Assembly: GCA_965248265.1 (NCBI GenBank)
Contig: CBDFJF010000002.1
Span: 3,232,001 to 3,296,000, forward strand
Reading direction: 5' to 3'
DNA length: 64,000 nt
DNA from: Candidatus Latescibacterota bacterium
GTDB taxonomy: Bacteria > Latescibacterota > UBA2968 > UBA8231
Shown here one piece after another: positions 1-64,000 of the stretch. Every line of letters starts with the position of its first letter. Positions within the stretch are counted from its first letter, which is position 1. The position numbers and the translations under genes are program-made. Below the pieces are notes generated by a model that was not told where the DNA came from, did no database searches, and was given only the letters and a program-made list of their open reading frames with translations.

Positions 1-678
1 GCCGTAGGCACGCCCTTGTGTAGTGCAGTGTCTCTGGGAATCCACGAGTCGCAGTCGCGCCTGTGGGAGAACATGGTCGGCCGGAGCCGGGAGTTCTGGG
101 AGCATTACTTGCCGCTGCTGAAAGAGTCCTTTCCCGAACAGCTGCGCGATATCGACCTCGACACCTTTTACGCTGCGGCCAATCATGTGGAGCCTTCCAC
201 CATCCGCGTCGAAGCAGATGAGGTCACCTACAACCTGCATATTCTGCTGCGCACCGAGTTGGAGATCGGCATGGTCGAAGGGGATATCGCGACAATTGAC
301 TTGCCCGCCGTCTGGAACGAGCGCATGGAGCAGTACCTCGGTGTCTGCCCCCCAACCGACGCCGAGGGGGTGTTGCAGGACGTGCACTGGTCTTTCGGCG
401 GGATTGGCTATTTTCCGACCTACGCTCTGGGCAATCTGTACGCCGCTCAACTCTTCGACGCGGCAAAACGACAGATTCCCGGGCTGTTGGCTGACATCAG
501 TCACGGCTCCTTCGAGAACCTGCTGTCGTGGCTGAGGCAGCAGGTTCACGACCAAGGTGCCAGGCTACGTGCTGGGGAGCTCGTCCAGGCCGTGACCGGC
601 CATGAGCTTCAATCAAGCTATCTGATGGACTACCTGGAGACCAAATTCGGCCAGCTTTACGAACTGGACGATCAGTAA
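1..678 (+). CDS. Carboxypeptidase M32 (Taq-type), C-terminal part; truncated by window start
   Basis: HESQS motif, IRVEADEVTYNLH, GVLQDVHW, GYFPTYALGN are M32 signatures. Confidence 0.93.
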   Translation, partial: AVGTPLCSAVSLGIHESQSRLWENMVGRSREFWEHYLPLLKESFPEQLRDIDLDTFYAAANHVEPSTIRVEADEVTYNLHILLRTELEIGMVEGDIATIDLPAVWNERMEQYLGVCPPTDAEGVLQDVHWSFGGIGYFPTYALGNLYAAQLFDAAKRQIPGLLADISHGSFENLLSWLRQQVHDQGARLRAGELVQAVTGHELQSSYLMDYLETKFGQLYELDDQ

Positions 679-730
679 CCTGAACCGCAGCCCACGGTCG
701 TCCAAGCAGTGTGTTTGATTATTGCGAGGA

Positions 731-1285
731 CTATCTCGGGCTATCAGCGACTGGCCGAATCTCCTCATTCGATATCCTACTGCCGGTTGCGCGGTCCTGG
801 CCCTGATACTTGCCCCGGTAGGGGGTCTCGGCAGCTCGGTCGAGGCGGGCGAACACGAGCTGGCATATCCTCCGCCCTTCCTGTAGCCTGATGGGCAGTC
901 GGTTGGCGTTGAACAGCTGCAGGGTGATCGTGCCCTCGAAACCCGGGTCGACCCACCCGGCGTTCTGGATGAACAGGCCGATCCGGCCGATGGAGCTGCG
1001 ACCTTCCACGAAGGCGGTGAGGTCGTCAGGAAGGCGGATCGTCTCCTTGGTGGTGGCCAGCAGAAACGAATGGGGTGGGATCACGATCTCGCTCTGCACC
1101 AGTTCCTGGTAGGTTATTTCTGCGTCGAGACGGATGGCGTCGAGCCGGTTCTCATCAACTTTCAGGAAGTGGTTGCTCAGGCGCAGGTCGACGGAAGCGG
1201 GCTGCAGCTGCTCGGGGGTGAGTGGATCCACCGCAAGCTTGCCGGTTTCCAGGTACTCCCGTATCGAGATGTCAGACAGAATCAT
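731..1285 (-). CDS. dcd: dCTP deaminase
   Basis: [39 protein letters not shown]; ATG at 1285 overlaps the pepA stop (ATGA). Confidence 0.93.
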
Positions 1286-2811
1286 TCCCCGGGTGCCTTC
1301 CAGGTGCGTGCCAATTGAGTTAACAGGCGCACGCCGACACCGACGCCGCCCTTCGGGATGTAGGGTTTCGGCTTCGCGGACCAAGCGGTGCCAGCGATGT
1401 CGAGGTGGACCCAGGGATAGGATTTGGTGAATTCGGCAAGCAGCATGGCCCCGGTGATGGCGCCGGCCGCCCGTCCACCCGCGTTCTTCATGTCGGCGAT
1501 CGAGCTGCGGATACTGGCGCGGTAGTCGTCCCACAAGGGCAATTGCCATGTGCGCTCACCGGTCTCCTCACCGGCCTTCGATACCCGGTTCGCCAGCTTC
1601 TGATTGTTCGTCATCAGGCCGCTGGCATGGTGTCCGAGGGCGACGACGCAGGCCCCCGTCAAGGTGGCAAGGTCGATGACGGCCGCCGGCTTGTAGCGCT
1701 GTGCATAACCGAGCGCGTCTGCCAGTATCAGGCGGCCTTCGGCGTCGGTGTTGATGATCTCGATCGTTTGCCCCGTAAGGGTCTTGAGCACATCTCCCGG
1801 CTTGAGGGCAGTGGAACTGGGTAGATTTTCCGTCGCCGCGATCAAGCCGACGACGTGGCGGGGAACCTTCAACGCGGCAACCGCCTGCATGGCTCCGAAC
1901 ACGGCGGCGGCTCCAGACATATCGAATTTCATGTCTTCCATGCCGCTTCCCGGCTTCAGGGAAATACCGCCGCTGTCAAAGGTGACTCCTTTGCCGACGA
2001 AGACCAGAGGGCCTGCGGAGCCGGCTTTGCCTCGCTTGCCTGCATCGTGTTCCAAAATGATGAAGCGGGCAGGTTGCTGGCTGCCTCGCGAGACCCCCAA
2101 CAGGGCGCCCATGCCCAGCTTCTTCATGGCGCTTTCATCCAGGATGCGGCAGCGCAGTCCATACTGTCGTCCCAGGCGGCGCGCGATGCCGGCGAGGTAG
2201 GTCGGAGTCGCGGTGTTGCCCGGTTGGTTGGCCAGATCGCGTGCCAGGCAGGTTGCTTCGGCAATGCTCTTGCCGGCCTTTACCCCTTTGCGAATGGCGG
2301 TCATGCGGGTCGGATCGAATTCCACGACGGTCAATGTCTTCAACCGTTTTCCGGGGGGTTCATCCGATGACGGGGCAGTAGTGTATTCGTCGAAACGGTA
2401 GCAGCCCAGCAGAGATCCCTCAGCCAGGGCTTGAGCGGCATCCTCGACAGCAAGACCACCGGCGCCCGCTCCGTGCAGGATGGTACTGGCGCGCTCTATG
2501 CCTAGGCTCTGCAGCTTGCGAGCCGCCGTGCCCGCGGCCTGGCGGATGCCTTCCAGTGACAGGGCTTTGCGCTTGCCCAGACCGACCAGCAGGACTCTCT
2601 TGGGCAGGCCTCGATTCTGCGTGTAGAGGACGGTGGTCTGGTTCTTCTTACCGGAAAAATCACCGCTTTTCAGTACCGTGCTCACCAGACCGTGTACCGC
2701 CGTATCCATGGCTGCGGTGGCCCCCCCGGGCTTGGTGCCTTCGAAGAGGTTGACGACGACGGCTGCGTCCGTGCGCTTTTGAATTTCGCCCTGCTGTACT
2801 GTAATATTCAT
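1282..2811 (-). CDS. pepA: Leucyl aminopeptidase (M17)
   Basis: [46 protein letters not shown]. Confidence 0.96.
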
Positions 2812-2879
2812 GCTTCTCTCGACTGGTGTAGGCGGTGGATCAGGAGCGGAAAGGGAGGAATCGGGCTCAAGCGCGAGCC

Positions 2880-2908
2880 ATAATACGGGCGCCTATATGG
2901 CCTGTCAA
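2880..2908 (-). promoter_or_regulatory. sigma70-type promoter for pepA-dcd
   Basis: Minus strand TTGACA-17 nt-TATTAT, about 70 bp upstream of pepA. Confidence 0.6.
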
Positions 2909-2930
2909 CTCACACAGAGGTGATCGAACT

Positions 2931-3275
2931 ATGAAGGCTTTCGGACTCGCCCTCAACTTGAAAGACGACCCGGATGTGATTGCAAAGTACAGGGAATACC
3001 ACAGAAATCCCTGGCCGGAACCCCTTCAAGGCCTCGGCGAGGTCGGCGTCACGGACATGAAGATCTTTCTGTTGGGCAGGAGTATGTTTATGTACATGAC
3101 CACGGTAGACGATTTTGTTGCTGAGCGTGATTTCGCCGAGTACGTGGAGAAGAACCCGCGGGCGGCGGAGTGGGACGAATTGATGCGAACCTTCCAGGAG
3201 CCGGTCCCCGAGGCCAAGGATGGGGAGTGGTGGGCGTTGATGGAACCGGTGTTTGATCTGCAATTGCATGTGTAA
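2931..3275 (+). CDS. L-rhamnose mutarotase family protein
   Basis: LNLKDDPDVIAKYREYH..WPE..MKIFL..EWDELM..WALMEPVFDL; GAGGTG RBS before ATG 2931. Confidence 0.85.
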   Translation: MKAFGLALNLKDDPDVIAKYREYHRNPWPEPLQGLGEVGVTDMKIFLLGRSMFMYMTTVDDFVAERDFAEYVEKNPRAAEWDELMRTFQEPVPEAKDGEWWALMEPVFDLQLHV

Positions 3276-4356
3276 GTATAACTTCAACCCCGGGCCAAGC
3301 ATCTTGCCCGAGTGCGTGCGTGCGGAGGTCGCCGCTTCGCTGGCGTGTCCCAGCGGGGATATCTCCATCCTCGAAGTGAGCCATCGCGGCGGGCAGTACC
3401 GTGCCATCCATGACGAAGCGCTGGCACGCTGTCGTTCGCTGTACGCTGTGCCTGAGGAATTCGCCATTCTGCTGCTGCAGGGCGGAGCCTCGCTGCAGTT
3501 TGCCATGGTGCCACAGAATCTGCTGCGTCCCGGTCGCTCGGCAGACTACCTGGAAACTGGCGCGTGGTCGGCCAGGGCGCTGGCCGAAGCCAGGGCTGGC
3601 GGTACTTCCTGCCGGATCGCCGCGAGCAGTCGCGATCAGGGCTTCGACCACATTCCAGAACAGGGTGAATTCGATCTGGATGATGGGGCCGAGTACCTGC
3701 ACCTGACGACGAACAACACGATTTACGGCACCCAGTTCCCAGAGCTACCCGAGGCCGGTGGAGTGCCGATCGTAGCGGATATGTCCTCGGATCTGTTGTC
3801 GCGGCCGGTTTCCTGGATTGATGCAGGAATCGGCCTGGCCTATGGCGGCGCCCAGAAGAATGCCGGGGTGGCCGGACTGACCATCGTCATTATCCGGCGA
3901 GATCTGTTGAGTCGCGAGTGCTCGTCGACACCGGTCGTTCTGAGGTACTCGACGCACCTCGACGCAAACTCCCTTTACAATACACCGCCGGTATTCTCCG
4001 TCTACGTGTTTGGCCTGGTGCTGAAATGGCTGGAGACCCAGGGGGGGTTGGAAACGATCGATCGGCAAAACCAGGTCAAGGCGAAGATTCTCTACGATGC
4101 CATCGACAATTCCGAGGGCTTTTACCGGGGTCACGCTCGTGTCAGCAGTCGGTCATTGATGAACATCACCTTCAATCTGGGTTCCACCGAAGACACATCC
4201 CGCCTCCTTGAAGAAGCTGCGAACGCCGGCATGGTCGGCCTCGCCGGACATCGTTCGATTGGCGGGGTCCGTGCCTCAGTCTACAATGCCTTGCCGATCG
4301 AGAGCTGCCAGGCTCTCGCGGAGTTGATGGTAGACTTCGCTCGGCGTCACGGATAG
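3268..4356 (+). CDS. serC: Phosphoserine aminotransferase
   Basis: YNFNPGP, EVSHR, LQGGAS, ADMSSD, GAQKNAG (PLP Lys), LYNTPP, GHRSIGGVRASVYNA. Confidence 0.96.
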   Translation: MCKYNFNPGPSILPECVRAEVAASLACPSGDISILEVSHRGGQYRAIHDEALARCRSLYAVPEEFAILLLQGGASLQFAMVPQNLLRPGRSADYLETGAWSARALAEARAGGTSCRIAASSRDQGFDHIPEQGEFDLDDGAEYLHLTTNNTIYGTQFPELPEAGGVPIVADMSSDLLSRPVSWIDAGIGLAYGGAQKNAGVAGLTIVIIRRDLLSRECSSTPVVLRYSTHLDANSLYNTPPVFSVYVFGLVLKWLETQGGLETIDRQNQVKAKILYDAIDNSEGFYRGHARVSSRSLMNITFNLGSTEDTSRLLEEAANAGMVGLAGHRSIGGVRASVYNALPIESCQALAELMVDFARRHG

Positions 4357-4369
4357 GGGAAGGGGAGAC

Positions 4370-5425
4370 ATGAATACGGCTATGAGTGCATTCGGTGGCT
4401 TGTTGTTCCTGGCGCTTGCCGTCGCCGGTACCTTCCTCATGTACCGAATCTGGGGCTATCCCTACGATGAGAAGGCGGGGCGCAGTACCGCTCCCGCGGG
4501 ACTGGTCGTAACCCACCGCATCATCGGCACGTGTTATGTAATCCTCTACGTGTTCATGATGTGGCACATGGTACCGCGGCTGTTGGAGTACCAGGTCGAG
4601 TTTCCGGTGCGCACGGTCGTCCACTTCACTCTCGGTGTGACGATCGGATTTCTCCTGGTGATCAAGCTGGCGATCATCCGGTTTTTCAAGCACTTCAGTG
4701 GTGCCCTGCCGTACCTGGGATCGGGGCTTCTATGGTGCACGGCCGTGCTGGTGACCATGTCGGTGCCGTTCGCGCTCAAGGAATGGTATTGGAGTGGCAA
4801 CGTGACGGGAGGGAATGTGTTCAGCGGCGAAAACATGGCCCGTGTCAGCAAAATTCTGCCGGTGGCCGGTTTTCCCGAGGAGGCACCATTGACCAGGTTG
4901 GCCAGCGAAGAGGGGTTGAAATTCGGCCGCAAGGTGCTGTTGTCGCGGTGCGTGACCTGTCACGATCTGAAAACCGTTCTCAGTCGACCACGAACCGCCG
5001 TGGATTGGGTACGGACAGTTCAGCGCATGGCCGAACGGCCGATATTCGGTAACCCGATCAACACCGACGAGCAGTGGGCGGTGTCCTCCTACCTGATCGC
5101 GATATCACCTGAACTGCAAAAGTCGGTCAAGCGACGTCGCCAGGATTCGGCGCGAGCCGCCGACTCAAAGGATGCAGTGCGAGCTGCCGATGCCGATGAA
5201 CTTAGGGACACCTCGGTAGCTGATTTCGACCAGGTGGCGACGGCTGAACTCTTCGAGCAGACGTGCTCGCAGTGCCACGGACTCGAGGAGGTCGAGGCCT
5301 TTCCGTTACTGACCAGAGAAGCGGTCCACGATCTCCTTGGTCGTATGGTTGAGAACGGGCTCGACGTCACGGAGCAAGAGTTGGAGCAGGTAGCCTGGTA
5401 TTTGAATGAAACCTACGTTCGTTGA
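4370..5425 (+). CDS. Membrane-anchored diheme c-type cytochrome with about 4 N-terminal TM helices
   Basis: Four hydrophobic segments carrying His residues, then CVTCH and CSQCH, each followed by a distal (V/L)xRM Met. Confidence 0.75.
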   Translation: MNTAMSAFGGLLFLALAVAGTFLMYRIWGYPYDEKAGRSTAPAGLVVTHRIIGTCYVILYVFMMWHMVPRLLEYQVEFPVRTVVHFTLGVTIGFLLVIKLAIIRFFKHFSGALPYLGSGLLWCTAVLVTMSVPFALKEWYWSGNVTGGNVFSGENMARVSKILPVAGFPEEAPLTRLASEEGLKFGRKVLLSRCVTCHDLKTVLSRPRTAVDWVRTVQRMAERPIFGNPINTDEQWAVSSYLIAISPELQKSVKRRRQDSARAADSKDAVRAADADELRDTSVADFDQVATAELFEQTCSQCHGLEEVEAFPLLTREAVHDLLGRMVENGLDVTEQELEQVAWYLNETYVR

Positions 5426-5537
5426 CTTAGGATCCGTTTGTTGAAACAGCCACGGATGGTTAATTTCACCGAGCTACATCAACGGTCGCGCCGTCCGGCG
5501 CGACTCCTTCAATACTGAATTTTTCTGACGGAAACCG

Positions 5538-6506
5538 ATGAAGGCCATTCGATTCCATCAAGTTGGGGGACCGGATGTTCTCACCTATGAGGACGTCGCA
5601 TCGCCATCTCCGGCCAGCGGGGAAGTCTCCATCGCCATCGAGGCGATCGGACTGAACTACATCGACACCTATCACCGCAGCGGCCAGTACCCGGCTGATT
5701 TACCATGTATTCCTGGCATGGAGGCCGCAGGTAGCATCGTCGGCGTCGGGGAGGGTGTGACCGGGTTTGCCGAGGGTGATCGTGTGGCCTATGCCGGGGT
5801 CTTGGGGAGCTATGCTGAACAGGCATGTGTCGCCGTCGAGCGCCTGGTTCCCCTGCCAGACGAAACCAGTTTCGAGGATGCTGCGGCGGTGATGCTACAG
5901 GGCATGACAGCGCACTACTTGAGCCACGGCTCCTACCGACTGAGTGCTGGTGATACCGCGCTCATTCATGCCGCGGCCGGTGGCGTGGGATTGCTTTTGA
6001 CGCAGATGGCGAAGCGTTTGGGCGCCCGGGTTATCGGCACGGTGTCGACGGAAGAAAAAGAGGCGCTGGCTCGCCAGGCTGGCGCCGACGAGGTCATACG
6101 CTACACCGAAACTGATTTTGCCGATGAAGTCAGACGGTTGACGGACAACCTGGGAGTGGATGTCGTCTACGATTCCGTGGGCCAGACAACCTTCGAAAAG
6201 GGCTTGGGTCTGTTGCGGCCGCTCGGTTACATGGTCCTCTTCGGCCAATCGAGTGGTGGTGTGGCTCCGATCGATCCCCAAGTTCTGAGCGCCAACGGTT
6301 CGATTTTTCTCACCCGTCCGACGATGATGCACTATTTGCGAAGCCGTGAGGAATTGCTGTCACGCAGCGGCGACATCCTCGGTTGGGTCGGAAGCGGGGA
6401 GTTGGATGTGCGCATCGGGGAGCGCTTTGCTCTCGAGAATGCCGCTGATGCGCATCGAGCCTTGCAGGGAAGAAAAACCACGGGAAAAGTTCTGCTGATT
6501 CCGTAG
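5538..6506 (+). CDS. qor: NADPH:quinone oxidoreductase (zeta-crystallin/MDR family)
   Basis: IGLNYIDTYHRSG, HAAAGGVG, VVYDSVG, FGQSSG, RKTTGKVLL. Confidence 0.92.
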   Translation: MKAIRFHQVGGPDVLTYEDVASPSPASGEVSIAIEAIGLNYIDTYHRSGQYPADLPCIPGMEAAGSIVGVGEGVTGFAEGDRVAYAGVLGSYAEQACVAVERLVPLPDETSFEDAAAVMLQGMTAHYLSHGSYRLSAGDTALIHAAAGGVGLLLTQMAKRLGARVIGTVSTEEKEALARQAGADEVIRYTETDFADEVRRLTDNLGVDVVYDSVGQTTFEKGLGLLRPLGYMVLFGQSSGGVAPIDPQVLSANGSIFLTRPTMMHYLRSREELLSRSGDILGWVGSGELDVRIGERFALENAADAHRALQGRKTTGKVLLIP

Positions 6507-6600
6507 AGAGCCATCCCTTCACCCAGCACGGACGTTGCCCACCGAGACGACCGGGCACGGCTATGAGATCCGTACCCGATTCATATCAGGAGCAGGAAGG

Positions 6601-7953
6601 ATGCAGGAAATCGCCGGCGTAGAAGACGAACCCAAGGAAACGGGAAGTGATCAGAGTCAGCACGAGTTGGCAGACCAGCCAGCAGGCTCTGGCGACGCGC
6701 AGGACTCCGACAGAACGCAGGACTCCGACAGAACGCAGGACAGCACAGAAGCGAATCCGGCGGTCCGACCCGAAGTGGACAAGGCCGTGGAGCCACGTAG
6801 CACGGACGACACCAGCATCAGCGTCGGTGACAAGGTCAGCGGGGTGTTAACCCGTGTTGGTGAAGACGATTCCTTCGTCGATTTCGGTGGAGCCGCGGAG
6901 GGAAGAATCCCCTCTTCCGAGTTACGTGATTCCGCATCCGGTAGCTCGAGTTTCGATACGGGCGATCCGCTGGAGGCTTTCGTCTCGGCTCTGGATGGAA
7001 CTGGGATTGTGCTCTCACGCGAACAGCCCGAGAGTGCCTCTGGTGCTGAGAGGGCGACCGACTTGCTCTACAACGCCTACAAAGCTGGCACCCCGGTAAA
7101 GGGGCGTGTCGTCGTCGTCAACAAATGGGGTCTGGGGGTGGATATCAGTGGCATCCGGGGGTTTTGCCCGGTGTCCCTGATCGATGTCGGTTTCGTCAAA
7201 GACACCGCTTCCTATCGCGATCAGGAGCTCGAATTCAAGATCACCCGTTTCAAGGATGAGGGAAGGACTCTCGTCGTATCCCGGCGCGCACTGCTGCAGG
7301 ATGAGCAGGGCAAGGAAGCGGAGGAAGTACGCGCGACCATCCAGGTGGGGGCCAGGTTGGAGGGAACGGTGACGAGGGTCCAACCCTACGGGGCGTTCGT
7401 CGATCTGGGGGCAGGAGTTGAGGGCCTGATTCATGTTTCCGAGCTAAAGCACGAGCGCGTCGAGCATCCACAGGACGTCGTAGAGCAAGGCGCTCAGGTG
7501 ACGATAGCCGTTATCCGTGTGCAAAAACTGGGTGACCGCAAGGCGGAACGAATCTCACTCTCTTTGAAGGCACTGGTAGAGGATCCCTGGGACAAGGTCA
7601 AGGGACAGTTTTCCACCGGCAGCGTCGTCGACGGCAAAGTCGAAGCGCTTGAGGAGTACGGTGCCATGGTGGCGCTCGCTGACAACGTCAAAGGCATGAT
7701 CCACGTGTCGGAGATCGCTCAGAAGAGGATCGCGCATCCTCGAGAGATGCTCTCGGTCGGTGAAAGCGTGCGGGTGGCGGTGATCGAGATGGACGATCGT
7801 CGCCGGCGTTTGCGCCTGTCACTGCGGCGCGCTGAGCAGATGGAAGATGCCGCCAACCTGCGGGAGTTCCAGAAACGTGACGAGGAAGAAGCGAAGTCGA
7901 GTGATCCGCAGAACGCTTTGACCGACGCGCTTCAGCGAGCTCGCCTGGCTTGA
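6601..7953 (+). CDS. S1 RNA-binding domain protein (ribosomal protein S1-like, about 4 S1 domains, acidic N-terminal extension)
   Basis: YGAFVDLGAGVEGLIHVSEL, YGAMVALADNVKGMIHVSEI; AGGAAGG RBS before ATG 6601. Confidence 0.85.
   Translation: MQEIAGVEDEPKETGSDQSQHELADQPAGSGDAQDSDRTQDSDRTQDSTEANPAVRPEVDKAVEPRSTDDTSISVGDKVSGVLTRVGEDDSFVDFGGAAEGRIPSSELRDSASGSSSFDTGDPLEAFVSALDGTGIVLSREQPESASGAERATDLLYNAYKAGTPVKGRVVVVNKWGLGVDISGIRGFCPVSLIDVGFVKDTASYRDQELEFKITRFKDEGRTLVVSRRALLQDEQGKEAEEVRATIQVGARLEGTVTRVQPYGAFVDLGAGVEGLIHVSELKHERVEHPQDVVEQGAQVTIAVIRVQKLGDRKAERISLSLKALVEDPWDKVKGQFSTGSVVDGKVEALEEYGAMVALADNVKGMIHVSEIAQKRIAHPREMLSVGESVRVAVIEMDDRRRRLRLSLRRAEQMEDAANLREFQKRDEEEAKSSDPQNALTDALQRARLA
6698..6750 (+). 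repeat. 18-bp in-frame tandem repeat (2 exact copies plus 1 degenerate), encoding QDSDRT
   Basis: cgcaggactccgacagaa x2 followed by cgcaggacagcacagaa. Confidence 0.9.
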
Positions 7954-9248
7954 CGACCGAGAGCGTTTTGTCCTCCCGTCCGGCACCCAAAAAGGACAGT
8001 CTGCGAGCGTCCATCCTGTCTCCGCAACGACCGGGATATTTTGGAGCTTACGGCGGCGCCTTCGTGCCGGAGATTCTGCGTTCCACCCTCGACGAACTGG
8101 CCGAGGCCTTCGACGAGGCCAGTCGCGATCCGTCGTTCTGGGAAGATTATATCAGCGTCATGGGTTCCTATTCCTGTCGTCCGACGCCGATAACGCACCT
8201 CGAGAACCTCTCGAGGCAGATCGGTGGGGCCCAAGTCTATCTCAAGAGAGAGGATTTGAACCATACCGGTGCCCACAAGGCCAACAACGTCATGGGCCAG
8301 GGCTTGCTTGTGCAGCGGATGGGCAAGAAGCGTGTGATCGCCGAGACCGGGGCTGGCCAGCATGGTGTGGCGACGGCGACGATGGCTGCCAGGTTTGGTC
8401 TTGATTGTACAGTGTACATGGGAGCCGAGGATGTCGAGCGACAGCGTCCGAACGTGTTCTGGATGGAGCAGCTCGGAGCAGAGGTCGTCTCTGTCAGTGA
8501 CGGCACCGCCACGCTCAAAGACGCAATCAATGAGTGCTTTCGCGATTGGGCGTACTCGATGGAGGACACCCATTACGCACTCGGGACTGCCTGTGGGCCG
8601 CACCCCTTTCCTCAAATGGTGGCCTATTTCCAGCAGATCATCGGGTTGGAGAGCCGTGAGCAGATGCTCACGAATCTGGGAGGGGAACTCCCTGACCGCG
8701 TGTATGCCTGTGTCGGGGGAGGCTCCAACGCCACCGGAATCTTCCTGGGATTCCTCGATGACGAGGAGGTTGAACTGGTCGGTGTCGAAGCTGGAGGCCG
8801 TGGACTCAGTTCGGGTGCACACGCCGCCCGCCTGGCCGGCACGGATGGCTCACCCGGCGTGGCTCAGGGGTACAAGACCTATTTCCTGCAAAACGATGAA
8901 GGGCAGATGCGTGACACCCATTCGGTCTCGGCCGGTCTCGATTACATCGGCGTCAGTCCGATCCTCGCCTATTTGCATGAGCTGGGACGTGTGCGGTTCG
9001 AAGCCGCAACCGATGAAGAGGTCATCACCACCTTCAAACGTGTGATGCGGGCAGAGGGAATCATCGGGGCATTGGAAAGCACACACGCAGTGGCCGGGGC
9101 GCTGCGCGAGGCGGGTGCCATGGAGCCGACTCAGGCCATCCTGGTTAGCCTTTCCGGTCGCGGTGACAAGGATATCTTCACCATCGGCGACGCCCTGGAT
9201 GACGCCAGCTGGAAGCAGTTCCTGAAGAACAAGGCATCAACGCTGTGA
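7950..9248 (+). CDS. trpB: Tryptophan synthase beta chain
   Basis: LKREDLNHTGAHK (PLP Lys), ETGAGQHG, CVGGGSNA, SVSAGLDY, SGRGDKD. Confidence 0.96.
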   Translation: MTTESVLSSRPAPKKDSLRASILSPQRPGYFGAYGGAFVPEILRSTLDELAEAFDEASRDPSFWEDYISVMGSYSCRPTPITHLENLSRQIGGAQVYLKREDLNHTGAHKANNVMGQGLLVQRMGKKRVIAETGAGQHGVATATMAARFGLDCTVYMGAEDVERQRPNVFWMEQLGAEVVSVSDGTATLKDAINECFRDWAYSMEDTHYALGTACGPHPFPQMVAYFQQIIGLESREQMLTNLGGELPDRVYACVGGGSNATGIFLGFLDDEEVELVGVEAGGRGLSSGAHAARLAGTDGSPGVAQGYKTYFLQNDEGQMRDTHSVSAGLDYIGVSPILAYLHELGRVRFEAATDEEVITTFKRVMRAEGIIGALESTHAVAGALREAGAMEPTQAILVSLSGRGDKDIFTIGDALDDASWKQFLKNKASTL

Positions 9249-9272
9249 CCGAGCCGCGAAGATGATGGTTCT

Positions 9273-10052
9273 GTGAACCTTGCCGACTACATAACTGAGC
9301 GACGAAGGTCTCGGCAGATTCTGCTGATGACCCACGTCATCGTCGGATATCCCTCGGTAGAAGCCAACTGGCGAATGCTCGAGATCATGGCGGCGGCGGA
9401 CGTTGATCTGGTTGAGTTGCAAATGCCCTTCAGCGAGCCAGTCGCTGACGGCCCGACTTTCGTACGGGCAAACCAGCACGCCCTGGAGAAGGGGTTACCG
9501 GTCGAGGAGTACCTCGACTTGATGAAGCGGTCTACTTCCAGCTTCAGTTTTCCACACATCTGGATGGGGTACTACAACACCGTCTACCAGATGGGCCATG
9601 AACGCTTCTGCCAATCCCTGCGAGAGAACGGCGCTGTTGGACATATCCTTCCCGACTTGCCGTTCGAGGAGTACGGCGATCTGTTCGAATTGAGCCGTCG
9701 CGATGAATTGAGTCCTGTGATGCTGATGACCCCGACGAACACGGAGGAGCGCCTGCGTGCCATCGGTGAAAGGGCTTCGGGATTCGTCTACGCGGTGGCT
9801 CGCAAGGGTGTTACAGGTAAGAAGACGGAACTGGAGCAGGACCTATTCGGTTTCCTCGAGCGTTGCCGGCGAGCAACAGACTTGCCCTTGGCCCTGGGCT
9901 TCGGGTTGCGCAACGGACAGGATCTGAAGGATCTCCATGGTGTAACCGAGATGGCCATCGTGGGGTCGGCGCTGCTGGATGCCTGGGAACAAGGGGGTGA
10001 GAGTGCCTACCGTGATCTCGTCGAGGAGCTGAGCGAGCACAGAAGCAGTTGA
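9273..10052 (+). CDS. trpA: Tryptophan synthase alpha chain
   Basis: VELQMPFSEPVADGP, ILPDLPFEE, GFVYAVARKGVTG, IVGSA; directly after trpB. Confidence 0.93.
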   Translation: MNLADYITERRRSRQILLMTHVIVGYPSVEANWRMLEIMAAADVDLVELQMPFSEPVADGPTFVRANQHALEKGLPVEEYLDLMKRSTSSFSFPHIWMGYYNTVYQMGHERFCQSLRENGAVGHILPDLPFEEYGDLFELSRRDELSPVMLMTPTNTEERLRAIGERASGFVYAVARKGVTGKKTELEQDLFGFLERCRRATDLPLALGFGLRNGQDLKDLHGVTEMAIVGSALLDAWEQGGESAYRDLVEELSEHRSS

Positions 10053-10073
10053 CCCACACGCGCAACTTTCCTG

Positions 10074-10958
10074 TCAACTGGCGCTTTGTTCGAGAGCTTG
10101 TTGCAGGTAGGTGGCGTAGTCACACGTGGGCAACTGGTCAATGATGGCCTGCAACTGGGACTTGTTGATGTATCCCTGATTGAAGGCGATTTCTTCCAGA
10201 CAGGCGATTTTCAATCCCTGTCTTTTTTCGATGGCCTCGATGAAGGCATTGGCCTCTTGCAGGCTGGAGGGTGTTCCCGTGTCTAGCCACGCGATACCGC
10301 GACCCAATTTCGACACCCGCAGTTCATCCCGTTCCAGGTAGGCGCGGTTGACGTCGGTGATCTCGAACTCTCCACGAGCCGACGGCTTGAGTGATTTGCT
10401 GATATCGATGACTTCATTGCCGTAGACGTACAACCCCGGAACGGCGTAGTTCGATTTCGGGGCAGTCGGTTTCTCTTCGATGCTGAGAACGGCTCCCGCA
10501 TGGTCAAACTCGATGACACCGAACTCTTCAGGATTGCTGACGTAGTAGCCGAATATCAACCCTCCTCCGGGAAAATTCCCGACCACACCGGCGAATCCGT
10601 CGTTGTCGTAGAAAAAATCACCGTAGAAGATGTTGTCTCCCAGGATCATGGTAACGGAGCCGTCACCGATGAATTCTTCGGCCAACAGAAAGGCCTGGGC
10701 GATCCCCCGAGGCTCTTCCTGGACGACATAGGTGAAGGAGATGCCCAGATCGCTTCCGTCCCCGAGGAAGTCTTCGAACAGGGGCAGATCACGGGGGGTC
10801 GAGATGATGCAGATTTCGGTGATGCCACCCAGCATGAGGGTCGCCAGGGGATAGCAGATCATCGGTTTGTCGTAAACGGGGAGCAGCTGTTTGCAGACGA
10901 TACGGGACAGGGGAAACAGCCTCGAGCCGGTTCCTCCTGCCAGGATGATACCTTTCAT
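10074..10958 (-). CDS. rfbA: Glucose-1-phosphate thymidylyltransferase
   Basis: MKGIILAGGTGSRLFP, KQLLPVYDKPMI, ILGDNIF, EKP, RGEFEITD, WLDTGT. Confidence 0.95.
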   Translation of the reverse strand: MKGIILAGGTGSRLFPLSRIVCKQLLPVYDKPMICYPLATLMLGGITEICIISTPRDLPLFEDFLGDGSDLGISFTYVVQEEPRGIAQAFLLAEEFIGDGSVTMILGDNIFYGDFFYDNDGFAGVVGNFPGGGLIFGYYVSNPEEFGVIEFDHAGAVLSIEEKPTAPKSNYAVPGLYVYGNEVIDISKSLKPSARGEFEITDVNRAYLERDELRVSKLGRGIAWLDTGTPSSLQEANAFIEAIEKRQGLKIACLEEIAFNQGYINKSQLQAIIDQLPTCDYATYLQQALEQSAS

Positions 10959-11167
10959 AGGCCTTTCGCCATGAGGTGGGGGACGACGGTCGCGGTTGGA
11001 GTGTTGGTGGTGAAAGCGGGCAAGGTACGGGAGATCCTTGGGGGCGGCAAGAGCGAGCGGATCAAGGGGTGACAACATCAAACCGCATTGTATATTTTAT
11101 CCTACAACAATTTGGCCTCGCTCATGAAGCATCGCCCGCGTACGGCTGCATCATCGAAGTGAACCTA

Positions 11168-11330
11168 TTGCCCTGTCACGAAAGTACTCTTGTATTCGAC
11201 CGCCGATTTCATCCCGACCTGCGGCGTCGCGCTCAATCGGCATGTCCTACCGATATGCCTTTCTCGCGCGCCTTGCAGGCCGGGCGACTCGGGACCCTCA
11301 TTTCACAAGCCTACTTCTGTGACAGGGCAC
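11168..11330. mobile_element. Putative MITE, 163 bp, about 25-bp imperfect terminal inverted repeats, TA on both flanks
   Basis: Left TA|tTGCCCTGTCACgaAAGTActCTTGT; right end reverse-complemented TA|gTGCCCTGTCACagAAGTAggCTTGT; no transposase inside. Confidence 0.6.
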
Positions 11331-11358
11331 TATACGTGAATCCTGGATGTAGCGATCC

Positions 11359-11796
11359 TTGACGTCGACTACCAAGACAGTTGCCAGCGTGGTCCTCAGC
11401 GCATTGGTGGTGGGTGCACTCGTGCACTGTGATGACTCCGCTGATGATGAAGAGTTTCACGGTCCCGCAGCCGGGTTCGTCAAAACGGCCGAGATTCGGC
11501 AGGGACGCCGGCTGTACATGACCAGCGGATGTCCGCTGTGTCACGGCAAACAGGGCCGCGGTGATGGTGCGTTGGCGGGCAAATACAATCCCAGGCCGAC
11601 TGACCTGACCAATCCTGAGGCCTTCAGAGGCCGCAGCGATGTAGAGACGCTGGCCAGGGTGATTCGGGACGGCTTTGGGGACAAGGACAACCTGACGATG
11701 CCGGCGTATCCGCACCTCTCGGACAAGGACCGCCGCCGTATCGCTCACTTCATTCGCTCGCAATTCAGCAATGAAGGCAAATCAGACACGGACTAG
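11359..11796 (+). CDS. Monoheme c-type cytochrome, exported (possible lipoprotein)
   Basis: Hydrophobic N-terminus ending in Cys; CPLCHG..GRGDG..PRPTDLT..MPAY (distal Met); start codon uncertain. Confidence 0.8.
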   Translation: MTSTTKTVASVVLSALVVGALVHCDDSADDEEFHGPAAGFVKTAEIRQGRRLYMTSGCPLCHGKQGRGDGALAGKYNPRPTDLTNPEAFRGRSDVETLARVIRDGFGDKDNLTMPAYPHLSDKDRRRIAHFIRSQFSNEGKSDTD

Positions 11797-11822
11797 AAGC
11801 GCAGGAAAGTGAAGGGGTTCTC

Positions 11823-12914
11823 ATGAGCAGAGGGGTATTCGGTTCTTTCTTGATGGCAGTCGTCGTCGCCATGGTGTCCCCAGTACTGGGCCACCAGATG
11901 AACACCAGTTACACCAGTGTTGCAGCGACAGAGGATCGGCTACAGGTGACAGTCACGTTGGATGAGGCGGATCTGTTGGCCTTCTTTGACCTGGATGGCA
12001 ATGATGACGGCGTGATCTGGTATGGAGAAATGAAGAGCGGTGCGGCCCCGGTGTTCGATTATGTCGAAGAGCGCACCTGGATCCTCATCGACGGTGAGGC
12101 CCTGGCCCTTACCAGGGGAGATGCCGAACCCCGGTTGGACAAGAAGGGTACCCTTCTCCTCGACTTGCGGTTCGAGGGCCCGATATCGGGACTGCCGGCA
12201 GTGATCGAGGTGCACACAGCCGTGTTCGAGCGCCTGAGCCCCGACCACCGGAACCTGGTCGATGTCTCAGCGCCCCAATTGGAGCCTCAGGTCGCCGTGC
12301 TTTCTAGGGAAGTGGCGAAACAGCGATTCGTTTTGCGTGAGCCCGGAGTACTGGAACGCGTCGGCCAGTTCACGTGGTGGGGAGTAGAGCACATTTTCAT
12401 CGGCTACGATCACATCATGTTCCTGCTAGCGCTGATCATCATCGGGGGCAGTCTGCGGGGATTGGTGAAGATCGTTTCGGCTTTCACCGTAGCCCACAGT
12501 ATCACCTTGATCTTGGCGGCGCTCGAGGTCGTCGTGTTGCCCGGCCGTTTGGTCGAGTCGGGCATCGCTCTGAGTATCGCCTACGTGGCGCTGGAGAATT
12601 TCTGGGTCAAGGATGCCGGTCATCGGTGGATGCTCACGTTCTTCTTCGGTCTCGTCCATGGATTCGGTTTCGCCAACGTGCTCCTGGATCTGGGCTTGCC
12701 GTCGAAGGGGTTGATCGCGTCCCTGCTCGCCTTCAACGTCGGTGTCGAACTGGGACAGGTAGCCATCGTCTCGATCCTGTTCCCGCTGCTATACGCGCTG
12801 CGACGGACCCTGCATCGACAGAAGATCGTGTGGCTGGTTTCCGCGATCGTGTTCCTGTTCGGCATAGGATGGTTGATTGAGCGAGTCCTGGACCTGTCCT
12901 ACATGCCCTTTTGA
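11823..12914 (+). CDS. HupE/UreJ-family membrane protein with N-terminal periplasmic domain
   Basis: GVEHIFIGYDHIMFL, SAFTVAHSITL, FGLVHGFGFA, FNVGVELGQ. Confidence 0.88.
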   Translation: MSRGVFGSFLMAVVVAMVSPVLGHQMNTSYTSVAATEDRLQVTVTLDEADLLAFFDLDGNDDGVIWYGEMKSGAAPVFDYVEERTWILIDGEALALTRGDAEPRLDKKGTLLLDLRFEGPISGLPAVIEVHTAVFERLSPDHRNLVDVSAPQLEPQVAVLSREVAKQRFVLREPGVLERVGQFTWWGVEHIFIGYDHIMFLLALIIIGGSLRGLVKIVSAFTVAHSITLILAALEVVVLPGRLVESGIALSIAYVALENFWVKDAGHRWMLTFFFGLVHGFGFANVLLDLGLPSKGLIASLLAFNVGVELGQVAIVSILFPLLYALRRTLHRQKIVWLVSAIVFLFGIGWLIERVLDLSYMPF

Positions 12915-12929
12915 GCCCGGGAGCCAGGC

Positions 12930-14249
12930 TCAGTCGTCCGGCTCAGATCGTTCAGGTGAGGGTGTGGGTGGGGCATGGGCGCCAATACCGCCGACTTCCA
13001 GAATCTGGTGCTCGTACACTTGCCTGACGATATCTTTTTCTGCCGCAGAGGTGAGTTCTTCGAACTTAAGCTTCACGACGGTCGAGGTCCCTCTGCCTTT
13101 CTGCTCCCCGACAGCCGTACAGACGATGGCCGCCAGCGGAAACGAACCTCTGAAGTCGGGATCCACAAGCCATCGCTGAGAGCCGGTGGGCAAGCCCTCA
13201 TCGAACAGTACGCCCATGCCGCCTGCACTGATATTGACGGCCTGGCCGTGGATCGGACGGGACTTGTCCAGTGGTTGTTGGGATCCGCCAGGTTCCGATT
13301 CCTTCGCATCCACTGAAGCGTCAAGTGCCTCCCATCCTCCTTCAGAGGCGTCTGGGACGCCGTCGGCACCATCGAGGTCAGCCGCTTCTGTGTCACCATC
13401 ATTGTCCAACAGGGCCACAGCGGCCTGTGCCTGTTCCGCCGGCCCTGCATCCTCGGGCTCGGGGGACTCCTCCAGTTGGTACAGCGTGATCGGGAAGTGT
13501 ACGTTGACGCGCACGAAGTCTCGTTGTTGCAGCCGTTCCACCTCCCCCGTGTGCCGGAGTATCAGGGCGGATTCGGCACCCAGGTCGATGATGCGGGTGT
13601 CAAAGCGATACTCGGTATCTCCGTCTCGCCAGAACCGGATGGACATCTCATCACCTGGGCGAAACTGTGACGGAACCTCGTGATCCCGCTCTCTGAGCAG
13701 GGGGCTCATCGTCAGCGACGCCTCATCGCGATCGACCAGAATCCAGGGGGTGAAGCCCTCCTTGTGATCATCGGATTCCCACACCAGAAGGGTCTGTCCC
13801 TTCTCCACCTGCCGGGTCGAAGTCAGGGCCTGCGCCAAGGATATTTCGTCGAAACCAAGAGCCTGCCGGATTTCAGCGATGCGTGACAGATCGCGGTGCT
13901 CTAAATTCTTGGCGGCAAGGTCGGTGGCATGGTCGCCAACGTGACGCTCGAAGAACGAGGCGGAGGATAGCAAACGGCGGGGATTCTTCAAGTGCAGGCG
14001 ACGGCTGATCAATCGGATGAACTCGATCTGCCCGGATTTCAATCCCAACTCGCGGCCTAGTTGCACGAACAGATTCTCCTGTTCGCGATGTTGGCGGTAC
14101 CGCCGAGTCAGGTAGAGGATGACGATGAGGACCAGGCCGATGCCGAGCAGATAGAACACGGTCTGACTGAACAGAGTCGGTTCCGCGCTTCGAGGGCGAA
14201 GCAGCGGCAGGATCTCGCGGATGCGATCGTTATCTATGCCTGCCAGCAT
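12930..14249 (-). CDS. Membrane-anchored PilZ-domain (YcgR/flagellar brake-like) c-di-GMP effector
   Basis: N-terminal TM; QQRDFVRV (RxxxR) and NISAGG (D/NxSxxG) motifs separated by a long acidic insertion; start uncertain (14276 or 14249). Confidence 0.8.
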   Translation of the reverse strand: MLAGIDNDRIREILPLLRPRSAEPTLFSQTVFYLLGIGLVLIVILYLTRRYRQHREQENLFVQLGRELGLKSGQIEFIRLISRRLHLKNPRRLLSSASFFERHVGDHATDLAAKNLEHRDLSRIAEIRQALGFDEISLAQALTSTRQVEKGQTLLVWESDDHKEGFTPWILVDRDEASLTMSPLLRERDHEVPSQFRPGDEMSIRFWRDGDTEYRFDTRIIDLGAESALILRHTGEVERLQQRDFVRVNVHFPITLYQLEESPEPEDAGPAEQAQAAVALLDNDGDTEAADLDGADGVPDASEGGWEALDASVDAKESEPGGSQQPLDKSRPIHGQAVNISAGGMGVLFDEGLPTGSQRWLVDPDFRGSFPLAAIVCTAVGEQKGRGTSTVVKLKFEELTSAAEKDIVRQVYEHQILEVGGIGAHAPPTPSPERSEPDD

Positions 14250-15168
14250 TGGAACGTCGCAAGGCTTCGGTTTCAATGGCGGTCGGAATCGAACTCATGG
14301 CGCCAGCACGGGTGACGGACAGGGCAGCCGCTGCGGCGGCGATCTCGAGTGCTTCCGGTGTGGAGTCGCCGACAGACAAGGCGGCAACGAAATACCCGAT
14401 GAAGGTATCGCCGGCCCCGGTGGAGTCCACCACTCGGTCCACCGGGACAGGCTCGACGACGACCGGATCCGCCTGCCCTTCTCCAGCAACGAACACGGCC
14501 CCCGCTGAGCCGAGGGTGATCACCAACTCCGTTTCCGGAAGCCGTGATCGAAGGTCCCCGACCATCTGCTCGAGGGTCGCTTTCTCTTCATCCACTCCGA
14601 TCAACAGTGCGGCCTCCGACTGGTTGACGAACAGCAGACTCGCCTGGTGCAGGGGGAGGTACTCCAGTATTCCAGAGGAAGCTGGAGCAGGATTGACGCA
14701 GACCCGCAACCCCTTTCTGCACCCTTCCTTAATAAGATACGGTATTTCGCTTATCTCATTCTGCAGCAATAAGAAATCACCAGGTTGGAAGTTCTCGAGC
14801 ACCGCTTCGATCTGGCTCTTCCTGATGTTGTGATTGCACCCGGGAAACACTACGATCGAGTTCTCGCCACGGGCGTCTACCTGGATGATGGCATGGCCGC
14901 CGGGGGTTTCCTCATCAACGACGATGTGAGTGACATCAACGCCGCGCTTTTCCAGTTCCAGCGCCAGCCAACGCCCTTCAGGGCCAACGCGGCCGCAGTG
15001 ATAGACTCGCGCGCCGGCAGCGGCCAGCGCGGCAGACTGGTTGGCTCCTTTTCCTCCGGCGAATACTTCGTATGAAGCGCTGGCCAGAGTCTCACCGGGC
15101 CGGGCGACGTGATCTACATGATAGACGTGGTCAATGTTCAGAGAGCCGATGTTCAGGACGCTATACAT
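14230..15168 (-). CDS. rbsK: Ribokinase (PfkB family)
   Basis: GSLNID, GGKGANQ, LLQNEI, VDSTGAGDTFIG. Confidence 0.9.
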   Translation of the reverse strand: MYSVLNIGSLNIDHVYHVDHVARPGETLASASYEVFAGGKGANQSAALAAAGARVYHCGRVGPEGRWLALELEKRGVDVTHIVVDEETPGGHAIIQVDARGENSIVVFPGCNHNIRKSQIEAVLENFQPGDFLLLQNEISEIPYLIKEGCRKGLRVCVNPAPASSGILEYLPLHQASLLFVNQSEAALLIGVDEEKATLEQMVGDLRSRLPETELVITLGSAGAVFVAGEGQADPVVVEPVPVDRVVDSTGAGDTFIGYFVAALSVGDSTPEALEIAAAAAALSVTRAGAMSSIPTAIETEALRRSNAGRHR

Positions 15169-15236
15169 CAGCGTTGGACGCTACACATCAGCGTTGGACG
15201 CTACGCATCAGCGTTGGTGCGCTACACATCAGCGCT
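15156..15236. repeat. 20-bp tandem repeat (about 4 copies) overlapping the rbsK start codon
   Basis: ggacgctatacatcagcgtt / ggacgctacacatcagcgtt / ggacgctacgcatcagcgtt / ggtgcgctacacatcagcgct. Confidence 0.92.
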
Positions 15237-15256
15237 GGAGACGCAGGCCGTCAGCG

Positions 15257-16000
15257 TCAGGGGCGCTGGACATCAGCCAGGGCTTGCTTGGCTGCCCCTT
15301 CCATCAACCGGAAGTCGCTGCCCAAATCAATGAAGGAAAAGCCTTCGCGGATTCGCTGACGGGCGGCGGCGGCGTCGGGTACGGGAATTCCGGAGGGTTT
15401 TCCGGCGCGTTCGCTTCCCTCGCGCAGACGCTGGAGTGCGGCCTCGTGGTCCGGGTCGCCGGCGGCCACGCCCATCGACAGGGCCAAATCTCCTGGTCCC
15501 AGAAAGACAATGTCTACCCCTTCCACATTGCCGATGGCCTCCGCGTTGTCGATGCCTTCGAGGTCTTCGATCTGCGGGATGCACAGGACGGCGTCGTTGA
15601 AGGTACTCCGATAGTCAGATCCCAAGGTCACGCATCGGCCGGTGCCGGCCGAACGAGTACCCTGGGGTGGAAAGCGCATGGCGCGGGAGAGCTCCTCTGC
15701 CTGCTCCGGTGTGCTGACATGAGGATAGACGATACCCCAGGCTCCAGCGTCGAGGACGCGAGCCGTCGTCACCGGGTCGTGGTCCCACACGCGCACCAGA
15801 GGCAAGGCTCCGCGGGCCTCAATGGCTCTGAGGCTGTGAGCGATTGAGCTGATGTCGTAAGGGGCATGCTCGGCGTCGACGACGAGCCAGCTGAAACCGA
15901 CGGAGGCCATCACCTCGGCAGCCATGGGTGATTCGAGGTTGAGCCAGGATCCTATGGAGGGTTTGCCAGACGCCAGTCTCTCTTTGATCGGATTATTCAA
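15257..16000 (-). CDS. HpcH/HpaI (GarL/RhmA-like) class II aldolase
   Basis: WLVVDAEH, LDAGAWGIVYPHV, FPPQGTRS, PQIE, FLGPGDL; probable TTG start at 16000 after AGGAAGG. Confidence 0.88.
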   Translation of the reverse strand: MNNPIKERLASGKPSIGSWLNLESPMAAEVMASVGFSWLVVDAEHAPYDISSIAHSLRAIEARGALPLVRVWDHDPVTTARVLDAGAWGIVYPHVSTPEQAEELSRAMRFPPQGTRSAGTGRCVTLGSDYRSTFNDAVLCIPQIEDLEGIDNAEAIGNVEGVDIVFLGPGDLALSMGVAAGDPDHEAALQRLREGSERAGKPSGIPVPDAAAARQRIREGFSFIDLGSDFRLMEGAAKQALADVQRP

Positions 16001-16065
16001 TTCCGCTGTGCCTTCCTGTGTGTTCGGCAACGGTGTGGCGTGAGCCGAGGGGTGGTGACGGGCGA

Positions 16066-17202
16066 TCAACCCGCGGCGATAAGCAGGTCGACTTCATGCC
16101 GGAGCCGAGTCAGGACTTCGTCATAGCCGAATTGACCGACCAACTCCGTCCCTTTCTTCAGGTTGACGAAGTTCGGGGCGCACCAGAGTCCGAGATCGGC
16201 ATCATCGGTTTCACCCGGTCCGTTCACCCTGCATCCCATGACCGCTATCGTGAGATTGTGCTTCTTGGCGTAGTCGGTCGTCTCGCGAACTTTGTGAGCC
16301 AGCTCGACGAAGGCGTCATTTTCAACGCGCGAGCAAGAAGGGCAGGATATGATGTTGAGTCCGTCGGCCTCGAACCTGGGCACCGAGCGGAAGCGGCCGG
16401 CGCTGATGTCATCGATGATCTGTCTGCCGACCGTGATTTCCTCTCCTTTGTCGTCGAAAGGCACGGTGAGCGATACCCGGATGGTGTCGCCGATTCCCTT
16501 GGACAACAGCTGTTCGAAGGCCACCCGCGTCTTGATGATGCCATCAGGCGGCATTCCCGCCTCCGTCACACCCAGATGCAGGGGCACGTCCGGCCGTTGC
16601 GCGGCGAAGCGCTGGTTGGCTTCCACCACCTTGTTGGGATCGGAGTCTTTGAGAGATACGCAGTAGCGGTGGAAGCCAAGGCGGTCGAGGATATCACAAT
16701 GCTCGAGTGCCGAGGCCAACATTGGCGAGATGGAATCATCAGGATCGAACTGACTGAGCTTCTCGGGGTCGACGGAACCGCAATTCACCCCGATGCGAAT
16801 GGCACAGTCGTGATCGACGGCCTGACTCGCGATGAAGGCGACCTTGTCTTCGGTCGGCCGCTCCTTCTCGTGATGATAGAGGTGACCGGGATTGTAGCGG
16901 ATCTTGTCGACGAACGGTGCCACGTGCTCGGCGAGGCGGTAGTTCTCCTGCAGGTCGACGGACAACGGTGCGGTCGCCTGCGCGCTCACCTGAGCCAGGC
17001 ATTCGACATCCTTGCGGCTGTCCACGGCAATGCGGATGACGTCGGCGCCGGCCTCTTCGAGAAGCTGCACTTGACGGGCTGTCGCCGCCACATCCTGTGT
17101 CCTCGTCGCCGCCATGCTCTGCACCGCGATCGGGTGTTGGGCCCCGATTTCCAGGTTGCCGATGCGGACGGCTCGGGTCGGATTTCGCTTAATCGAAGGC
17201 AT
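16066..17202 (-). CDS. ispG: (E)-4-hydroxy-3-methylbut-2-enyl-diphosphate synthase
   Basis: [51 protein letters not shown]. Confidence 0.95.
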
Positions 17203-17265
17203 GTCAGTTTGAGCGCGTGGGTGGGTGGTCAGGGACGGAGCGCGGCGCCAGCGGGGGAAGGCAGT

Positions 17266-17556
17266 TTATTCCTCGTCAGGAAACCAGTCGCCAATCTGTT
17301 GCCGTACCGCTCGTGCCTGTGTGGGGCTGGAAATCTCAAACTTGCTGCGTTGCAGGTAGGTGCCTTCCCGCTTCTGGTAGCGGCGAATGGAGACCTTGTG
17401 CGGGCCATAGTCCCCGCTTTTGCGATTAAGATCCTGGTACAGGAACATGATCGTCGTCCACGAACCCTTGGTCAGGACCTCTTTGTCCAGCTGTTTGCGT
17501 AAGACCTGTCCGTCCTCTTCGTAGTGAATCGTCAGCTCATCGATCGTTTCGGCCAT
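17266..17556 (-). CDS. Hypothetical protein (96 aa) upstream of ispG
   Basis: Protein-like beta-rich sequence LTKGSWTTIMFLYQD..VSIRRYQK..QRSKFEIS; function unknown. Confidence 0.75.
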   Translation of the reverse strand: MAETIDELTIHYEEDGQVLRKQLDKEVLTKGSWTTIMFLYQDLNRKSGDYGPHKVSIRRYQKREGTYLQRSKFEISSPTQARAVRQQIGDWFPDEE

Positions 17557-17716
17557 GACAAACCAGTTGGTATGGTCAAACGTAGGGCGCCACGTAACGG
17601 CGCAAGGCACTACATCACGATGGGTGGGACTGCCTCAGCTAATAAACGGCAACGTGGATGGTCTGGCAACCATCGTGATCGATCCAACAACCGCTCCAGC
17701 GACTGCTTCGACCCGG

Positions 17717-17748
17717 TTGACGGGCGTTCTGGCAGCTGAGTATACTCA
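17717..17748 (+). promoter_or_regulatory. sigma70-type promoter of the IOR gene with an overlapping 12-bp palindrome
   Basis: TTGACG-18 nt-TATACT; palindrome TGAGTATACTCA (17737-17748) covers the -10 box. Confidence 0.55.
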
Positions 17749-17775
17749 TTACAACTGCATAAAAAACTGAGAGAT

Positions 17776-20700
17776 ATGACAGATACAGCGATGGCGGATC
17801 GGGGGTTGGACCAGTACGGAACCGATTCCAAGTACCTACAGCAGACTGGGGTGGTTTTTCTTACCGGAGTCGAGGCGATCATCCGGCTGTTGTTGGAGAA
17901 GCAGCTGCGCGACCAAAAAGCTGAAGGCGGTGAGATCAACCAGACCTTCATTTCCGGGTACGAAGGTTCGCCGCTGGGAGGGCTGGATCTCAAGGTTGTC
18001 GAGAATCTGGACCTGCTGAACCAGCACGGGAGGACGGTACATCAGTTCGGCGTCAATGAGAAGACGGCGGCGTCGGCAATGTTGGGGAGCCAGTACGCCC
18101 CGACGGGAGATGTCGACGCCTTCTGGTACGGGAAAGCACATGGGACCATGTGGATTCCCGACGAGGTCTGGCTGGCCAACCTGGCGGGCACCTCCAGCCG
18201 CGGCTCCATGGTGCTGCTGTGTGGCGAAGACCACCGTTCGAAGAGCTCGGTGTCTCCCGGTACCAGCGACTGGGTGCTTCGCAGCAGCATGGTCCCCGTG
18301 TTCTACCCGGCCAGCGTCAGCGAAATCCTGAAGCTGGGGATGCACGCCATCCAGTTGTCGCGTTATCTGGGTGTGGTGACCGCCTTGAAACTGGTGACTC
18401 CGTTGTGTGACGGCGCCTCTACCGTACGCCTGGAGACACCGGATTCACGGCCGCAGATCCTGCTGCCGGATCCCGACTTCCGCAAACAGTTCAATCGCAT
18501 CGTCATGGCGCTGGGGGCGCTGCCGATGCAGAAGGCGCTGGTCGAAGACAAGCTGCCGCTGGTGGAAGAGTACGTGCGCCTGAATCAGCTCAACACCATC
18601 CACGATGGTGACGCTGGCGGTGACGTCGCCATCATCGCCACGGGCAAGAGCTACACGGACGTGCGCGCGGCTCTGAGCGCACTCGATCAGCGGGTAGCGG
18701 TGCTGCAGTTGTCGGTTTCATACCCTCTGGATGGCCAGACGATTCGCTCATTTGCCAAAGGCAGACGCTGGATCTACGTGGTCGAGGAGCCTGGACCGTT
18801 CGTGGAGGAGGGGGTGAAGGCGGCTCTGTGGGGGAGCGATGTGGAGGGTGTTCACGGGCAATACGACGAAAACGGCCGGCCATTGATCCCATCCTACGGT
18901 GAGATCGATCCTGAGAACCTGGCCCGACTGCTGTGGCCGCGTCTGAACTCCGACCCTGAACAGGACAATCCTTTTCTGTCCGGATTGACCCGCATCATGT
19001 CGCGGGTTTATCCGCACATACCGGCTGTGTCACCGATGTCGTGCGGTGGCTGCCCGTACAACGTCTTCAAAGATCTCGACGAGAAACCGGGTGGAGCTAT
19101 CGGTTGCAGCTCCATTCGGGCCATGGACGCCTACGACAACCAGGTTCTCTACATCCCGACCATGGGAGCCGGCGGGTCTATGTACAGCGGCACGGCACCG
19201 TTCAATGGCAACCAGCACATCTTCCAGTACCTGGGAGATGGCAGCTACTTTCACAGCGGTCGGGGGGCCGTGCAGAGCTGCGTTCAAAGCGACGTCAACA
19301 TCACCTTTCTGTTGCTCTTCAACGGGGCTGTGGCGTTGACGGGTGGTCAAGAGCCCGGTGGCAAGAGGTCGATCCCAGACGTCGCCAGGGAATTGCGAGC
19401 GCTCGGCGTGCGATCGGTGGGTATCGTCTCCGAGGAGACGCAGCAGTACCGAGGTCTGGAGGCTGATGGGCTGCGTGTTTTTCCCCTTCAGCAGCATGCC
19501 GCGGCACTTGAACAATTTAGCAGAACAGCTGGTACGACCGCGTTGATCCTCGACAAGGAGTGCGCTACTGAGAAAGGCCGTCGCCGCCGTCGCGAGCGCG
19601 CGCAGCCTGAACGCTACGTCATGATCAACGAGGACATATGCGAGGGCTGCGGTGACTGCTACCGGCAATCTGAGGGCTGTGCGGCTCTCTACAAGGTATC
19701 GACAGAATTCGGTGAGAAGACGCAGATTCGGCAGTCAAACTGCGTCCAGGATGAACTCTGCGTGGACGGAGAATGCCCGTCGTTCGTCACGGTGCGCCCG
19801 GCCGCCGGGGTTGGGCTGCGACGCACGCGGCCCGACCCGGTGGAGGAGGCCTTGCCTGAGCCGAGGGCCAATCCGTCCGTCAATCCCTACATCATATACG
19901 CGGTCGGCCGCGGTGGCACCGGAGTGGTGACGATCTCTCATCTCATCGCCTACGCCGCCATGATGGATGGCAAGCAGGTCTATCTCTCGAACAACACCGG
20001 ACTGGCACAAAAGGGAGGACCGGTAGAGGCTCCAATCGTCATCGGCGACAGTGAGCCGCCCGTGTTCAACCGTCTGTTACCCGGAAGTGCCGATCTGCTG
20101 CTGGGATTCGATCTGCTGCGGGCGGCCGAGCCGGGGAATCTAAAGTACGCCTCGGCCGAAAAAACCACGGCGCTGGTGAGTACGACGCGTTTGCCTACAG
20201 CGGAGATGAACCGCAATCCAGACAGGGAATTTCCTGATCCGGACAAGCTGGCCGACCTCATAGAGCAGTTCACGATTCCGGCTGCCAACGTCTACGTGGA
20301 CACCTACTGGATGTCGGAACAGCTGTTCGGAGATGTCCTCTACGCCAACATCTTGCTGCTGGGAGCCGCATACCAGGCTGGACAGTTGCCGGTATCGGCG
20401 TCCTCCCTAGAGGCGGCGGTGCGGCTCAACGGCAAGCAGGTCGAGGAAAATCTCCGTGCTTTCCGCTGGGGACGTCTGGCCGTAGCCGATCCGAAGCGGG
20501 TGGAGTCCGTGACAGGTCGCAGTGGGGTAGAAGATGGAGACGATGTCATCGCCCGGAATCGCGGCGATCTCCTCCACCGTAACGGACGGTCAGGGTTGCG
20601 ACTGCATGATGAGGTCCTGGCCGAATTCTCCGGGTTGGAGACTGAGGCGCAGCAGCAGTTCAGTACCAGGATTGTGGAGCTGGCCGCGTATCAAAATGTG

Positions 20701-21282
20701 GCCTATGCCAAGCGCTACGTAGAAACAGTGCGGGCGGTTTGGCATGCTGACGGGCAGTCGCCGGACGAGTCGTCCGACGCTTCTCCTTCAAACGGATTGA
20801 CCCGCACGGTCATCCTGCAGCTCTTCCAGCTGATGGCGTACAAGGATGAGTACGAAGTCGCTCGGCTGGCCACGCGCGCGACGGGCTCCGACCAGAAACT
20901 CAGGGAGCGCTTTGACGGCCCGGTCCGCATTGCCTACAACCTGAATCCGCCGACCATACGCCGGCTCGGTCTGGGCAAGCTCCAGGTCGGACCCTGGCTG
21001 CGTCCCGCGCTGCGAATGCTGGCGAGGCTGAGGGTTCTGCGAGAAAGCACTCTGAATCCCTTCGGGTTCACCGCATGCCGCCGGCTCGAGCGGGAACTCA
21101 TCCCATGGTACGAGGGTTGCGTGAGGAGAGTGTTGAAGGTGCTGACGGCAGACAATCGTGCCGAAATTCATCAGTTGCTGCAGCCTGTGAATACGATCCG
21201 AGGCTACGAACACGTAAAGATCGATGCCGCTGAAAGAGCCGTCGCGCAAGTCGAAGAGGGTCTGCGCAAGCTGGAGGGTTGA
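17776..21282 (+). CDS. Indolepyruvate:ferredoxin oxidoreductase family, single-chain alpha/beta fusion
   Basis: FISGYEGSPLGG, CGGCP, GDGSYFHSG..N (TPP), CEGCGDC ferredoxin motif, GRGGTGVVT, GLAQKGG, LMAYKDEYEVARL. Confidence 0.9.
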   Translation: MTDTAMADRGLDQYGTDSKYLQQTGVVFLTGVEAIIRLLLEKQLRDQKAEGGEINQTFISGYEGSPLGGLDLKVVENLDLLNQHGRTVHQFGVNEKTAASAMLGSQYAPTGDVDAFWYGKAHGTMWIPDEVWLANLAGTSSRGSMVLLCGEDHRSKSSVSPGTSDWVLRSSMVPVFYPASVSEILKLGMHAIQLSRYLGVVTALKLVTPLCDGASTVRLETPDSRPQILLPDPDFRKQFNRIVMALGALPMQKALVEDKLPLVEEYVRLNQLNTIHDGDAGGDVAIIATGKSYTDVRAALSALDQRVAVLQLSVSYPLDGQTIRSFAKGRRWIYVVEEPGPFVEEGVKAALWGSDVEGVHGQYDENGRPLIPSYGEIDPENLARLLWPRLNSDPEQDNPFLSGLTRIMSRVYPHIPAVSPMSCGGCPYNVFKDLDEKPGGAIGCSSIRAMDAYDNQVLYIPTMGAGGSMYSGTAPFNGNQHIFQYLGDGSYFHSGRGAVQSCVQSDVNITFLLLFNGAVALTGGQEPGGKRSIPDVARELRALGVRSVGIVSEETQQYRGLEADGLRVFPLQQHAAALEQFSRTAGTTALILDKECATEKGRRRRRERAQPERYVMINEDICEGCGDCYRQSEGCAALYKVSTEFGEKTQIRQSNCVQDELCVDGECPSFVTVRPAAGVGLRRTRPDPVEEALPEPRANPSVNPYIIYAVGRGGTGVVTISHLIAYAAMMDGKQVYLSNNTGLAQKGGPVEAPIVIGDSEPPVFNRLLPGSADLLLGFDLLRAAEPGNLKYASAEKTTALVSTTRLPTAEMNRNPDREFPDPDKLADLIEQFTIPAANVYVDTYWMSEQLFGDVLYANILLLGAAYQAGQLPVSASSLEAAVRLNGKQVEENLRAFRWGRLAVADPKRVESVTGRSGVEDGDDVIARNRGDLLHRNGRSGLRLHDEVLAEFSGLETEAQQQFSTRIVELAAYQNVAYAKRYVETVRAVWHADGQSPDESSDASPSNGLTRTVILQLFQLMAYKDEYEVARLATRATGSDQKLRERFDGPVRIAYNLNPPTIRRLGLGKLQVGPWLRPALRMLARLRVLRESTLNPFGFTACRRLERELIPWYEGCVRRVLKVLTADNRAEIHQLLQPVNTIRGYEHVKIDAAERAVAQVEEGLRKLEG

Positions 21283-21298
21283 AGACTACAATTGAAGA

Positions 21299-22195
21299 CT
21301 ATAATGCACAGAGCCGGCCTTCCTTCAGGGCGCGGCGCATTGCCTGCAACAGTCGACGGCTGTCCTTCATTTCCGAGGCATCCGTCTGCAGCCCTACTCG
21401 CTTGTCTGCGATGAAGTCGGTGATCCATTCCACCTCTGACCCGGTCGGGTTGGTGTCAATGACATGACGCTGGTCGCCACGGGCGACGACGATGTCGCCA
21501 TCCTCGCACCGGCTCGAAATCGTCCCTCCAGATCCCAGCAACCAGGTGTCAGCAAGCGTGCCACCCCGGCCAGGCGCCACGCACAATTGCGCGTTGGCGC
21601 GGTTGTGCATCGCCACCGTCACGGTTACGTGCAAGTGTGCTCGCCCACTTCTGGTGGCGCCGACGACCGTCCTCACGGCGGTTGATTGCAGCAACCAGGT
21701 GGCGCTGGCGAGCAGTTCCCACATCGACCACCAGGCGGCGTCCATGGAAGTTCCGCCACCGGCGACGCAGCGTGCATAGACGGGTTCACCAAAGGCATCA
21801 GAAGCCCTTAGTTGATTCATTCTCTTCAGTCTCGGCTCATGGCGTTCGCGCCCACCCCAACGAATGCGAGCGCCATGTTGTTCCGCCAGTTGCTGGAGTT
21901 GCGCGTTTTGCGTCGCAGTGGCTGAGAGCGGACCGGCGCACAGAACGTGGACGCCGGCACTGACGATGCGGCGGATGGACTCGAAAGCTGCCTGCTTCGG
22001 GCTCAGCAAGCATACCGTACCCGCGTCCGTCGATTGCAGGGCATGTTCAAGGTCAGGGAAGTGCTCGGCCAGGCTCGAGTCGATGCCGACGACACCGACT
22101 ACCGGCATTGCCCCACAAACAGCGTCAATGGCCGGCTTGTCGTTGCGGTCGCCGGCGAGGATGAGACGGCTGACCTTGGCCTTCCGTTCACTCAT
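21299..22195 (-). CDS. Divergent Gfo/Idh/MocA-like protein
   Basis: GVHVLCAGPL at the position of the GKHVLCEKP motif; FGEPVY; ATGA-coupled to the upstream Gfo gene. Confidence 0.6.
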   Translation of the reverse strand: MSERKAKVSRLILAGDRNDKPAIDAVCGAMPVVGVVGIDSSLAEHFPDLEHALQSTDAGTVCLLSPKQAAFESIRRIVSAGVHVLCAGPLSATATQNAQLQQLAEQHGARIRWGGRERHEPRLKRMNQLRASDAFGEPVYARCVAGGGTSMDAAWWSMWELLASATWLLQSTAVRTVVGATRSGRAHLHVTVTVAMHNRANAQLCVAPGRGGTLADTWLLGSGGTISSRCEDGDIVVARGDQRHVIDTNPTGSEVEWITDFIADKRVGLQTDASEMKDSRRLLQAMRRALKEGRLCAL

Positions 22196-23328
22196 GACTC
22201 TATCAAATCGACGGGCGCCTGCTCCACGATCGAACGATAGCCGGCGAGGAGGGTTTGCATGTTGTCGCGAGCCAGTTGAACGGTGTAAGCGGGCTCAACG
22301 TCTTCGTCCAGCGCTCGCACGAAGTCATCCAGACCACGGGAGAGCCCGGCGGTATCGCCGGAGACAGGGACGGAAACGGATGGCGGGCCGCTGTGCCATT
22401 GCATCGGGTCGTCGGTTGCGGGATGATAGTCCGACTCGACGATTTCAGCGCGCAGGAAGGTGTCGACTCCAGGACGCTTGGCCTCCACGGCTGCAGTGGC
22501 TTGCGTGCCCATCAACCAGGCCCTGGCTACTCCGCCTGAGGGATGAGTAGCGACTCCATTGCGACCAGCACACAGGGTGCAGACCCGGCCGGCGTCATCG
22601 ACGAGCGTCAGGGTCGCGAAGTCCTCGGCGCCATGGTTGGCATGTTCTGGGAAGAAATAAGCGTCGGCCTGGGCGTACACCTGCACGGTCGCCCCGCACA
22701 AGCGCTGAATCAAGCCCACACCGTAGGCTCCTACGGTGAGCAACTCGCGTTTGATGTCGTCGAACTTCCAGCGGCCTGCCGGCAGGAAGGGGGTGGCGCG
22801 CTGATCCTCCGAAATCGGCCGCGGCCAACCCTTGGCGAAGAGCAGGTCCACGTGTACACCAAGCAGATCGTCTCCAAGCTGGCCGCTGCGCAGGGCGAAT
22901 TCAGCTCGGTTGACGAGTTCGCCGTAGGCATAGCTGGGCACAATCGCCCTGACGCCAGCACGCTCAACAGCCTTAACGGCAGTGTCGCACTCATCGATTG
23001 AGGCGCCCAGGAACTTGTCGATCCACAGATGCTTTCCCGCTGCGGCGGCGCGACAGATCAGGTCAGTTCGGCGCTCGATCTCATGGCCGATACTGACGGC
23101 ATCGACGCCATCCAGTTCGAGTGCGCGATCGATTCCGGTGACATAGGGGACGCCCAATTGTTCGGCCCATCGTCGGTTGGTCTGGTCAAGGTGGCCATCG
23201 ATATCCGCTTCGTCGGCAACGGCGACGATACGAATTTGCGGGTGATCCTGGAAAAGGGGGACAAAACTGCTCTGATGACTGTGACGACTGAAACTCGCCA
23301 GCAGTACACCGTAGGTCCGAGTGCTCAT
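22192..23328 (-). CDS. Gfo/Idh/MocA family oxidoreductase
   Basis: IRIVAVAD, VDAVSI, AAAGKHLWIDKFLG, AEDFATL. Confidence 0.82.
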   Translation of the reverse strand: MSTRTYGVLLASFSRHSHQSSFVPLFQDHPQIRIVAVADEADIDGHLDQTNRRWAEQLGVPYVTGIDRALELDGVDAVSIGHEIERRTDLICRAAAAGKHLWIDKFLGASIDECDTAVKAVERAGVRAIVPSYAYGELVNRAEFALRSGQLGDDLLGVHVDLLFAKGWPRPISEDQRATPFLPAGRWKFDDIKRELLTVGAYGVGLIQRLCGATVQVYAQADAYFFPEHANHGAEDFATLTLVDDAGRVCTLCAGRNGVATHPSGGVARAWLMGTQATAAVEAKRPGVDTFLRAEIVESDYHPATDDPMQWHSGPPSVSVPVSGDTAGLSRGLDDFVRALDEDVEPAYTVQLARDNMQTLLAGYRSIVEQAPVDLIES

Positions 23329-23373
23329 GTAGGGAGGTAGATGGGAAAGGGTACTATCAGATGGTTACTCGTC

Positions 23374-23910
23374 TTACCACCTGGTGAGGTTGCCCATGAT
23401 CTTGTTCAGGTCTTTCTGCAGCTCGCTTTTTTCATCCTGCAGATCGCGGATGCGATCTTCGCAGTGTTGCACCGACTGCGCCATTTCTCCCAGCCGTTTC
23501 TCTAGCTCCGACGAGCGTTCCGACAGGGTCGCGTTCTGTTCGGTCGTCTCTGCCCGCTGGCGCTGCTTTTCGTCTAACTCCTGGCGCAGCGTGTCGATGC
23601 GGATTTCCGTTTCCCGCACGCGCCGTTCGGTTTCTGACTTGAGCTCCTCGCGTTCGCGTACCAGTTGCTCTTGCAGCTGCTTCTGCCGCTCCTGGAGCGC
23701 CTTCTCTTTGGCAGCGAGCTCATCCCGCAACTTCTGCGACTGCGCTTCAAGTTGTTGCGATTGACTGGTTTGCGTTTCAGCCCGCTTTTCCGCTTCCTGC
23801 CTTTGCGAAACCTCCATGTCGAGCATCTGGTGCATGCGCGCGATTTCATCACGCTGGCGAGTCAGCTCAGCCTTGAGTCTGGAGGCCGTCAAAAACGAGA
23901 GAATTCCCAT
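23374..23910 (-). CDS. Coiled-coil protein (178 aa) directly downstream of the MamK-like actin
   Basis: E/Q/R/K/L-rich continuous heptads, no Pro; short hydrophobic ends MGILSFLTASRL and LNKIMGNLTRW. Confidence 0.82.
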   Translation of the reverse strand: MGILSFLTASRLKAELTRQRDEIARMHQMLDMEVSQRQEAEKRAETQTSQSQQLEAQSQKLRDELAAKEKALQERQKQLQEQLVREREELKSETERRVRETEIRIDTLRQELDEKQRQRAETTEQNATLSERSSELEKRLGEMAQSVQHCEDRIRDLQDEKSELQKDLNKIMGNLTRW

Positions 23911-23963
23911 CTTATCTACTCACGCAATCCTTGAAGTGTTGTCCGCTCAAACCCGAAACCAAC

Positions 23964-25046
23964 CTACTCGTCGGCGTATCGACGCCACTCAGATTCCGGC
24001 ATGTCCTGCGCAAGCTTCAGTGCCCCGAGGGCTCCGGCGTAAATGGGATCATCAACGATGGTGACCCTGCAAGGCCCGAATTCGGACAGATTGGAGCGAA
24101 CTTCTTCACCCAGGCCTCGGATCTGGCTTCCACCCCCGGCAAGCAGGATGTTCTGTCTCAACTCGTTCTGGAATTCCGGGTCGAAGCCGACGATCAGTTC
24201 CTTGGCACTCTCTATGAGATCGGGTAGCACACTCTCGCAGGCTTCCCGCAACTCGTTCGTCAGGTCATAGGTGCTGGGCTTTCCGTCCACCTGGAAATCC
24301 ACCGCAATGACTTCCTTGTTCGACGAGACGAAGGCGTACTGTTCCTTGATTCGGCGGGCCATCTCCAGCGTGACCGGTGAATCGTTGACCTTTTCCTGCA
24401 GAAGCATATGGAACCGTGCATCTACGTAGTTGCCTGCCTTCAACAGCGTTCGCTGGTCGTCCTCGCCGGGTATGGTACCGTGCATGCAGCACAGGTCCAG
24501 GGTCCCGGCACCTATGTCGATGATGAGGGCGTTGTTGAATAGCTCGAGACCATACGCCACCAGAAAGGGCTCCGAGGCTACCATGGACACCTCTACCATG
24601 CTCCTGACCGCTTCCGTCAACGCCGCGCGGTCTTCCGCCGTGGCGCGTGCCGGCGATCCAATGACGGCACGGATTTCCTGACCCGGATTGGCTTCGGCCA
24701 TATCAACTATGTATGAGACCAGGTGCTGGATCGCCTCTGCCTCGCGATCAGACTCCGGCGCAGCTGCCTCCTCATCCTCGCTCGGCCGGTGTCTGAAGAC
24801 ACCGTGCTCAAGAGGCCAGATCATATCGACGGCCATCCTGTTCTCCAGACACTCGTCGCCAATGACGACCTGTTTTTGGAGAAACTTGTAGGAGATAAGG
24901 TCCTTCGGCCAACCCACTACGCTGGTAACCGTGCGACGAACACCAGTGCTCGTCACTATAAAACTCTGCGACGTCCCCAAATCGAGACCGATGTACAGGA
25001 TGCCATCATCCTGCGGCGTGGTCGCAGTCCGACCTTCTACGCCCAT
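23964..25046 (-). CDS. MamK/Mad28-family actin-like ATPase
   Basis: GLDLGTS (phosphate 1), SVVGWPKD, PLEHGV, AVIGSPAR, SEPF (catalytic Glu), DIGAGT (phosphate 2), PGEDDQRTLLKAGNYVD, IKEQYAFV, QNILLAGGGSQIRGL, GALKLA..P..W; these follow recalled MamK motifs much more closely than MreB. Confidence 0.85.
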   Translation of the reverse strand: MGVEGRTATTPQDDGILYIGLDLGTSQSFIVTSTGVRRTVTSVVGWPKDLISYKFLQKQVVIGDECLENRMAVDMIWPLEHGVFRHRPSEDEEAAAPESDREAEAIQHLVSYIVDMAEANPGQEIRAVIGSPARATAEDRAALTEAVRSMVEVSMVASEPFLVAYGLELFNNALIIDIGAGTLDLCCMHGTIPGEDDQRTLLKAGNYVDARFHMLLQEKVNDSPVTLEMARRIKEQYAFVSSNKEVIAVDFQVDGKPSTYDLTNELREACESVLPDLIESAKELIVGFDPEFQNELRQNILLAGGGSQIRGLGEEVRSNLSEFGPCRVTIVDDPIYAGALGALKLAQDMPESEWRRYADE

Positions 25047-25120
25047 TTGGCTATTGCTCCTGGAAATTCGAAGGGAGGGATTGGATGGTGCTAAAATGAC
25101 CTAATTCACTATTTCACAAC

Positions 25121-25166
25121 CAAATAACGAGCAAATAACGGGACCTACCCGATAGTTCAAATAACG
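25121..25166. repeat. Three direct repeats of CAAATAACG upstream of the MamK-like gene
   Basis: Copies at 25121, 25132 and 25158; TTGACA on the minus strand at 25184-25189. Confidence 0.75.
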
Positions 25167-25200
25167 GGGCGGACCCTGCGAATTGTCAAGCTCTTTTCAG

Positions 25201-26265
25201 CTAATCGATGATGGCAGCCGCGGGCAGGAAAGCGGTGGTAAAAGCCCGGCTCAACTCGAGAGTGCCATCGGCGATGAGCCCGCAGGCGACCATCTGGTCC
25301 AACAAGAGTTCCCAGCGGGCCGATTCCATGTGCCCGACGCCATGCACGCGGGCGGTTTCGTCGACGACGAGCGGAACCGACTGGCGGGCTCCCTCTCGCA
25401 AGACCTCCATGTCGATCTCCGGATTGAGCTGCTGGATGAGCGTGTTGGTTTCTTGCGGGTTCTTGAGGTAGTGCAGCCAACCCTCGACGGAGGCTTCGGT
25501 GAGTGCGCGCGCCAGGTCGGAGTGCTTTTCGATTATTTCGCGAGTCGTGATGAGTACGCTGGCGTAGGGATTGAATCCGGTGTCGGCTACCAGCAAGGCC
25601 CGCACCTTCACGCCTTGCTGGCGGGCGATGACCGGTTCGCTGAAGAGATAACCCTGCATCGCATACTCCGGATTCGCGACCAACGGCGTAACGCCTCCAT
25701 AGGGCACGACGGTTACCCCCGGAAAGTCGTATTTCCAGCGCAAGAAATGCGAAAATGCCGGGCGCTGTGAAAGGGCAAGGGTCAGGTTGGAAAGCTGTTC
25801 AATTGAGCGTATTCCAGAGGATTCATGGACGACGATACAACGGGGATTGATCTGATAGGGGGCCATCAGAGCGACCACGTCAGCTCCGGCGACCCGGGCG
25901 TTCAGGACTCCGTCGGCGTTGGTGATGCCGAAGGCGACCTGCCCGCTGGCAACTCGTTGCATGACGGGGGCGTCCGGTCCTCCTCCAAGTATCTCGACGG
26001 CAACCCCACGTTTGCGGTAAAAGCCGTTTGCCTGAGCCGCGTAAAACCCCCCGTGCTCGGCCTCTGGAAACCAGTTCAGCGCCAGTTGTACCTTCTTCAT
26101 GGGCGCGGTGCCATCTGCCTGCGATAGCTGAACGCCACCGCTGCCGCTGTCGTCGTCCGCGCACCCCCACAACAAGGCGACACATACGAGGATCCGACTC
26201 CAGCGTCGGGAGATCCAGCCGTTGGCAACAACCCTTCGCATGTGAAGTCCTCTATTTGTTTCCAT
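25201..26265 (-). CDS. ABC transporter substrate-binding lipoprotein, NMT1/THI5 (SsuA-like) family
   Basis: Lipobox LLWGC; LALNWFPEAEHGGFYAA; GYLFSEP; GFNPY. Confidence 0.87.
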   Translation of the reverse strand: METNRGLHMRRVVANGWISRRWSRILVCVALLWGCADDDSGSGGVQLSQADGTAPMKKVQLALNWFPEAEHGGFYAAQANGFYRKRGVAVEILGGGPDAPVMQRVASGQVAFGITNADGVLNARVAGADVVALMAPYQINPRCIVVHESSGIRSIEQLSNLTLALSQRPAFSHFLRWKYDFPGVTVVPYGGVTPLVANPEYAMQGYLFSEPVIARQQGVKVRALLVADTGFNPYASVLITTREIIEKHSDLARALTEASVEGWLHYLKNPQETNTLIQQLNPEIDMEVLREGARQSVPLVVDETARVHGVGHMESARWELLLDQMVACGLIADGTLELSRAFTTAFLPAAAIID

Positions 26266-27046
26266 GCCAATGAGATAGAATGATGCTGTTAACAGCGCTA
26301 ATGACGCCGAAGAAAGCTAAGCCGAGGCCAGTGGAAAAGAGGATCATGGCGAACAGATAAGCCGTTTTCATCTGCGTCGTCGAGTGGATGATCAGATAGC
26401 CGAGTCCGAAGTCGTCGGTGCCGTAGCCGGCGAAAAATTCACCGACGATGGCGCCGATGACGGACAGGCCACAGGAGATTTTGGCGCCCGTCAGCAACGA
26501 GGGTACGGAGTTGGGAATCCGCAGTTTGATCAGCGTTTGCCAGCGCGACGCACCGTTCAGGGTGAACAACTCAAGCAGTTCGGTCGGGATCGAGGTCAAG
26601 CCGGCTGTTGCATTGACTATTATAGGGAAGAGGGAGATGATAAACGACACGGCGACAACGCCATAGAGTCCGTAGCCTATCCACAAAATAATCAGCGGCG
26701 CGATTGCGACGATGGGGACCGTTTGTAGAAAAATAGCGTAGGGGTAAAGGCTGCGTTCGATGACTCTGGATTGAGAAAACAACACGGCGATGGAGAAGCC
26801 AACGACAAAAGCCAGTAGGAACCCTCCCAGAGCTCCAACTGCCGTTAGTCCGGCAGCGTGCAAGAGGCGGGGAAGGTTGGCGACAGCTGCTTCGACCACG
26901 CGCATTGGTCCAGGCAGAAGAAACGGCTGGATGTCGAAGAGTCTGACCGTGCTGTGCCAGACAACCAACACCAGGACGAAGAAGGTGAGCGGTGGCCCCC
27001 AGGATCGTGTCATGCACTTGATGCTCGACCGCGACATGGATTTCAA
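26252..27046 (-). CDS. ABC transporter permease (SsuC/TauC-like)
   Basis: QTVPIVAIAPL, GASRWQTLIKLRIP, IGAIVGEF; about 6 TM helices. Confidence 0.9.
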   Translation of the reverse strand: MKSMSRSSIKCMTRSWGPPLTFFVLVLVVWHSTVRLFDIQPFLLPGPMRVVEAAVANLPRLLHAAGLTAVGALGGFLLAFVVGFSIAVLFSQSRVIERSLYPYAIFLQTVPIVAIAPLIILWIGYGLYGVVAVSFIISLFPIIVNATAGLTSIPTELLELFTLNGASRWQTLIKLRIPNSVPSLLTGAKISCGLSVIGAIVGEFFAGYGTDDFGLGYLIIHSTTQMKTAYLFAMILFSTGLGLAFFGVISAVNSIILSHWHGNK

Positions 27047-27792
27047 CCTTCGAGCTGCTTCGACACCGAGGCGGAAAATTCGACGAAACCTTGTTCAGAC
27101 CGCAGTGCCGGAGAACGCGGAAATCCGAACGGGACTTTGAGATCAGCCAGGATTCGCCCCGGCCGAGCGCTCATCACCAGCACCCGTTGGCTCAAGAAGA
27201 CCGCCTCTTGGACGCTGTGGGTGACGAACAGGCATGTCCACCGATCTCTTTCCCATAATCCCAGGAGTTCCTCATTGAGCCGGATCCGGGATAGTTCATC
27301 GAGTGCTCCGAAGGGTTCGTCCATCAATAAGAGTTCCGGCGAAAGGGCCAGAGCCCTGGCAATGGAAGCGCGCATGCGCATTCCACCAGAGAGTTGGTGG
27401 GGAAAGCTGTGTCTGAATTCGTTCAATCCAACCATGTTGAGGGCATTGGTCACACGCTTCGCGATTTCATCATTCGGGAACCTCCTCAATTCGAGTGGCA
27501 GGGCCACGTTCCCTTCGGTGTGCCGCCAGGGTAAGAGGGTGGGATCCTGGAGCACATAGGCGAGTTTGGCAGTCGAGGTGCGATCGGACGTCACGGTCTC
27601 TCGGCCATCGACGGTGATCACACCTTGTGTGGGCACATGCAGGCCAGCCACCAGGCGGAGGATCGTTGACTTGCCGCATCCCGAAGGACCGACAATGGCG
27701 ACGAACTCGTGCTCTTTGATGTGAAGATTCACCCCTGAGAGGGCTTCGACGCCGTCGCTGAAGCGCACGGTGATATCCTCGCCCATTATCAT
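27043..27792 (-). CDS. ABC transporter ATP-binding protein (SsuB/TauB-like)
   Basis: GPSGCGKS, LSGGMRMR, LLMDEPFGALD, FVTH. Confidence 0.93.
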   Translation of the reverse strand: MIMGEDITVRFSDGVEALSGVNLHIKEHEFVAIVGPSGCGKSTILRLVAGLHVPTQGVITVDGRETVTSDRTSTAKLAYVLQDPTLLPWRHTEGNVALPLELRRFPNDEIAKRVTNALNMVGLNEFRHSFPHQLSGGMRMRASIARALALSPELLLMDEPFGALDELSRIRLNEELLGLWERDRWTCLFVTHSVQEAVFLSQRVLVMSARPGRILADLKVPFGFPRSPALRSEQGFVEFSASVSKQLEG

Positions 27793-27793
27793 C

Positions 27794-28486
27794 TCAGATG
27801 CCCTTCATGCTCCCCCCCCACTCCTCGATATGGCGTCTGCCACTGAAGTTGAGCCCCTCGCGTTCACAGATGCGTGACACCGTTGGTTGCCGGGTGCGCA
27901 GCTGCTCGGAGCTCGCCGCTTCGGGCATCAGATAGACCTTGTGGCGTGGGACGTCGAAACGCTGAATGAAGCCCAGGATTTCCGGAGTGTCGCCTTCATC
28001 CTGCACGACGAATTTGATTTGGTAGTCGGCGTCGCTGTGGATGAATGCGGGCATCACGTCGAAACGATTGTTCCGGCGATGCAGGGCCCGTTGGCTCGGA
28101 TACTCCTCGCCGGGTTCGCTGTGACGAAGCTTGGGGGAGATGCTGAAGAAATCAGGCCTGACGTCCTCGTGGTAAACGGTGCCGGCTGTCTCGATGGTGA
28201 TGTACCGGTCTCCCCGGTCACGCAGGCCGTCGACGAGATCCGATAGATCGCGCTGGATGAGCGGCTCGCCGCCCGTGATAACGATGTGTCGGACGCCGGG
28301 CCATCGGTCCGCTTCGTCAAGGATGGAAGAGATGCTGCGAATGGTACCTTCGGGCTTCCATGAGGTGTAGCGGGTGTCGCACCAAACGCAGCGCAGGTTG
28401 CATCCGGAGGTGCGCATGAACAGACTGGACGTTCCGCTGTGGACACCCTCACCCTGGCGTGCGTGGAAAATTTCCGAGACCAGCAT
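27794..28486 (-). CDS. queE: 7-carboxy-7-deazaguanine synthase (radical SAM)
   Basis: EIFHARQGEG, RTSGCNLRCVWCDT, ITGGEP, IETAGT, SISPKL. Confidence 0.88.
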   Translation of the reverse strand: MLVSEIFHARQGEGVHSGTSSLFMRTSGCNLRCVWCDTRYTSWKPEGTIRSISSILDEADRWPGVRHIVITGGEPLIQRDLSDLVDGLRDRGDRYITIETAGTVYHEDVRPDFFSISPKLRHSEPGEEYPSQRALHRRNNRFDVMPAFIHSDADYQIKFVVQDEGDTPEILGFIQRFDVPRHKVYLMPEAASSEQLRTRQPTVSRICEREGLNFSGRRHIEEWGGSMKGI

Positions 28487-28551
28487 CGACTGTCAGAGAC
28501 TTACTCCTTGGAAGGAAACTGAAGGGTTGCTGCGGCGTCACCTGACTGGTC

Positions 28552-28884
28552 CTACTCTATCAGCTGGTTTACTTTTGCCGCGCATATGAAATCGTTTTCC
28601 GACATGCCGTCGATGGCATGTGTCCAAAACTTGACCGTGCACTGCCGGAACCCGACTTCGAGCACCGGGTGGTGGCCTTCCTTGTTCGACAGCCAGGCGA
28701 TAGCGTTCACGAACGAGATCGTCTGGTAGTAGTTGTTGAAGTCGAACGCCCGTTGCAGTTGTCCCTCTTCGTAACTCCATCCGGGGACCTGGGGCAACAT
28801 GCCGGCGATCTGCTCCTCACTGAGGGGAGGCACGCCGGATTCACAAGGTTTGCACACTTCCGCAGTCAGATCGATTGTCGCCAT
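28552..28884 (-). CDS. phhB: Pterin-4-alpha-carbinolamine dehydratase
   Basis: CKPCE, EGHHP, FWTHAIDGMSENDFICAAK. Confidence 0.93.
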   Translation of the reverse strand: MATIDLTAEVCKPCESGVPPLSEEQIAGMLPQVPGWSYEEGQLQRAFDFNNYYQTISFVNAIAWLSNKEGHHPVLEVGFRQCTVKFWTHAIDGMSENDFICAAKVNQLIE

Positions 28885-29043
28885 GGATTGAGTCTCCGTG
28901 TTTTCGGGCAGGGTGGTTGTGGCAGGTCCGGCTCCCTGAGGACAGTCCCGAGAGCCGGGTGCTAGCACCGAACATAGTCAGGAAAACGGCAGGCGCAATT
29001 GTAAGTGAAGCGACTCGAGTCGCCACGAAGGGGTGGAGGACGC

Positions 29044-29586
29044 ATGGAGAAACATTTCAGACAGATCATCCGCTCAACGGGAGAAGACCTGGACCGAGAG
29101 GGACTCGTCGACACCCCGCAACGGGCGGCCGCGGCTTTCGAGTACCTCACCAGAGGATACTCACAAACGGTCGAGCAAGTCGTAGGGCGAGGAGTGTTCC
29201 GGAGCGATACCGATGAAATGGTCGTCGTCAAGAACATTGAGTTGTACTCGCTGTGTGAACATCACATGCTGCCATTCCTTGGCAAGTGTCATGTGGGGTA
29301 CTTGCCAGATGGAAAGATCCTCGGTTTGTCCAAGGTAGCTCGAATCGTCGACGTGTTTGCGCGGCGGTTGCAGATTCAGGAGGAGCTCACGCGTCAGGTC
29401 GCCACCTCGATTGAGGAGCTACTCGGGGCGTCAGGTGTCGGGGTGGTAATAGAGGCGCAGCACCTGTGCATGATGATGCGTGGAGTCGAAAAACAGAACT
29501 CGGAGATGACGACGTCCTGCATGCTGGGGGAATTCAGGAGCAATGGCCAGACGCGGAGTGAGTTCCTGAGTTTGATTCGCGGCTGA
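29044..29586 (+). CDS. folE: GTP cyclohydrolase I (type IA)
   Basis: [42 protein letters not shown]; GGAGG RBS before ATG 29044. Confidence 0.96.
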
Positions 29587-29600
29587 TTCCCGAGACGTCC

Positions 29601-32600
29601 GTGTCCTCCCTCAACCGCAAGCAGCAACACCCCGTGCTGTCATCGGTGCGAGCATGGTCCGCGGCCGCCCTGTGTTGCTATGCCGGCGTGGCGTCGTCCG
29701 ATGCAAAGGAAGCATATGGCGGCGCTCATATTTTGCTGAAAATGAGCTCCGTTGCGGGCAAGGCCCTCCCGGGCGCTGGCGTGCAACGCCTTCACGAGCG
29801 CTACGGTGTCGTCTCCGCGACGCCATTGCTGAAAACGATCGGTCGTCGCCTCGAGACGGCCAAATCCACGGTCGGTACCGACCAATCCTCCACAGCCGCC
29901 GCCACCGATCTTAACCGGTGGCACGCCGTCGAGTTCTCCGGGTCGATCGATCCTGCCATTGTGTCTGGAGCCTACGCGAAGCTCGACGCCGTTGAGGCCG
30001 CGCAACCGAATTACGTGCGCCGCTTCTGTGCTGAGCCTGACGATCCATTGTACCCACAACAATCCAATCTGCGTGCGATTGGGGTGGGTGAGCTGCCGGC
30101 GGGTGGTGCCCGGGGGATCATCGTGGCCGTCGTCGACTCTGGAGTCGATTACCTGCACGGTGACCTTGCCAGCCAGGTTTGGATCAACACGGCGGAATCG
30201 ACCGGCGAAGCTGGCGTGGATGACGATGCCAATGGCTACATCGATGACATCAGGGGCTGGGATTTCACCGATGCACCCGGGCAGGCCGGCAATGGAGATT
30301 TCCTCGGGCGTGACGACGATCCGATGGACGAATCTGGGCACGGAACCCACGTAGCCGGCATCGTCGGCGCCGTTGTCGACAATGGCATCGGCATCGCCGG
30401 CTTGGCACCTGGTGTGCAGCTGATGGTTCTGCGTGCGGGGTTTCAGGTGGGCAGCGCCGGATTCCTCGAAGATGATGATGTCGCCGCCGCCATCGTCTAC
30501 GCCGTCGACAATGGGGCCCACATCATAAATCTGAGTCTCGGGGATCCGTCGTTCTCGCCCTTGCTGCGGGATGTCGTCCGCTATGCCAATGACGCTGGAG
30601 TGCTGGTGGTGGCAGCGGCCGGCAACGAGGGAAACGGCGACGTTTTTTTTCCAGCGCGCCTGGACCACACGGTAGCGGTCGCTGCTGTCGACGACTTCGG
30701 ACGAATCGCGACTTTTTCGAACTGGGGTTCCAGTGTCGACATCGCTGCTCCGGGAATAGCCATCCTGAGCCTGTCACCAGGAAACACCTACGTGGAGCGA
30801 TCTGGCACATCGATGTCGACGGCCCACGTCTCTGGAGCGGCAGCGCTTGTGCTGGCACGTTGGCCGCATCTCAATCCCGAGCAACTCAGGTCAGCTCTCA
30901 TGCACGAGGCTCTTGACATCGGTTCCCCGGGCTGGGACACACGAACCGGAGCCGGCCTATTGCAGGCCTCAGCCGCGTCGTCATCGAGTCCCCTTACAAT
31001 CCAGGTTGAGGTCGGGGCCAGCACGGCCGAGGATTCCGTCGAGGTTGGGGTGACGCTGATGGGGGATGGCGCCGTGACCTACACCTTGAGTTGGGGTTAT
31101 GGGGCTTCGCCCGAACAGTGGACGACATTCGTAAATCAGAGACTGGTTATCGAGCCAGGAACCAGAACCGTCTTGCGGGAGATTTTGTCAACGGCCGCGC
31201 TCCCCGACAGTTCCTACGTCATTCGCGCCGAAGTGGTCTCGGCCAGCACCAGCCACAGCGATCACTCCAGTCTCGAGCTGCGACGAGCCGAGCCCACCGT
31301 GCAGTCCGTGCAATCGGGTAGGGCGCTCGAAGGCGATCATTGGGACTATTGGATTGAGTGGCAGACGGCTGTTCCTTCCCGCGGCCTCGTTGAAGTGTAC
31401 GGGGAGGATGAAGGACTTCTGTTCGAGCTGCCGGCTCCCCAACGCCGGAGCATGCACCGGGTGGTCCTTCCCAAGGATCTGCCCATCGGAGACTACGAGG
31501 TTTCCGTGCGGAGCCAGCCTTCGGGGTCGGCAACCGAATCAAATCTCGGCCTGAACATTCCGCGGCGCTCTGTCCTTCGCTGGCACTTTCAACTGGAGGC
31601 TACCGCAGCCGACGGCTACGTGCTGCCCATGATGACGGACTTTGATGATGATGGTTTGCGGGAGTTGTCAGCCATGATCTTCGGTGAAGGCACCTACGGC
31701 GCGACCTCCTTTTTTGAACTGCCAGCAATGGGGCTCGGATCGGATCTGCTTCTTCCCGTGCATACCAGTTCGCGGCTGTTCATTCCCTGGAGCGTGCACG
31801 ACCTTGACGTCGATGGGGTGCCGGAGTTGATGGCCGTCGACGCCGAACGCGTTCGTCTGCTCGAAGCCGGCGATGGCACTGCACGGTTTCCGGACACGGT
31901 GATCTGGGCGCAGGACGACGTCTGGGGAGGAGCAACAGGCGACCTGGATGCCGACGGCCGCCGGGAGATGTACCTGCGATCGAGCCGAGGTCCCTTGTTC
32001 AGGACCTACGAGCACGCGGGTACCGACAACGATTTCACCCAGGTGGCCGTCAACACCAACCCCACGGATGGGCCAAATAACCTCGGTGAGCGTCAGGTGG
32101 TTGGCGACTTTGATGCCGATGGTCGGGGTGATCTGCTGGTCGGCGACGAAGACGGAGACCTGATCGTTTTCGAAAGCATCGGTGACGACACCCTCGACCC
32201 GGTGTGGGTGGTAGACAACGAACGGGACGATGAAGACAGCCGCGTGGTAGGAGGTGGGGTCGACCTGGATGGCGATGGCCAAATAGAATTCGCCGTGGGC
32301 CGGCTGCTTACGGATCGCTTCAATCCTGATCGGACTCAGTGGTCGGTCACCATTTATGAGCACGGTGGTGGAGACAACGAATACGAGGTAGAGCACGAGC
32401 TGCTTGTTGGCGGTGGCAAAAGCCAGGGCAATGGCATATCGATGGGAGACCTGGATGGGGATGGCCTGGTGGAATTGTGCGTGGCGTTGGTCCCCGATAT
32501 GTACATCGTGCGACCGATAGGTCCTGACGAATACGAACCCGTCTGGCACACACCGATTCGTGATTCGCATCGCCCGCTGCTGGGCGATCTCGACGGCGAT

Positions 32601-33794
32601 GGGATCACGGAAATTGCCTACAACTCTACGGCGGGCGCGATTGAAATCATCAGTCTTGCTGACGCCCGGGTGCTTCAACTCGAGGCGCCCGCGGGGTTTG
32701 CGGCCATCGGCGACGGACCGGATCGCGTCACCTTGAGTTGGGAGCCGGTCGATGGTGTGACGGTGTATCGTCTTTACCGAGCCCCCGTTGCTGAACCCCT
32801 GGTGCTGCTGGCATCGGTTGGCGAAACCTCGTTCGTCGACATGACCGTGGAGGAGGGCGTCACCTACACCTATTCGGTTGCCGCAATCGGCTCGGATGAT
32901 TTCGAGGGACGTCGCTCAACGCCGCAATCCGCTACCCCCGCTTCCCTCCCGGCACTGCTGCGAATCGACCGACTGACGTCGCGGCATCTTGCTCTGGATT
33001 TCAGTGGGCCGATGGGTCCCTCGGTTGAGGAAGGCTTCCGTTACCAGGTCCTTCCCGGAATCGGATCACCGACATCCGCGACTCGTGATCGTGGCGGAAG
33101 CCATGTGATCCTGGCCTTCGGATCCCTACCAGAATCAGGCCGCTACGAACTGACGGCCACCGATCTGCGAGCGGAAAGCGGGGCACGCCTGGAGCAAGGG
33201 CGGTTGTCTTTTCTCTTTGACCTGGAGGCGGTGGAGTCACGGCCCCAATTGGTACATGCTGAGATTGAGCAGCGGACGAGGCTTGTTCTGCGTTTCAATG
33301 CACCGCTGCAATCGCCTCTTCCCGCGAGCGGGATCACCATCGATGCCGGCAGTATTACCGTCGAGGAAGTCACGGCTCTCACCCAGTCCGAAGTGGCAGT
33401 GACATTGGCCGATGACACGCCACTGCAGCCCTGGGGACGCCGCTACGAGGTCGTCATCTCCGGTTGGCGGGATGAATCAGGTGCGGGGGTTTCCGGTCGC
33501 ACCTTCGTGCAGTGGGCTCCATCAGAATTGGGTGCGCATGTCGTGTTTCCGAATCCCTTCGATCCGTCCCTGGGTAACCTGGTGTTCGGAGGGTTACCGG
33601 CTGGCTCTCGAGTTTCCATCTTTTCAATGGCGGGAGGGCTGTTGCGGACCCTGCATGAAGAGCAGGGCGCAGGCGGTGTCGAATGGGATGGAAGCAACGA
33701 GACGGGGGCGCTGGCAGGTAGTGGCCTCTACTACTATCGGGTGTCGCATGGGGGTATAGTGCAAACTGGTTCGTTTGCCGTGATTCGACGGTAA
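29601..33794 (+). CDS. Secreted multidomain S8 serine peptidase with FG-GAP/VCBS repeats, FN3/Ig-like domains and a C-terminal FlgD/T9SS-like sorting domain
   Basis: Catalytic VVDSG, GHGTHVAG, SGTSMS; several D(L/F)DxDG repeats; tail FPNPF..IFSMAGGLLRTL..WDG..SGLYYYRV. Confidence 0.9.
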   Translation: MSSLNRKQQHPVLSSVRAWSAAALCCYAGVASSDAKEAYGGAHILLKMSSVAGKALPGAGVQRLHERYGVVSATPLLKTIGRRLETAKSTVGTDQSSTAAATDLNRWHAVEFSGSIDPAIVSGAYAKLDAVEAAQPNYVRRFCAEPDDPLYPQQSNLRAIGVGELPAGGARGIIVAVVDSGVDYLHGDLASQVWINTAESTGEAGVDDDANGYIDDIRGWDFTDAPGQAGNGDFLGRDDDPMDESGHGTHVAGIVGAVVDNGIGIAGLAPGVQLMVLRAGFQVGSAGFLEDDDVAAAIVYAVDNGAHIINLSLGDPSFSPLLRDVVRYANDAGVLVVAAAGNEGNGDVFFPARLDHTVAVAAVDDFGRIATFSNWGSSVDIAAPGIAILSLSPGNTYVERSGTSMSTAHVSGAAALVLARWPHLNPEQLRSALMHEALDIGSPGWDTRTGAGLLQASAASSSSPLTIQVEVGASTAEDSVEVGVTLMGDGAVTYTLSWGYGASPEQWTTFVNQRLVIEPGTRTVLREILSTAALPDSSYVIRAEVVSASTSHSDHSSLELRRAEPTVQSVQSGRALEGDHWDYWIEWQTAVPSRGLVEVYGEDEGLLFELPAPQRRSMHRVVLPKDLPIGDYEVSVRSQPSGSATESNLGLNIPRRSVLRWHFQLEATAADGYVLPMMTDFDDDGLRELSAMIFGEGTYGATSFFELPAMGLGSDLLLPVHTSSRLFIPWSVHDLDVDGVPELMAVDAERVRLLEAGDGTARFPDTVIWAQDDVWGGATGDLDADGRREMYLRSSRGPLFRTYEHAGTDNDFTQVAVNTNPTDGPNNLGERQVVGDFDADGRGDLLVGDEDGDLIVFESIGDDTLDPVWVVDNERDDEDSRVVGGGVDLDGDGQIEFAVGRLLTDRFNPDRTQWSVTIYEHGGGDNEYEVEHELLVGGGKSQGNGISMGDLDGDGLVELCVALVPDMYIVRPIGPDEYEPVWHTPIRDSHRPLLGDLDGDGITEIAYNSTAGAIEIISLADARVLQLEAPAGFAAIGDGPDRVTLSWEPVDGVTVYRLYRAPVAEPLVLLASVGETSFVDMTVEEGVTYTYSVAAIGSDDFEGRRSTPQSATPASLPALLRIDRLTSRHLALDFSGPMGPSVEEGFRYQVLPGIGSPTSATRDRGGSHVILAFGSLPESGRYELTATDLRAESGARLEQGRLSFLFDLEAVESRPQLVHAEIEQRTRLVLRFNAPLQSPLPASGITIDAGSITVEEVTALTQSEVAVTLADDTPLQPWGRRYEVVISGWRDESGAGVSGRTFVQWAPSELGAHVVFPNPFDPSLGNLVFGGLPAGSRVSIFSMAGGLLRTLHEEQGAGGVEWDGSNETGALAGSGLYYYRVSHGGIVQTGSFAVIRR

Positions 33795-33853
33795 CGAGCG
33801 TCGCAGTGCGCACGACGCCTTTGTAATGAAGGGTCACAATCCGGGAGGCGGCA

Positions 33854-34873
33854 ATGGTCAGGATCGGTATAGCCGGTATCGGCTTCATGGGGGTAACGCA
33901 TTACAATGCAATAAAGAAGGTAAAAGGAGCGAGAGTCGCGGCGATTTTCACCCGTAACCCCAAAAAGCTGCGCGGCGACTGGCGGGAGGTTCAGGGGAAC
34001 TTTGGCGGCGGCGGCGGTGTTCAGGATTTGTCACGCATCCGTTGTCATGGCAGTCTGGACGAGCTGTTGAGTGATGACGGTGTTGACGTCATCCACAACT
34101 GCCTGCCAACCCCCATGCATCTGTCGACGACGATGGATGCCCTCCGTGCCGGCAGGCACGTATTCCTCGAAAAGCCAATCGCCGTCGATCTTCGGTATGC
34201 GGACCGCATGGTGGCTGAAGCCAAGCGCCGCCGGCGTCTGTTCATGGTGGCGCACGTACTCAGGTTCTTTCCCGAGTTTCGACTGATAAAGGAATTAGCT
34301 GTCGATGGCCGCTTCGGAGCGGTGCGCGCCGCCCATTTCAAACGTGTTACCGCCTATCCCAAGTGGCGGGCACCAGATGACATCATCGACTCGGGTGGCC
34401 CGGCGATCGACCTCCACATTCACGATTGTGACTTCGTTCGTTTTCTCTTCGGGACACCGCAGGCGGTCACCTCCAACGGATTGGTGAGCCGGAATGGTAT
34501 CGTCGATCACCTGCACACTCACTATCATTTTGGGGGAAGGCGGATGGCGATCAGCTCCGAGTCGGGGTGGCTCTCCCAACAGGGATGTCCCTTCGAACAC
34601 GGATACGACGTCTACTTTGCCGATGCCACGCTTAAATTCAACTCGTCATCGGGTCGTCCGCCTGTACTCCTTACAGCTGACGGCAAGAGCCGGCATCCCC
34701 GTCTGCCCGGAAGCAAGGATGCCTTCGTTGGCGAGATTCAGGATGCCGTCGAGGCGATCTCGAGAGGCACTACATCCTCTACCCTGAGTGCGGTTTCGGC
34801 ACGGGAGTCACTGAAGTTGTGCCTTAAGGAAATCCAGTCCGTGCGGCAGCGACGAAAGGTGCGGGTGGGCTGA
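33854..34873 (+). CDS. Gfo/Idh/MocA family oxidoreductase
   Basis: GIAGIGFMG, GRHVFLEKP, VAHVLRF, DLHIHD. Confidence 0.92.
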   Translation: MVRIGIAGIGFMGVTHYNAIKKVKGARVAAIFTRNPKKLRGDWREVQGNFGGGGGVQDLSRIRCHGSLDELLSDDGVDVIHNCLPTPMHLSTTMDALRAGRHVFLEKPIAVDLRYADRMVAEAKRRRRLFMVAHVLRFFPEFRLIKELAVDGRFGAVRAAHFKRVTAYPKWRAPDDIIDSGGPAIDLHIHDCDFVRFLFGTPQAVTSNGLVSRNGIVDHLHTHYHFGGRRMAISSESGWLSQQGCPFEHGYDVYFADATLKFNSSSGRPPVLLTADGKSRHPRLPGSKDAFVGEIQDAVEAISRGTTSSTLSAVSARESLKLCLKEIQSVRQRRKVRVG

Positions 34874-34874
34874 G

Positions 34875-35138
34875 GTGGCCGGCGACGACAAGAAGACGGC
34901 AATGAATGCGCTGCCCGGCCTCGCAGAGGTCCCGGTCAAGTTGCGCGTCGTCCTCGGTGGCTCGAAGATCAGCTTTCAGGATGCGGCGAATCTAACGCCG
35001 AAAAGCCTGCTGCCCATAGACAAAACGGCGACTGATCCCGTTGACGTTGTCGTTAATGGAAAGGTGATAGCAAGAGGCAAACTAGTCATCATCGATGACA
35101 CCTACGGGGTACAGATCACGGAGCTGATTGGGCAATAG
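34875..35138 (+). CDS. fliN: FliN/SpoA-domain flagellar switch protein
   Basis: VPVKLRVVLG..PVDVVVNGKVIARGKLVIIDDTYGVQITELI. Confidence 0.8.
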   Translation: MAGDDKKTAMNALPGLAEVPVKLRVVLGGSKISFQDAANLTPKSLLPIDKTATDPVDVVVNGKVIARGKLVIIDDTYGVQITELIGQ

Positions 35139-35186
35139 CGGTCCAGTCAGGCCGAGCCTTGCTGGACCGGTCACTGCAGGGTAACG

Positions 35187-35228
35187 AAAAGGCGAGGGGA
35201 AAAGTGATTCTTCCCCTCGCCTTTTTTT
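35187..35228. terminator. Bidirectional intrinsic terminator between fliN and groEL
   Basis: AAAA-GGCGAGGGGAA..TTCCCCTCGCC-TTTTTTT. Confidence 0.88.
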
Positions 35229-35264
35229 GTTCGTCCCTAAGCCGCTCGGGCGTCAGGGACTTTT

Positions 35265-37203
<1,939 letters not shown>

Positions 37204-37245
37204 TGTTATTCTCCTTAGGGAATGTGTTAAAGCCAACTGCAGAGA

Positions 37246-37262
37246 AGCAAGCCTCATGCCGA
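37246..37262 (-). promoter_or_regulatory. sigma54 (-24/-12) promoter of groES-groEL
   Basis: Minus strand TCGGCATGAGGCTTGCT fits GG-N10-GC; AT-rich, IHF-like tract immediately upstream. Confidence 0.65.
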
Positions 37263-37522
37263 AAGCGAGATCATTTCGTAACGCGATTAATTACAATATG
37301 TTATAGCAGCACTAAGCAAGTGAGGGAGACGCACAAGCCATCGGGTATTATCATATAGAGAATGACGTACCTGAAGATGTCGTCATAATTGCTTTTAATA
37401 ACAGTAAGTTAATGATGTTTTGCCAAAATGACAACAAATCTAGCTGGCATTTCCAAATCGGGAATGCTGTTTGCCAATGTCGCACCTTACAGAGTTGACG
37501 AGAATCTGAGCCTGCTAACTTC

Positions 37523-39373
37523 ATGTCCCCGACCTACGTAGCCTCTGAATTTCCTGACGATCTCAAGGATCAGATCTTATCCGTTATCGGCGATCGCCTG
37601 AATACGGGCGAGGTGCTGCTTTCGGAATCCCAGTTCGTCGCCGCCATGGAGGAGGGATTCCAAACGGTTTCTCGAGCCACCTTGGACGAGGGCACGAAGA
37701 CGAAGCTGGCAGAGATCGTTCGCAAGGTGAATGGGGAATCGCCCGAGATTCTGGTGGTTCCCGGCTTCGAGAATTGGGTCACCAAGTCAGTGTTGGCAAG
37801 TGTGCGCAAGCAGGGCATGGGTGTAACCGAGGTTCAGGAGGGTGGTAATCAGCTGGTGCGAGATTTTGTACGCGGGGCCAAGGTGCAGGGACTGATCTCC
37901 CAACTCGGTATCCAGGCCAGCCAACTGAATCTGAAGCGCTGCTTCCGCACCATCCTCAACCAGGTTGCCGGCAAGGTGGACGTCGACCAGAAGCGCTCGG
38001 CCGCCAGGTTGGCCCAACTCAAGAAAGCGGCCGCCAGCCAGCCGGCTGCCGCGGCCGATGCAGGTGCGGGTGGACCGCGTCGGGTGTCCGGGGGATTGGA
38101 CCGCTTACTGGACGGCCCAGCCGAGATGCCCACGGAAGAAGAGGCTCAGAGCCGCACGGCCGAACAGGAGAAAGCGCAGAGCGCCATTAGGGAAACCCAG
38201 ATGGCCAATCTGGTAAACAATATCGATTCGTATGTCGAGCAAGGCATGCTCGACGCGGATGGTGCCGAGCGGCTTCGCAAGGCGCACAAAGTGGACGAGG
38301 CCGTGCGCACCGGGAGAGTCGACGCGCAAAAAGGCAGCAAGATTCGCAACAGCATCTTGAGCGGAAACGTGCGAGACAAGATTGAGAGGAGCGTGAGTAA
38401 GGCGGTCGATTTCTCCGTGCAGTACCTGCAGGTGTTCGATGCCCTCAAGCGAATCGAGACGCGTTTTGACGGCGCCCTCAGGTTCTTGGTGCGCCACAAG
38501 GATGCGGTCAACGCCGATCGTGAAAAGGACGCACCCAAGCCGGCTGAGCTGGGTCCGTTCGTCAAAGGATTGCTGGAAGACATGGATGTCCTGGAGCAGG
38601 TCATCGACCTCATGGATCGCAAGGACGCGGAAGTCAGGATGATCGCCGCACACCTGCCCCCGTACAATGGCGTGATGCGACGGGATCAGGGCCGCATCGA
38701 GAACATGGTGGTCGACGAGACCTTCATGGACCTGCTACGAGCGGAGGATGGCAGTGATTCCACGGCGGAGCGGCTCAACTGCGCTGACAAGGCCATCCGG
38801 GGCCGCGCTGCCGCGGACATGCTGTGCGTGACCAGCATCTTGAATCGCCTGATCCGTCCGACGCCGGCACGCAAGGAGATTCGCCTGCTGAAGATCAACC
38901 TGATCATCGAGGAGTTCTACCGCGATGAGACGGATCTGGACCAAGCTCGCACCCGGGCACAGGACTTCCTGAAAACGCGGATTCGCAGCATGTACCCGGA
39001 TCTGAGTGAAGAAGAGACCCAGGAAATTCAGCAGCGAGGCGCGGAGATCATCGAGGCAGTGGAGCAGAAGATCGTCGCCGAGCGCAAGGAGGCAGAGGCT
39101 GCGAAGACAGCAACCTCCGGGGACGGGGCGGAAGGGGACGATGAGACGCTCAGCAAGGAAGAAGAGCAGATGGGCGTCCAGATTCATCGAATCGCCGTAC
39201 GGGTCGCTGGCCGTACACGCAACATTCCGTACAAAGTGATGCCCGATGCAGACGATACATCGAAGTTCGTCATCGTGCAGAAAGACCCGGATAGCGGCGA
39301 GATGGTACCGGTCCGCCGCCGCGGGCAGAAGCGCTTCGTCCAACGGGGCAGAGACGGCTGGGAGCTCGCCTGA
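37523..39373 (+). CDS. Hypothetical protein (616 aa, mostly alpha-helical, no recognised family)
   Basis: Long ORF with genome-typical codon usage and natural composition; no TM segment or signal peptide evident. Confidence 0.85.
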   Translation: MSPTYVASEFPDDLKDQILSVIGDRLNTGEVLLSESQFVAAMEEGFQTVSRATLDEGTKTKLAEIVRKVNGESPEILVVPGFENWVTKSVLASVRKQGMGVTEVQEGGNQLVRDFVRGAKVQGLISQLGIQASQLNLKRCFRTILNQVAGKVDVDQKRSAARLAQLKKAAASQPAAAADAGAGGPRRVSGGLDRLLDGPAEMPTEEEAQSRTAEQEKAQSAIRETQMANLVNNIDSYVEQGMLDADGAERLRKAHKVDEAVRTGRVDAQKGSKIRNSILSGNVRDKIERSVSKAVDFSVQYLQVFDALKRIETRFDGALRFLVRHKDAVNADREKDAPKPAELGPFVKGLLEDMDVLEQVIDLMDRKDAEVRMIAAHLPPYNGVMRRDQGRIENMVVDETFMDLLRAEDGSDSTAERLNCADKAIRGRAAADMLCVTSILNRLIRPTPARKEIRLLKINLIIEEFYRDETDLDQARTRAQDFLKTRIRSMYPDLSEEETQEIQQRGAEIIEAVEQKIVAERKEAEAAKTATSGDGAEGDDETLSKEEEQMGVQIHRIAVRVAGRTRNIPYKVMPDADDTSKFVIVQKDPDSGEMVPVRRRGQKRFVQRGRDGWELA

Positions 39374-39443
39374 GCGCTCAGGCGGCTTGCCTCCCGGACC
39401 GGCATCTCCGATCCATTCAAGCACATAACACCATCACCCAATC

Positions 39444-40262
39444 GTGCGCTCGTTGAAGGGACGATCCGTCGTCGTTACCGGTGCCAGCAGCGGCATCGGA
39501 TGGCACCTGGCCTTGATGCTGGCGCGACGGGGCGCCCGTCTGGTACTGGTTGCCAGACGTGGTGAGTCTCTGCAAAAGCTCAAACACACAATAGATGCAG
39601 AGCGCCTCATCTCGCCCGAAGTCGTCGAGTGTGACGTCAGCGTGCGAGAGCAGGTCGAGGCGTTGAAGCTTCGATGCCAGGAAGTTGTCGGCGACGTCGA
39701 CGTTCTGGTCAACAACGCCGGCAGGGGGGCGTACGGCTATCTACACCAGGTCGCCCTGGATGACCATGAGGCGGTCGTCAACACCAATGTGATGGGGGTC
39801 ATCTACTGCACCCACGCCTTTTTGCCGGCGATGTTGGAGCGCGGCAGCGGCCATGTGGCCTTCGTTTCGAGCGTGTTGGGGGAGTTGCCTGCCCCCGAAC
39901 ATGCCGTCTACGGCGCGACGAAGTTTGCTGTCAGTGGGCTGGCTGAAAGTCTCTACCACGAACTGGCAGGAACCGGAGTCAAGGTGACGCTGATCGAGCC
40001 GGGATTGGTTCGTTCCGAGTTTGCGCAGGTGAGTTCCACGCCGCTGGCGCGTTTCGCGCAAGTGCCATCCAAGAGCCCGGAGGAGGTAGCCTCGCGAATC
40101 GTACGCGCTCTTGAAGCAAGGTGGCAGTGGAAGGTGATTCCCGATCCGCTGGCGAGGGTGGGCATCGACCTGCGACGTCACTTTCCTCGGCTATCGCGCT
40201 TTCTCTACGGCCGCATCACGCGGCGGATTCGAAGAAAGGACGGTCCCCCTGGCGGACCATAG
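39444..40262 (+). CDS. Short-chain dehydrogenase/reductase
   Basis: TGASSGIG, LVNNAG, YGATK. Confidence 0.9.
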   Translation: MRSLKGRSVVVTGASSGIGWHLALMLARRGARLVLVARRGESLQKLKHTIDAERLISPEVVECDVSVREQVEALKLRCQEVVGDVDVLVNNAGRGAYGYLHQVALDDHEAVVNTNVMGVIYCTHAFLPAMLERGSGHVAFVSSVLGELPAPEHAVYGATKFAVSGLAESLYHELAGTGVKVTLIEPGLVRSEFAQVSSTPLARFAQVPSKSPEEVASRIVRALEARWQWKVIPDPLARVGIDLRRHFPRLSRFLYGRITRRIRRKDGPPGGP

Positions 40263-40288
40263 GAGGCTTGCAAGCAGGCCACACGCCC

Positions 40289-41074
40289 TCATTGGGACGT
40301 GTAACCGCCATCTACCAGCAAGGTCGCTCCCGTCGTGAACGAGGAAGCCGGGGAGGCAAAGTAGAGGACGGTGGTGGCCAGCTCCGCCGGATCGCCCCAG
40401 CGCGCCATCGGTACCCCTGCAATCATGGCCGGTCCCTTCTCGGGATCGTCCAGCAGCACCTGGTTGATCGGAGTGGCGAACGGCCCCGGACAAATGGCAT
40501 TGACGGTGACCCCATGGGACGCCCACTCCAGAGCCAACGTGCGAGTCAGTTGCACCAGACCCCCCTTGCTCGATGCGTAGGGGGTTCGACCGGGGATTGA
40601 GATGAAGGAAAGGGTCGAACCCAGGTTGATGACCCGACCGTAACCACGCGAGATCATGTGATCGCCCAGCGCTCGACAGTAGTAGAAGGGTCCCGACAGG
40701 TTGATCCCGATGACCTCATCCCATTCTGCGTGCGTGAGTTCAGCAATCGGGCCCCGGATGTTGATGCCGGCATTGTTGACGAGAATGTCGATGTGTCCAA
40801 GCTGATCGATCACCGATTCAACCACACTCACTACTGCCTTGGGATCCCCGGCATCGGACTCGAAGGCGTGGACGGGATTGCCAGTCTTGTCCGTGATCGC
40901 CCTTGCGACGGTCTGTGCCTCATCCAGGTTTCGGCTGGTGATGGCGACGTCCGCACCAGCCCCGGACAATGCCATGGCCATGCTCTCTCCAAGACCTTTG
41001 CTGCCCCCGGTTACGAGGGCCCGTTGATCTTTCAGCGAGAACAGGTCGAGGGAGTTGCCCGGTAATTCTTTCAC
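40289..41074 (-). CDS. Short-chain dehydrogenase/reductase (gluconate 5-dehydrogenase/KduD-like)
   Basis: [30 protein letters not shown]. Confidence 0.9.
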
Positions 41075-41127
41075 AAGGTATGTGTGCGTGAGATGAAGGG
41101 GGTATGCAAGTTACGCGTACTGCGCGG

Positions 41128-41370
41128 TCATGTCGGCCATTGTTCGGCCTCGACCATGCCTCGTGCCAACACGCCCAATTCCGCCACAAGCTCTTGCTTC
41201 TCCTCTTCCCGTGCCTTGTTCGTCACCTGCATGGTCAGCGCGATCAAACCGAGGCCGAAAATGCGCTGCAGGGATTCGGGAGTCTCTGGATCCAGATCCG
41301 GGATCAGTTCGCCGAGTTTGGCCAACAGCAGTTTGTGTTTCTCGGTAATGTCGATGACTTCGAGCGGCAT
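41128..41370 (-). CDS. Small hypothetical helical protein (80 aa)
   Basis: Fills the gap between same-strand genes; protein-like composition. Confidence 0.6.
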   Translation of the reverse strand: MPLEVIDITEKHKLLLAKLGELIPDLDPETPESLQRIFGLGLIALTMQVTNKAREEEKQELVAELGVLARGMVEAEQWPT

Positions 41371-41415
41371 GAACGGAACGTAGGAAAAGCTGTCAGGGCT
41401 CGCAATCGGTCCGAC

Positions 41416-42258
41416 TCACTCCGCCACCGGCGCGGCAAGCAGGCGCTTGCCATCTCGCCGCAGTCTGTTCCAGGGCTCGGAGGGGTCGTGATCCCAGGCG
41501 ATAATCCACCCTTCATCGCAGATTTGCGCGGCGAGTTTCTGCTTCTCGACGAAGGTTTGGTAAGGATCCATGTCGTAGGCCATGATCCAGAACGGGTTGA
41601 GATGGTGTCTGGTCGGCAGCAGATCGCCCGGAAAGACGACGCAGTCGTTTTCACCATCGATGACGACCGCCTGGTGGTGGATGGTATGACCACCAGTGAC
41701 CATTACCCGCAAGCCGGGAAACAGCTGTTCGTCACCATTGGTGAACTGGAACTCCACCTGGTCATGCAATTGCCGCAGGTCATCGGGTCGGTAACTGCTC
41801 TTCATGATGCTGCGCCCTTCAACCGCGGCCTCCCATTCGCCTTGTTGAACCACGTGCAAGGCGTTGGGGCAGGTCGCCACTACTTGATCATCGACCGCGC
41901 CCAAGGCTCCGGCCGCGTGATCGAAGTGCAGGTGGGTCAAGACGACGTGGGTCACGTCCTGCGGAGAAATCCCCAGGAGGTCAAGGCCAGCTTTCAGGGT
42001 AGCACTCTCGTCCAGCGCGAAAATCTCTCGCTCCCTGGCGTCGAAGCGCCGCCCGCATCCGGTTTCGACAACGACGAGGGCATCGGCGTAGCGGACGAGC
42101 AGGCTGTTGCAGCTGAGATCGATCCTGTTGTCAGCATCTGCTGGGCAAGGCGATGACCACAGGGCTTTCGGGACCACGCCGAACATGGCGCCGCCGTCGA
42201 GTTTGAAACGGCCGCTGCAGATGGAATCGATGCGTAGGTGGCCGAGCTCGAGATGCAT
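41416..42258 (-). CDS. MBL-fold metallo-hydrolase (YtnP-like)
   Basis: LDGGAMFGVVPK, THLHFDHA, GGHT, GDLLP. Confidence 0.9.
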   Translation of the reverse strand: MHLELGHLRIDSICSGRFKLDGGAMFGVVPKALWSSPCPADADNRIDLSCNSLLVRYADALVVVETGCGRRFDAREREIFALDESATLKAGLDLLGISPQDVTHVVLTHLHFDHAAGALGAVDDQVVATCPNALHVVQQGEWEAAVEGRSIMKSSYRPDDLRQLHDQVEFQFTNGDEQLFPGLRVMVTGGHTIHHQAVVIDGENDCVVFPGDLLPTRHHLNPFWIMAYDMDPYQTFVEKQKLAAQICDEGWIIAWDHDPSEPWNRLRRDGKRLLAAPVAE

Positions 42259-42278
42259 GGGGTAGGGGGGAGGGAGTC

Positions 42279-42950
42279 TCAGGTAGAAAGGCCACCGCGG
42301 TCGCGGGCCTCGTCCCAGGCCTCCTTGAACTCGCGTATCGTTTCGACCGTTCGCGGGTGGTGAGCCATGCTGGCCAGCAGGCTGTAGGAAGTGGTGACGA
42401 TGTGGGCGCCGGCCAGAAAACTGCGGCGAATGTCCGCGGTCTGTCGCATGCTGCCGGCGATTATGTGGGCGTCAAAGCCGCCCTGGCTGATGAATTCGGC
42501 CGTTTCTGCGATCACGGTGTCGGCGTCGTATCCCAGGTCATTGATGCGGCCGACGAACAGGCTGACGTAGCTGGCCCCTGCCAGCAGGGCCAAAGCTGTC
42601 TGGTCCGAACTCATCATGCAGGTGACGTTGACGCGCACGTCGCGCTCTCGCTCGAGCGTGTGGATGACCGGAAGGCCTTCCAGCGACATCGGGATCTTGA
42701 CGACGATGGCGTCGCTCCAGGCAGCGTACTCGGAGGCTTCCGTCAGCATGTCGTCTGCGGTCTCGCCCAAGACCTCAACACTCAATGGACACCCGGGACA
42801 CGCCTCCAGGATTTCCTCCACGCGGGAGCGGAAACTTCCCGGGTCGGCCATTGCGGCGAGTTTGGGATTGGTGGTGATGCCGGAGATGACCCCGAGGGCT
42901 ACGGCTCGGCGAACCTCGTCGATGTCAACACTGTCGATGAATAGTTGCAC
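42279..42950 (-). CDS. Transaldolase / fructose-6-phosphate aldolase family
   Basis: FIDS, GITTNP, VVKIP (Schiff-base Lys), VNVT, YVSLFVGR. Confidence 0.9.
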   Translation of the reverse strand: MQLFIDSVDIDEVRRAVALGVISGITTNPKLAAMADPGSFRSRVEEILEACPGCPLSVEVLGETADDMLTEASEYAAWSDAIVVKIPMSLEGLPVIHTLERERDVRVNVTCMMSSDQTALALLAGASYVSLFVGRINDLGYDADTVIAETAEFISQGGFDAHIIAGSMRQTADIRRSFLAGAHIVTTSYSLLASMAHHPRTVETIREFKEAWDEARDRGGLST

Positions 42951-42956
42951 TTGAAA

Positions 42957-43562
42957 TCAGGTTTCCGTATCTGCGATCATGTGACGCAGGCAGTCACAGA
43001 TCAGGTGCTCGAGGGCAAGATGAAACGATTCCACCTGCGGCGTGGAGTCGATGGGAACGACGATGCAGACATCGGCGAGCTCGCGCAAGGCACCGCCGTC
43101 GAAGCCACTCAACCCAATCACGCGGGCCTGGCGGGCGCGGGCGATGTCGACGGCGCGAACCAGGTTCTGGGACCATGGCCCGGCGTTGCCATCACCGGAG
43201 CCGCCGTGCACGCTTATGAGAATGAGGACGTCTCCCGCACCGATGAACGGCTCCAGCTGCTCGGTGTAGGCGGAAGCGGGTCCCTCGTCATTGATCAGGG
43301 CGCTGTACAGCGGCATGTTGTCGGTGAGGGCGAGGGCCTTGAAGCGCGCCTTGCCCTCCTGGGCAGTCCACTTGGCCAGGTCACAGGCAAAGTGACTGGC
43401 CGTGGAAGCGGATCCACCGTTGCCGGCGATGAACACGGTATTCGAGTTTCTCCAGGCCTCGTACAAGAGGTTGATGGTCGCGTCGATGGGCTCGTGAGGC
43501 AAGGCCTCGATGACCGTCTCCATGTCGTCGAAGTAACGGCGGATGTAGGCTGCGTTTTTCAT
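42957..43562 (-). CDS. gmhA: Sedoheptulose-7-phosphate isomerase-like SIS protein
   Basis: AGNGGSASTASHFACD, ND, GFDGG, QVESFH..EH. Confidence 0.82.
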   Translation of the reverse strand: MKNAAYIRRYFDDMETVIEALPHEPIDATINLLYEAWRNSNTVFIAGNGGSASTASHFACDLAKWTAQEGKARFKALALTDNMPLYSALINDEGPASAYTEQLEPFIGAGDVLILISVHGGSGDGNAGPWSQNLVRAVDIARARQARVIGLSGFDGGALRELADVCIVVPIDSTPQVESFHLALEHLICDCLRHMIADTET

Positions 43563-43577
43563 CGTTCACACACACAC

Positions 43578-44567
43578 TCACGCGTTCATGAGAACCTTAA
43601 CGCCCTGAAAATCGAAATCGAAGTTCATCTCGCGCAAACCTTGCCGGACCATGGCTTCGCGCAAGGCCTGGCGATGGCCGGCGGCACAGTAGAAAACGAG
43701 AAATCCTCCGCCCCCAGCGCCCATCAACTTTCCCCCTAGGGCTCCCGCTTTCCTCGCACTTTCATACCATACGTCGATTTGCGAACTCGACATCTTTCCG
43801 GAACGCCGCTTCTTCGCCACCCAGTGTTCGTGCAGCAGTTCACCAAAGCGGTCGAGCTCGCCCCGCTGGAGTGCATCTTTGATGAGCAGGCCCAGCCTCT
43901 TTACTTCGTGCAGACTGTCGATGACCTCGGTCTCACCTCGCTCGGTGTCGCTCTCTTGCTGTGAGAGAATGTCAAAGCTCTCGCGTTCGATGCCGGTAAA
44001 GAACACGAGTAGGCTGCCGCGCAGCTCTTCCATCGTGTGATTCGACACGACGAGGTTCGACACCGTCACCGCCCCGTCCGTGCTGATGTCGAGGCAAGTG
44101 AGACCGCCGAAGGCCGCCAGGTAGTGGTCGTGTTTGCCAACCGGTTGCCTGGCCCGCTCCGACTCTATGAAGTTGGCTTCTTCGGCTAACTCCTGCCGCC
44201 CCATGTCCACGCGATCGTGCTCGTGCAGCGCCGCCAGCAGCGACACGACGAATGCCCCCGAGGACCCGAGTCCGGTGCGGCCGGGAACGTCGGCCATGGC
44301 GCTCAGTTCGAGTCCGCCCGCAGCCCCTGTGTGCAACAAGCACTCCCGCAACAGCGGGTGATCGATGTCACTGATGTCGCTGACCAATTCGGTGCGTGAA
44401 TACTTGACCCGTACGAAATCCTCAACCTTGAGCGTGTTCAGTTGTAGGTAGACGTACTTGTCGATGCCGGCACTGAGCACGAAGCCTCCGAATTGTCGGT
44501 AGTAGGATGGAAGGTCGGTCCCACCCCCTCCCAGGGGAATTCTCAGTGGAGCTCTGGTGGTGATCAC
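43578..44567 (-). CDS. hddA: GHMP kinase, D-glycero-alpha-D-manno-heptose-7-phosphate kinase-like
   Basis: RAPLRIPLGGGGTDLPSYY, PGRTGLGSSG, GKHDHY, GGKLMGAGGGGF; GTG start at 44567. Confidence 0.8.
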   Translation of the reverse strand: MITTRAPLRIPLGGGGTDLPSYYRQFGGFVLSAGIDKYVYLQLNTLKVEDFVRVKYSRTELVSDISDIDHPLLRECLLHTGAAGGLELSAMADVPGRTGLGSSGAFVVSLLAALHEHDRVDMGRQELAEEANFIESERARQPVGKHDHYLAAFGGLTCLDISTDGAVTVSNLVVSNHTMEELRGSLLVFFTGIERESFDILSQQESDTERGETEVIDSLHEVKRLGLLIKDALQRGELDRFGELLHEHWVAKKRRSGKMSSSQIDVWYESARKAGALGGKLMGAGGGGFLVFYCAAGHRQALREAMVRQGLREMNFDFDFQGVKVLMNA

Positions 44568-44595
44568 GATGTAGCTGATCCGGAGGAAGGAAGGA

Positions 44596-45315
44596 TTAAG
44601 GTAGAGCAAAAGACCCGTTCGCAACGGCTTCACGGGTGCGCCGGTAGCGCTCTGGCGTGTCGGTGGAAAGTAATTGACCCTCCAGAGCATGTCCATAAAT
44701 GCCTACGCCACGGCGCAGCAGCAGGGGAAACACGTCCCGGGCAAAGTCGACGGGGCCATTCGGGATCATCTGCACGATGCTGTTGTGCAGGATGTACAGG
44801 CCGCCGTTGACCAGGTAATCGTCGAACACCTCCTCCGGTTTCGGTTTTTCGATCAACCGCGTGATGCGACCATTGTCGCCAAGCTCGACGATGCCGCGGC
44901 TCTCCGGCTCATCCATCCACAACAGGCCGACGGAGGCGAGTTCGCCTTCGCGTTCGTGCGCAAGGCGCAGATCTGTGAGGTTGATGTTGGAGAGGTTGTC
45001 GCCGTAATAGACGAGAAAGGGCTCATCGAAAAAATCGGCGAGTGCGCGGACAGCACCGGCGGTGCCCAACAGTTCGCGCTCTATTGAGTAATGGATGCGC
45101 ACTCCCCATTCGGAACCGTCACCGAAGTGTTTTTCAATGGCTGCGCCGTGATGATGGAGATTGATAGCGATGTCGTCGAAGCCATGGAGGGAGAGCAAGC
45201 GGATAACATGCTCGAGCAGTGGTCGGTCACCGACCGGGATCATCGTTTTGGGGACCCGGTCCGTCAGTGGACGCAGGCGACTGCCGACGCCGGCCGCCAG
45301 CACCATCGCCTTCAT
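44596..45315 (-). CDS. Sugar-1-phosphate nucleotidyltransferase (HddC/guanylyltransferase-like)
   Basis: MKAMVLAAGVGSRLRPLT..PK, LGTAG, YYGDN, IEKP. Confidence 0.85.
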   Translation of the reverse strand: MKAMVLAAGVGSRLRPLTDRVPKTMIPVGDRPLLEHVIRLLSLHGFDDIAINLHHHGAAIEKHFGDGSEWGVRIHYSIERELLGTAGAVRALADFFDEPFLVYYGDNLSNINLTDLRLAHEREGELASVGLLWMDEPESRGIVELGDNGRITRLIEKPKPEEVFDDYLVNGGLYILHNSIVQMIPNGPVDFARDVFPLLLRRGVGIYGHALEGQLLSTDTPERYRRTREAVANGSFALP

Positions 45316-45317
45316 CG

Positions 45318-46433
45318 TCAGCTGGCGCCGCGGATGATGCCGGCTTCGCGCATGGCGCTTTCGCTGCCGGCGTAGTACTCGTCGAGGTCGTCCTGTTCGC
45401 GCACCCAGTCGACGTACTCCTGGGCGATGGTCTGCAATGGTGTACTGGGTTGCCAGCCCAATGCTCCCAAAGACTCCCACGACGATACCGTGTGTCGCGT
45501 GTCGCCGTAACGGTATTCGCCTGAGACAATGGGTTTGAAGTCCTTGCCGCAGGTGTGGGTAAGGAGATCGGCGTATTCGACCACCGTTGTCGGGCCGCGT
45601 CCGGCGACATTGAAGCTGCGGAAATTGGCACGTTCGTCCTCCAGCGCCAGCACGTTGGCGCGGGCCACATCGCCGACGTAGACGTAGTCGCGCCGCTGTT
45701 GTCCGTCCTCGAAGCAAACGGGGGCTTTGTCGTGCAGTAGCCGCAAGGTGAATATCCGGGCTATGCCGGAGTAGGCATTGTAGAACGAGTTGCGTGGGCC
45801 GTGGACGATCGAGTACCTCATGTTGGCCACCGGGATGTCGTACTTGCGGCCCAGGTTCAACGCCAGCAATTCCAGGGCGTATTTGGAGATGCCGTAAGCC
45901 GTGTGTGGGTTCGTCGTGGCCTCGTCGAACACCTGCGACTCACCAGGGCCATCGCACACGGGGCAGGAGATCTCCCACTGGCCCTTTGACAACTGGCTTT
46001 CACTGCGGGCCTGGGGGAAAAAGGTACCGTGCTCCTCGCAGTGGTATCGTCCTTCTCCGTAAACGGATTGAGAGGAGGCGAGGACGACCTTGCCTACCGG
46101 TAGGTTGTCGGCGACGATGAGTTCGAACAGCAGGGCCGTGCTGAGTGTGTTGACGTCGATGAAGGTGCTGAAATCGGGCATGTAGTCCTGATAAGCGGCC
46201 AGGTGAAAGACCGCGTCGACACCGTCCAGGGCATGCCTGAGGTCGTCTCTGCTCCTGACGTCACCGCGGACCCTGTCGACCTCGGGTGGCAGATAGTCCG
46301 GCCAGCCCCGGGGATGGACTCGCTCCTGCAGGCTGTCCAGCACGCGAACTGCATAGCCTTTGGCAAGCAGTTCGTCTACGGTATGGGAGCCGATGAATCC
46401 TGCCCCGCCTGTGACCAGAACGGTCTGTACCAT
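45318..46433 (-). CDS. NAD-dependent NDP-sugar epimerase/dehydratase
   Basis: TGGAGFIGSH, YGISK, RDYVYVGD; CxxH..CxxC insertion. Confidence 0.9.
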   Translation of the reverse strand: MVQTVLVTGGAGFIGSHTVDELLAKGYAVRVLDSLQERVHPRGWPDYLPPEVDRVRGDVRSRDDLRHALDGVDAVFHLAAYQDYMPDFSTFIDVNTLSTALLFELIVADNLPVGKVVLASSQSVYGEGRYHCEEHGTFFPQARSESQLSKGQWEISCPVCDGPGESQVFDEATTNPHTAYGISKYALELLALNLGRKYDIPVANMRYSIVHGPRNSFYNAYSGIARIFTLRLLHDKAPVCFEDGQQRRDYVYVGDVARANVLALEDERANFRSFNVAGRGPTTVVEYADLLTHTCGKDFKPIVSGEYRYGDTRHTVSSWESLGALGWQPSTPLQTIAQEYVDWVREQDDLDEYYAGSESAMREAGIIRGAS

Positions 46434-46559
46434 AAATCGTAGAGCTACCTTTCGTTGTCAGTCGACGAATGCTGAAATGTCGTACCCGCTGTCGAGGGAT
46501 TTCGTATAACCCGTTAACAAATATAGACATAGGGTTTTTCAGCTTCAACGGGTCCGACG

Positions 46560-46589
46560 TTGACAGGTGAAATTGGCCCACCTTAGTTT
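46560..46589 (+). promoter_or_regulatory. sigma70-type promoter for the SGNH-YfhO-DUF2723 operon
   Basis: TTGACA-18 nt-TAGTTT. Confidence 0.4.
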
Positions 46590-46636
46590 GAGGACTGCAC
46601 CCCTTCGTTCCCCAGTCCGTTCGGATACCACCGATC

Positions 46637-47836
46637 ATGTCACCCGTGCCGGTACCGTCGACGAACAGCCAGCTGAAGGCGCGCGCAGCTCTCGTCGTCG
46701 CCAGCCTTGCGGTTGGACTGATTCTGTGTGAGGTCCTGCTGCGCTTTTTCGCACCTCAAGTTACCAGACGTCACGTCTTATGGGCCTATGATGCGGAACT
46801 CGGTTGGCGACACATCGCCGGGGCTTCCGGCCGCATGCTGAGTCCGGAGTTCGATGTCAACGTGCACATCAACTCTGACGGGCTCAGGGATCGAGAGTAC
46901 AGTGAAGAGAAACCCCCGAACGTCCATCGTATCCTCGTTTTTGGGGATTCCTTCGCGGAGGGATGGGGGGTGCCCGTGGACCGTAGTTTCTCTGAGAAAC
47001 TCGAGAGTAATCTCGGAGGCCGAGAGGGTCGTGTGCTTGAAGTTCTCAATTTCGGCGTTGCTGGCTTCGGAACCGATCAGGAGTTGTTGCTGTTTCGCCG
47101 CCACGGTACCCGCTACCATGCGGACGACGTTGTCGTCCTGTTCTACGCCAATGACCTGTGGAACAACCTGAGTCGGAGGGGCATTGGCAGCGAACGCGGC
47201 CACAAACCCTACTTCCGGATTTCGAGGGAGGGGGAGTTGATGTTACGCGGGGTCCCAGTGAAGAAGAGCCGGTACTGGAGTCTACAAGAAGGCGCCTGGA
47301 ACCCTCCAGCCGCGCAGCGATTCCAGCGCTACCTGTTCGACCACTGGCATACTCTGGCCTTGGTTGGCAAGGCATTGCGCTCCTCGCCTGTGCCCGCGGC
47401 GCAGCGGGCGAAGTACTACGAAGGCCTGTACGGCCGAACCGAGACGGCCCGGGACAAGACCGGATGGCGCTTGACCGGGGCGATTTTGCGTGAATTCCAG
47501 CAGGCGGTGGTGGCAACGGGCGCGCGCTTCCACCTCGTGTACGTCCCAGCCATCGTTCAGGTAGAGGAGGAAAACTGGCGTTTGAAACGGCAGCTGCATG
47601 GGCTTGCCGGTGAGGATTTCGACCTGCAAAAGCCCAATCGACAGCTGCGCGCCATAACGACTGACCACCAGATCTTTTTCATCGATCTGACGCCGAGTTT
47701 CGTTGCCGAGGCAGGCACCCGCACCCTTTACTTCCGCGACAGCCATTGGAACGAGGCCGGACATGCCCTGGCCGCAGAAGTGGTAGGGGAGCATCTGCAG
47801 CCTCGACTCGGTGTTGGGGAGGTCGCCCGCCAGTGA
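46637..47836 (+). CDS. Membrane-anchored SGNH/GDSL hydrolase-family protein (AlgX/AlgJ-like)
   Basis: N-terminal TM; GDSF, NFGVAG, AND, DSHWN (DxH). Confidence 0.85.
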   Translation: MSPVPVPSTNSQLKARAALVVASLAVGLILCEVLLRFFAPQVTRRHVLWAYDAELGWRHIAGASGRMLSPEFDVNVHINSDGLRDREYSEEKPPNVHRILVFGDSFAEGWGVPVDRSFSEKLESNLGGREGRVLEVLNFGVAGFGTDQELLLFRRHGTRYHADDVVVLFYANDLWNNLSRRGIGSERGHKPYFRISREGELMLRGVPVKKSRYWSLQEGAWNPPAAQRFQRYLFDHWHTLALVGKALRSSPVPAAQRAKYYEGLYGRTETARDKTGWRLTGAILREFQQAVVATGARFHLVYVPAIVQVEEENWRLKRQLHGLAGEDFDLQKPNRQLRAITTDHQIFFIDLTPSFVAEAGTRTLYFRDSHWNEAGHALAAEVVGEHLQPRLGVGEVARQ

Positions 47837-50364
47837 AACTGGAGACGGCAGACCGGGTAGCCCTTGGGGCCATGGCCATCGCTACGGCCGTGTTCTTCTG
47901 GGACGCGCTGTTGATGCGGGGCACGTTTTTCGTGCAGGACGTCATGGTGCAGAACTATCCCTTTCGAGATTTTTTCGCCAAGGCGTTGAAGGATTTTCAG
48001 TTTCCTCTGTGGCACCCGGGCATCAACGGCGGATTTCCGCTCTTCGCTGAAGGCCAGGCGGGCGCTCTGTACCCACTCAATCTGCTTCTTGGTTTGCTGT
48101 CGCCGACCCACGTCGGCCTGAATCTGAGTGTCATCCTCCATACCTGGATCGCGGCGGCGGGCACTTACTGCTTTCTGCGTGTCCTGCGATGCGTTCCGAG
48201 CGCGGCGATGACGGCGGCGGTGACCTACGCCTTCAGCGGTTTCCTCATCGTTCGTGCCATGTCACAGAACTACCAGGCCGTCGCGGCGTGGTTTCCAGTC
48301 CTGTTTCTCCTCGCAGAGCTTGCCCTGAGTAGACGCCGGCCGTGGGTCTGGTTGAGCGTGATGACGGCCGTAGTCGGGCTGCAGTTTCTCGCCGGCCATC
48401 CGCAGGCCACCGTGTACGGATTGGTTGCGGCCAGTCTGTATGGCGTGATCCGCGGTCTGACGACTGGCGCGAGGTGCTCCCGCATCGTCGCTTTCGTTGC
48501 GGTTCCCGCGATGGGCGCCGCTGTGGCGGCCGTTCAGTTGTTGCCTACATGGGAGTTGGTGCAGCTGTCGGGGCGTGGTGAAGGGCTCTCATGGGAGACC
48601 TTCGTGAGCATGTCGTTGCCGCCAGAGCGCCTGATCACTCTTTTTCTTCCCAATTTCTACGGCAATTCTTCGCTCGGTACCTACTGGGCCCAGGAGCAGG
48701 GGTTTTTCATTCAGCTGTGTCCCTACATAGGTATCATCCCGCTGTTTCTCGGTCTCAGTGCTGCCCGCAACCGAACAGATGTTCCGACCGTATTCTTCGT
48801 GGCCCTCTGCGTTCTGGCCTTGCTGCTGTCACTGGGGAAGTACACGACGCTGTACAATCTGATCTACCAGCTGCCTGGACTTAGCTCCTTCCGCATTCCC
48901 ACCCGCTTTCTCTTGTGGTGGGCGTTGGGAGGGGCCGTACTGGCGGGATTGGGTCTTGATCGATTACTGGGCGGCGGTGGCGGATCCACTTCCATTCCTC
49001 GCAGTTCCCGAGGTTGGACGGTCGGGTGGGGGATCATACTCATTGTCGGCCTCGGCTGCATGCTCTGGCTGAATCGCCATGCTTTTCCATCGGAAATCGG
49101 GCAATGGTTGACGCGCTCGTCGGAGGCAGATACCCCCCTCATCCGCTTCAGTCGCGAACTGGGCTGGGATCTGCTACGACTGCTGGCGATGACGGCGGCC
49201 GCGCTCGTCGTTTTTTCGTGGTTCCCCAGAGGCAAGCGGCGTTCATGGGCGTGGGGCGTTGTCGCACTCGTTTTCGTGGATCTCTATGGTTTTGGAGCAC
49301 GATTCAATCCTCTGATTCCGGATGAGGTCTACACCCGGGTTCCAGCTTCAGCTCAGATCATATTGGAGAGGACGCAAGCGGAGGCTGATTCGGTCCACCT
49401 GCCTCCGGCAGCAGGGTTTCGAATCGTCAGCATGATCTCCGAACGCTCCTCCCCATATGACTGGCATTCCGGCTGGGCCGTCGACAACACCTCCTATCTC
49501 CGATATCCCGAAACCCTGAGGATGTACTCGGGAACCCTGTACGGACTGGCCAATACCCTGCCCGGTTGGAGTCCCCTTCACCTGCGGAGTCAGTGGCAAT
49601 TCGTGCGTGGATATCCGCAGCTCCTTCCGATCGCCAATGCGCGATTTTTAATTTCTCATAAAAAGTTGCAGGACAATGAGTTAAGATCAATACATGATGG
49701 GGTTGTCAGGGTCTACGAGGATCCAACGGTGTTGCCAAGGGCATACGTCGTCGAAGCCGACACAGTTATCACCGAAGCGCTCCCAAGAATCCGCTTCATG
49801 CGTTCAGATGAGTTTGGGCCGGCGAGGCAAGTCGTACTCTCACAACGACCCTGGGAACGGCGCATTCGCCAAGCACGATCTGTGGACGGAAGAGGCGGTG
49901 GAGCCTATGCCGCGCGAATTACCCTTTACCAGCCGGAGGAAGTTCGCGTCGACCTCGGGCACCACGGTGCCGGGCTGTTGGTGCTCAGCGACACCCACTA
50001 TCCGGGATGGCGAGCCTGGGTAGACGGCCGCGAGGTGCCCATCGCCCAGGCCAACCATGTATTTCGCGCTGTGCAAGTGAAGGCGGGGGACCGTGAGGTG
50101 GTTTTTCGCTTCGAGTCGATGAGTTTTCGCGTTGGGGCTGGAATCAGCTTGCTGAGCGCGTTGCTGGTGCTGTTGGGAGCATGGAAGGCACGGAACAGGG
50201 TCGATGAGCGGGTGCGCCGAGAGGCGGAGATTGGGGCTCACATCCGTCACTGGGTGATTCAGCTGGGGTTGATCATCCTCTTACACGCGGTCACGCGACT
50301 GTGGCCGCAATGGATGCTGGCGGTTGAGCGCGCCAGCATGCCGATGGGTTGGGGAGGAGGATGA
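47833..50364 (+). CDS. YfhO-family polytopic membrane protein (GT-C-like)
   Basis: FPLWHP..GFPLFAEGQAGALYP, AGHPQ, QLLPT, FRIPTRF, LSDTHYPGWRAWVDG; GTG start overlaps the previous stop. Confidence 0.85.
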   Translation: MKLETADRVALGAMAIATAVFFWDALLMRGTFFVQDVMVQNYPFRDFFAKALKDFQFPLWHPGINGGFPLFAEGQAGALYPLNLLLGLLSPTHVGLNLSVILHTWIAAAGTYCFLRVLRCVPSAAMTAAVTYAFSGFLIVRAMSQNYQAVAAWFPVLFLLAELALSRRRPWVWLSVMTAVVGLQFLAGHPQATVYGLVAASLYGVIRGLTTGARCSRIVAFVAVPAMGAAVAAVQLLPTWELVQLSGRGEGLSWETFVSMSLPPERLITLFLPNFYGNSSLGTYWAQEQGFFIQLCPYIGIIPLFLGLSAARNRTDVPTVFFVALCVLALLLSLGKYTTLYNLIYQLPGLSSFRIPTRFLLWWALGGAVLAGLGLDRLLGGGGGSTSIPRSSRGWTVGWGIILIVGLGCMLWLNRHAFPSEIGQWLTRSSEADTPLIRFSRELGWDLLRLLAMTAAALVVFSWFPRGKRRSWAWGVVALVFVDLYGFGARFNPLIPDEVYTRVPASAQIILERTQAEADSVHLPPAAGFRIVSMISERSSPYDWHSGWAVDNTSYLRYPETLRMYSGTLYGLANTLPGWSPLHLRSQWQFVRGYPQLLPIANARFLISHKKLQDNELRSIHDGVVRVYEDPTVLPRAYVVEADTVITEALPRIRFMRSDEFGPARQVVLSQRPWERRIRQARSVDGRGGGAYAARITLYQPEEVRVDLGHHGAGLLVLSDTHYPGWRAWVDGREVPIAQANHVFRAVQVKAGDREVVFRFESMSFRVGAGISLLSALLVLLGAWKARNRVDERVRREAEIGAHIRHWVIQLGLIILLHAVTRLWPQWMLAVERASMPMGWGGG

Positions 50365-52298
50365 GGGCGGTCATGCTCGCAAAGGAAACAACAGTACTGA
50401 CATTCGTGTTGAGTGCACTCGTGTACGGTTTGACGCTGTGTCCGACCGTTTACGTCGAGGGCAGTGGTGAGTTGATCGGCGCTGTCAGCATGCTGGGCAC
50501 GCCACATCCGACGGGGTACCCGCTATTCTGTCTGCTCGGGCGGCTGGTCGTCGTGGCCCTGCCGATGGGGAACGCCGCGCTGGAGGTAAACGTCGCCTCC
50601 GCCTTGACCTGCGCCATGGCGGCGTCTGCCCTATCAGCGTTCCTCCACAGCCGGGGTGTGCACGCGTTGACGGCGATCGGTTCAGCCCTGGTATTCGCGT
50701 TCTCCGCCACGTTCTGGAGTCAAGCAGTAATCGCCGAAGTCTATGGCCTGAGCATGTTGGGCGCCGTACTTACCCTGGCCGTCTGGACGAAGGCGTTCGA
50801 TGACACCCGAAGCGAGCGCTGGCTCGTCTTCGCCGCCTTTTACACCGGTCTGGCAGCCTCAACGCACCTGAGCCAGCTCTTGTTGTTGCCAGGTATAGGT
50901 CTTCTCGGCCTGCGGCGGTGGTGGTTCTCCTCAACGGCCGCAGGCCGTTCCTCATCGACCGCGGGTTCCTCCATGGCAGGGCACTGGGCAACAGCTGGTA
51001 AGATGCTGGGTGCCGCCTGTACCGGTTACAGCATCGTCCTCTACCTGCCGTTGAGATCCGGACGCGGATCTGGCTTTCACTGGAGTACTCTCGATACGCC
51101 TGCCGCTCTGTGGGATCATCTGACAGCAGCATCGTACCGCTCGTCCTTCTTCGGCATGCCTCTGGAGGGTGCGTTGATAAACGCCTCCCGCTTCGCGCAG
51201 CAGATCGTGACGGAGTTTCCCCCCCTGCTATTGGCTCCGATGGTGTGGGGATTGTGGGTGGCTTTCAGGCGCGATCCCGCACTCACCTGGATGGTAGGTT
51301 GCGCGGCTGTCGCGAACCTGCTTACGGCCCTCAACTATCATCGCGACCCCAACGGGCTCGACGTGTTTTTTCTCCAGTCGATTTTGAGTGGGGTGGTCTT
51401 TCTGGGGTACGGAGTCGATGACCTGGCCAGCCGTATCAAGCGTGGTCTCCATGGGAGCCGGCAGGCCGCGGCTGGCCTTCTTGCGGCTCTTATGGTCCTC
51501 GGCGTCATCACCGCCAACCATCAAGAGGCCGATCGGAGCGACAGCCGGGTGGCCCATCGGTATGGCATGGACATCCTCCAGTCACTTCCGCCATCGGCGA
51601 CATTGATGAGTGAAGGGGACGATGCCAGCTTCATTCTCGATTACCTGAAGCGCGTAGAAGGTGTCCGTCCCGATGTCACACTCCACAACCGGAACGGGTT
51701 GGGCAGTGGACCAGCTTTGGCGTCGATTTATGAGCCGCGTGTGCGTGGGCTCTTGCACCGGGCAGCGGAACGGGATCTGGTTCTGGCCTCGGCGTCTGGG
51801 GGGCCTCCGCTGTTCAGCGTTTTCGCCAGAAGGATGCCGGTGGAGGATGGATTCGAGTTTGTCCCACACGGGTTGGTGTACCGGGTTGCAGCAAGTGACC
51901 GTGGGCTCGAACCGACATACCCCATCGATATGGCCAATGCCGCAACCGATCTCGAGATTGACGGCGATCCGTGGGTGCGCAAGATCCAAGCCAACTACTG
52001 GTACATGCTGGGAGAGCACGAAGCGCAAAGCGGCTGGTCTGAGACCGCAAAGGCGGCCTACGTGAGGGCAGGAGAGATCGCCCATTCCTCCCGGACAATG
52101 CAGTCTAACATTGCTCGTATTCTATTCTTGAACAACGAATTAGAAGAGGCACTTGATTATGTTATGAGGGCCATTGAGATCGATTCAATGTGGCCACGCT
52201 CCTATTCGCTCGCCGTTCGCATTCTGACGAAGTTGGGACGACTTGAGGAGGCCAGGGTGCTGAACAAAAGGGCAGCAAAAATGCGCCGGTTTTCTTGA
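50361..52298 (+). CDS. DUF2723 / TMEM260-like membrane glycosyltransferase with C-terminal TPRs
   Basis: TLCPTV..SGELI..PHPTGYPLF, FWSQAVIAEVY, YLPLR, GDD; TPR-like helices at C-terminus. Confidence 0.83.
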   Translation: MRAVMLAKETTVLTFVLSALVYGLTLCPTVYVEGSGELIGAVSMLGTPHPTGYPLFCLLGRLVVVALPMGNAALEVNVASALTCAMAASALSAFLHSRGVHALTAIGSALVFAFSATFWSQAVIAEVYGLSMLGAVLTLAVWTKAFDDTRSERWLVFAAFYTGLAASTHLSQLLLLPGIGLLGLRRWWFSSTAAGRSSSTAGSSMAGHWATAGKMLGAACTGYSIVLYLPLRSGRGSGFHWSTLDTPAALWDHLTAASYRSSFFGMPLEGALINASRFAQQIVTEFPPLLLAPMVWGLWVAFRRDPALTWMVGCAAVANLLTALNYHRDPNGLDVFFLQSILSGVVFLGYGVDDLASRIKRGLHGSRQAAAGLLAALMVLGVITANHQEADRSDSRVAHRYGMDILQSLPPSATLMSEGDDASFILDYLKRVEGVRPDVTLHNRNGLGSGPALASIYEPRVRGLLHRAAERDLVLASASGGPPLFSVFARRMPVEDGFEFVPHGLVYRVAASDRGLEPTYPIDMANAATDLEIDGDPWVRKIQANYWYMLGEHEAQSGWSETAKAAYVRAGEIAHSSRTMQSNIARILFLNNELEEALDYVMRAIEIDSMWPRSYSLAVRILTKLGRLEEARVLNKRAAKMRRFS

Positions 52299-52323
52299 CG
52301 CATCAGTGGTCCTGGCGTACGTT
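52295..52323 (+). promoter_or_regulatory. sigma70-type promoter of the PTS IIA gene
   Basis: TTGACG-17 nt-TACGTT. Confidence 0.4.
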
Positions 52324-52410
52324 GCATTTCCTCCCCTCCCATTGTTTTCATCCAGCTCCAATGATTAAAATAGCCGACTACAGTGCCTAAAGGACCGTAA
52401 GGTAGTTTTC

Positions 52411-52869
52411 ATGGGTAGATGGGCCCGCATTCTGAGGCAAGAACACGTGGTGGCCGGCTTACAGTCGAACCGCAAGTTCGATGCGTTGCGTGAGTTGACA
52501 GCGGTGTTGGAGGATGCGGAGGCTATCCAGGATCACAAGCAGTTCCTCGCAGATCTGATTCGACGAGAGAAGCAAAGCTCCACCGGAATCGGCAAGAATG
52601 TGGCCGTCCCCCACGTCCATGAAGATTCGATCCGCAAAGAGGTTCTTGCCGTCGGCATATCGAAAGAGGGAATCGAATTCGACTCCGTTGACGGAGAGCC
52701 CGTCCACATAATTGCGCTGTTGGCAACACCTCTCAAACATCAAAAGAAGCATATGGAGCTGCTGGCGTCGCTATCGCGCATGCTCCAGGACGAAGAGACT
52801 CGATCCGAGCTTATCGCTGCCGCCGATGCTGCCACAATCGTAGAGATCTTTCACCGGCAAGACGATTGA
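52411..52869 (+). CDS. PTS IIA component (PtsN/fructose-type)
   Basis: RREKQSSTGIGKNVAVPH, GIEFDSVDGEPVH, LASLSR. Confidence 0.9.
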   Translation: MGRWARILRQEHVVAGLQSNRKFDALRELTAVLEDAEAIQDHKQFLADLIRREKQSSTGIGKNVAVPHVHEDSIRKEVLAVGISKEGIEFDSVDGEPVHIIALLATPLKHQKKHMELLASLSRMLQDEETRSELIAAADAATIVEIFHRQDD

Positions 52870-52963
52870 GCCCCCTCGCGGAATATACCTAACATATTGT
52901 GCTGCAATAGGATGTTGCGACCGGCTGCTGCGGGTATGGCTGTTGGGCGGACCGAAGAAGAGC

Positions 52964-54307
52964 CTATATCAGGGAGCCGAACAGGGTGTGGGACGTGACC
53001 TCATTGACGAGGACACGTCGAAGGCTATTGGCTTGAGCCGGGCCGTCGAAGATGACGGTCTTGCCATGTTCGCTGCGACCGTACAGGCGTTCTCCGTCTT
53101 TCGGCGAGCGGCGGCGTTTTGACGGGCCCTCGACAAGTACCTCAACCGTCTTCCCGATGAGGGCCTGGTTCTTCTGCAGGCAGATCGACTCCTGCAGCCC
53201 GATTATCTTCTGCAGACGTTCCCCCTTCACTTGCTCTGGAACATCATCCTCCAATGACTTGTGGGCCGCCGTGCCCGGTCGTTCCGAGTACTTGAACATG
53301 AAGGCGGAGTCGTAGCGTGTCCGCTCCATCAGTTCGAAGGTGGCCTGGAAATCACCCTCCGATTCACCGCAGAATCCAACGATGATGTCCGTCGTCAACG
53401 CCAGATCTGGGACAGCAGCACGCAGATTGTGGACGAGTTCTTCATATTCCTCAATGGTATAGCCGCGCCGCATGCCATCCAACTGGGTGTTGGATGCTGA
53501 CTGAACCGGTAAATGCAGCGAGGGGCACACCTGCGGCACCTCGGTCATGGCCGCGATCGTGTCCTGCGTGAAGTCCTTCGGATAGGGTGATGTGAAGCGG
53601 ATCCGGTCGATGCCATCGATCGCTCCGACGGCCCGCAGCAGGGAAGCGAAATCCATAACTCCATCGTCATAGGAATTCACCGTCTGTCCAAGCAGGGTGA
53701 TCTCGCGAAAGCCCTGCTGGGCGATATCGTTTACTTGTCGCAGGATTTCCCGTGAATCCACGCTGCGCTCGCGGCCCCTGACGTAGGGGACGATGCAGAA
53801 CGTGCAGAACTTGTCGCATCCCCTGATGATGGTGAGCCAGGCATTGGTTCCCGTGGCCCGCGCCGGCGCCACGCCGACGTAGTTCTCAACGCGGTTCAAA
53901 CGCACATCCAGCAAGGTCTCGTCTGCGGTCTGTGCCAGCACCGCGGGAAGCCGGCGGTAGGAGTCTGGTCCCACGACCAGGTCGACGTATGGGGCGCGTT
54001 GCGGCAGCGTGCGCGACAGGTGCTGGGCCATGCAACCGAGGATACCCAGCGTCAGGTCGGGTGTTTGCGCTCTCAAGCCATTGAGCTGAGAAACCCGGCC
54101 GATCACGCGTTCCTCCGCGTTCTCACGAACCGCGCAGGTGTTGATCAAGATGACGCTTGCCTGCTCGGGGCGATCGACGATACGGTAGCCTGCGTCGGTA
54201 AGGATCGAGGATACCAGTTCGGTGTCAGCGACGTTCATCTGGCAGCCGTAGGTTTCGAGGTAGACGGCACGCTTCTCCGTCGCCGCCGTTTCCATTATCG
54301 CCGTCAT
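52964..54307 (-). CDS. miaB: tRNA-2-methylthio-N6-isopentenyladenosine synthase
   Basis: TYGCQMNVAD, NTCAVRENAE, GCDKFCTFC, GQTVNSY, C-terminal TRAM domain. Confidence 0.93.
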   Translation of the reverse strand: MTAIMETAATEKRAVYLETYGCQMNVADTELVSSILTDAGYRIVDRPEQASVILINTCAVRENAEERVIGRVSQLNGLRAQTPDLTLGILGCMAQHLSRTLPQRAPYVDLVVGPDSYRRLPAVLAQTADETLLDVRLNRVENYVGVAPARATGTNAWLTIIRGCDKFCTFCIVPYVRGRERSVDSREILRQVNDIAQQGFREITLLGQTVNSYDDGVMDFASLLRAVGAIDGIDRIRFTSPYPKDFTQDTIAAMTEVPQVCPSLHLPVQSASNTQLDGMRRGYTIEEYEELVHNLRAAVPDLALTTDIIVGFCGESEGDFQATFELMERTRYDSAFMFKYSERPGTAAHKSLEDDVPEQVKGERLQKIIGLQESICLQKNQALIGKTVEVLVEGPSKRRRSPKDGERLYGRSEHGKTVIFDGPAQANSLRRVLVNEVTSHTLFGSLI

Positions 54308-55677
54308 TGCTGACACCCCTCACTCACTTCACCAAATACGATATCCTCACGCACCTGTGTCACTTCCACCTCGACCAGGTCGTTGGGGCGCAGCCCAGGC
54401 GGAGGTGGAAAGCGGACCCGCATGTAGTTGTCGGTCAAGCCCGAGGCCAGGCCGGAGTCTGCCGGCCCCTCGACTTCTTCCGTGAGCACGGACACCCGGC
54501 AGCCGACGAAACGGCTGTGAAAGGTCAATCGCTTATACTGGCTCAACTCGATCAGGCGGGCGGCGCGAGCGCGTTTTTCGGCGCGGTCGGCGTGCTCGCC
54601 GAGTCTGAGCGCCGCGGTCTCATCCCGAGGTGAGTAGCTGAACACGTGGAGGTAGGTGAGAGGCAGCGCACTCGTGAAGGCGACCGTGTTTTTAAACAGC
54701 GTCTCGTCCTCACCCGGAAACCCGACCATGATGTCGGCTCCCAGGGCGCAGTCCGACACGGCCGCAGCCAGTCGTTGCAGGCGTTCAGCGTAGAAGGCCG
54801 AATCGTAACGGCGCCCCATGCGCTTTAGCACCTGATCATCGCCGCTTTGCATCGGCACGTGGAAGTGACGGCACAGGTTGGTGGCGGATGACGAAGCGAA
54901 TTCGATCAGTTCGTCCGATACGCAGGCAGGCTCCACGGAATTGAGCCGGACACGCTCCAATCCGCTGATTCGGTCCAGTCGTTCGAGCAGCGTGACCAGA
55001 GACAGACCATCACGGCGTTCCTGACCGTAGCTGCCGGAGTGGACTCCGGTGAGGGCCAACTCGCGATAGCCGCCGTCTACCATTTGATGCGCCTGCTGGA
55101 GAATTTCGTCCATCGGGCGACTGACACTGGGGCCTCGTACCGTTGGAATGATACAGTAGGTGCAGTGCTCGTCACAGCCGTCCTGAATCTGCAGCGTGCC
55201 TCGCGTGCGCTCGTTGTCAGCGGCACTCGTCATCGTCAGGAACCGTTCACGAACGGGGCGCACCAATGGGTCGAAATCCGGGATGGACTCTCCGGCGAGG
55301 TGCGTCTGAACATGATGAACCAGGTCGGTCTTCTGGCCGTTGCCGATGACGATTTCAGCACCGGCGTTTCGCAGTTCGTCGGGACGGCGCTGGGCGTAAC
55401 AGCCAGTGGCCACGACCGTGGCCTGCGGGTTCAGCCGTCGCGCCCGGCGCAACGCCTTGCGTGAATCGGCGTCACCGGAACCGGTCACCGTGCAGGTGTT
55501 GACGACGTAGACGTCGGCCGGGGTGCTGTGAGAGACGATATCAAAATCTTGCGTCGCAAATTCCGCCTTCAACGCCTCGACCTCGTACTGGTTTAGCTTG
55601 CAGCCCACATTCTGAACGGCCACGCGCAGTCGTGCCGCGGCGGGGAGGGAAGACGGCTTGTTGTCAGGCGCAATCAC
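54304..55677 (-). CDS. mtaB: tRNA t6A37 methylthiotransferase
   Basis: GCKLNQYE, NTCTVT, IQDGCDEHCTYC, LTGVH, HVFSYSPR. Confidence 0.9.
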   Translation of the reverse strand: MIAPDNKPSSLPAAARLRVAVQNVGCKLNQYEVEALKAEFATQDFDIVSHSTPADVYVVNTCTVTGSGDADSRKALRRARRLNPQATVVATGCYAQRRPDELRNAGAEIVIGNGQKTDLVHHVQTHLAGESIPDFDPLVRPVRERFLTMTSAADNERTRGTLQIQDGCDEHCTYCIIPTVRGPSVSRPMDEILQQAHQMVDGGYRELALTGVHSGSYGQERRDGLSLVTLLERLDRISGLERVRLNSVEPACVSDELIEFASSSATNLCRHFHVPMQSGDDQVLKRMGRRYDSAFYAERLQRLAAAVSDCALGADIMVGFPGEDETLFKNTVAFTSALPLTYLHVFSYSPRDETAALRLGEHADRAEKRARAARLIELSQYKRLTFHSRFVGCRVSVLTEEVEGPADSGLASGLTDNYMRVRFPPPPGLRPNDLVEVEVTQVREDIVFGEVSEGCQQ

Positions 55678-55825
55678 TAGTTGGCTGGTGGCGAATCCTG
55701 GTTGGAGTCGAACAGACAGTGTTCAGAGCTGTCGTACGGGTCAAGCAGTCTGTACAATTGGCTATGCAGTCAATACAATTGGAAAAAGTAGGTGTCGAGG
55801 ATGGAATCGGCAAAGAGCTTGTGGG

Positions 55826-58120
55826 TTACGCCGGCTCCAGACTGGCGTAGGCGACGACGACTTTCTTGATCTGTCCGCGCGAGAAGCGGATCGTCAGCTT
55901 GGTGTCCGTATCCACTCCCTCGCGAGCGACAATTTGTCCACGCCCCCAGCTGGGATGCAGCACCCAACGTCCGACGGCGAGGATATCGTCATCCAGCGAC
56001 ATGTCGTTCTCGAGATGTCCCTCCGCAGCGCCATCGTCGAATTCGTAGTGAACTCCGGTAGCTTTTGCCGTTGGTTCTACGGTAGGTGCGATCTGCGTCC
56101 ACGGATCCCTTTTGACGATCACTGGTTGAACGGGCTGTCGGCGCGGCCGCTGGAAGCGTTCTGGTTCGGCTTCCCGGTGGGTGAACTCTTCCGGAATTTC
56201 AGCGAGGAAGCGCGATGGCACCGATTCCTGCAGGGATCCGTACATGAACCGCCAGCGGGCATGCGTCAGAGCGAGAAAGCGGCGAGCGCGGGTGATGCCG
56301 ACGTAGAGGAGCCGGCGCTCTTCCGCGATAGTAGTCGGGTTGGTGTGGCTCTCTTCGATGGAACGCGCCGTCGGGAACAGGTTCTCCTCGAGCCCGCAGA
56401 TGACGACGAGCGGGTACTCGAGTCCCTTGGCCATGTGCAGGGTCATCAGCGTCAGGGACTCGCCCTGATCCGGCGCGTCATCGGCCGGTGTCATCAGCGC
56501 GACCTCTTCGAGGAACCCCTCGAGTGTTGTTTCCTCGGTCTGCTCCTCGAATTCGGCGATACGTCCGAGCAATTGATCGAGGTTCAGTTCACGGGTCTCG
56601 GCTTCCGGTGTGCGCTCCTGGGCCAGCACTTCGCGATATCCGGTTCGCTCCAGGACGAGTTCGGCCAGTGAGGTAAGTGCGCGAGGAGGCGAAACGCGGT
56701 CAAAGGCAGCCAGTTCGTCCATCAAGTCACGGAAGGTGGCAAGATTGGTGTGAGCTCGCGAGTTGAGTTCGGGGACCTGATCGAGGTGCTCCAATGCTGT
56801 CCGCAGCGTCAACCCTCTGTCATTTGCGAAGTCGCGCAGGCGGACGATGGTGGTGTTGCCGATGCCGCGCTTGGGCATATTGATGACGCGCAGCAGGCTC
56901 ACGTCGTCGGCCGGATTGGCCACGATGCGCAGGTAGGCGACCAGGTCCTTGATCTCCTTGCGTTCGTAAAAGCGGATGCCACCAACGATTACGTATGGCA
57001 ATCCCACACGCTGCAACTCTTCTTCGAGCGGTCGCGACTGCGCATTGGTCCGGTAGAGGATTACGGCCTCGCCGGTGGTCAGTCCCTCGCGGCCACACAC
57101 CGTCATCACGGTACCGACGGCGCGGCGCGCTTCGGCACGATCATCGGCGCATTCAGTCACCTGGATCAGCTCTCCTTCGTCGCCAGCAGTCCACAGGTTC
57201 TTGCCCTTGCGATCCCGGTTGTTTTCGATGACCGCGTTGGCGACAGAAAGAATGCGTGAGGTCGAACGATAGTTCTGCTCCAGACGCACGATCCGGGCGT
57301 CTGGATAATCGTTCTCGAAGTCCAGGATGTTGCGGATATCTGCGCCGCGAAATTGGTATATCGACTGATCGTCGTCGCCGACGCAGCAGATGTTGCGGTG
57401 TTTGGAGGCCATCAGCTTGGAGAACAGGTACTGGGGCTGATTGGTGTCCTGGTACTCGTCGATGAGTACCTGCTGAAAGCGTTCTCCATATCGCTCGAGC
57501 ACGCCAGGGCAGCGATTCAACTGACGCACCGGTTCGACGATCAGGTCATCGAAGTCAAAGGCGTTGCAGGCTCGCAGGGCTATTTGATAGGCGCCATACA
57601 TTTCGGCGATCTTGCGTTTGCGCGGGGAGTCGCCGGCCTGATTCATCGCCGACTGGGCGTCGATCATGGCAGTTTTCGATCGACTGATCTGATTGAGTAC
57701 GGCCTTCGGGTCCAGATCCTGGTCGTTCAGATCTCGCTCGGCGAACAGACGGCGCATGAGACTGCGGCGATCGTCCTCATCGTACACGGTGAAATTGCCA
57801 TCGATACCCAGTTCCTTGGACTCATAGCGCAGGAATCGCGCTCCGATAGAGTGGAAGGTACCGACCCACAGGTGTTGAGCCGCGGCGCCGACAAGCCGCT
57901 CGATTCGGCCCCGCATTTCACCGGCCGCCTTGTTGGTAAAGGTGACGGCCATGATATGCCAGGGCGCCACGCCGAGTTCATCGATCAAGTGGGCGACACG
58001 ATAGGTGAGAACCCGGGTCTTCCCAGATCCGGCGCCCGCCAGTACCAAGACCGGCCCGTCCACGTGGATGGCGGCCTCTCGCTGTGGTGGATTGAGGGCG
58101 TCGAGAAGGGCAGGGGTCAT
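55826..58120 (-). CDS. pcrA: ATP-dependent DNA helicase PcrA/UvrD
   Basis: AGAGSGKT, TFTNKAA, DEYQD, GDDDQSIY, QNYRS, HMAKGLEY, EERRLLYV; C-terminal Tudor-like domain. Confidence 0.95.
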   Translation of the reverse strand: MTPALLDALNPPQREAAIHVDGPVLVLAGAGSGKTRVLTYRVAHLIDELGVAPWHIMAVTFTNKAAGEMRGRIERLVGAAAQHLWVGTFHSIGARFLRYESKELGIDGNFTVYDEDDRRSLMRRLFAERDLNDQDLDPKAVLNQISRSKTAMIDAQSAMNQAGDSPRKRKIAEMYGAYQIALRACNAFDFDDLIVEPVRQLNRCPGVLERYGERFQQVLIDEYQDTNQPQYLFSKLMASKHRNICCVGDDDQSIYQFRGADIRNILDFENDYPDARIVRLEQNYRSTSRILSVANAVIENNRDRKGKNLWTAGDEGELIQVTECADDRAEARRAVGTVMTVCGREGLTTGEAVILYRTNAQSRPLEEELQRVGLPYVIVGGIRFYERKEIKDLVAYLRIVANPADDVSLLRVINMPKRGIGNTTIVRLRDFANDRGLTLRTALEHLDQVPELNSRAHTNLATFRDLMDELAAFDRVSPPRALTSLAELVLERTGYREVLAQERTPEAETRELNLDQLLGRIAEFEEQTEETTLEGFLEEVALMTPADDAPDQGESLTLMTLHMAKGLEYPLVVICGLEENLFPTARSIEESHTNPTTIAEERRLLYVGITRARRFLALTHARWRFMYGSLQESVPSRFLAEIPEEFTHREAEPERFQRPRRQPVQPVIVKRDPWTQIAPTVEPTAKATGVHYEFDDGAAEGHLENDMSLDDDILAVGRWVLHPSWGRGQIVAREGVDTDTKLTIRFSRGQIKKVVVAYASLEPA

Positions 58121-59118
58121 CAGTTCAACCTGGCGCGGCGCTGTTGGCGTCGGATCGTGCGCTTCGCGATCTCGTGGTCACGGTTCGTACGACTGAACGA
58201 ATGCGTGCCATCGCCGCGGGCAACGAAGTACAGGTATTCCGTGTCGTTCGGGTACAGAGCGGCCAGTATTGATGCACGACCAGGACTGCCGATCGGACCC
58301 GGGGGCAGGCCTTTGTGACGGTAAGTGTTGTACGGCGACTCCACCCTCAGGTCTGCGTTGGTGAGCCGCTTCTTGTGAACGCCCAGGGCGAATTCCACGG
58401 TAGCACAGGACTCCAGACGCCGCTTGAGCTTGAGTCGCCGGTGCACGACCGCCTCGCGCTCGACCATGGATGCAAGCGTTACCGCCTGATGCAGGGAAAA
58501 CCCAAGCGAGTCCAATCTGCCGTAGAGACTATCAGCGAAGACCTCGAAGAACTCGGTCACCATGCCCTCGATGATTTCCTCCTCCGTGGCTCCCTCTTTG
58601 ATGAAATAGGTTTCAGGAAAGAGGTAGCCTTCCAGATGAGGTTCGCTGAGTCCCAGGCGCGTGATCAGCTCATCGCTTCCCGTCAATGACACGAATCGAG
58701 CTGAGTCCGCGACCCCGGCGCGTTGGAGTACAGCGCCGATCTGATGACGGGTTAAGCCTTCAGGTACGGTGATGCGCTGCAATTGAATAGGTGCTTGGAG
58801 CAACGTTTCCAGTATGTCGCTCGTCGACTGAGCGCTGCGTAGCTCGTAGGTGCCTGCTTCCAATTCATGGGCGAGATCGCGGTATCTTGCTGACAGTTCA
58901 AAGAACGTGGCGCTGCGTATCAATCCGGCCTCTTCCAGCGAACGACCGATTTGCCGTGCCGTCATGCCCGGCTTGATCTCGACCCGGTTGGCGGCTGGCG
59001 TCGGCGTGGTTGCGGCTGGGCGATCGAGCAACCAGCTCAACACCGCGATGATGCCGAAACAGAGAACGCCGATGGCGGCCATGGCCGAGATGACTGAGAG
59101 TGTGCGGTGTTGGACCAT
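58120..59118 (-). CDS. mltG: Endolytic transglycosylase MltG (apparent short internal deletion)
   Basis: N-terminal TM, TVPEG, LEGYLFPETY, LASMVERE, SPYNTY, GLPPGPI, YLYFV. Confidence 0.9.
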   Translation of the reverse strand: MVQHRTLSVISAMAAIGVLCFGIIAVLSWLLDRPAATTPTPAANRVEIKPGMTARQIGRSLEEAGLIRSATFFELSARYRDLAHELEAGTYELRSAQSTSDILETLLQAPIQLQRITVPEGLTRHQIGAVLQRAGVADSARFVSLTGSDELITRLGLSEPHLEGYLFPETYFIKEGATEEEIIEGMVTEFFEVFADSLYGRLDSLGFSLHQAVTLASMVEREAVVHRRLKLKRRLESCATVEFALGVHKKRLTNADLRVESPYNTYRHKGLPPGPIGSPGRASILAALYPNDTEYLYFVARGDGTHSFSRTNRDHEIAKRTIRRQQRRARLN

Positions 59119-59170
59119 GATATTGAACTAGGTGCTGGCAAGAAAGGACAGAGCCTGGAAGATGACCCGG

Positions 59171-59204
59171 GCCGGAACGAAAAAATTGCCGGAACGAAAG
59201 AATT
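59171..59204. repeat. 17-bp tandem duplication in the mltG leader
   Basis: gccggaacgaaaaaatt / gccggaacgaaagaatt. Confidence 0.8.
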
Positions 59205-59239
59205 CGGGAGCGGGGAGGGGATGCTGCTCGTTGCAGCTG

Positions 59240-59268
59240 ATACTAACTGCCCTAACGTAAGCTGTCAA
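59240..59268 (-). promoter_or_regulatory. sigma70-type promoter for mltG-pcrA
   Basis: Minus strand TTGACA-17 nt-TAGTAT. Confidence 0.6.
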
Positions 59269-59327
59269 GCGGAGTTAGAGTCTGATCCCAGGCGCAACGC
59301 CTGCCAATGGAATCCGATATCAGGTTA

Positions 59328-60545
59328 TCAATGCCTGAAAAGCTGGATGAAGAAATCGTGAATCGGTGCGCTCAACGGGCGAGGCAATGGAGCCTCGTCG
59401 TTGGCTGATGCCGGGATGCTCTCGTAGTAATCGGGATCACCGATGGTTTGGTGGGTGATTGAAGGCGTCAGCGCTTCCTTGAACGAACGGTATCGCTTCT
59501 TGCGCTTGGAAAACGCCCGGCCGATCTGTCGGGTGTGATCCTGACCATGCTCCTCGCGCTCCCTTTGGTCGCGTATCAGATCATGCACCTGGTCGGCGAA
59601 GGGGCGACCGCTTCCCCAACAGCGCTTGTGGGCGGAGAGGTGGATGACGCGGTCACCTGACAGCAGGGCGGAGCCGGAAATTCCCTTCGACGAGAAAACC
59701 AGAGAGCGACCGCTGTCTCGCAGGCTCCTGTTCTGTATCAGTTTGCTGTCGCGGCTAACTTCGACGAGTTCATCCATCAGACTCTCGACCTGATCAACCG
59801 GAGTCACTTCCCTGGTGGGGTGAGCGACAGCCTCGACCAGAGCGCTCTGCAGTACCTGGTCGTAACGATCCTCCAGAATCTCGGGATCGCTGAACAACTC
59901 GATGAACAAGTCCTGGCCGACCGCCGCAACCGCTCCGGTCTGCCCCGGCATCGGGGGGAAGATGCGGCTGAAGTCGTTGACATCGGAGCCGTAGTTCTTG
60001 AATACGGCCCGCACGTCCTGGGTGCTGGAAGCTGTGTCAGCCCCTTTCAGATAGCTCTTGATGTTGTCCCAGATTCTGTGCTGGTGAGGTTCTCCATGTT
60101 TTGCCAATTGATCCAGCTTGAATGAACGAACGTACCAGGGACAGGCTTCCGTGCGGTTGAACTCAGCCTGATAGACGGTCGGCTGGCCCGCCTCGACGCA
60201 GTTCACAGGTAACGATGCGCGTCTGAACGGGGGAACCAGACAGCTGAACTGAACAGATCTCAGCTGGGTCGGTCCCATCAGAATGTCCGATTCCGCTACA
60301 AGGACGGAAGTCGGCAACGGATTGTCTATGTGTACCTGGCTGACGAATCCGGTGTCGTTTACCCGCACTCCCTTGCCAAGACCGGTGGACAAGGTGACCA
60401 GATCAGGAGGGTCAGAACCCAATTCATTCGGCAGGAGGGGATAGACGACCATGTTTGGCAGCTCGCCTGTCGGTTCGAACAAAGGCGGGCCGACGGTGAG
60501 TTCGTTGAAAAGGGTCTGTAAAACGCGAGCGAGCGATCCCGACAT
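59328..60545 (-). CDS. ARPP-1 / DUF6569-like domain protein
   Basis: NMVVYPL..LVTL..V..V.I.N....VLV...ILMGPTQLR....LVP....LPVNCVEAG; later GAVAAVG..IELF; matches the recalled family pattern (G.KQNR...CVE.GRW). Confidence 0.65.
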   Translation of the reverse strand: MSGSLARVLQTLFNELTVGPPLFEPTGELPNMVVYPLLPNELGSDPPDLVTLSTGLGKGVRVNDTGFVSQVHIDNPLPTSVLVAESDILMGPTQLRSVQFSCLVPPFRRASLPVNCVEAGQPTVYQAEFNRTEACPWYVRSFKLDQLAKHGEPHQHRIWDNIKSYLKGADTASSTQDVRAVFKNYGSDVNDFSRIFPPMPGQTGAVAAVGQDLFIELFSDPEILEDRYDQVLQSALVEAVAHPTREVTPVDQVESLMDELVEVSRDSKLIQNRSLRDSGRSLVFSSKGISGSALLSGDRVIHLSAHKRCWGSGRPFADQVHDLIRDQREREEHGQDHTRQIGRAFSKRKKRYRSFKEALTPSITHQTIGDPDYYESIPASANDEAPLPRPLSAPIHDFFIQLFRH

Positions 60546-60552
60546 CTTGCCC

Positions 60553-61065
60553 CTAACGGGCGAAAGCGACTACAGCGTGATAGGTGCCAACGCCGAACCC
60601 CAGGCTGCAGTAACCGGCCAGGATGGTGACTCCGGCGATCAGGGGAAAGATGACTACCATGCCGGTGTCGAGGTCTCGGGTAGGGTCGCCGCGAAGTTCG
60701 AGAACGGCGACCGTCGCATCATGCCCGAATACCGTCCCCAGCATGGCGGTAAGTGTGACAAGGACAAACTGGTGCGCCGGCCAACGGAGGACATAGTCGG
60801 CAATCAGGACGGCCGTCAGGGCCAGTAGAAGACAGGCCGGTAAGCGCAGATGGCCACCCAGAATGTGCTCGAGCCGGGTGCCATACAATGCCGCTGTGGC
60901 ATAGGGTCCCAGCACCAGTAGCCCGGCGCTGATTCCCAGAGCCAAGGTGATGATCAGTTTCGGATTGGGGTCCAAGATGGCGATCAGGAACCCGGCGCTG
61001 AATATCCCGAGCAGGTGGGGCCAGGTACCCGCCAAGCGGTGGTTGAATGTCGATAGGGGGTTCAT
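60553..61065 (-). CDS. Hypothetical membrane protein (4-5 TM helices)
   Basis: Several hydrophobic segments; ends 7 bp before the ARPP-1-like gene. Confidence 0.7.
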   Translation of the reverse strand: MNPLSTFNHRLAGTWPHLLGIFSAGFLIAILDPNPKLIITLALGISAGLLVLGPYATAALYGTRLEHILGGHLRLPACLLLALTAVLIADYVLRWPAHQFVLVTLTAMLGTVFGHDATVAVLELRGDPTRDLDTGMVVIFPLIAGVTILAGYCSLGFGVGTYHAVVAFAR

Positions 61066-61179
61066 ATGTAGTATTATCGGCAACGAGCGCTTCGGCAGGA
61101 CCTCAAAGAAGTGGGCTCAATCACCGGCCTTTTGTGTGCACTCGGCGTTGCTGTCGGCGCTGCTGCCGGCCTTGCCGCC

Positions 61180-62172
61180 TCAACGGTACAGGTGTTCCTC
61201 TTCCACGGGGATTTCTTCGAGGATCTGCACCGCCCGTTTGTTTCCCTGCAAGCCCACGCGACACCGGTACTTGGGTCGATCTCCGATAATGACGATGGCG
61301 GTCTCGTCAGCGTCGGTGTCCAGCTTGACCACGTCGCCGATCTTCAGATCGGCAAGCTGGCTCAGTGGCAAGGTGCCTGAGGCGACCTCCACCTCGATAG
61401 GAATCATCATGTTCTTGAGGTTTTGCTCGTTCCGGCCAACGTTGGTTGCCCTGCGTTGTTGGCGAGCCCCCGCTCCGGTCTCAGGTGATGTCAGCTTGGC
61501 AACCAGTGGATCGAGTGTCAGTACCGGGTAGCACAGGTGTAGTAGTCCGGACACATTCTTCGAGTTCAGCTCGAGGCCGACAACGAGGACCGCGTCGCCC
61601 GGAGCCGTGATCTGGATGAATTCGGGATTCGTTTCCAGGGCCGCGTCCGTAACCTCAACGCGGGCAATAGGTTCCCATGCCTCCTCCAAGTCCCGGAAAG
61701 CTCTGCTAACCAATTTGCCGACGATGCTCATTTCGATTGGGGTCAGTTCGCGTCCGTCATCGGCGAGGCCTCGGCCCTGGCCCCCGAAGGCGCGGTCTAT
61801 CAAGGCCATCAGGATTTCCGGGGCGAAGCTCAACACCGCCTTTCCACCAGAAGGTTCGATGGTAAAACTGTAGGCCGAACAGGGATTGGGTAGGGAGAGG
61901 ATGAACTCGTTGTAGAGTTGCTGCTCGCAATAGGCCAGATCGATGTCGACGACCATCCGCATGGAACTGGACAGGGTGGAGGCAAAGGTTCTGGCGAGTT
62001 GCTCGTGCATGCCCTCCAGTCTTCGGAAGAGCTCTTGGTTCAGGGGCTGTGGCTTCTTGAAATCGTATGAGACTGCGGGACGATCATCGGTCGAATCAGA
62101 GGCCCGGGTCTGGGGCTGTCGAGCTGATTTGAGCAGGTCTTGCAGGTCGTCGTCTGAGATCAGGTCGCTCAT
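61180..62172 (-). CDS. fliM: Flagellar motor switch protein FliM
   Basis: MSDLISDDDLQDLL (CheY-binding-like), YDFKKP, RELTPIE, ETNPEF, C-terminal SpoA domain. Confidence 0.92.
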   Translation of the reverse strand: MSDLISDDDLQDLLKSARQPQTRASDSTDDRPAVSYDFKKPQPLNQELFRRLEGMHEQLARTFASTLSSSMRMVVDIDLAYCEQQLYNEFILSLPNPCSAYSFTIEPSGGKAVLSFAPEILMALIDRAFGGQGRGLADDGRELTPIEMSIVGKLVSRAFRDLEEAWEPIARVEVTDAALETNPEFIQITAPGDAVLVVGLELNSKNVSGLLHLCYPVLTLDPLVAKLTSPETGAGARQQRRATNVGRNEQNLKNMMIPIEVEVASGTLPLSQLADLKIGDVVKLDTDADETAIVIIGDRPKYRCRVGLQGNKRAVQILEEIPVEEEHLYR

Positions 62173-62286
62173 GTCAAGTATGGTTTTCCCGACGGGCACA
62201 GTGGGTGGTGACATGTAAAGCTACCATACTAGCCTCCGACTCGCCAAGAGGCTGAATCTGGGGCGTCAAACAGCATCACAAACCAG

Positions 62287-62314
62287 TAAAGTAATCAACG
62301 GGATATGTCGATAC
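62287..62314 (+). promoter_or_regulatory. sigma28 (FliA/SigD)-type promoter upstream of the small ORF and fliS
   Basis: TAAA-16 nt-GTCGATAC versus consensus TAAA-N15/16-GCCGATAW. Confidence 0.6.
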
Positions 62315-62334
62315 TACTTACTGTCAAGTAGTAT
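62311..62334. promoter_or_regulatory. Perfect 9-bp inverted repeat (operator-like) between divergent fliM and fliS
   Basis: ATACTACTT-actgtc-AAGTAGTAT. Confidence 0.55.
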
Positions 62335-62409
62335 TATAATATTGTCCACCAAAACGAAAGGATCGAGATCATGACTGGAGGTGGATGCTAGTGTGAGGTA
62401 GGTAGGTAC

Positions 62410-62532
62410 ATGTATCGATCTGAGCGTAGCGCCATCATCAACGTTGTTCCTTTCAGTGTAGGGACGTATTGGTGGCGATTCGATGGTGAGATGGAAGAAT
62501 GGATTCTTGCACCCCTCAATCTACCGCTCTAG
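62410..62532 (+). CDS. Putative small protein (40 aa), absent from the ORF track
   Basis: MYRSERSAIINVVPFSVGTYWWRFDGEMEEWILAPLNLPL*; GAGGT upstream; TAG overlaps the AGGAGG RBS of fliS. Confidence 0.4.
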   Translation: MYRSERSAIINVVPFSVGTYWWRFDGEMEEWILAPLNLPL

Positions 62533-62542
62533 GAGGCCAAGG

Positions 62543-63007
62543 ATGGTTATGTCCACATTCAAGCAGTATCCCAACTCGGAAACGTATGCTGACGACCAGC
62601 TGCGAGGCGACAGTAAAGATCCGCTATGGGGCGAGGCGGTGTACGCAGACAAGGGTCTGTTCCTGCTATTGCTCTATGACAAGGCAATCAAATCCATGAC
62701 TGAGGCTCTCGAGCTGATAGCCGATGGAGACATGGTGGGAAAGGGGGAGAGGTTGATCCGAGCCCAGGACATCGTCCTGCAACTCTCCGATGCCCTCGAT
62801 CCCAGTGCAGGAGCAATAGCCGACAATCTGGAGCGGCTTTATCTCTACATTTACCGTCGGCTGATACGAGGCAATATCCGCCTGGATACAGAGGCGATAG
62901 TAGAGGCACGGTCGCTGATGACGGAGCTTCTCGAATCCTGGCAGGCGGTGATTCTCGGCCGGGACAGCGCAACTGTGCTAGGCTCGGGCAATCGCGCCAT
63001 GGGATAG
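62543..63007 (+). CDS. fliS: Flagellin export chaperone FliS-like protein
   Basis: LLLLYDKAI, RAQDIVLQLSDALD, IADNLERLYLYIYRRL, LLESW; AGGAGG RBS. Confidence 0.85.
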   Translation: MVMSTFKQYPNSETYADDQLRGDSKDPLWGEAVYADKGLFLLLLYDKAIKSMTEALELIADGDMVGKGERLIRAQDIVLQLSDALDPSAGAIADNLERLYLYIYRRLIRGNIRLDTEAIVEARSLMTELLESWQAVILGRDSATVLGSGNRAMG

Positions 63008-63047
63008 TCCTTTTTTGTCGCCCCAAGTTAGGTGACTTTAGTTGGGT

Positions 63048-63095
63048 AAAAGGAGTTGTCACTCACTGACTCGGTGGGCGATAACTCCTTTTTTT
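63048..63095. terminator. Bidirectional intrinsic terminator after fliS
   Basis: AAAAGGAGTTGTC..GATAACTCC-TTTTTTT. Confidence 0.85.
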
Positions 63096-63189
63096 ATAAA
63101 CGATAGAGCATCAGGTAGATAGCCATACCTGAGACCGAAACAGGTGTGGCGCACCAGGCTGGTGGCCCAGGTCGTACCGACCGTATGCT

Positions 63190-63561
63190 TCAGCCGAATC
63201 CCATTTTCTTGCGTTGGACTCGTTTCTTCCTGGCTTGTTCCTGCTCCTCGCTCTCCTTCGCTTCATTCTTCTCGTGATCGACTTCCATGTTTTTGAGCGA
63301 GTCGTAGTACATCCGAAGCCGGCCCTCCCTTTCCCTCAAGGGATCGACGACAACCGTCAGGTCGGCGACAATCTGTTTCTTGTCTCCCATTCCACCGCGC
63401 CATTTTTCAAGATCCGACTCGATCTTCATGAGCCTAGGAGCTATTCCGGTACTCTCGCGAGTGAAAAAGAGAATGGATCTGACCGCCATGGCGAGGGAAG
63501 CGACGATCAGGACCCCGGCGATAACTTCGGTCGATAGCACCACGTCGAGGATGTTATTCAT
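63190..63561 (-). CDS. Hypothetical protein: N-terminal TM, coiled coil and basic tail (123 aa)
   Basis: VIAGVLIVASLAMAV TM segment; charged heptads; begins 16 bp after the tRNA 3' end. Confidence 0.75.
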   Translation of the reverse strand: MNNILDVVLSTEVIAGVLIVASLAMAVRSILFFTRESTGIAPRLMKIESDLEKWRGGMGDKKQIVADLTVVVDPLREREGRLRMYYDSLKNMEVDHEKNEAKESEEQEQARKKRVQRKKMGFG

Positions 63562-63577
63562 ACGAAACCTTGAAATG

Positions 63578-63653
63578 TGGAGCCACCCGCCGGAGTCGAA
63601 CCGGCGACCTACTCATTACGAGTGAGTTGCTCTACCAACTGAGCTAGGGTGGC
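63578..63653 (-). tRNA. tRNA-Thr (anticodon CGT)
   Basis: GCCACCC TAGCTCAGTTGGTAGAGC A ACTCA-CT-CGT-AA-TGAGT ..GGTTCGACTCC..GGGTGGC T CCA; 76 nt with encoded CCA. Confidence 0.97.
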
Positions 63654-63681
63654 TGGAGTCAAAAGGGGGACATCTTTCGCT

Positions 63682-63710
63682 AACTTAGTCCCGTAGTGGG
63701 AGTTCGTCAA
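63682..63710 (-). promoter_or_regulatory. sigma70-type promoter for tRNA-Thr
   Basis: Minus strand TTGACG-17 nt-TAAGTT. Confidence 0.55.
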
Positions 63711-63717
63711 CGCGAGG

Positions 63718-63760
63718 GAGCGTTGGGGCGTTGCAGAGCGTTGGGGCGTTGCCCCAACGC
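63718..63760. repeat. GC-rich hairpin with one arm tandemly duplicated, directly after the ftsA-like stop
   Basis: gagcgttggggcgttgc x2; gcgttggggc-gtt-gccccaacgc is a perfect inverted repeat. Confidence 0.75.
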
Positions 63761-64000
63761 TTACAGGAAACTGAACAGCTTCGAGATCCTGTTTAAGATG
63801 CCGGTCTGTGAGCCGACGGCCGACAGATTGAACTCATCGGCAAAATCAGCCTGTCCATGAGCGGCGAATTGCAGAAGTCCGACGGCTGTGGTGTTGCGAG
63901 GGTCGTCCATACGTTCGGCGGAGAGAATGTCCTGGGCGGCCCCGACGCGAACGGGTACGCCGAAAACCTCCTCCCCCAATTGGGCCAGGTTACCGAGGAG
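63761..64000 (-). CDS. ftsA: C-terminal fragment of a probable FtsA (truncated by window end)
   Basis: GEEVFGVPVRVG..P...TAVGLL, and amphipathic tail GILNRISKLFSFL. Confidence 0.6.
   Translation of the reverse strand, partial: LLGNLAQLGEEVFGVPVRVGAAQDILSAERMDDPRNTTAVGLLQFAAHGQADFADEFNLSAVGSQTGILNRISKLFSFL

Follow-up and report, generated by a model that had tools for sequence, protein, structure and literature searches.

A MamK-family actin encoded beside a lineage-specific coiled-coil protein: a candidate two-gene cytoskeletal module in a Candidatus Latescibacterota bacterium

The window, that is, the whole stretch of 64,000 nucleotides analysed here, encodes on its minus strand a MamK-family actin-like ATPase of 360 amino acids (23964-25046) and, behind a spacer of 53 bp (23911-23963), a lineage-specific coiled-coil protein of 178 amino acids (23374-23910), as the earlier note on this DNA had described and as the list of open reading frames confirms. 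Two GFO/IDH/MocA-type oxidoreductase genes (Pfam PF01408; 22192-23328 and 21299-22195, minus strand) follow, which overlap each other by 4 bp and the first of which lies 45 bp past the partner gene. No terminator-like site was reported by the scan of the minus strand of the 53-bp spacer. The oxidoreductase pair is found downstream in most, not all, orthologous loci, being missing beside actin and partner in the loci L014 and L023; the two genes are conserved neighbours, and their membership of a module with actin and partner is doubtful. The host genome has a size of 7.3 Mb and is 92% complete. The full stretch occurs in only four sequencing runs of one sample, which may be its source, and the nearest relatives of the host mostly carry the label Candidatus Latescibacterota.

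The actin passes the curated MamK model NCBIfam NF040964 with 419.6 bits (cut-off 400; E 7.7e-126) over profile positions 1-331 of 335, a score identical in the scan of the whole genome and in the search with the single protein, and aligns over residues 15-359 with AMB-1 MamK (5ljw; HMMER, 304.5 bits, E 8.7e-90). The models for BeeR (NF053558; cut-off 530) and MreB (cut-off 293) yield 202.3 and 58.4 bits, respectively. With the predicted structure of the actin (pTM 0.81) as query, the top match in Foldseek is the MamK filament 5ljv (E 1.7e-36, TM 0.82/0.91, 43% identity), and MamK occupies ranks 1-3 and 5; as judged from this model, the closest solved structure is AMB-1 MamK, not MreB. The four motifs quoted in the earlier note, which together we take to be the phosphate-1, phosphate-2, catalytic Glu and adenosine motifs, are all located in the translation (DLGTS at residues 22-26, SEPF at 158-161, DIGAGT at 177-182 and AGGGS at 303-307), while a 37-row alignment of relatives shows no variation at the key residues D22, G24, T25, P160, F161, D177, G179-G181, A303, G304 and S307. 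Likewise, the MamK segments cited in the earlier note are all present in the 5ljw chain in an order collinear with the window actin. A grouping with MreB, raised as a possible objection, was not found: 58 bits for MreB stand against 420 bits for MamK, and the genome's own MreB, a second actin (475 bits, cut-off 293) encoded at C2:3.416 Mb and followed by MreC, forms a very long outgroup branch in the tree.

The actin differs from AMB-1 MamK in an acidic stretch, PSEDEEAAAPESDRE, at residues 88-102, where the HMMER alignment leaves a gap of 11 residues in 5ljw; the variable loop inserted relative to AMB-1 MamK comprises about residues 88-101 (24744-24785, minus strand). This insert had been suggested as a partner-binding surface. 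It is a poor candidate for docking, as conservation along the actin is lowest there (column identity 0.08-0.46, gaps up to 0.70) and it is modelled as a low-confidence loop, without secondary structure over residues 85-96 and with pLDDT block means of 71 and 55.

According to the accessible part of one study, MamK serves as a marker in searches for magnetotactic bacteria, and magnetosome clusters have been reported in Latescibacteria (PMC7449369), the core magnetosome genes being given in the accessible text of another as mamA, B, E, I, M, O, P and Q (PMC12713370). Among 44 of the 62 open reading frames of the window (a crude gene list, the other 18 being nearly all shorter than about 175 amino acids), the Pfam scan detected no mam, feo or mreCD families, as had been stated for the window. 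The proposed non-magnetosome setting extends to the genome, where neither Mam models nor tblastn revealed a magnetosome cluster. The best scores of the core Mam models, which are tuned to Alphaproteobacteria, were 92 for MamA (cut-off 200), 150 for MamE (800), 62 for MamO (800) and 26.5 for MamP (300); the models for MamQ and MamI had no match in the genome, with the MamI model silent in every control genome as well. In the tblastn search with 76 open reading frames of five magnetosome-type loci, verified to hold MamM, MamN, MamO, CDF, PDZ-CitMHS and HEAT genes, 11 matched the genome at E<=1e-5, namely five actins, two FeoB, one DtxR-like and three weak partial matches, and neither MamL, MamM, MamN and MamO nor the proteins of deep-branching clusters had a credible counterpart in the genome. 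The genome G041, which carries locus L025, was rejected as a Mam control; its MamO/MamE-like contig carries flagellar, chemotaxis and HtrA-type genes. As the genome is 92% complete, a magnetosome cluster could still lie in the missing sequence. Microcompartments, which had been listed as a conceivable cargo, are unlikely, since the BMC shell model PF00936 is silent in this genome and responds in the control genomes.

The clusters reported in Latescibacteria, together with the pass of the MamK model and the incompleteness of the genome, could be taken to mean that the actin has no function of its own, being either a relic of a magnetosome cluster since lost or a gene displaced within a magnetotactic genome. 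This is very improbable, as the genome yielded no core mam gene, the frame is intact in most of the 19 genomes (10 genera) that carry the pair, the catalytic residues are invariant, the promoter-like region is conserved and the tree sets the clade apart from the magnetosome MamKs sampled. Exceptions to intactness are the actin of G021 with one TAG and partial sequences on some contigs. An actin that passes the curated MamK model in a genome without detected magnetosome genes also means that annotation by that model alone would mislead.

Upstream of the actin gene, a region at 25122-25189 (minus strand) is read by eye from the aligned upstream regions as a candidate promoter and leader of the pair. 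It contains TTGACA at 25189-25184 and three copies of the -10-like GTTATTT at 25165-25159, 25139-25133 and 25128-25122, behind which lies a conserved TGnAAAATAGnGnTTTAGG-like element; CGTTATTTG has 13 occurrences in the genome. Ahead of the actin, the window and all 14 orthologous loci compared share a CTTGACA box and a TTAnnTT-type box, separated by about 17-19 nt; the consensus promoter scan did not list these conserved boxes. In the orthologous loci the -10-like copy occurs once. As the triplication of GTTATTT is confined to the window, the repeats were rejected as a centromere. With respect to expression, contigs of three marine RNA libraries fall on both genes, and one such contig of 618 nt from a relative spans actin, the homologue of the 53-bp spacer and partner; as these libraries may contain DNA, the contigs are a weak hint of expression and no proof of a single transcript.

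The coiled-coil nature of the 178-aa partner, asserted in the earlier note, is borne out by the AlphaFold2 model, a single helix over residues 3-177 with a mean pLDDT of 94.1, and by hydrophobic columns at 3/4/7 spacing. Conservation (0.68-0.99) is concentrated in three blocks, at residues 1-42, 103-132 and 169-178, whereas the stretches between them are variable (column identity 0.36-0.55) and have drifted almost without insertions or deletions. Length is kept as well, with 25 of 29 chosen full-length members having exactly 178 amino acids, three 189 and one 176. The family is small: 60 matches at E<=0.001 were obtained among 1.84 billion representative proteins, and orthologues with 47-66% identity occupy the same position beside the actin in other genomes, which, together with the resemblance of the actin to MamK (E 7.7e-126), is, as a matter of sequence comparison, far beyond chance. 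No Pfam or NCBIfam family scores above its cut-off for the partner, no cargo-binding, membrane or DNA-binding domain is recognisable with family models and the protein atlas, and the best score in the atlas was 0.90, to unnamed clusters with a recognition value under the mark of the tool.

Known coiled-coil families and proteins encoded beside other actin clades were considered as relatives and rejected. Rod_CreS, the model for a crescentin rod, gave 20.7 bits against a cut-off of 100, and SMC models about 25 bits against cut-offs above 500. HHalign assigned a probability of 26.8% to homology with the Planctomycetota coiled-coil neighbour of another actin clade, 2.6% to the 185-aa coiled-coil protein after MamK in Desulfobacterota loci and 0.1% to the TPR neighbour of the sister clade. 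Searches for a defence, phage or plasmid origin brought up nothing beyond coiled-coil or ParM-like noise below threshold. Prediction of a complex of actin and partner, one copy each and with two alignments, returned a score of 0.00 in both cases; as the controls did not fold, this score has no bearing on whether the two proteins bind.

The conservation of the coiled-coil gene beside the actin, which the earlier note had made a touchstone of its proposal, is evident in the actin clade at >=70% identity, where the gene immediately follows the actin in 17 of 19 loci, both misses being at contig ends; spacing across the orthologous loci is 7-111 bp on the same strand. In more distant actin loci the partner is next to the actin in none of seven. 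Among 168 genomes of the phylum, all 19 with the actin of the clade also have the partner, and one of the remaining 149 has a partner fragment of 41 residues; the 20 genomes with partner sequence all belong to one family. The 12 genomes carrying the sister actin (55-61% identity) are devoid of it. Per-genus counts are equal for actin and partner, except in g18 (4/10 versus 3/10), and in the patchy genera (1/8, 1/31, 2/3) both are present or absent together, although related genomes in such counts are not independent samples. The 19 genomes with the pair are spread over 10 genera, and as it is absent from 57 of the 76 genomes of its own family, the pair is dispensable there.

Flanking synteny in the lineage also takes in a subtilase, the GFO/IDH/MocA pair and a 1168-aa oxidoreductase, and since it thus extends to unrelated housekeeping genes, adjacency could partly reflect common descent. 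Taken further, the coiled-coil gene could be a co-inherited neighbour of unrelated function, with the actin acting alone or with partners encoded elsewhere; shared ancestry could then explain the adjacency, as all genomes with the pair are of one family. We regard this as improbable, given the joint presence and absence of both genes in the patchy genera, their persisting adjacency where the oxidoreductase genes are missing (L014, L023), the short spacing on one strand and the restriction of the partner to one actin clade.

In a tree of 101 rows, obtained in a quick search and with an unreliable root owing to the very long MreB branch, the actins of the pair are monophyletic (SH-aLRT 99) and apart from the magnetosome MamK rows, which number only five, four from Desulfobacterota and one alphaproteobacterial from Rhodospirillaceae. 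They sit in a clade of 23 rows with actins of a TPR/ParB type (SH-aLRT 99). In this sister clade the actin is followed by a ParB-like gene (ParB_N and HTH_ParB; TIGR00180 92 bits, cut-off 58). Across the MamK-like clades other than that of the pair, the conserved neighbours are a MamA-like TPR plus a ParB-like protein, Roadblock/GTPase genes or magnetosome Mad proteins. A 413-aa open reading frame after the coiled-coil genes in locus L128, considered as Mad28, is not actin-like (HHalign probability 0.2%). The label 'orphan', given to the actin in the earlier note, overstates its rarity, as MamK-like actins occur in at least 477 genome loci and two such families outside magnetotactic bacteria have been published. 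Cumulatively, the sequences suggest that MamK-like actins form a large radiation with clade-specific conserved neighbours, which, if true, would be a natural experiment in coupling one filament to different cellular tasks.

The ParB-like neighbour in the sister clade allows a ParMRC-like system to be considered, in which the actin would push or pull DNA or the nucleoid for segregation or positioning and the rod would replace a DNA-binding adaptor or link to one encoded elsewhere. In addition to the joint clade with ParB-type actins, a weak match of the actin to a PHROG 'partition protein' family (27 bits) points in this direction. On the other hand, the partner is without a DNA-binding domain and HHalign shows no kinship to the TPR neighbour of the sister clade; with three GTTATTT copies in the window only, no conserved centromere-like array is evident, and the locus is chromosomal, with stable synteny and no plasmid relative. 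A dedicated DNA segregation system is thus unlikely, though less so than a mere neighbourhood of the two genes; it is a narrower form of the best explanation, with the cargo named.

That best explanation, to which a probability of roughly 60% is given, is a chromosomal two-gene module of a MamK-family actin and a dedicated, lineage-specific coiled-coil rod that functions in a non-magnetotactic bacterium, independently of magnetosomes. The actin would polymerise, driven by ATP, into MamK-like filaments. The rod, probably a parallel dimer with a length of about 26 nm if the helix is continuous, would bind the filament via at least one of the three conserved blocks and may, as linker, bundler or side-binding regulator, connect it with some cellular structure. 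The nucleoid is a candidate for this structure on account of the ParB-like neighbour in the sister clade, and a weaker case can be made for the cell envelope as a second candidate. The non-magnetosome module of actin and partner proposed in the earlier note thereby stands in its core, as the actin does not group with MreB, no magnetosome cluster was found and the partner is conserved, but not with respect to the acidic insert, the microcompartment cargo and the orphan status; an ancestral state of MamK, also raised there, is conjectural, the root of the tree being unreliable.

A more specific role for the 178-aa protein is conceivable as a long shot. The constrained length, the drifting spacers between conserved ends and middle, the continuous helix and the strict co-occurrence with one actin clade would fit a tropomyosin-like side-binder, a dimeric rod of a fixed length of about 26 nm along the MamK-like filament. 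The subunit repeat of MamK is about 5 nm. The rod would then span roughly five subunits, with the conserved N- and C-terminal blocks as head-to-tail overlaps and the central block as a periodic actin contact. If true, actin and rod would together make up a composite 'thin filament' in a bacterial cell.

With respect to significance, the actin-rod pair points to an uncharacterised bacterial cytoskeletal module and could yield a new principle of actin binding in bacteria. Consisting of two genes for proteins of only 360 and 178 amino acids, it should be easily tested in vitro and in E. coli.

Among known systems, ParMRC shares the two-gene logic of an actin followed by a small partner. ParR is a ribbon-helix-helix DNA binder, whereas the partner in the window is a long coiled coil, and the pair is chromosomal, without plasmid relatives and without conserved centromere-like repeats. 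Magnetospirillum MamK (5ljv, 5ljw, 5jyg) resembles the window actin in curated family, in 43% identity over the full length, in being the closest fold and in the nucleotide-binding motifs; the differences are a genome without magnetosome genes, the 11-residue acidic loop and a neighbour from an unrelated, tiny coiled-coil family. In Desulfovibrio magneticus RS-1, two-hybrid interactions among MamK, Mad28 and the coiled-coil proteins Mad20/23/25/26 are described in the accessible part of the report (PMC12748827), so that there, too, coiled-coil proteins are encoded beside an actin-like protein, in that case working with it; according to the same text these form a network that organises magnetosome chains, while the window locus has one partner gene.

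Closest in setting are two actins of non-magnetotactic bacteria. [quoted passage not shown] BeeR of Verrucomicrobiota (PDB 8r2n), for which the accessible text names MamK as the closest known relative, has as its hallmark a disordered N-terminal extension of 30-50 residues (PMC11929497). The window actin is 29% identical to it in the fold alignment and, with only about 20 residues ahead of DLGTS, lacks this extension. No paper on this Latescibacterota clade or the partner was found in a search that largely left aside subscription journals and supplements. MamK-like actins outside magnetotactic bacteria are thus already known from saltatorellin and BeeR, and what is new at this locus is the partner protein.

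The actin and its neighbour constitute a real, well-conserved two-gene unit, consisting of a MamK-family actin and a new, lineage-specific coiled-coil partner in a host genome in which no magnetosome genes were found. Both open reading frames lie on the minus strand where the earlier note had placed them, the 360-aa actin at 23964..25046 and the 178-aa partner at 23374..23910, with a spacer of 53 bp. The G+C content is even along the window (54-62%), and its remaining genes are all of housekeeping type: ribosomal protein S1, TrpB, TrpA, GroEL, UvrD, a YceG-family protein, FliM, FliS, a subtilase of 1397 aa, an ABC transporter and a number of oxidoreductases.

In family, fold and motifs the actin is of the MamK type. 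It scores above the cut-off of the curated NCBIfam MamK-family model (419.6 bits, cut-off 400) and below those of the BeeR (202 bits, cut-off 530) and MreB (58 bits, cut-off 293) models. A sequence search of all solved structures ranks the Magnetospirillum magneticum AMB-1 MamK first (5ljw; 304.5 bits and E 8.7e-90 over residues 15-359), ahead of BeeR (8r2n, 133 bits) and MreB (44 bits). Consistently, the AlphaFold2 model (pLDDT 82.7, pTM 0.81) retrieves the MamK filament 5ljv at rank 1 in a fold search (TM 0.82/0.91, 43% identity), with other MamK entries and BeeR at lower ranks and MreB and eukaryotic actins behind them. The nucleotide-binding motifs DLGTS, SEPF, DIGAGT and AGGGS are all present in the translation as described, with their key residues invariant in an alignment of 37 rows. 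The acidic stretch PSEDEEAAAPESDRE is likewise present, as an 11-residue insertion compared with AMB-1 MamK. Its proposed role as a partner-binding surface is not favoured: as the least conserved part of the actin (column identity 0.08-0.46, gaps up to 0.70) and a low-confidence loop in the model, it is unlikely to be a specific docking surface.

The coiled-coil character of the partner is borne out by a predicted structure with a single unbroken helix (residues 3-177, pLDDT 94) and by strongly hydrophobic columns spaced 3/4/7. At the rise typical of alpha-helices, the predicted rod would measure about 26 nm. Three blocks are sharply conserved, namely residues 1-42, 103-132 (around TLRQELDEKQRQR) and 169-178 (the IMGNLTRW end), between which the sequence drifts (column identity 0.36-0.55) with indels nearly absent; among chosen full-length members, 25 of 29 have 178 aa, three 189 and one 176. 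No Pfam or NCBIfam family scores above cut-off, and HHalign detected no relationship to any of three partner families from other actin clades. The partner belongs to a very small family: 34 clusters came out of a word-indexed search through 5.8 billion proteins, and when 1.84 billion representatives were scanned exhaustively with HMMER, 60 matched at E<=0.001, 15 of them at E<=1e-30. The weaker matches, mostly long proteins matched over several stretches, we read as probable generic coiled coils.

The actin and partner genes are tightly coupled genetically, as the earlier note had anticipated in pairing them. Of 26 loci retrieved with the actin from named genomes, 19 encode an actin of 70% identity or more. 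In 17 of these the partner follows immediately and in the same orientation, 7-111 bp away in 16 cases; the two loci without it stop at a contig edge. None of the seven more distant loci (actin <70% identical) carries the partner. The seventeenth paired locus, L027 (G011:C35), is disrupted: some 2.4 kb separate a truncated actin, which ends after about residue 152, from a partner lacking its N-terminal part, and the open reading frames of 404 and 342 aa between these pieces may represent an insertion. Individual lesions, an in-frame TAG in the actin of G021 (L012), a partner split into two open reading frames, with one TAG, in G020 (L010) and a frameshifted partner C-terminus in L019, may reflect decay or assembly errors.

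Across the phylum, the partner occurs in 20 of 168 genomes, all of one family (the window's genome and 19/75 others; 0/92 elsewhere). Counting the window's genome, 19 genomes have the clade's actin (72-83% identity), and every one of them also has the partner; the twentieth partner match, a fragment of 41 residues, comes from a genome that lacks the actin, and the 12 genomes with the sister-type actin (55-61%) have no partner. Per-genus counts for actin and partner are equal except in one genus (4/10 vs 3/10), and in patchily occupied genera (1/8, 1/31, 2/3) both are jointly present or absent. As these genomes are related and not independent samples, the support from co-occurrence is strong, not statistical.

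In the assembly (7.32 Mb, two contigs, 92% complete) the MamK family is represented by a single gene, and a canonical MreB (475 bits, cut-off 293) is encoded separately, with MreC after it. The earlier note had seen no core mam genes in the window, and none was found genome-wide either: NCBIfam models for MamA, MamE, MamO and MamP gave generic TPR, HtrA and PDZ matches far under cut-off, MamQ gave none, and MamI matched neither this genome nor any control genome. Since these models are tuned to Alphaproteobacteria, 76 open reading frames from five magnetosome-type loci were used as tblastn queries against the genome. Pfam domains confirm that the query loci hold real cluster genes, with a MamM-type CDF, a MamN-type CitMHS and a MamO-type Trypsin_2+TauE protein in L143 and a CDF, a PDZ-CitMHS and a HEAT-repeat protein like Mad23 in L128 and L114; a 79-aa frame of L143 without Pfam match is named MamL by size and place. 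At E<=1e-5, 65 queries remained without match and 11 matched without revealing a cluster: five actins, all onto the window's actin gene, two FeoB, one DtxR-like and three weak partial matches (two HEAT proteins and one CDF over 112 residues). The actin is genomically independent of magnetosomes and, as far as can be tested at this completeness, the host would not be magnetotactic.

Reading by eye upstream of the actin picks out a CTTGACA box and, after some 17-19 nt, a TTAnnTT-type box, both in the window and in 14/14 orthologous loci, whether the upstream neighbour is an ABC-transporter gene or a divergent subtilase gene; a consensus promoter scan of the window did not list this site. In a subset of the loci inspected, a TGnAAAATAGnGnTTTAGG-like element follows downstream of the TTAnnTT-type box and, situated just past GTTATTT, may be an operator or leader motif. 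GTTATTT was also considered as a conserved centromere-like array, and rejected because the window alone has three copies (25122-25165), orthologous loci one. For the 53-bp spacer, no site resembling a terminator was listed. Three marine RNA libraries contain contigs on both genes, one of which (618 nt; 58 differences, 2 gaps) covers part of the actin, the spacer and part of the partner; this gives no more than a hint that relatives express the two genes and transcribe them together. Seawater and marine metagenome and metatranscriptome runs of several studies (X5, X10, X18 and X19) contain stretches that match the pair (window 23300-25260) at 90-99% identity, so that close relatives appear to live in marine water.

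A diverse actin alignment as query recovered at least 477 relatives in the genome collection searched, mainly from MAGs of Planctomycetota, Nitrospirota, Gammaproteobacteria, Omnitrophota and Desulfobacterota. A quick IQ-TREE phylogeny with 101 rows recovers the actins that have the partner as one monophyletic clade (SH-aLRT 99). Its sister clade comes from MAGs carrying the label Latescibacterota or Gemmatimonadetes, with a joint support of 99, and a Nitrospirota/Gammaproteobacteria clade joins next, at weaker support (80). The four cluster MamKs of Desulfobacterota group on the opposite side of the tree with Planctomycetota and Omnitrophota, and the single alphaproteobacterial cluster MamK is a long branch without resolved place; the root rests on the very long MreB branch, which makes statements on ancestry unsafe.

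Clustering of neighbouring genes shows that partners are clade-specific across MamK-like actins. The sister clade has the order MamA-like TPR protein (MamA model score 150 bits, below the cut-off of 200), small protein, actin and ParB_N+HTH_ParB protein, whereas Desulfobacterota loci combine FeoB, DtxR/FeoA, MamK and coiled-coil proteins, and a KSB1 locus two actin paralogues followed by Roadblock/LC7 and small-GTPase genes. The sister-clade loci (L015-L018, L024, L066, L067, L069, L070; actin 50-61% identity; for example TPR at L016:4603-5601, actin at L016:5950-7050, ParB-like at L015:7129-7746) have a HEAT-repeat protein nearby, an unnamed small protein and no other mam genes; this looks like a second MamK-like module, possibly DNA-directed. 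In the KSB1 MAG (L026:3755-10545) the paralogues are adjacent, one of 707 aa with a long N-terminal extension; Pfam confirms two Roadblock/LC7 genes, one with DUF4388, beside a Ras/Arf-like small GTPase. In a clade of Nitrospirota, Gammaproteobacteria, Acidobacteriota and Rokuibacteriota (L071-L082, L085, L087, L089, L091, L106) a conserved protein of about 350 aa precedes the actin and one of about 424 aa follows it in 7/17 loci; judging by their motifs, the two may be an N-acetylmuramoyl-L-alanine amidase and a protein of receiver/SPOR type. Upstream of many Planctomycetota actins (L084-L141, e.g. L094:6381-7930) lies a coiled-coil protein of some 264 aa carrying a conserved motif in its C-terminal part, in some loci preceded by a putative P-loop ATPase-like gene; in Phycisphaerae another protein, with a seemingly similar C-terminal motif, occupies the upstream position.

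Mechanistically, the actin would polymerise in an ATP-driven manner as in MamK, and the partner rod would dimerise and bind the filament via one or more conserved blocks, acting as a linker, bundler or side-binding regulator; the boldest reading, a tropomyosin-like side-binder of a bacterial actin, we consider improbable. Among the cargoes suggested earlier, microcompartments lose their footing, as no PF00936 shell gene was found in the genome and control genomes gave matches. The nucleoid is the leading candidate cargo because the sister clade carries the ParB-like gene.

A literature search of incomplete coverage, in main texts without supplements, found no publications on the partner-bearing clade or the partner. 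MamK-like actins outside magnetotactic bacteria have already been published, such as saltatorellin, which assembles into filaments both in E. coli and in M. gryphiswaldense (bioRxiv 10.1101/817700), and BeeR, which forms a three-stranded tube (PMC11929497), and of 2798 MamK-like metagenome sequences only 227 were on scaffolds with other Mam proteins (Uzun et al., PMC7449369). In RS-1, coiled-coil proteins work with MamK and Mad28 (PMC12748827). What is new here is the partner of this clade.
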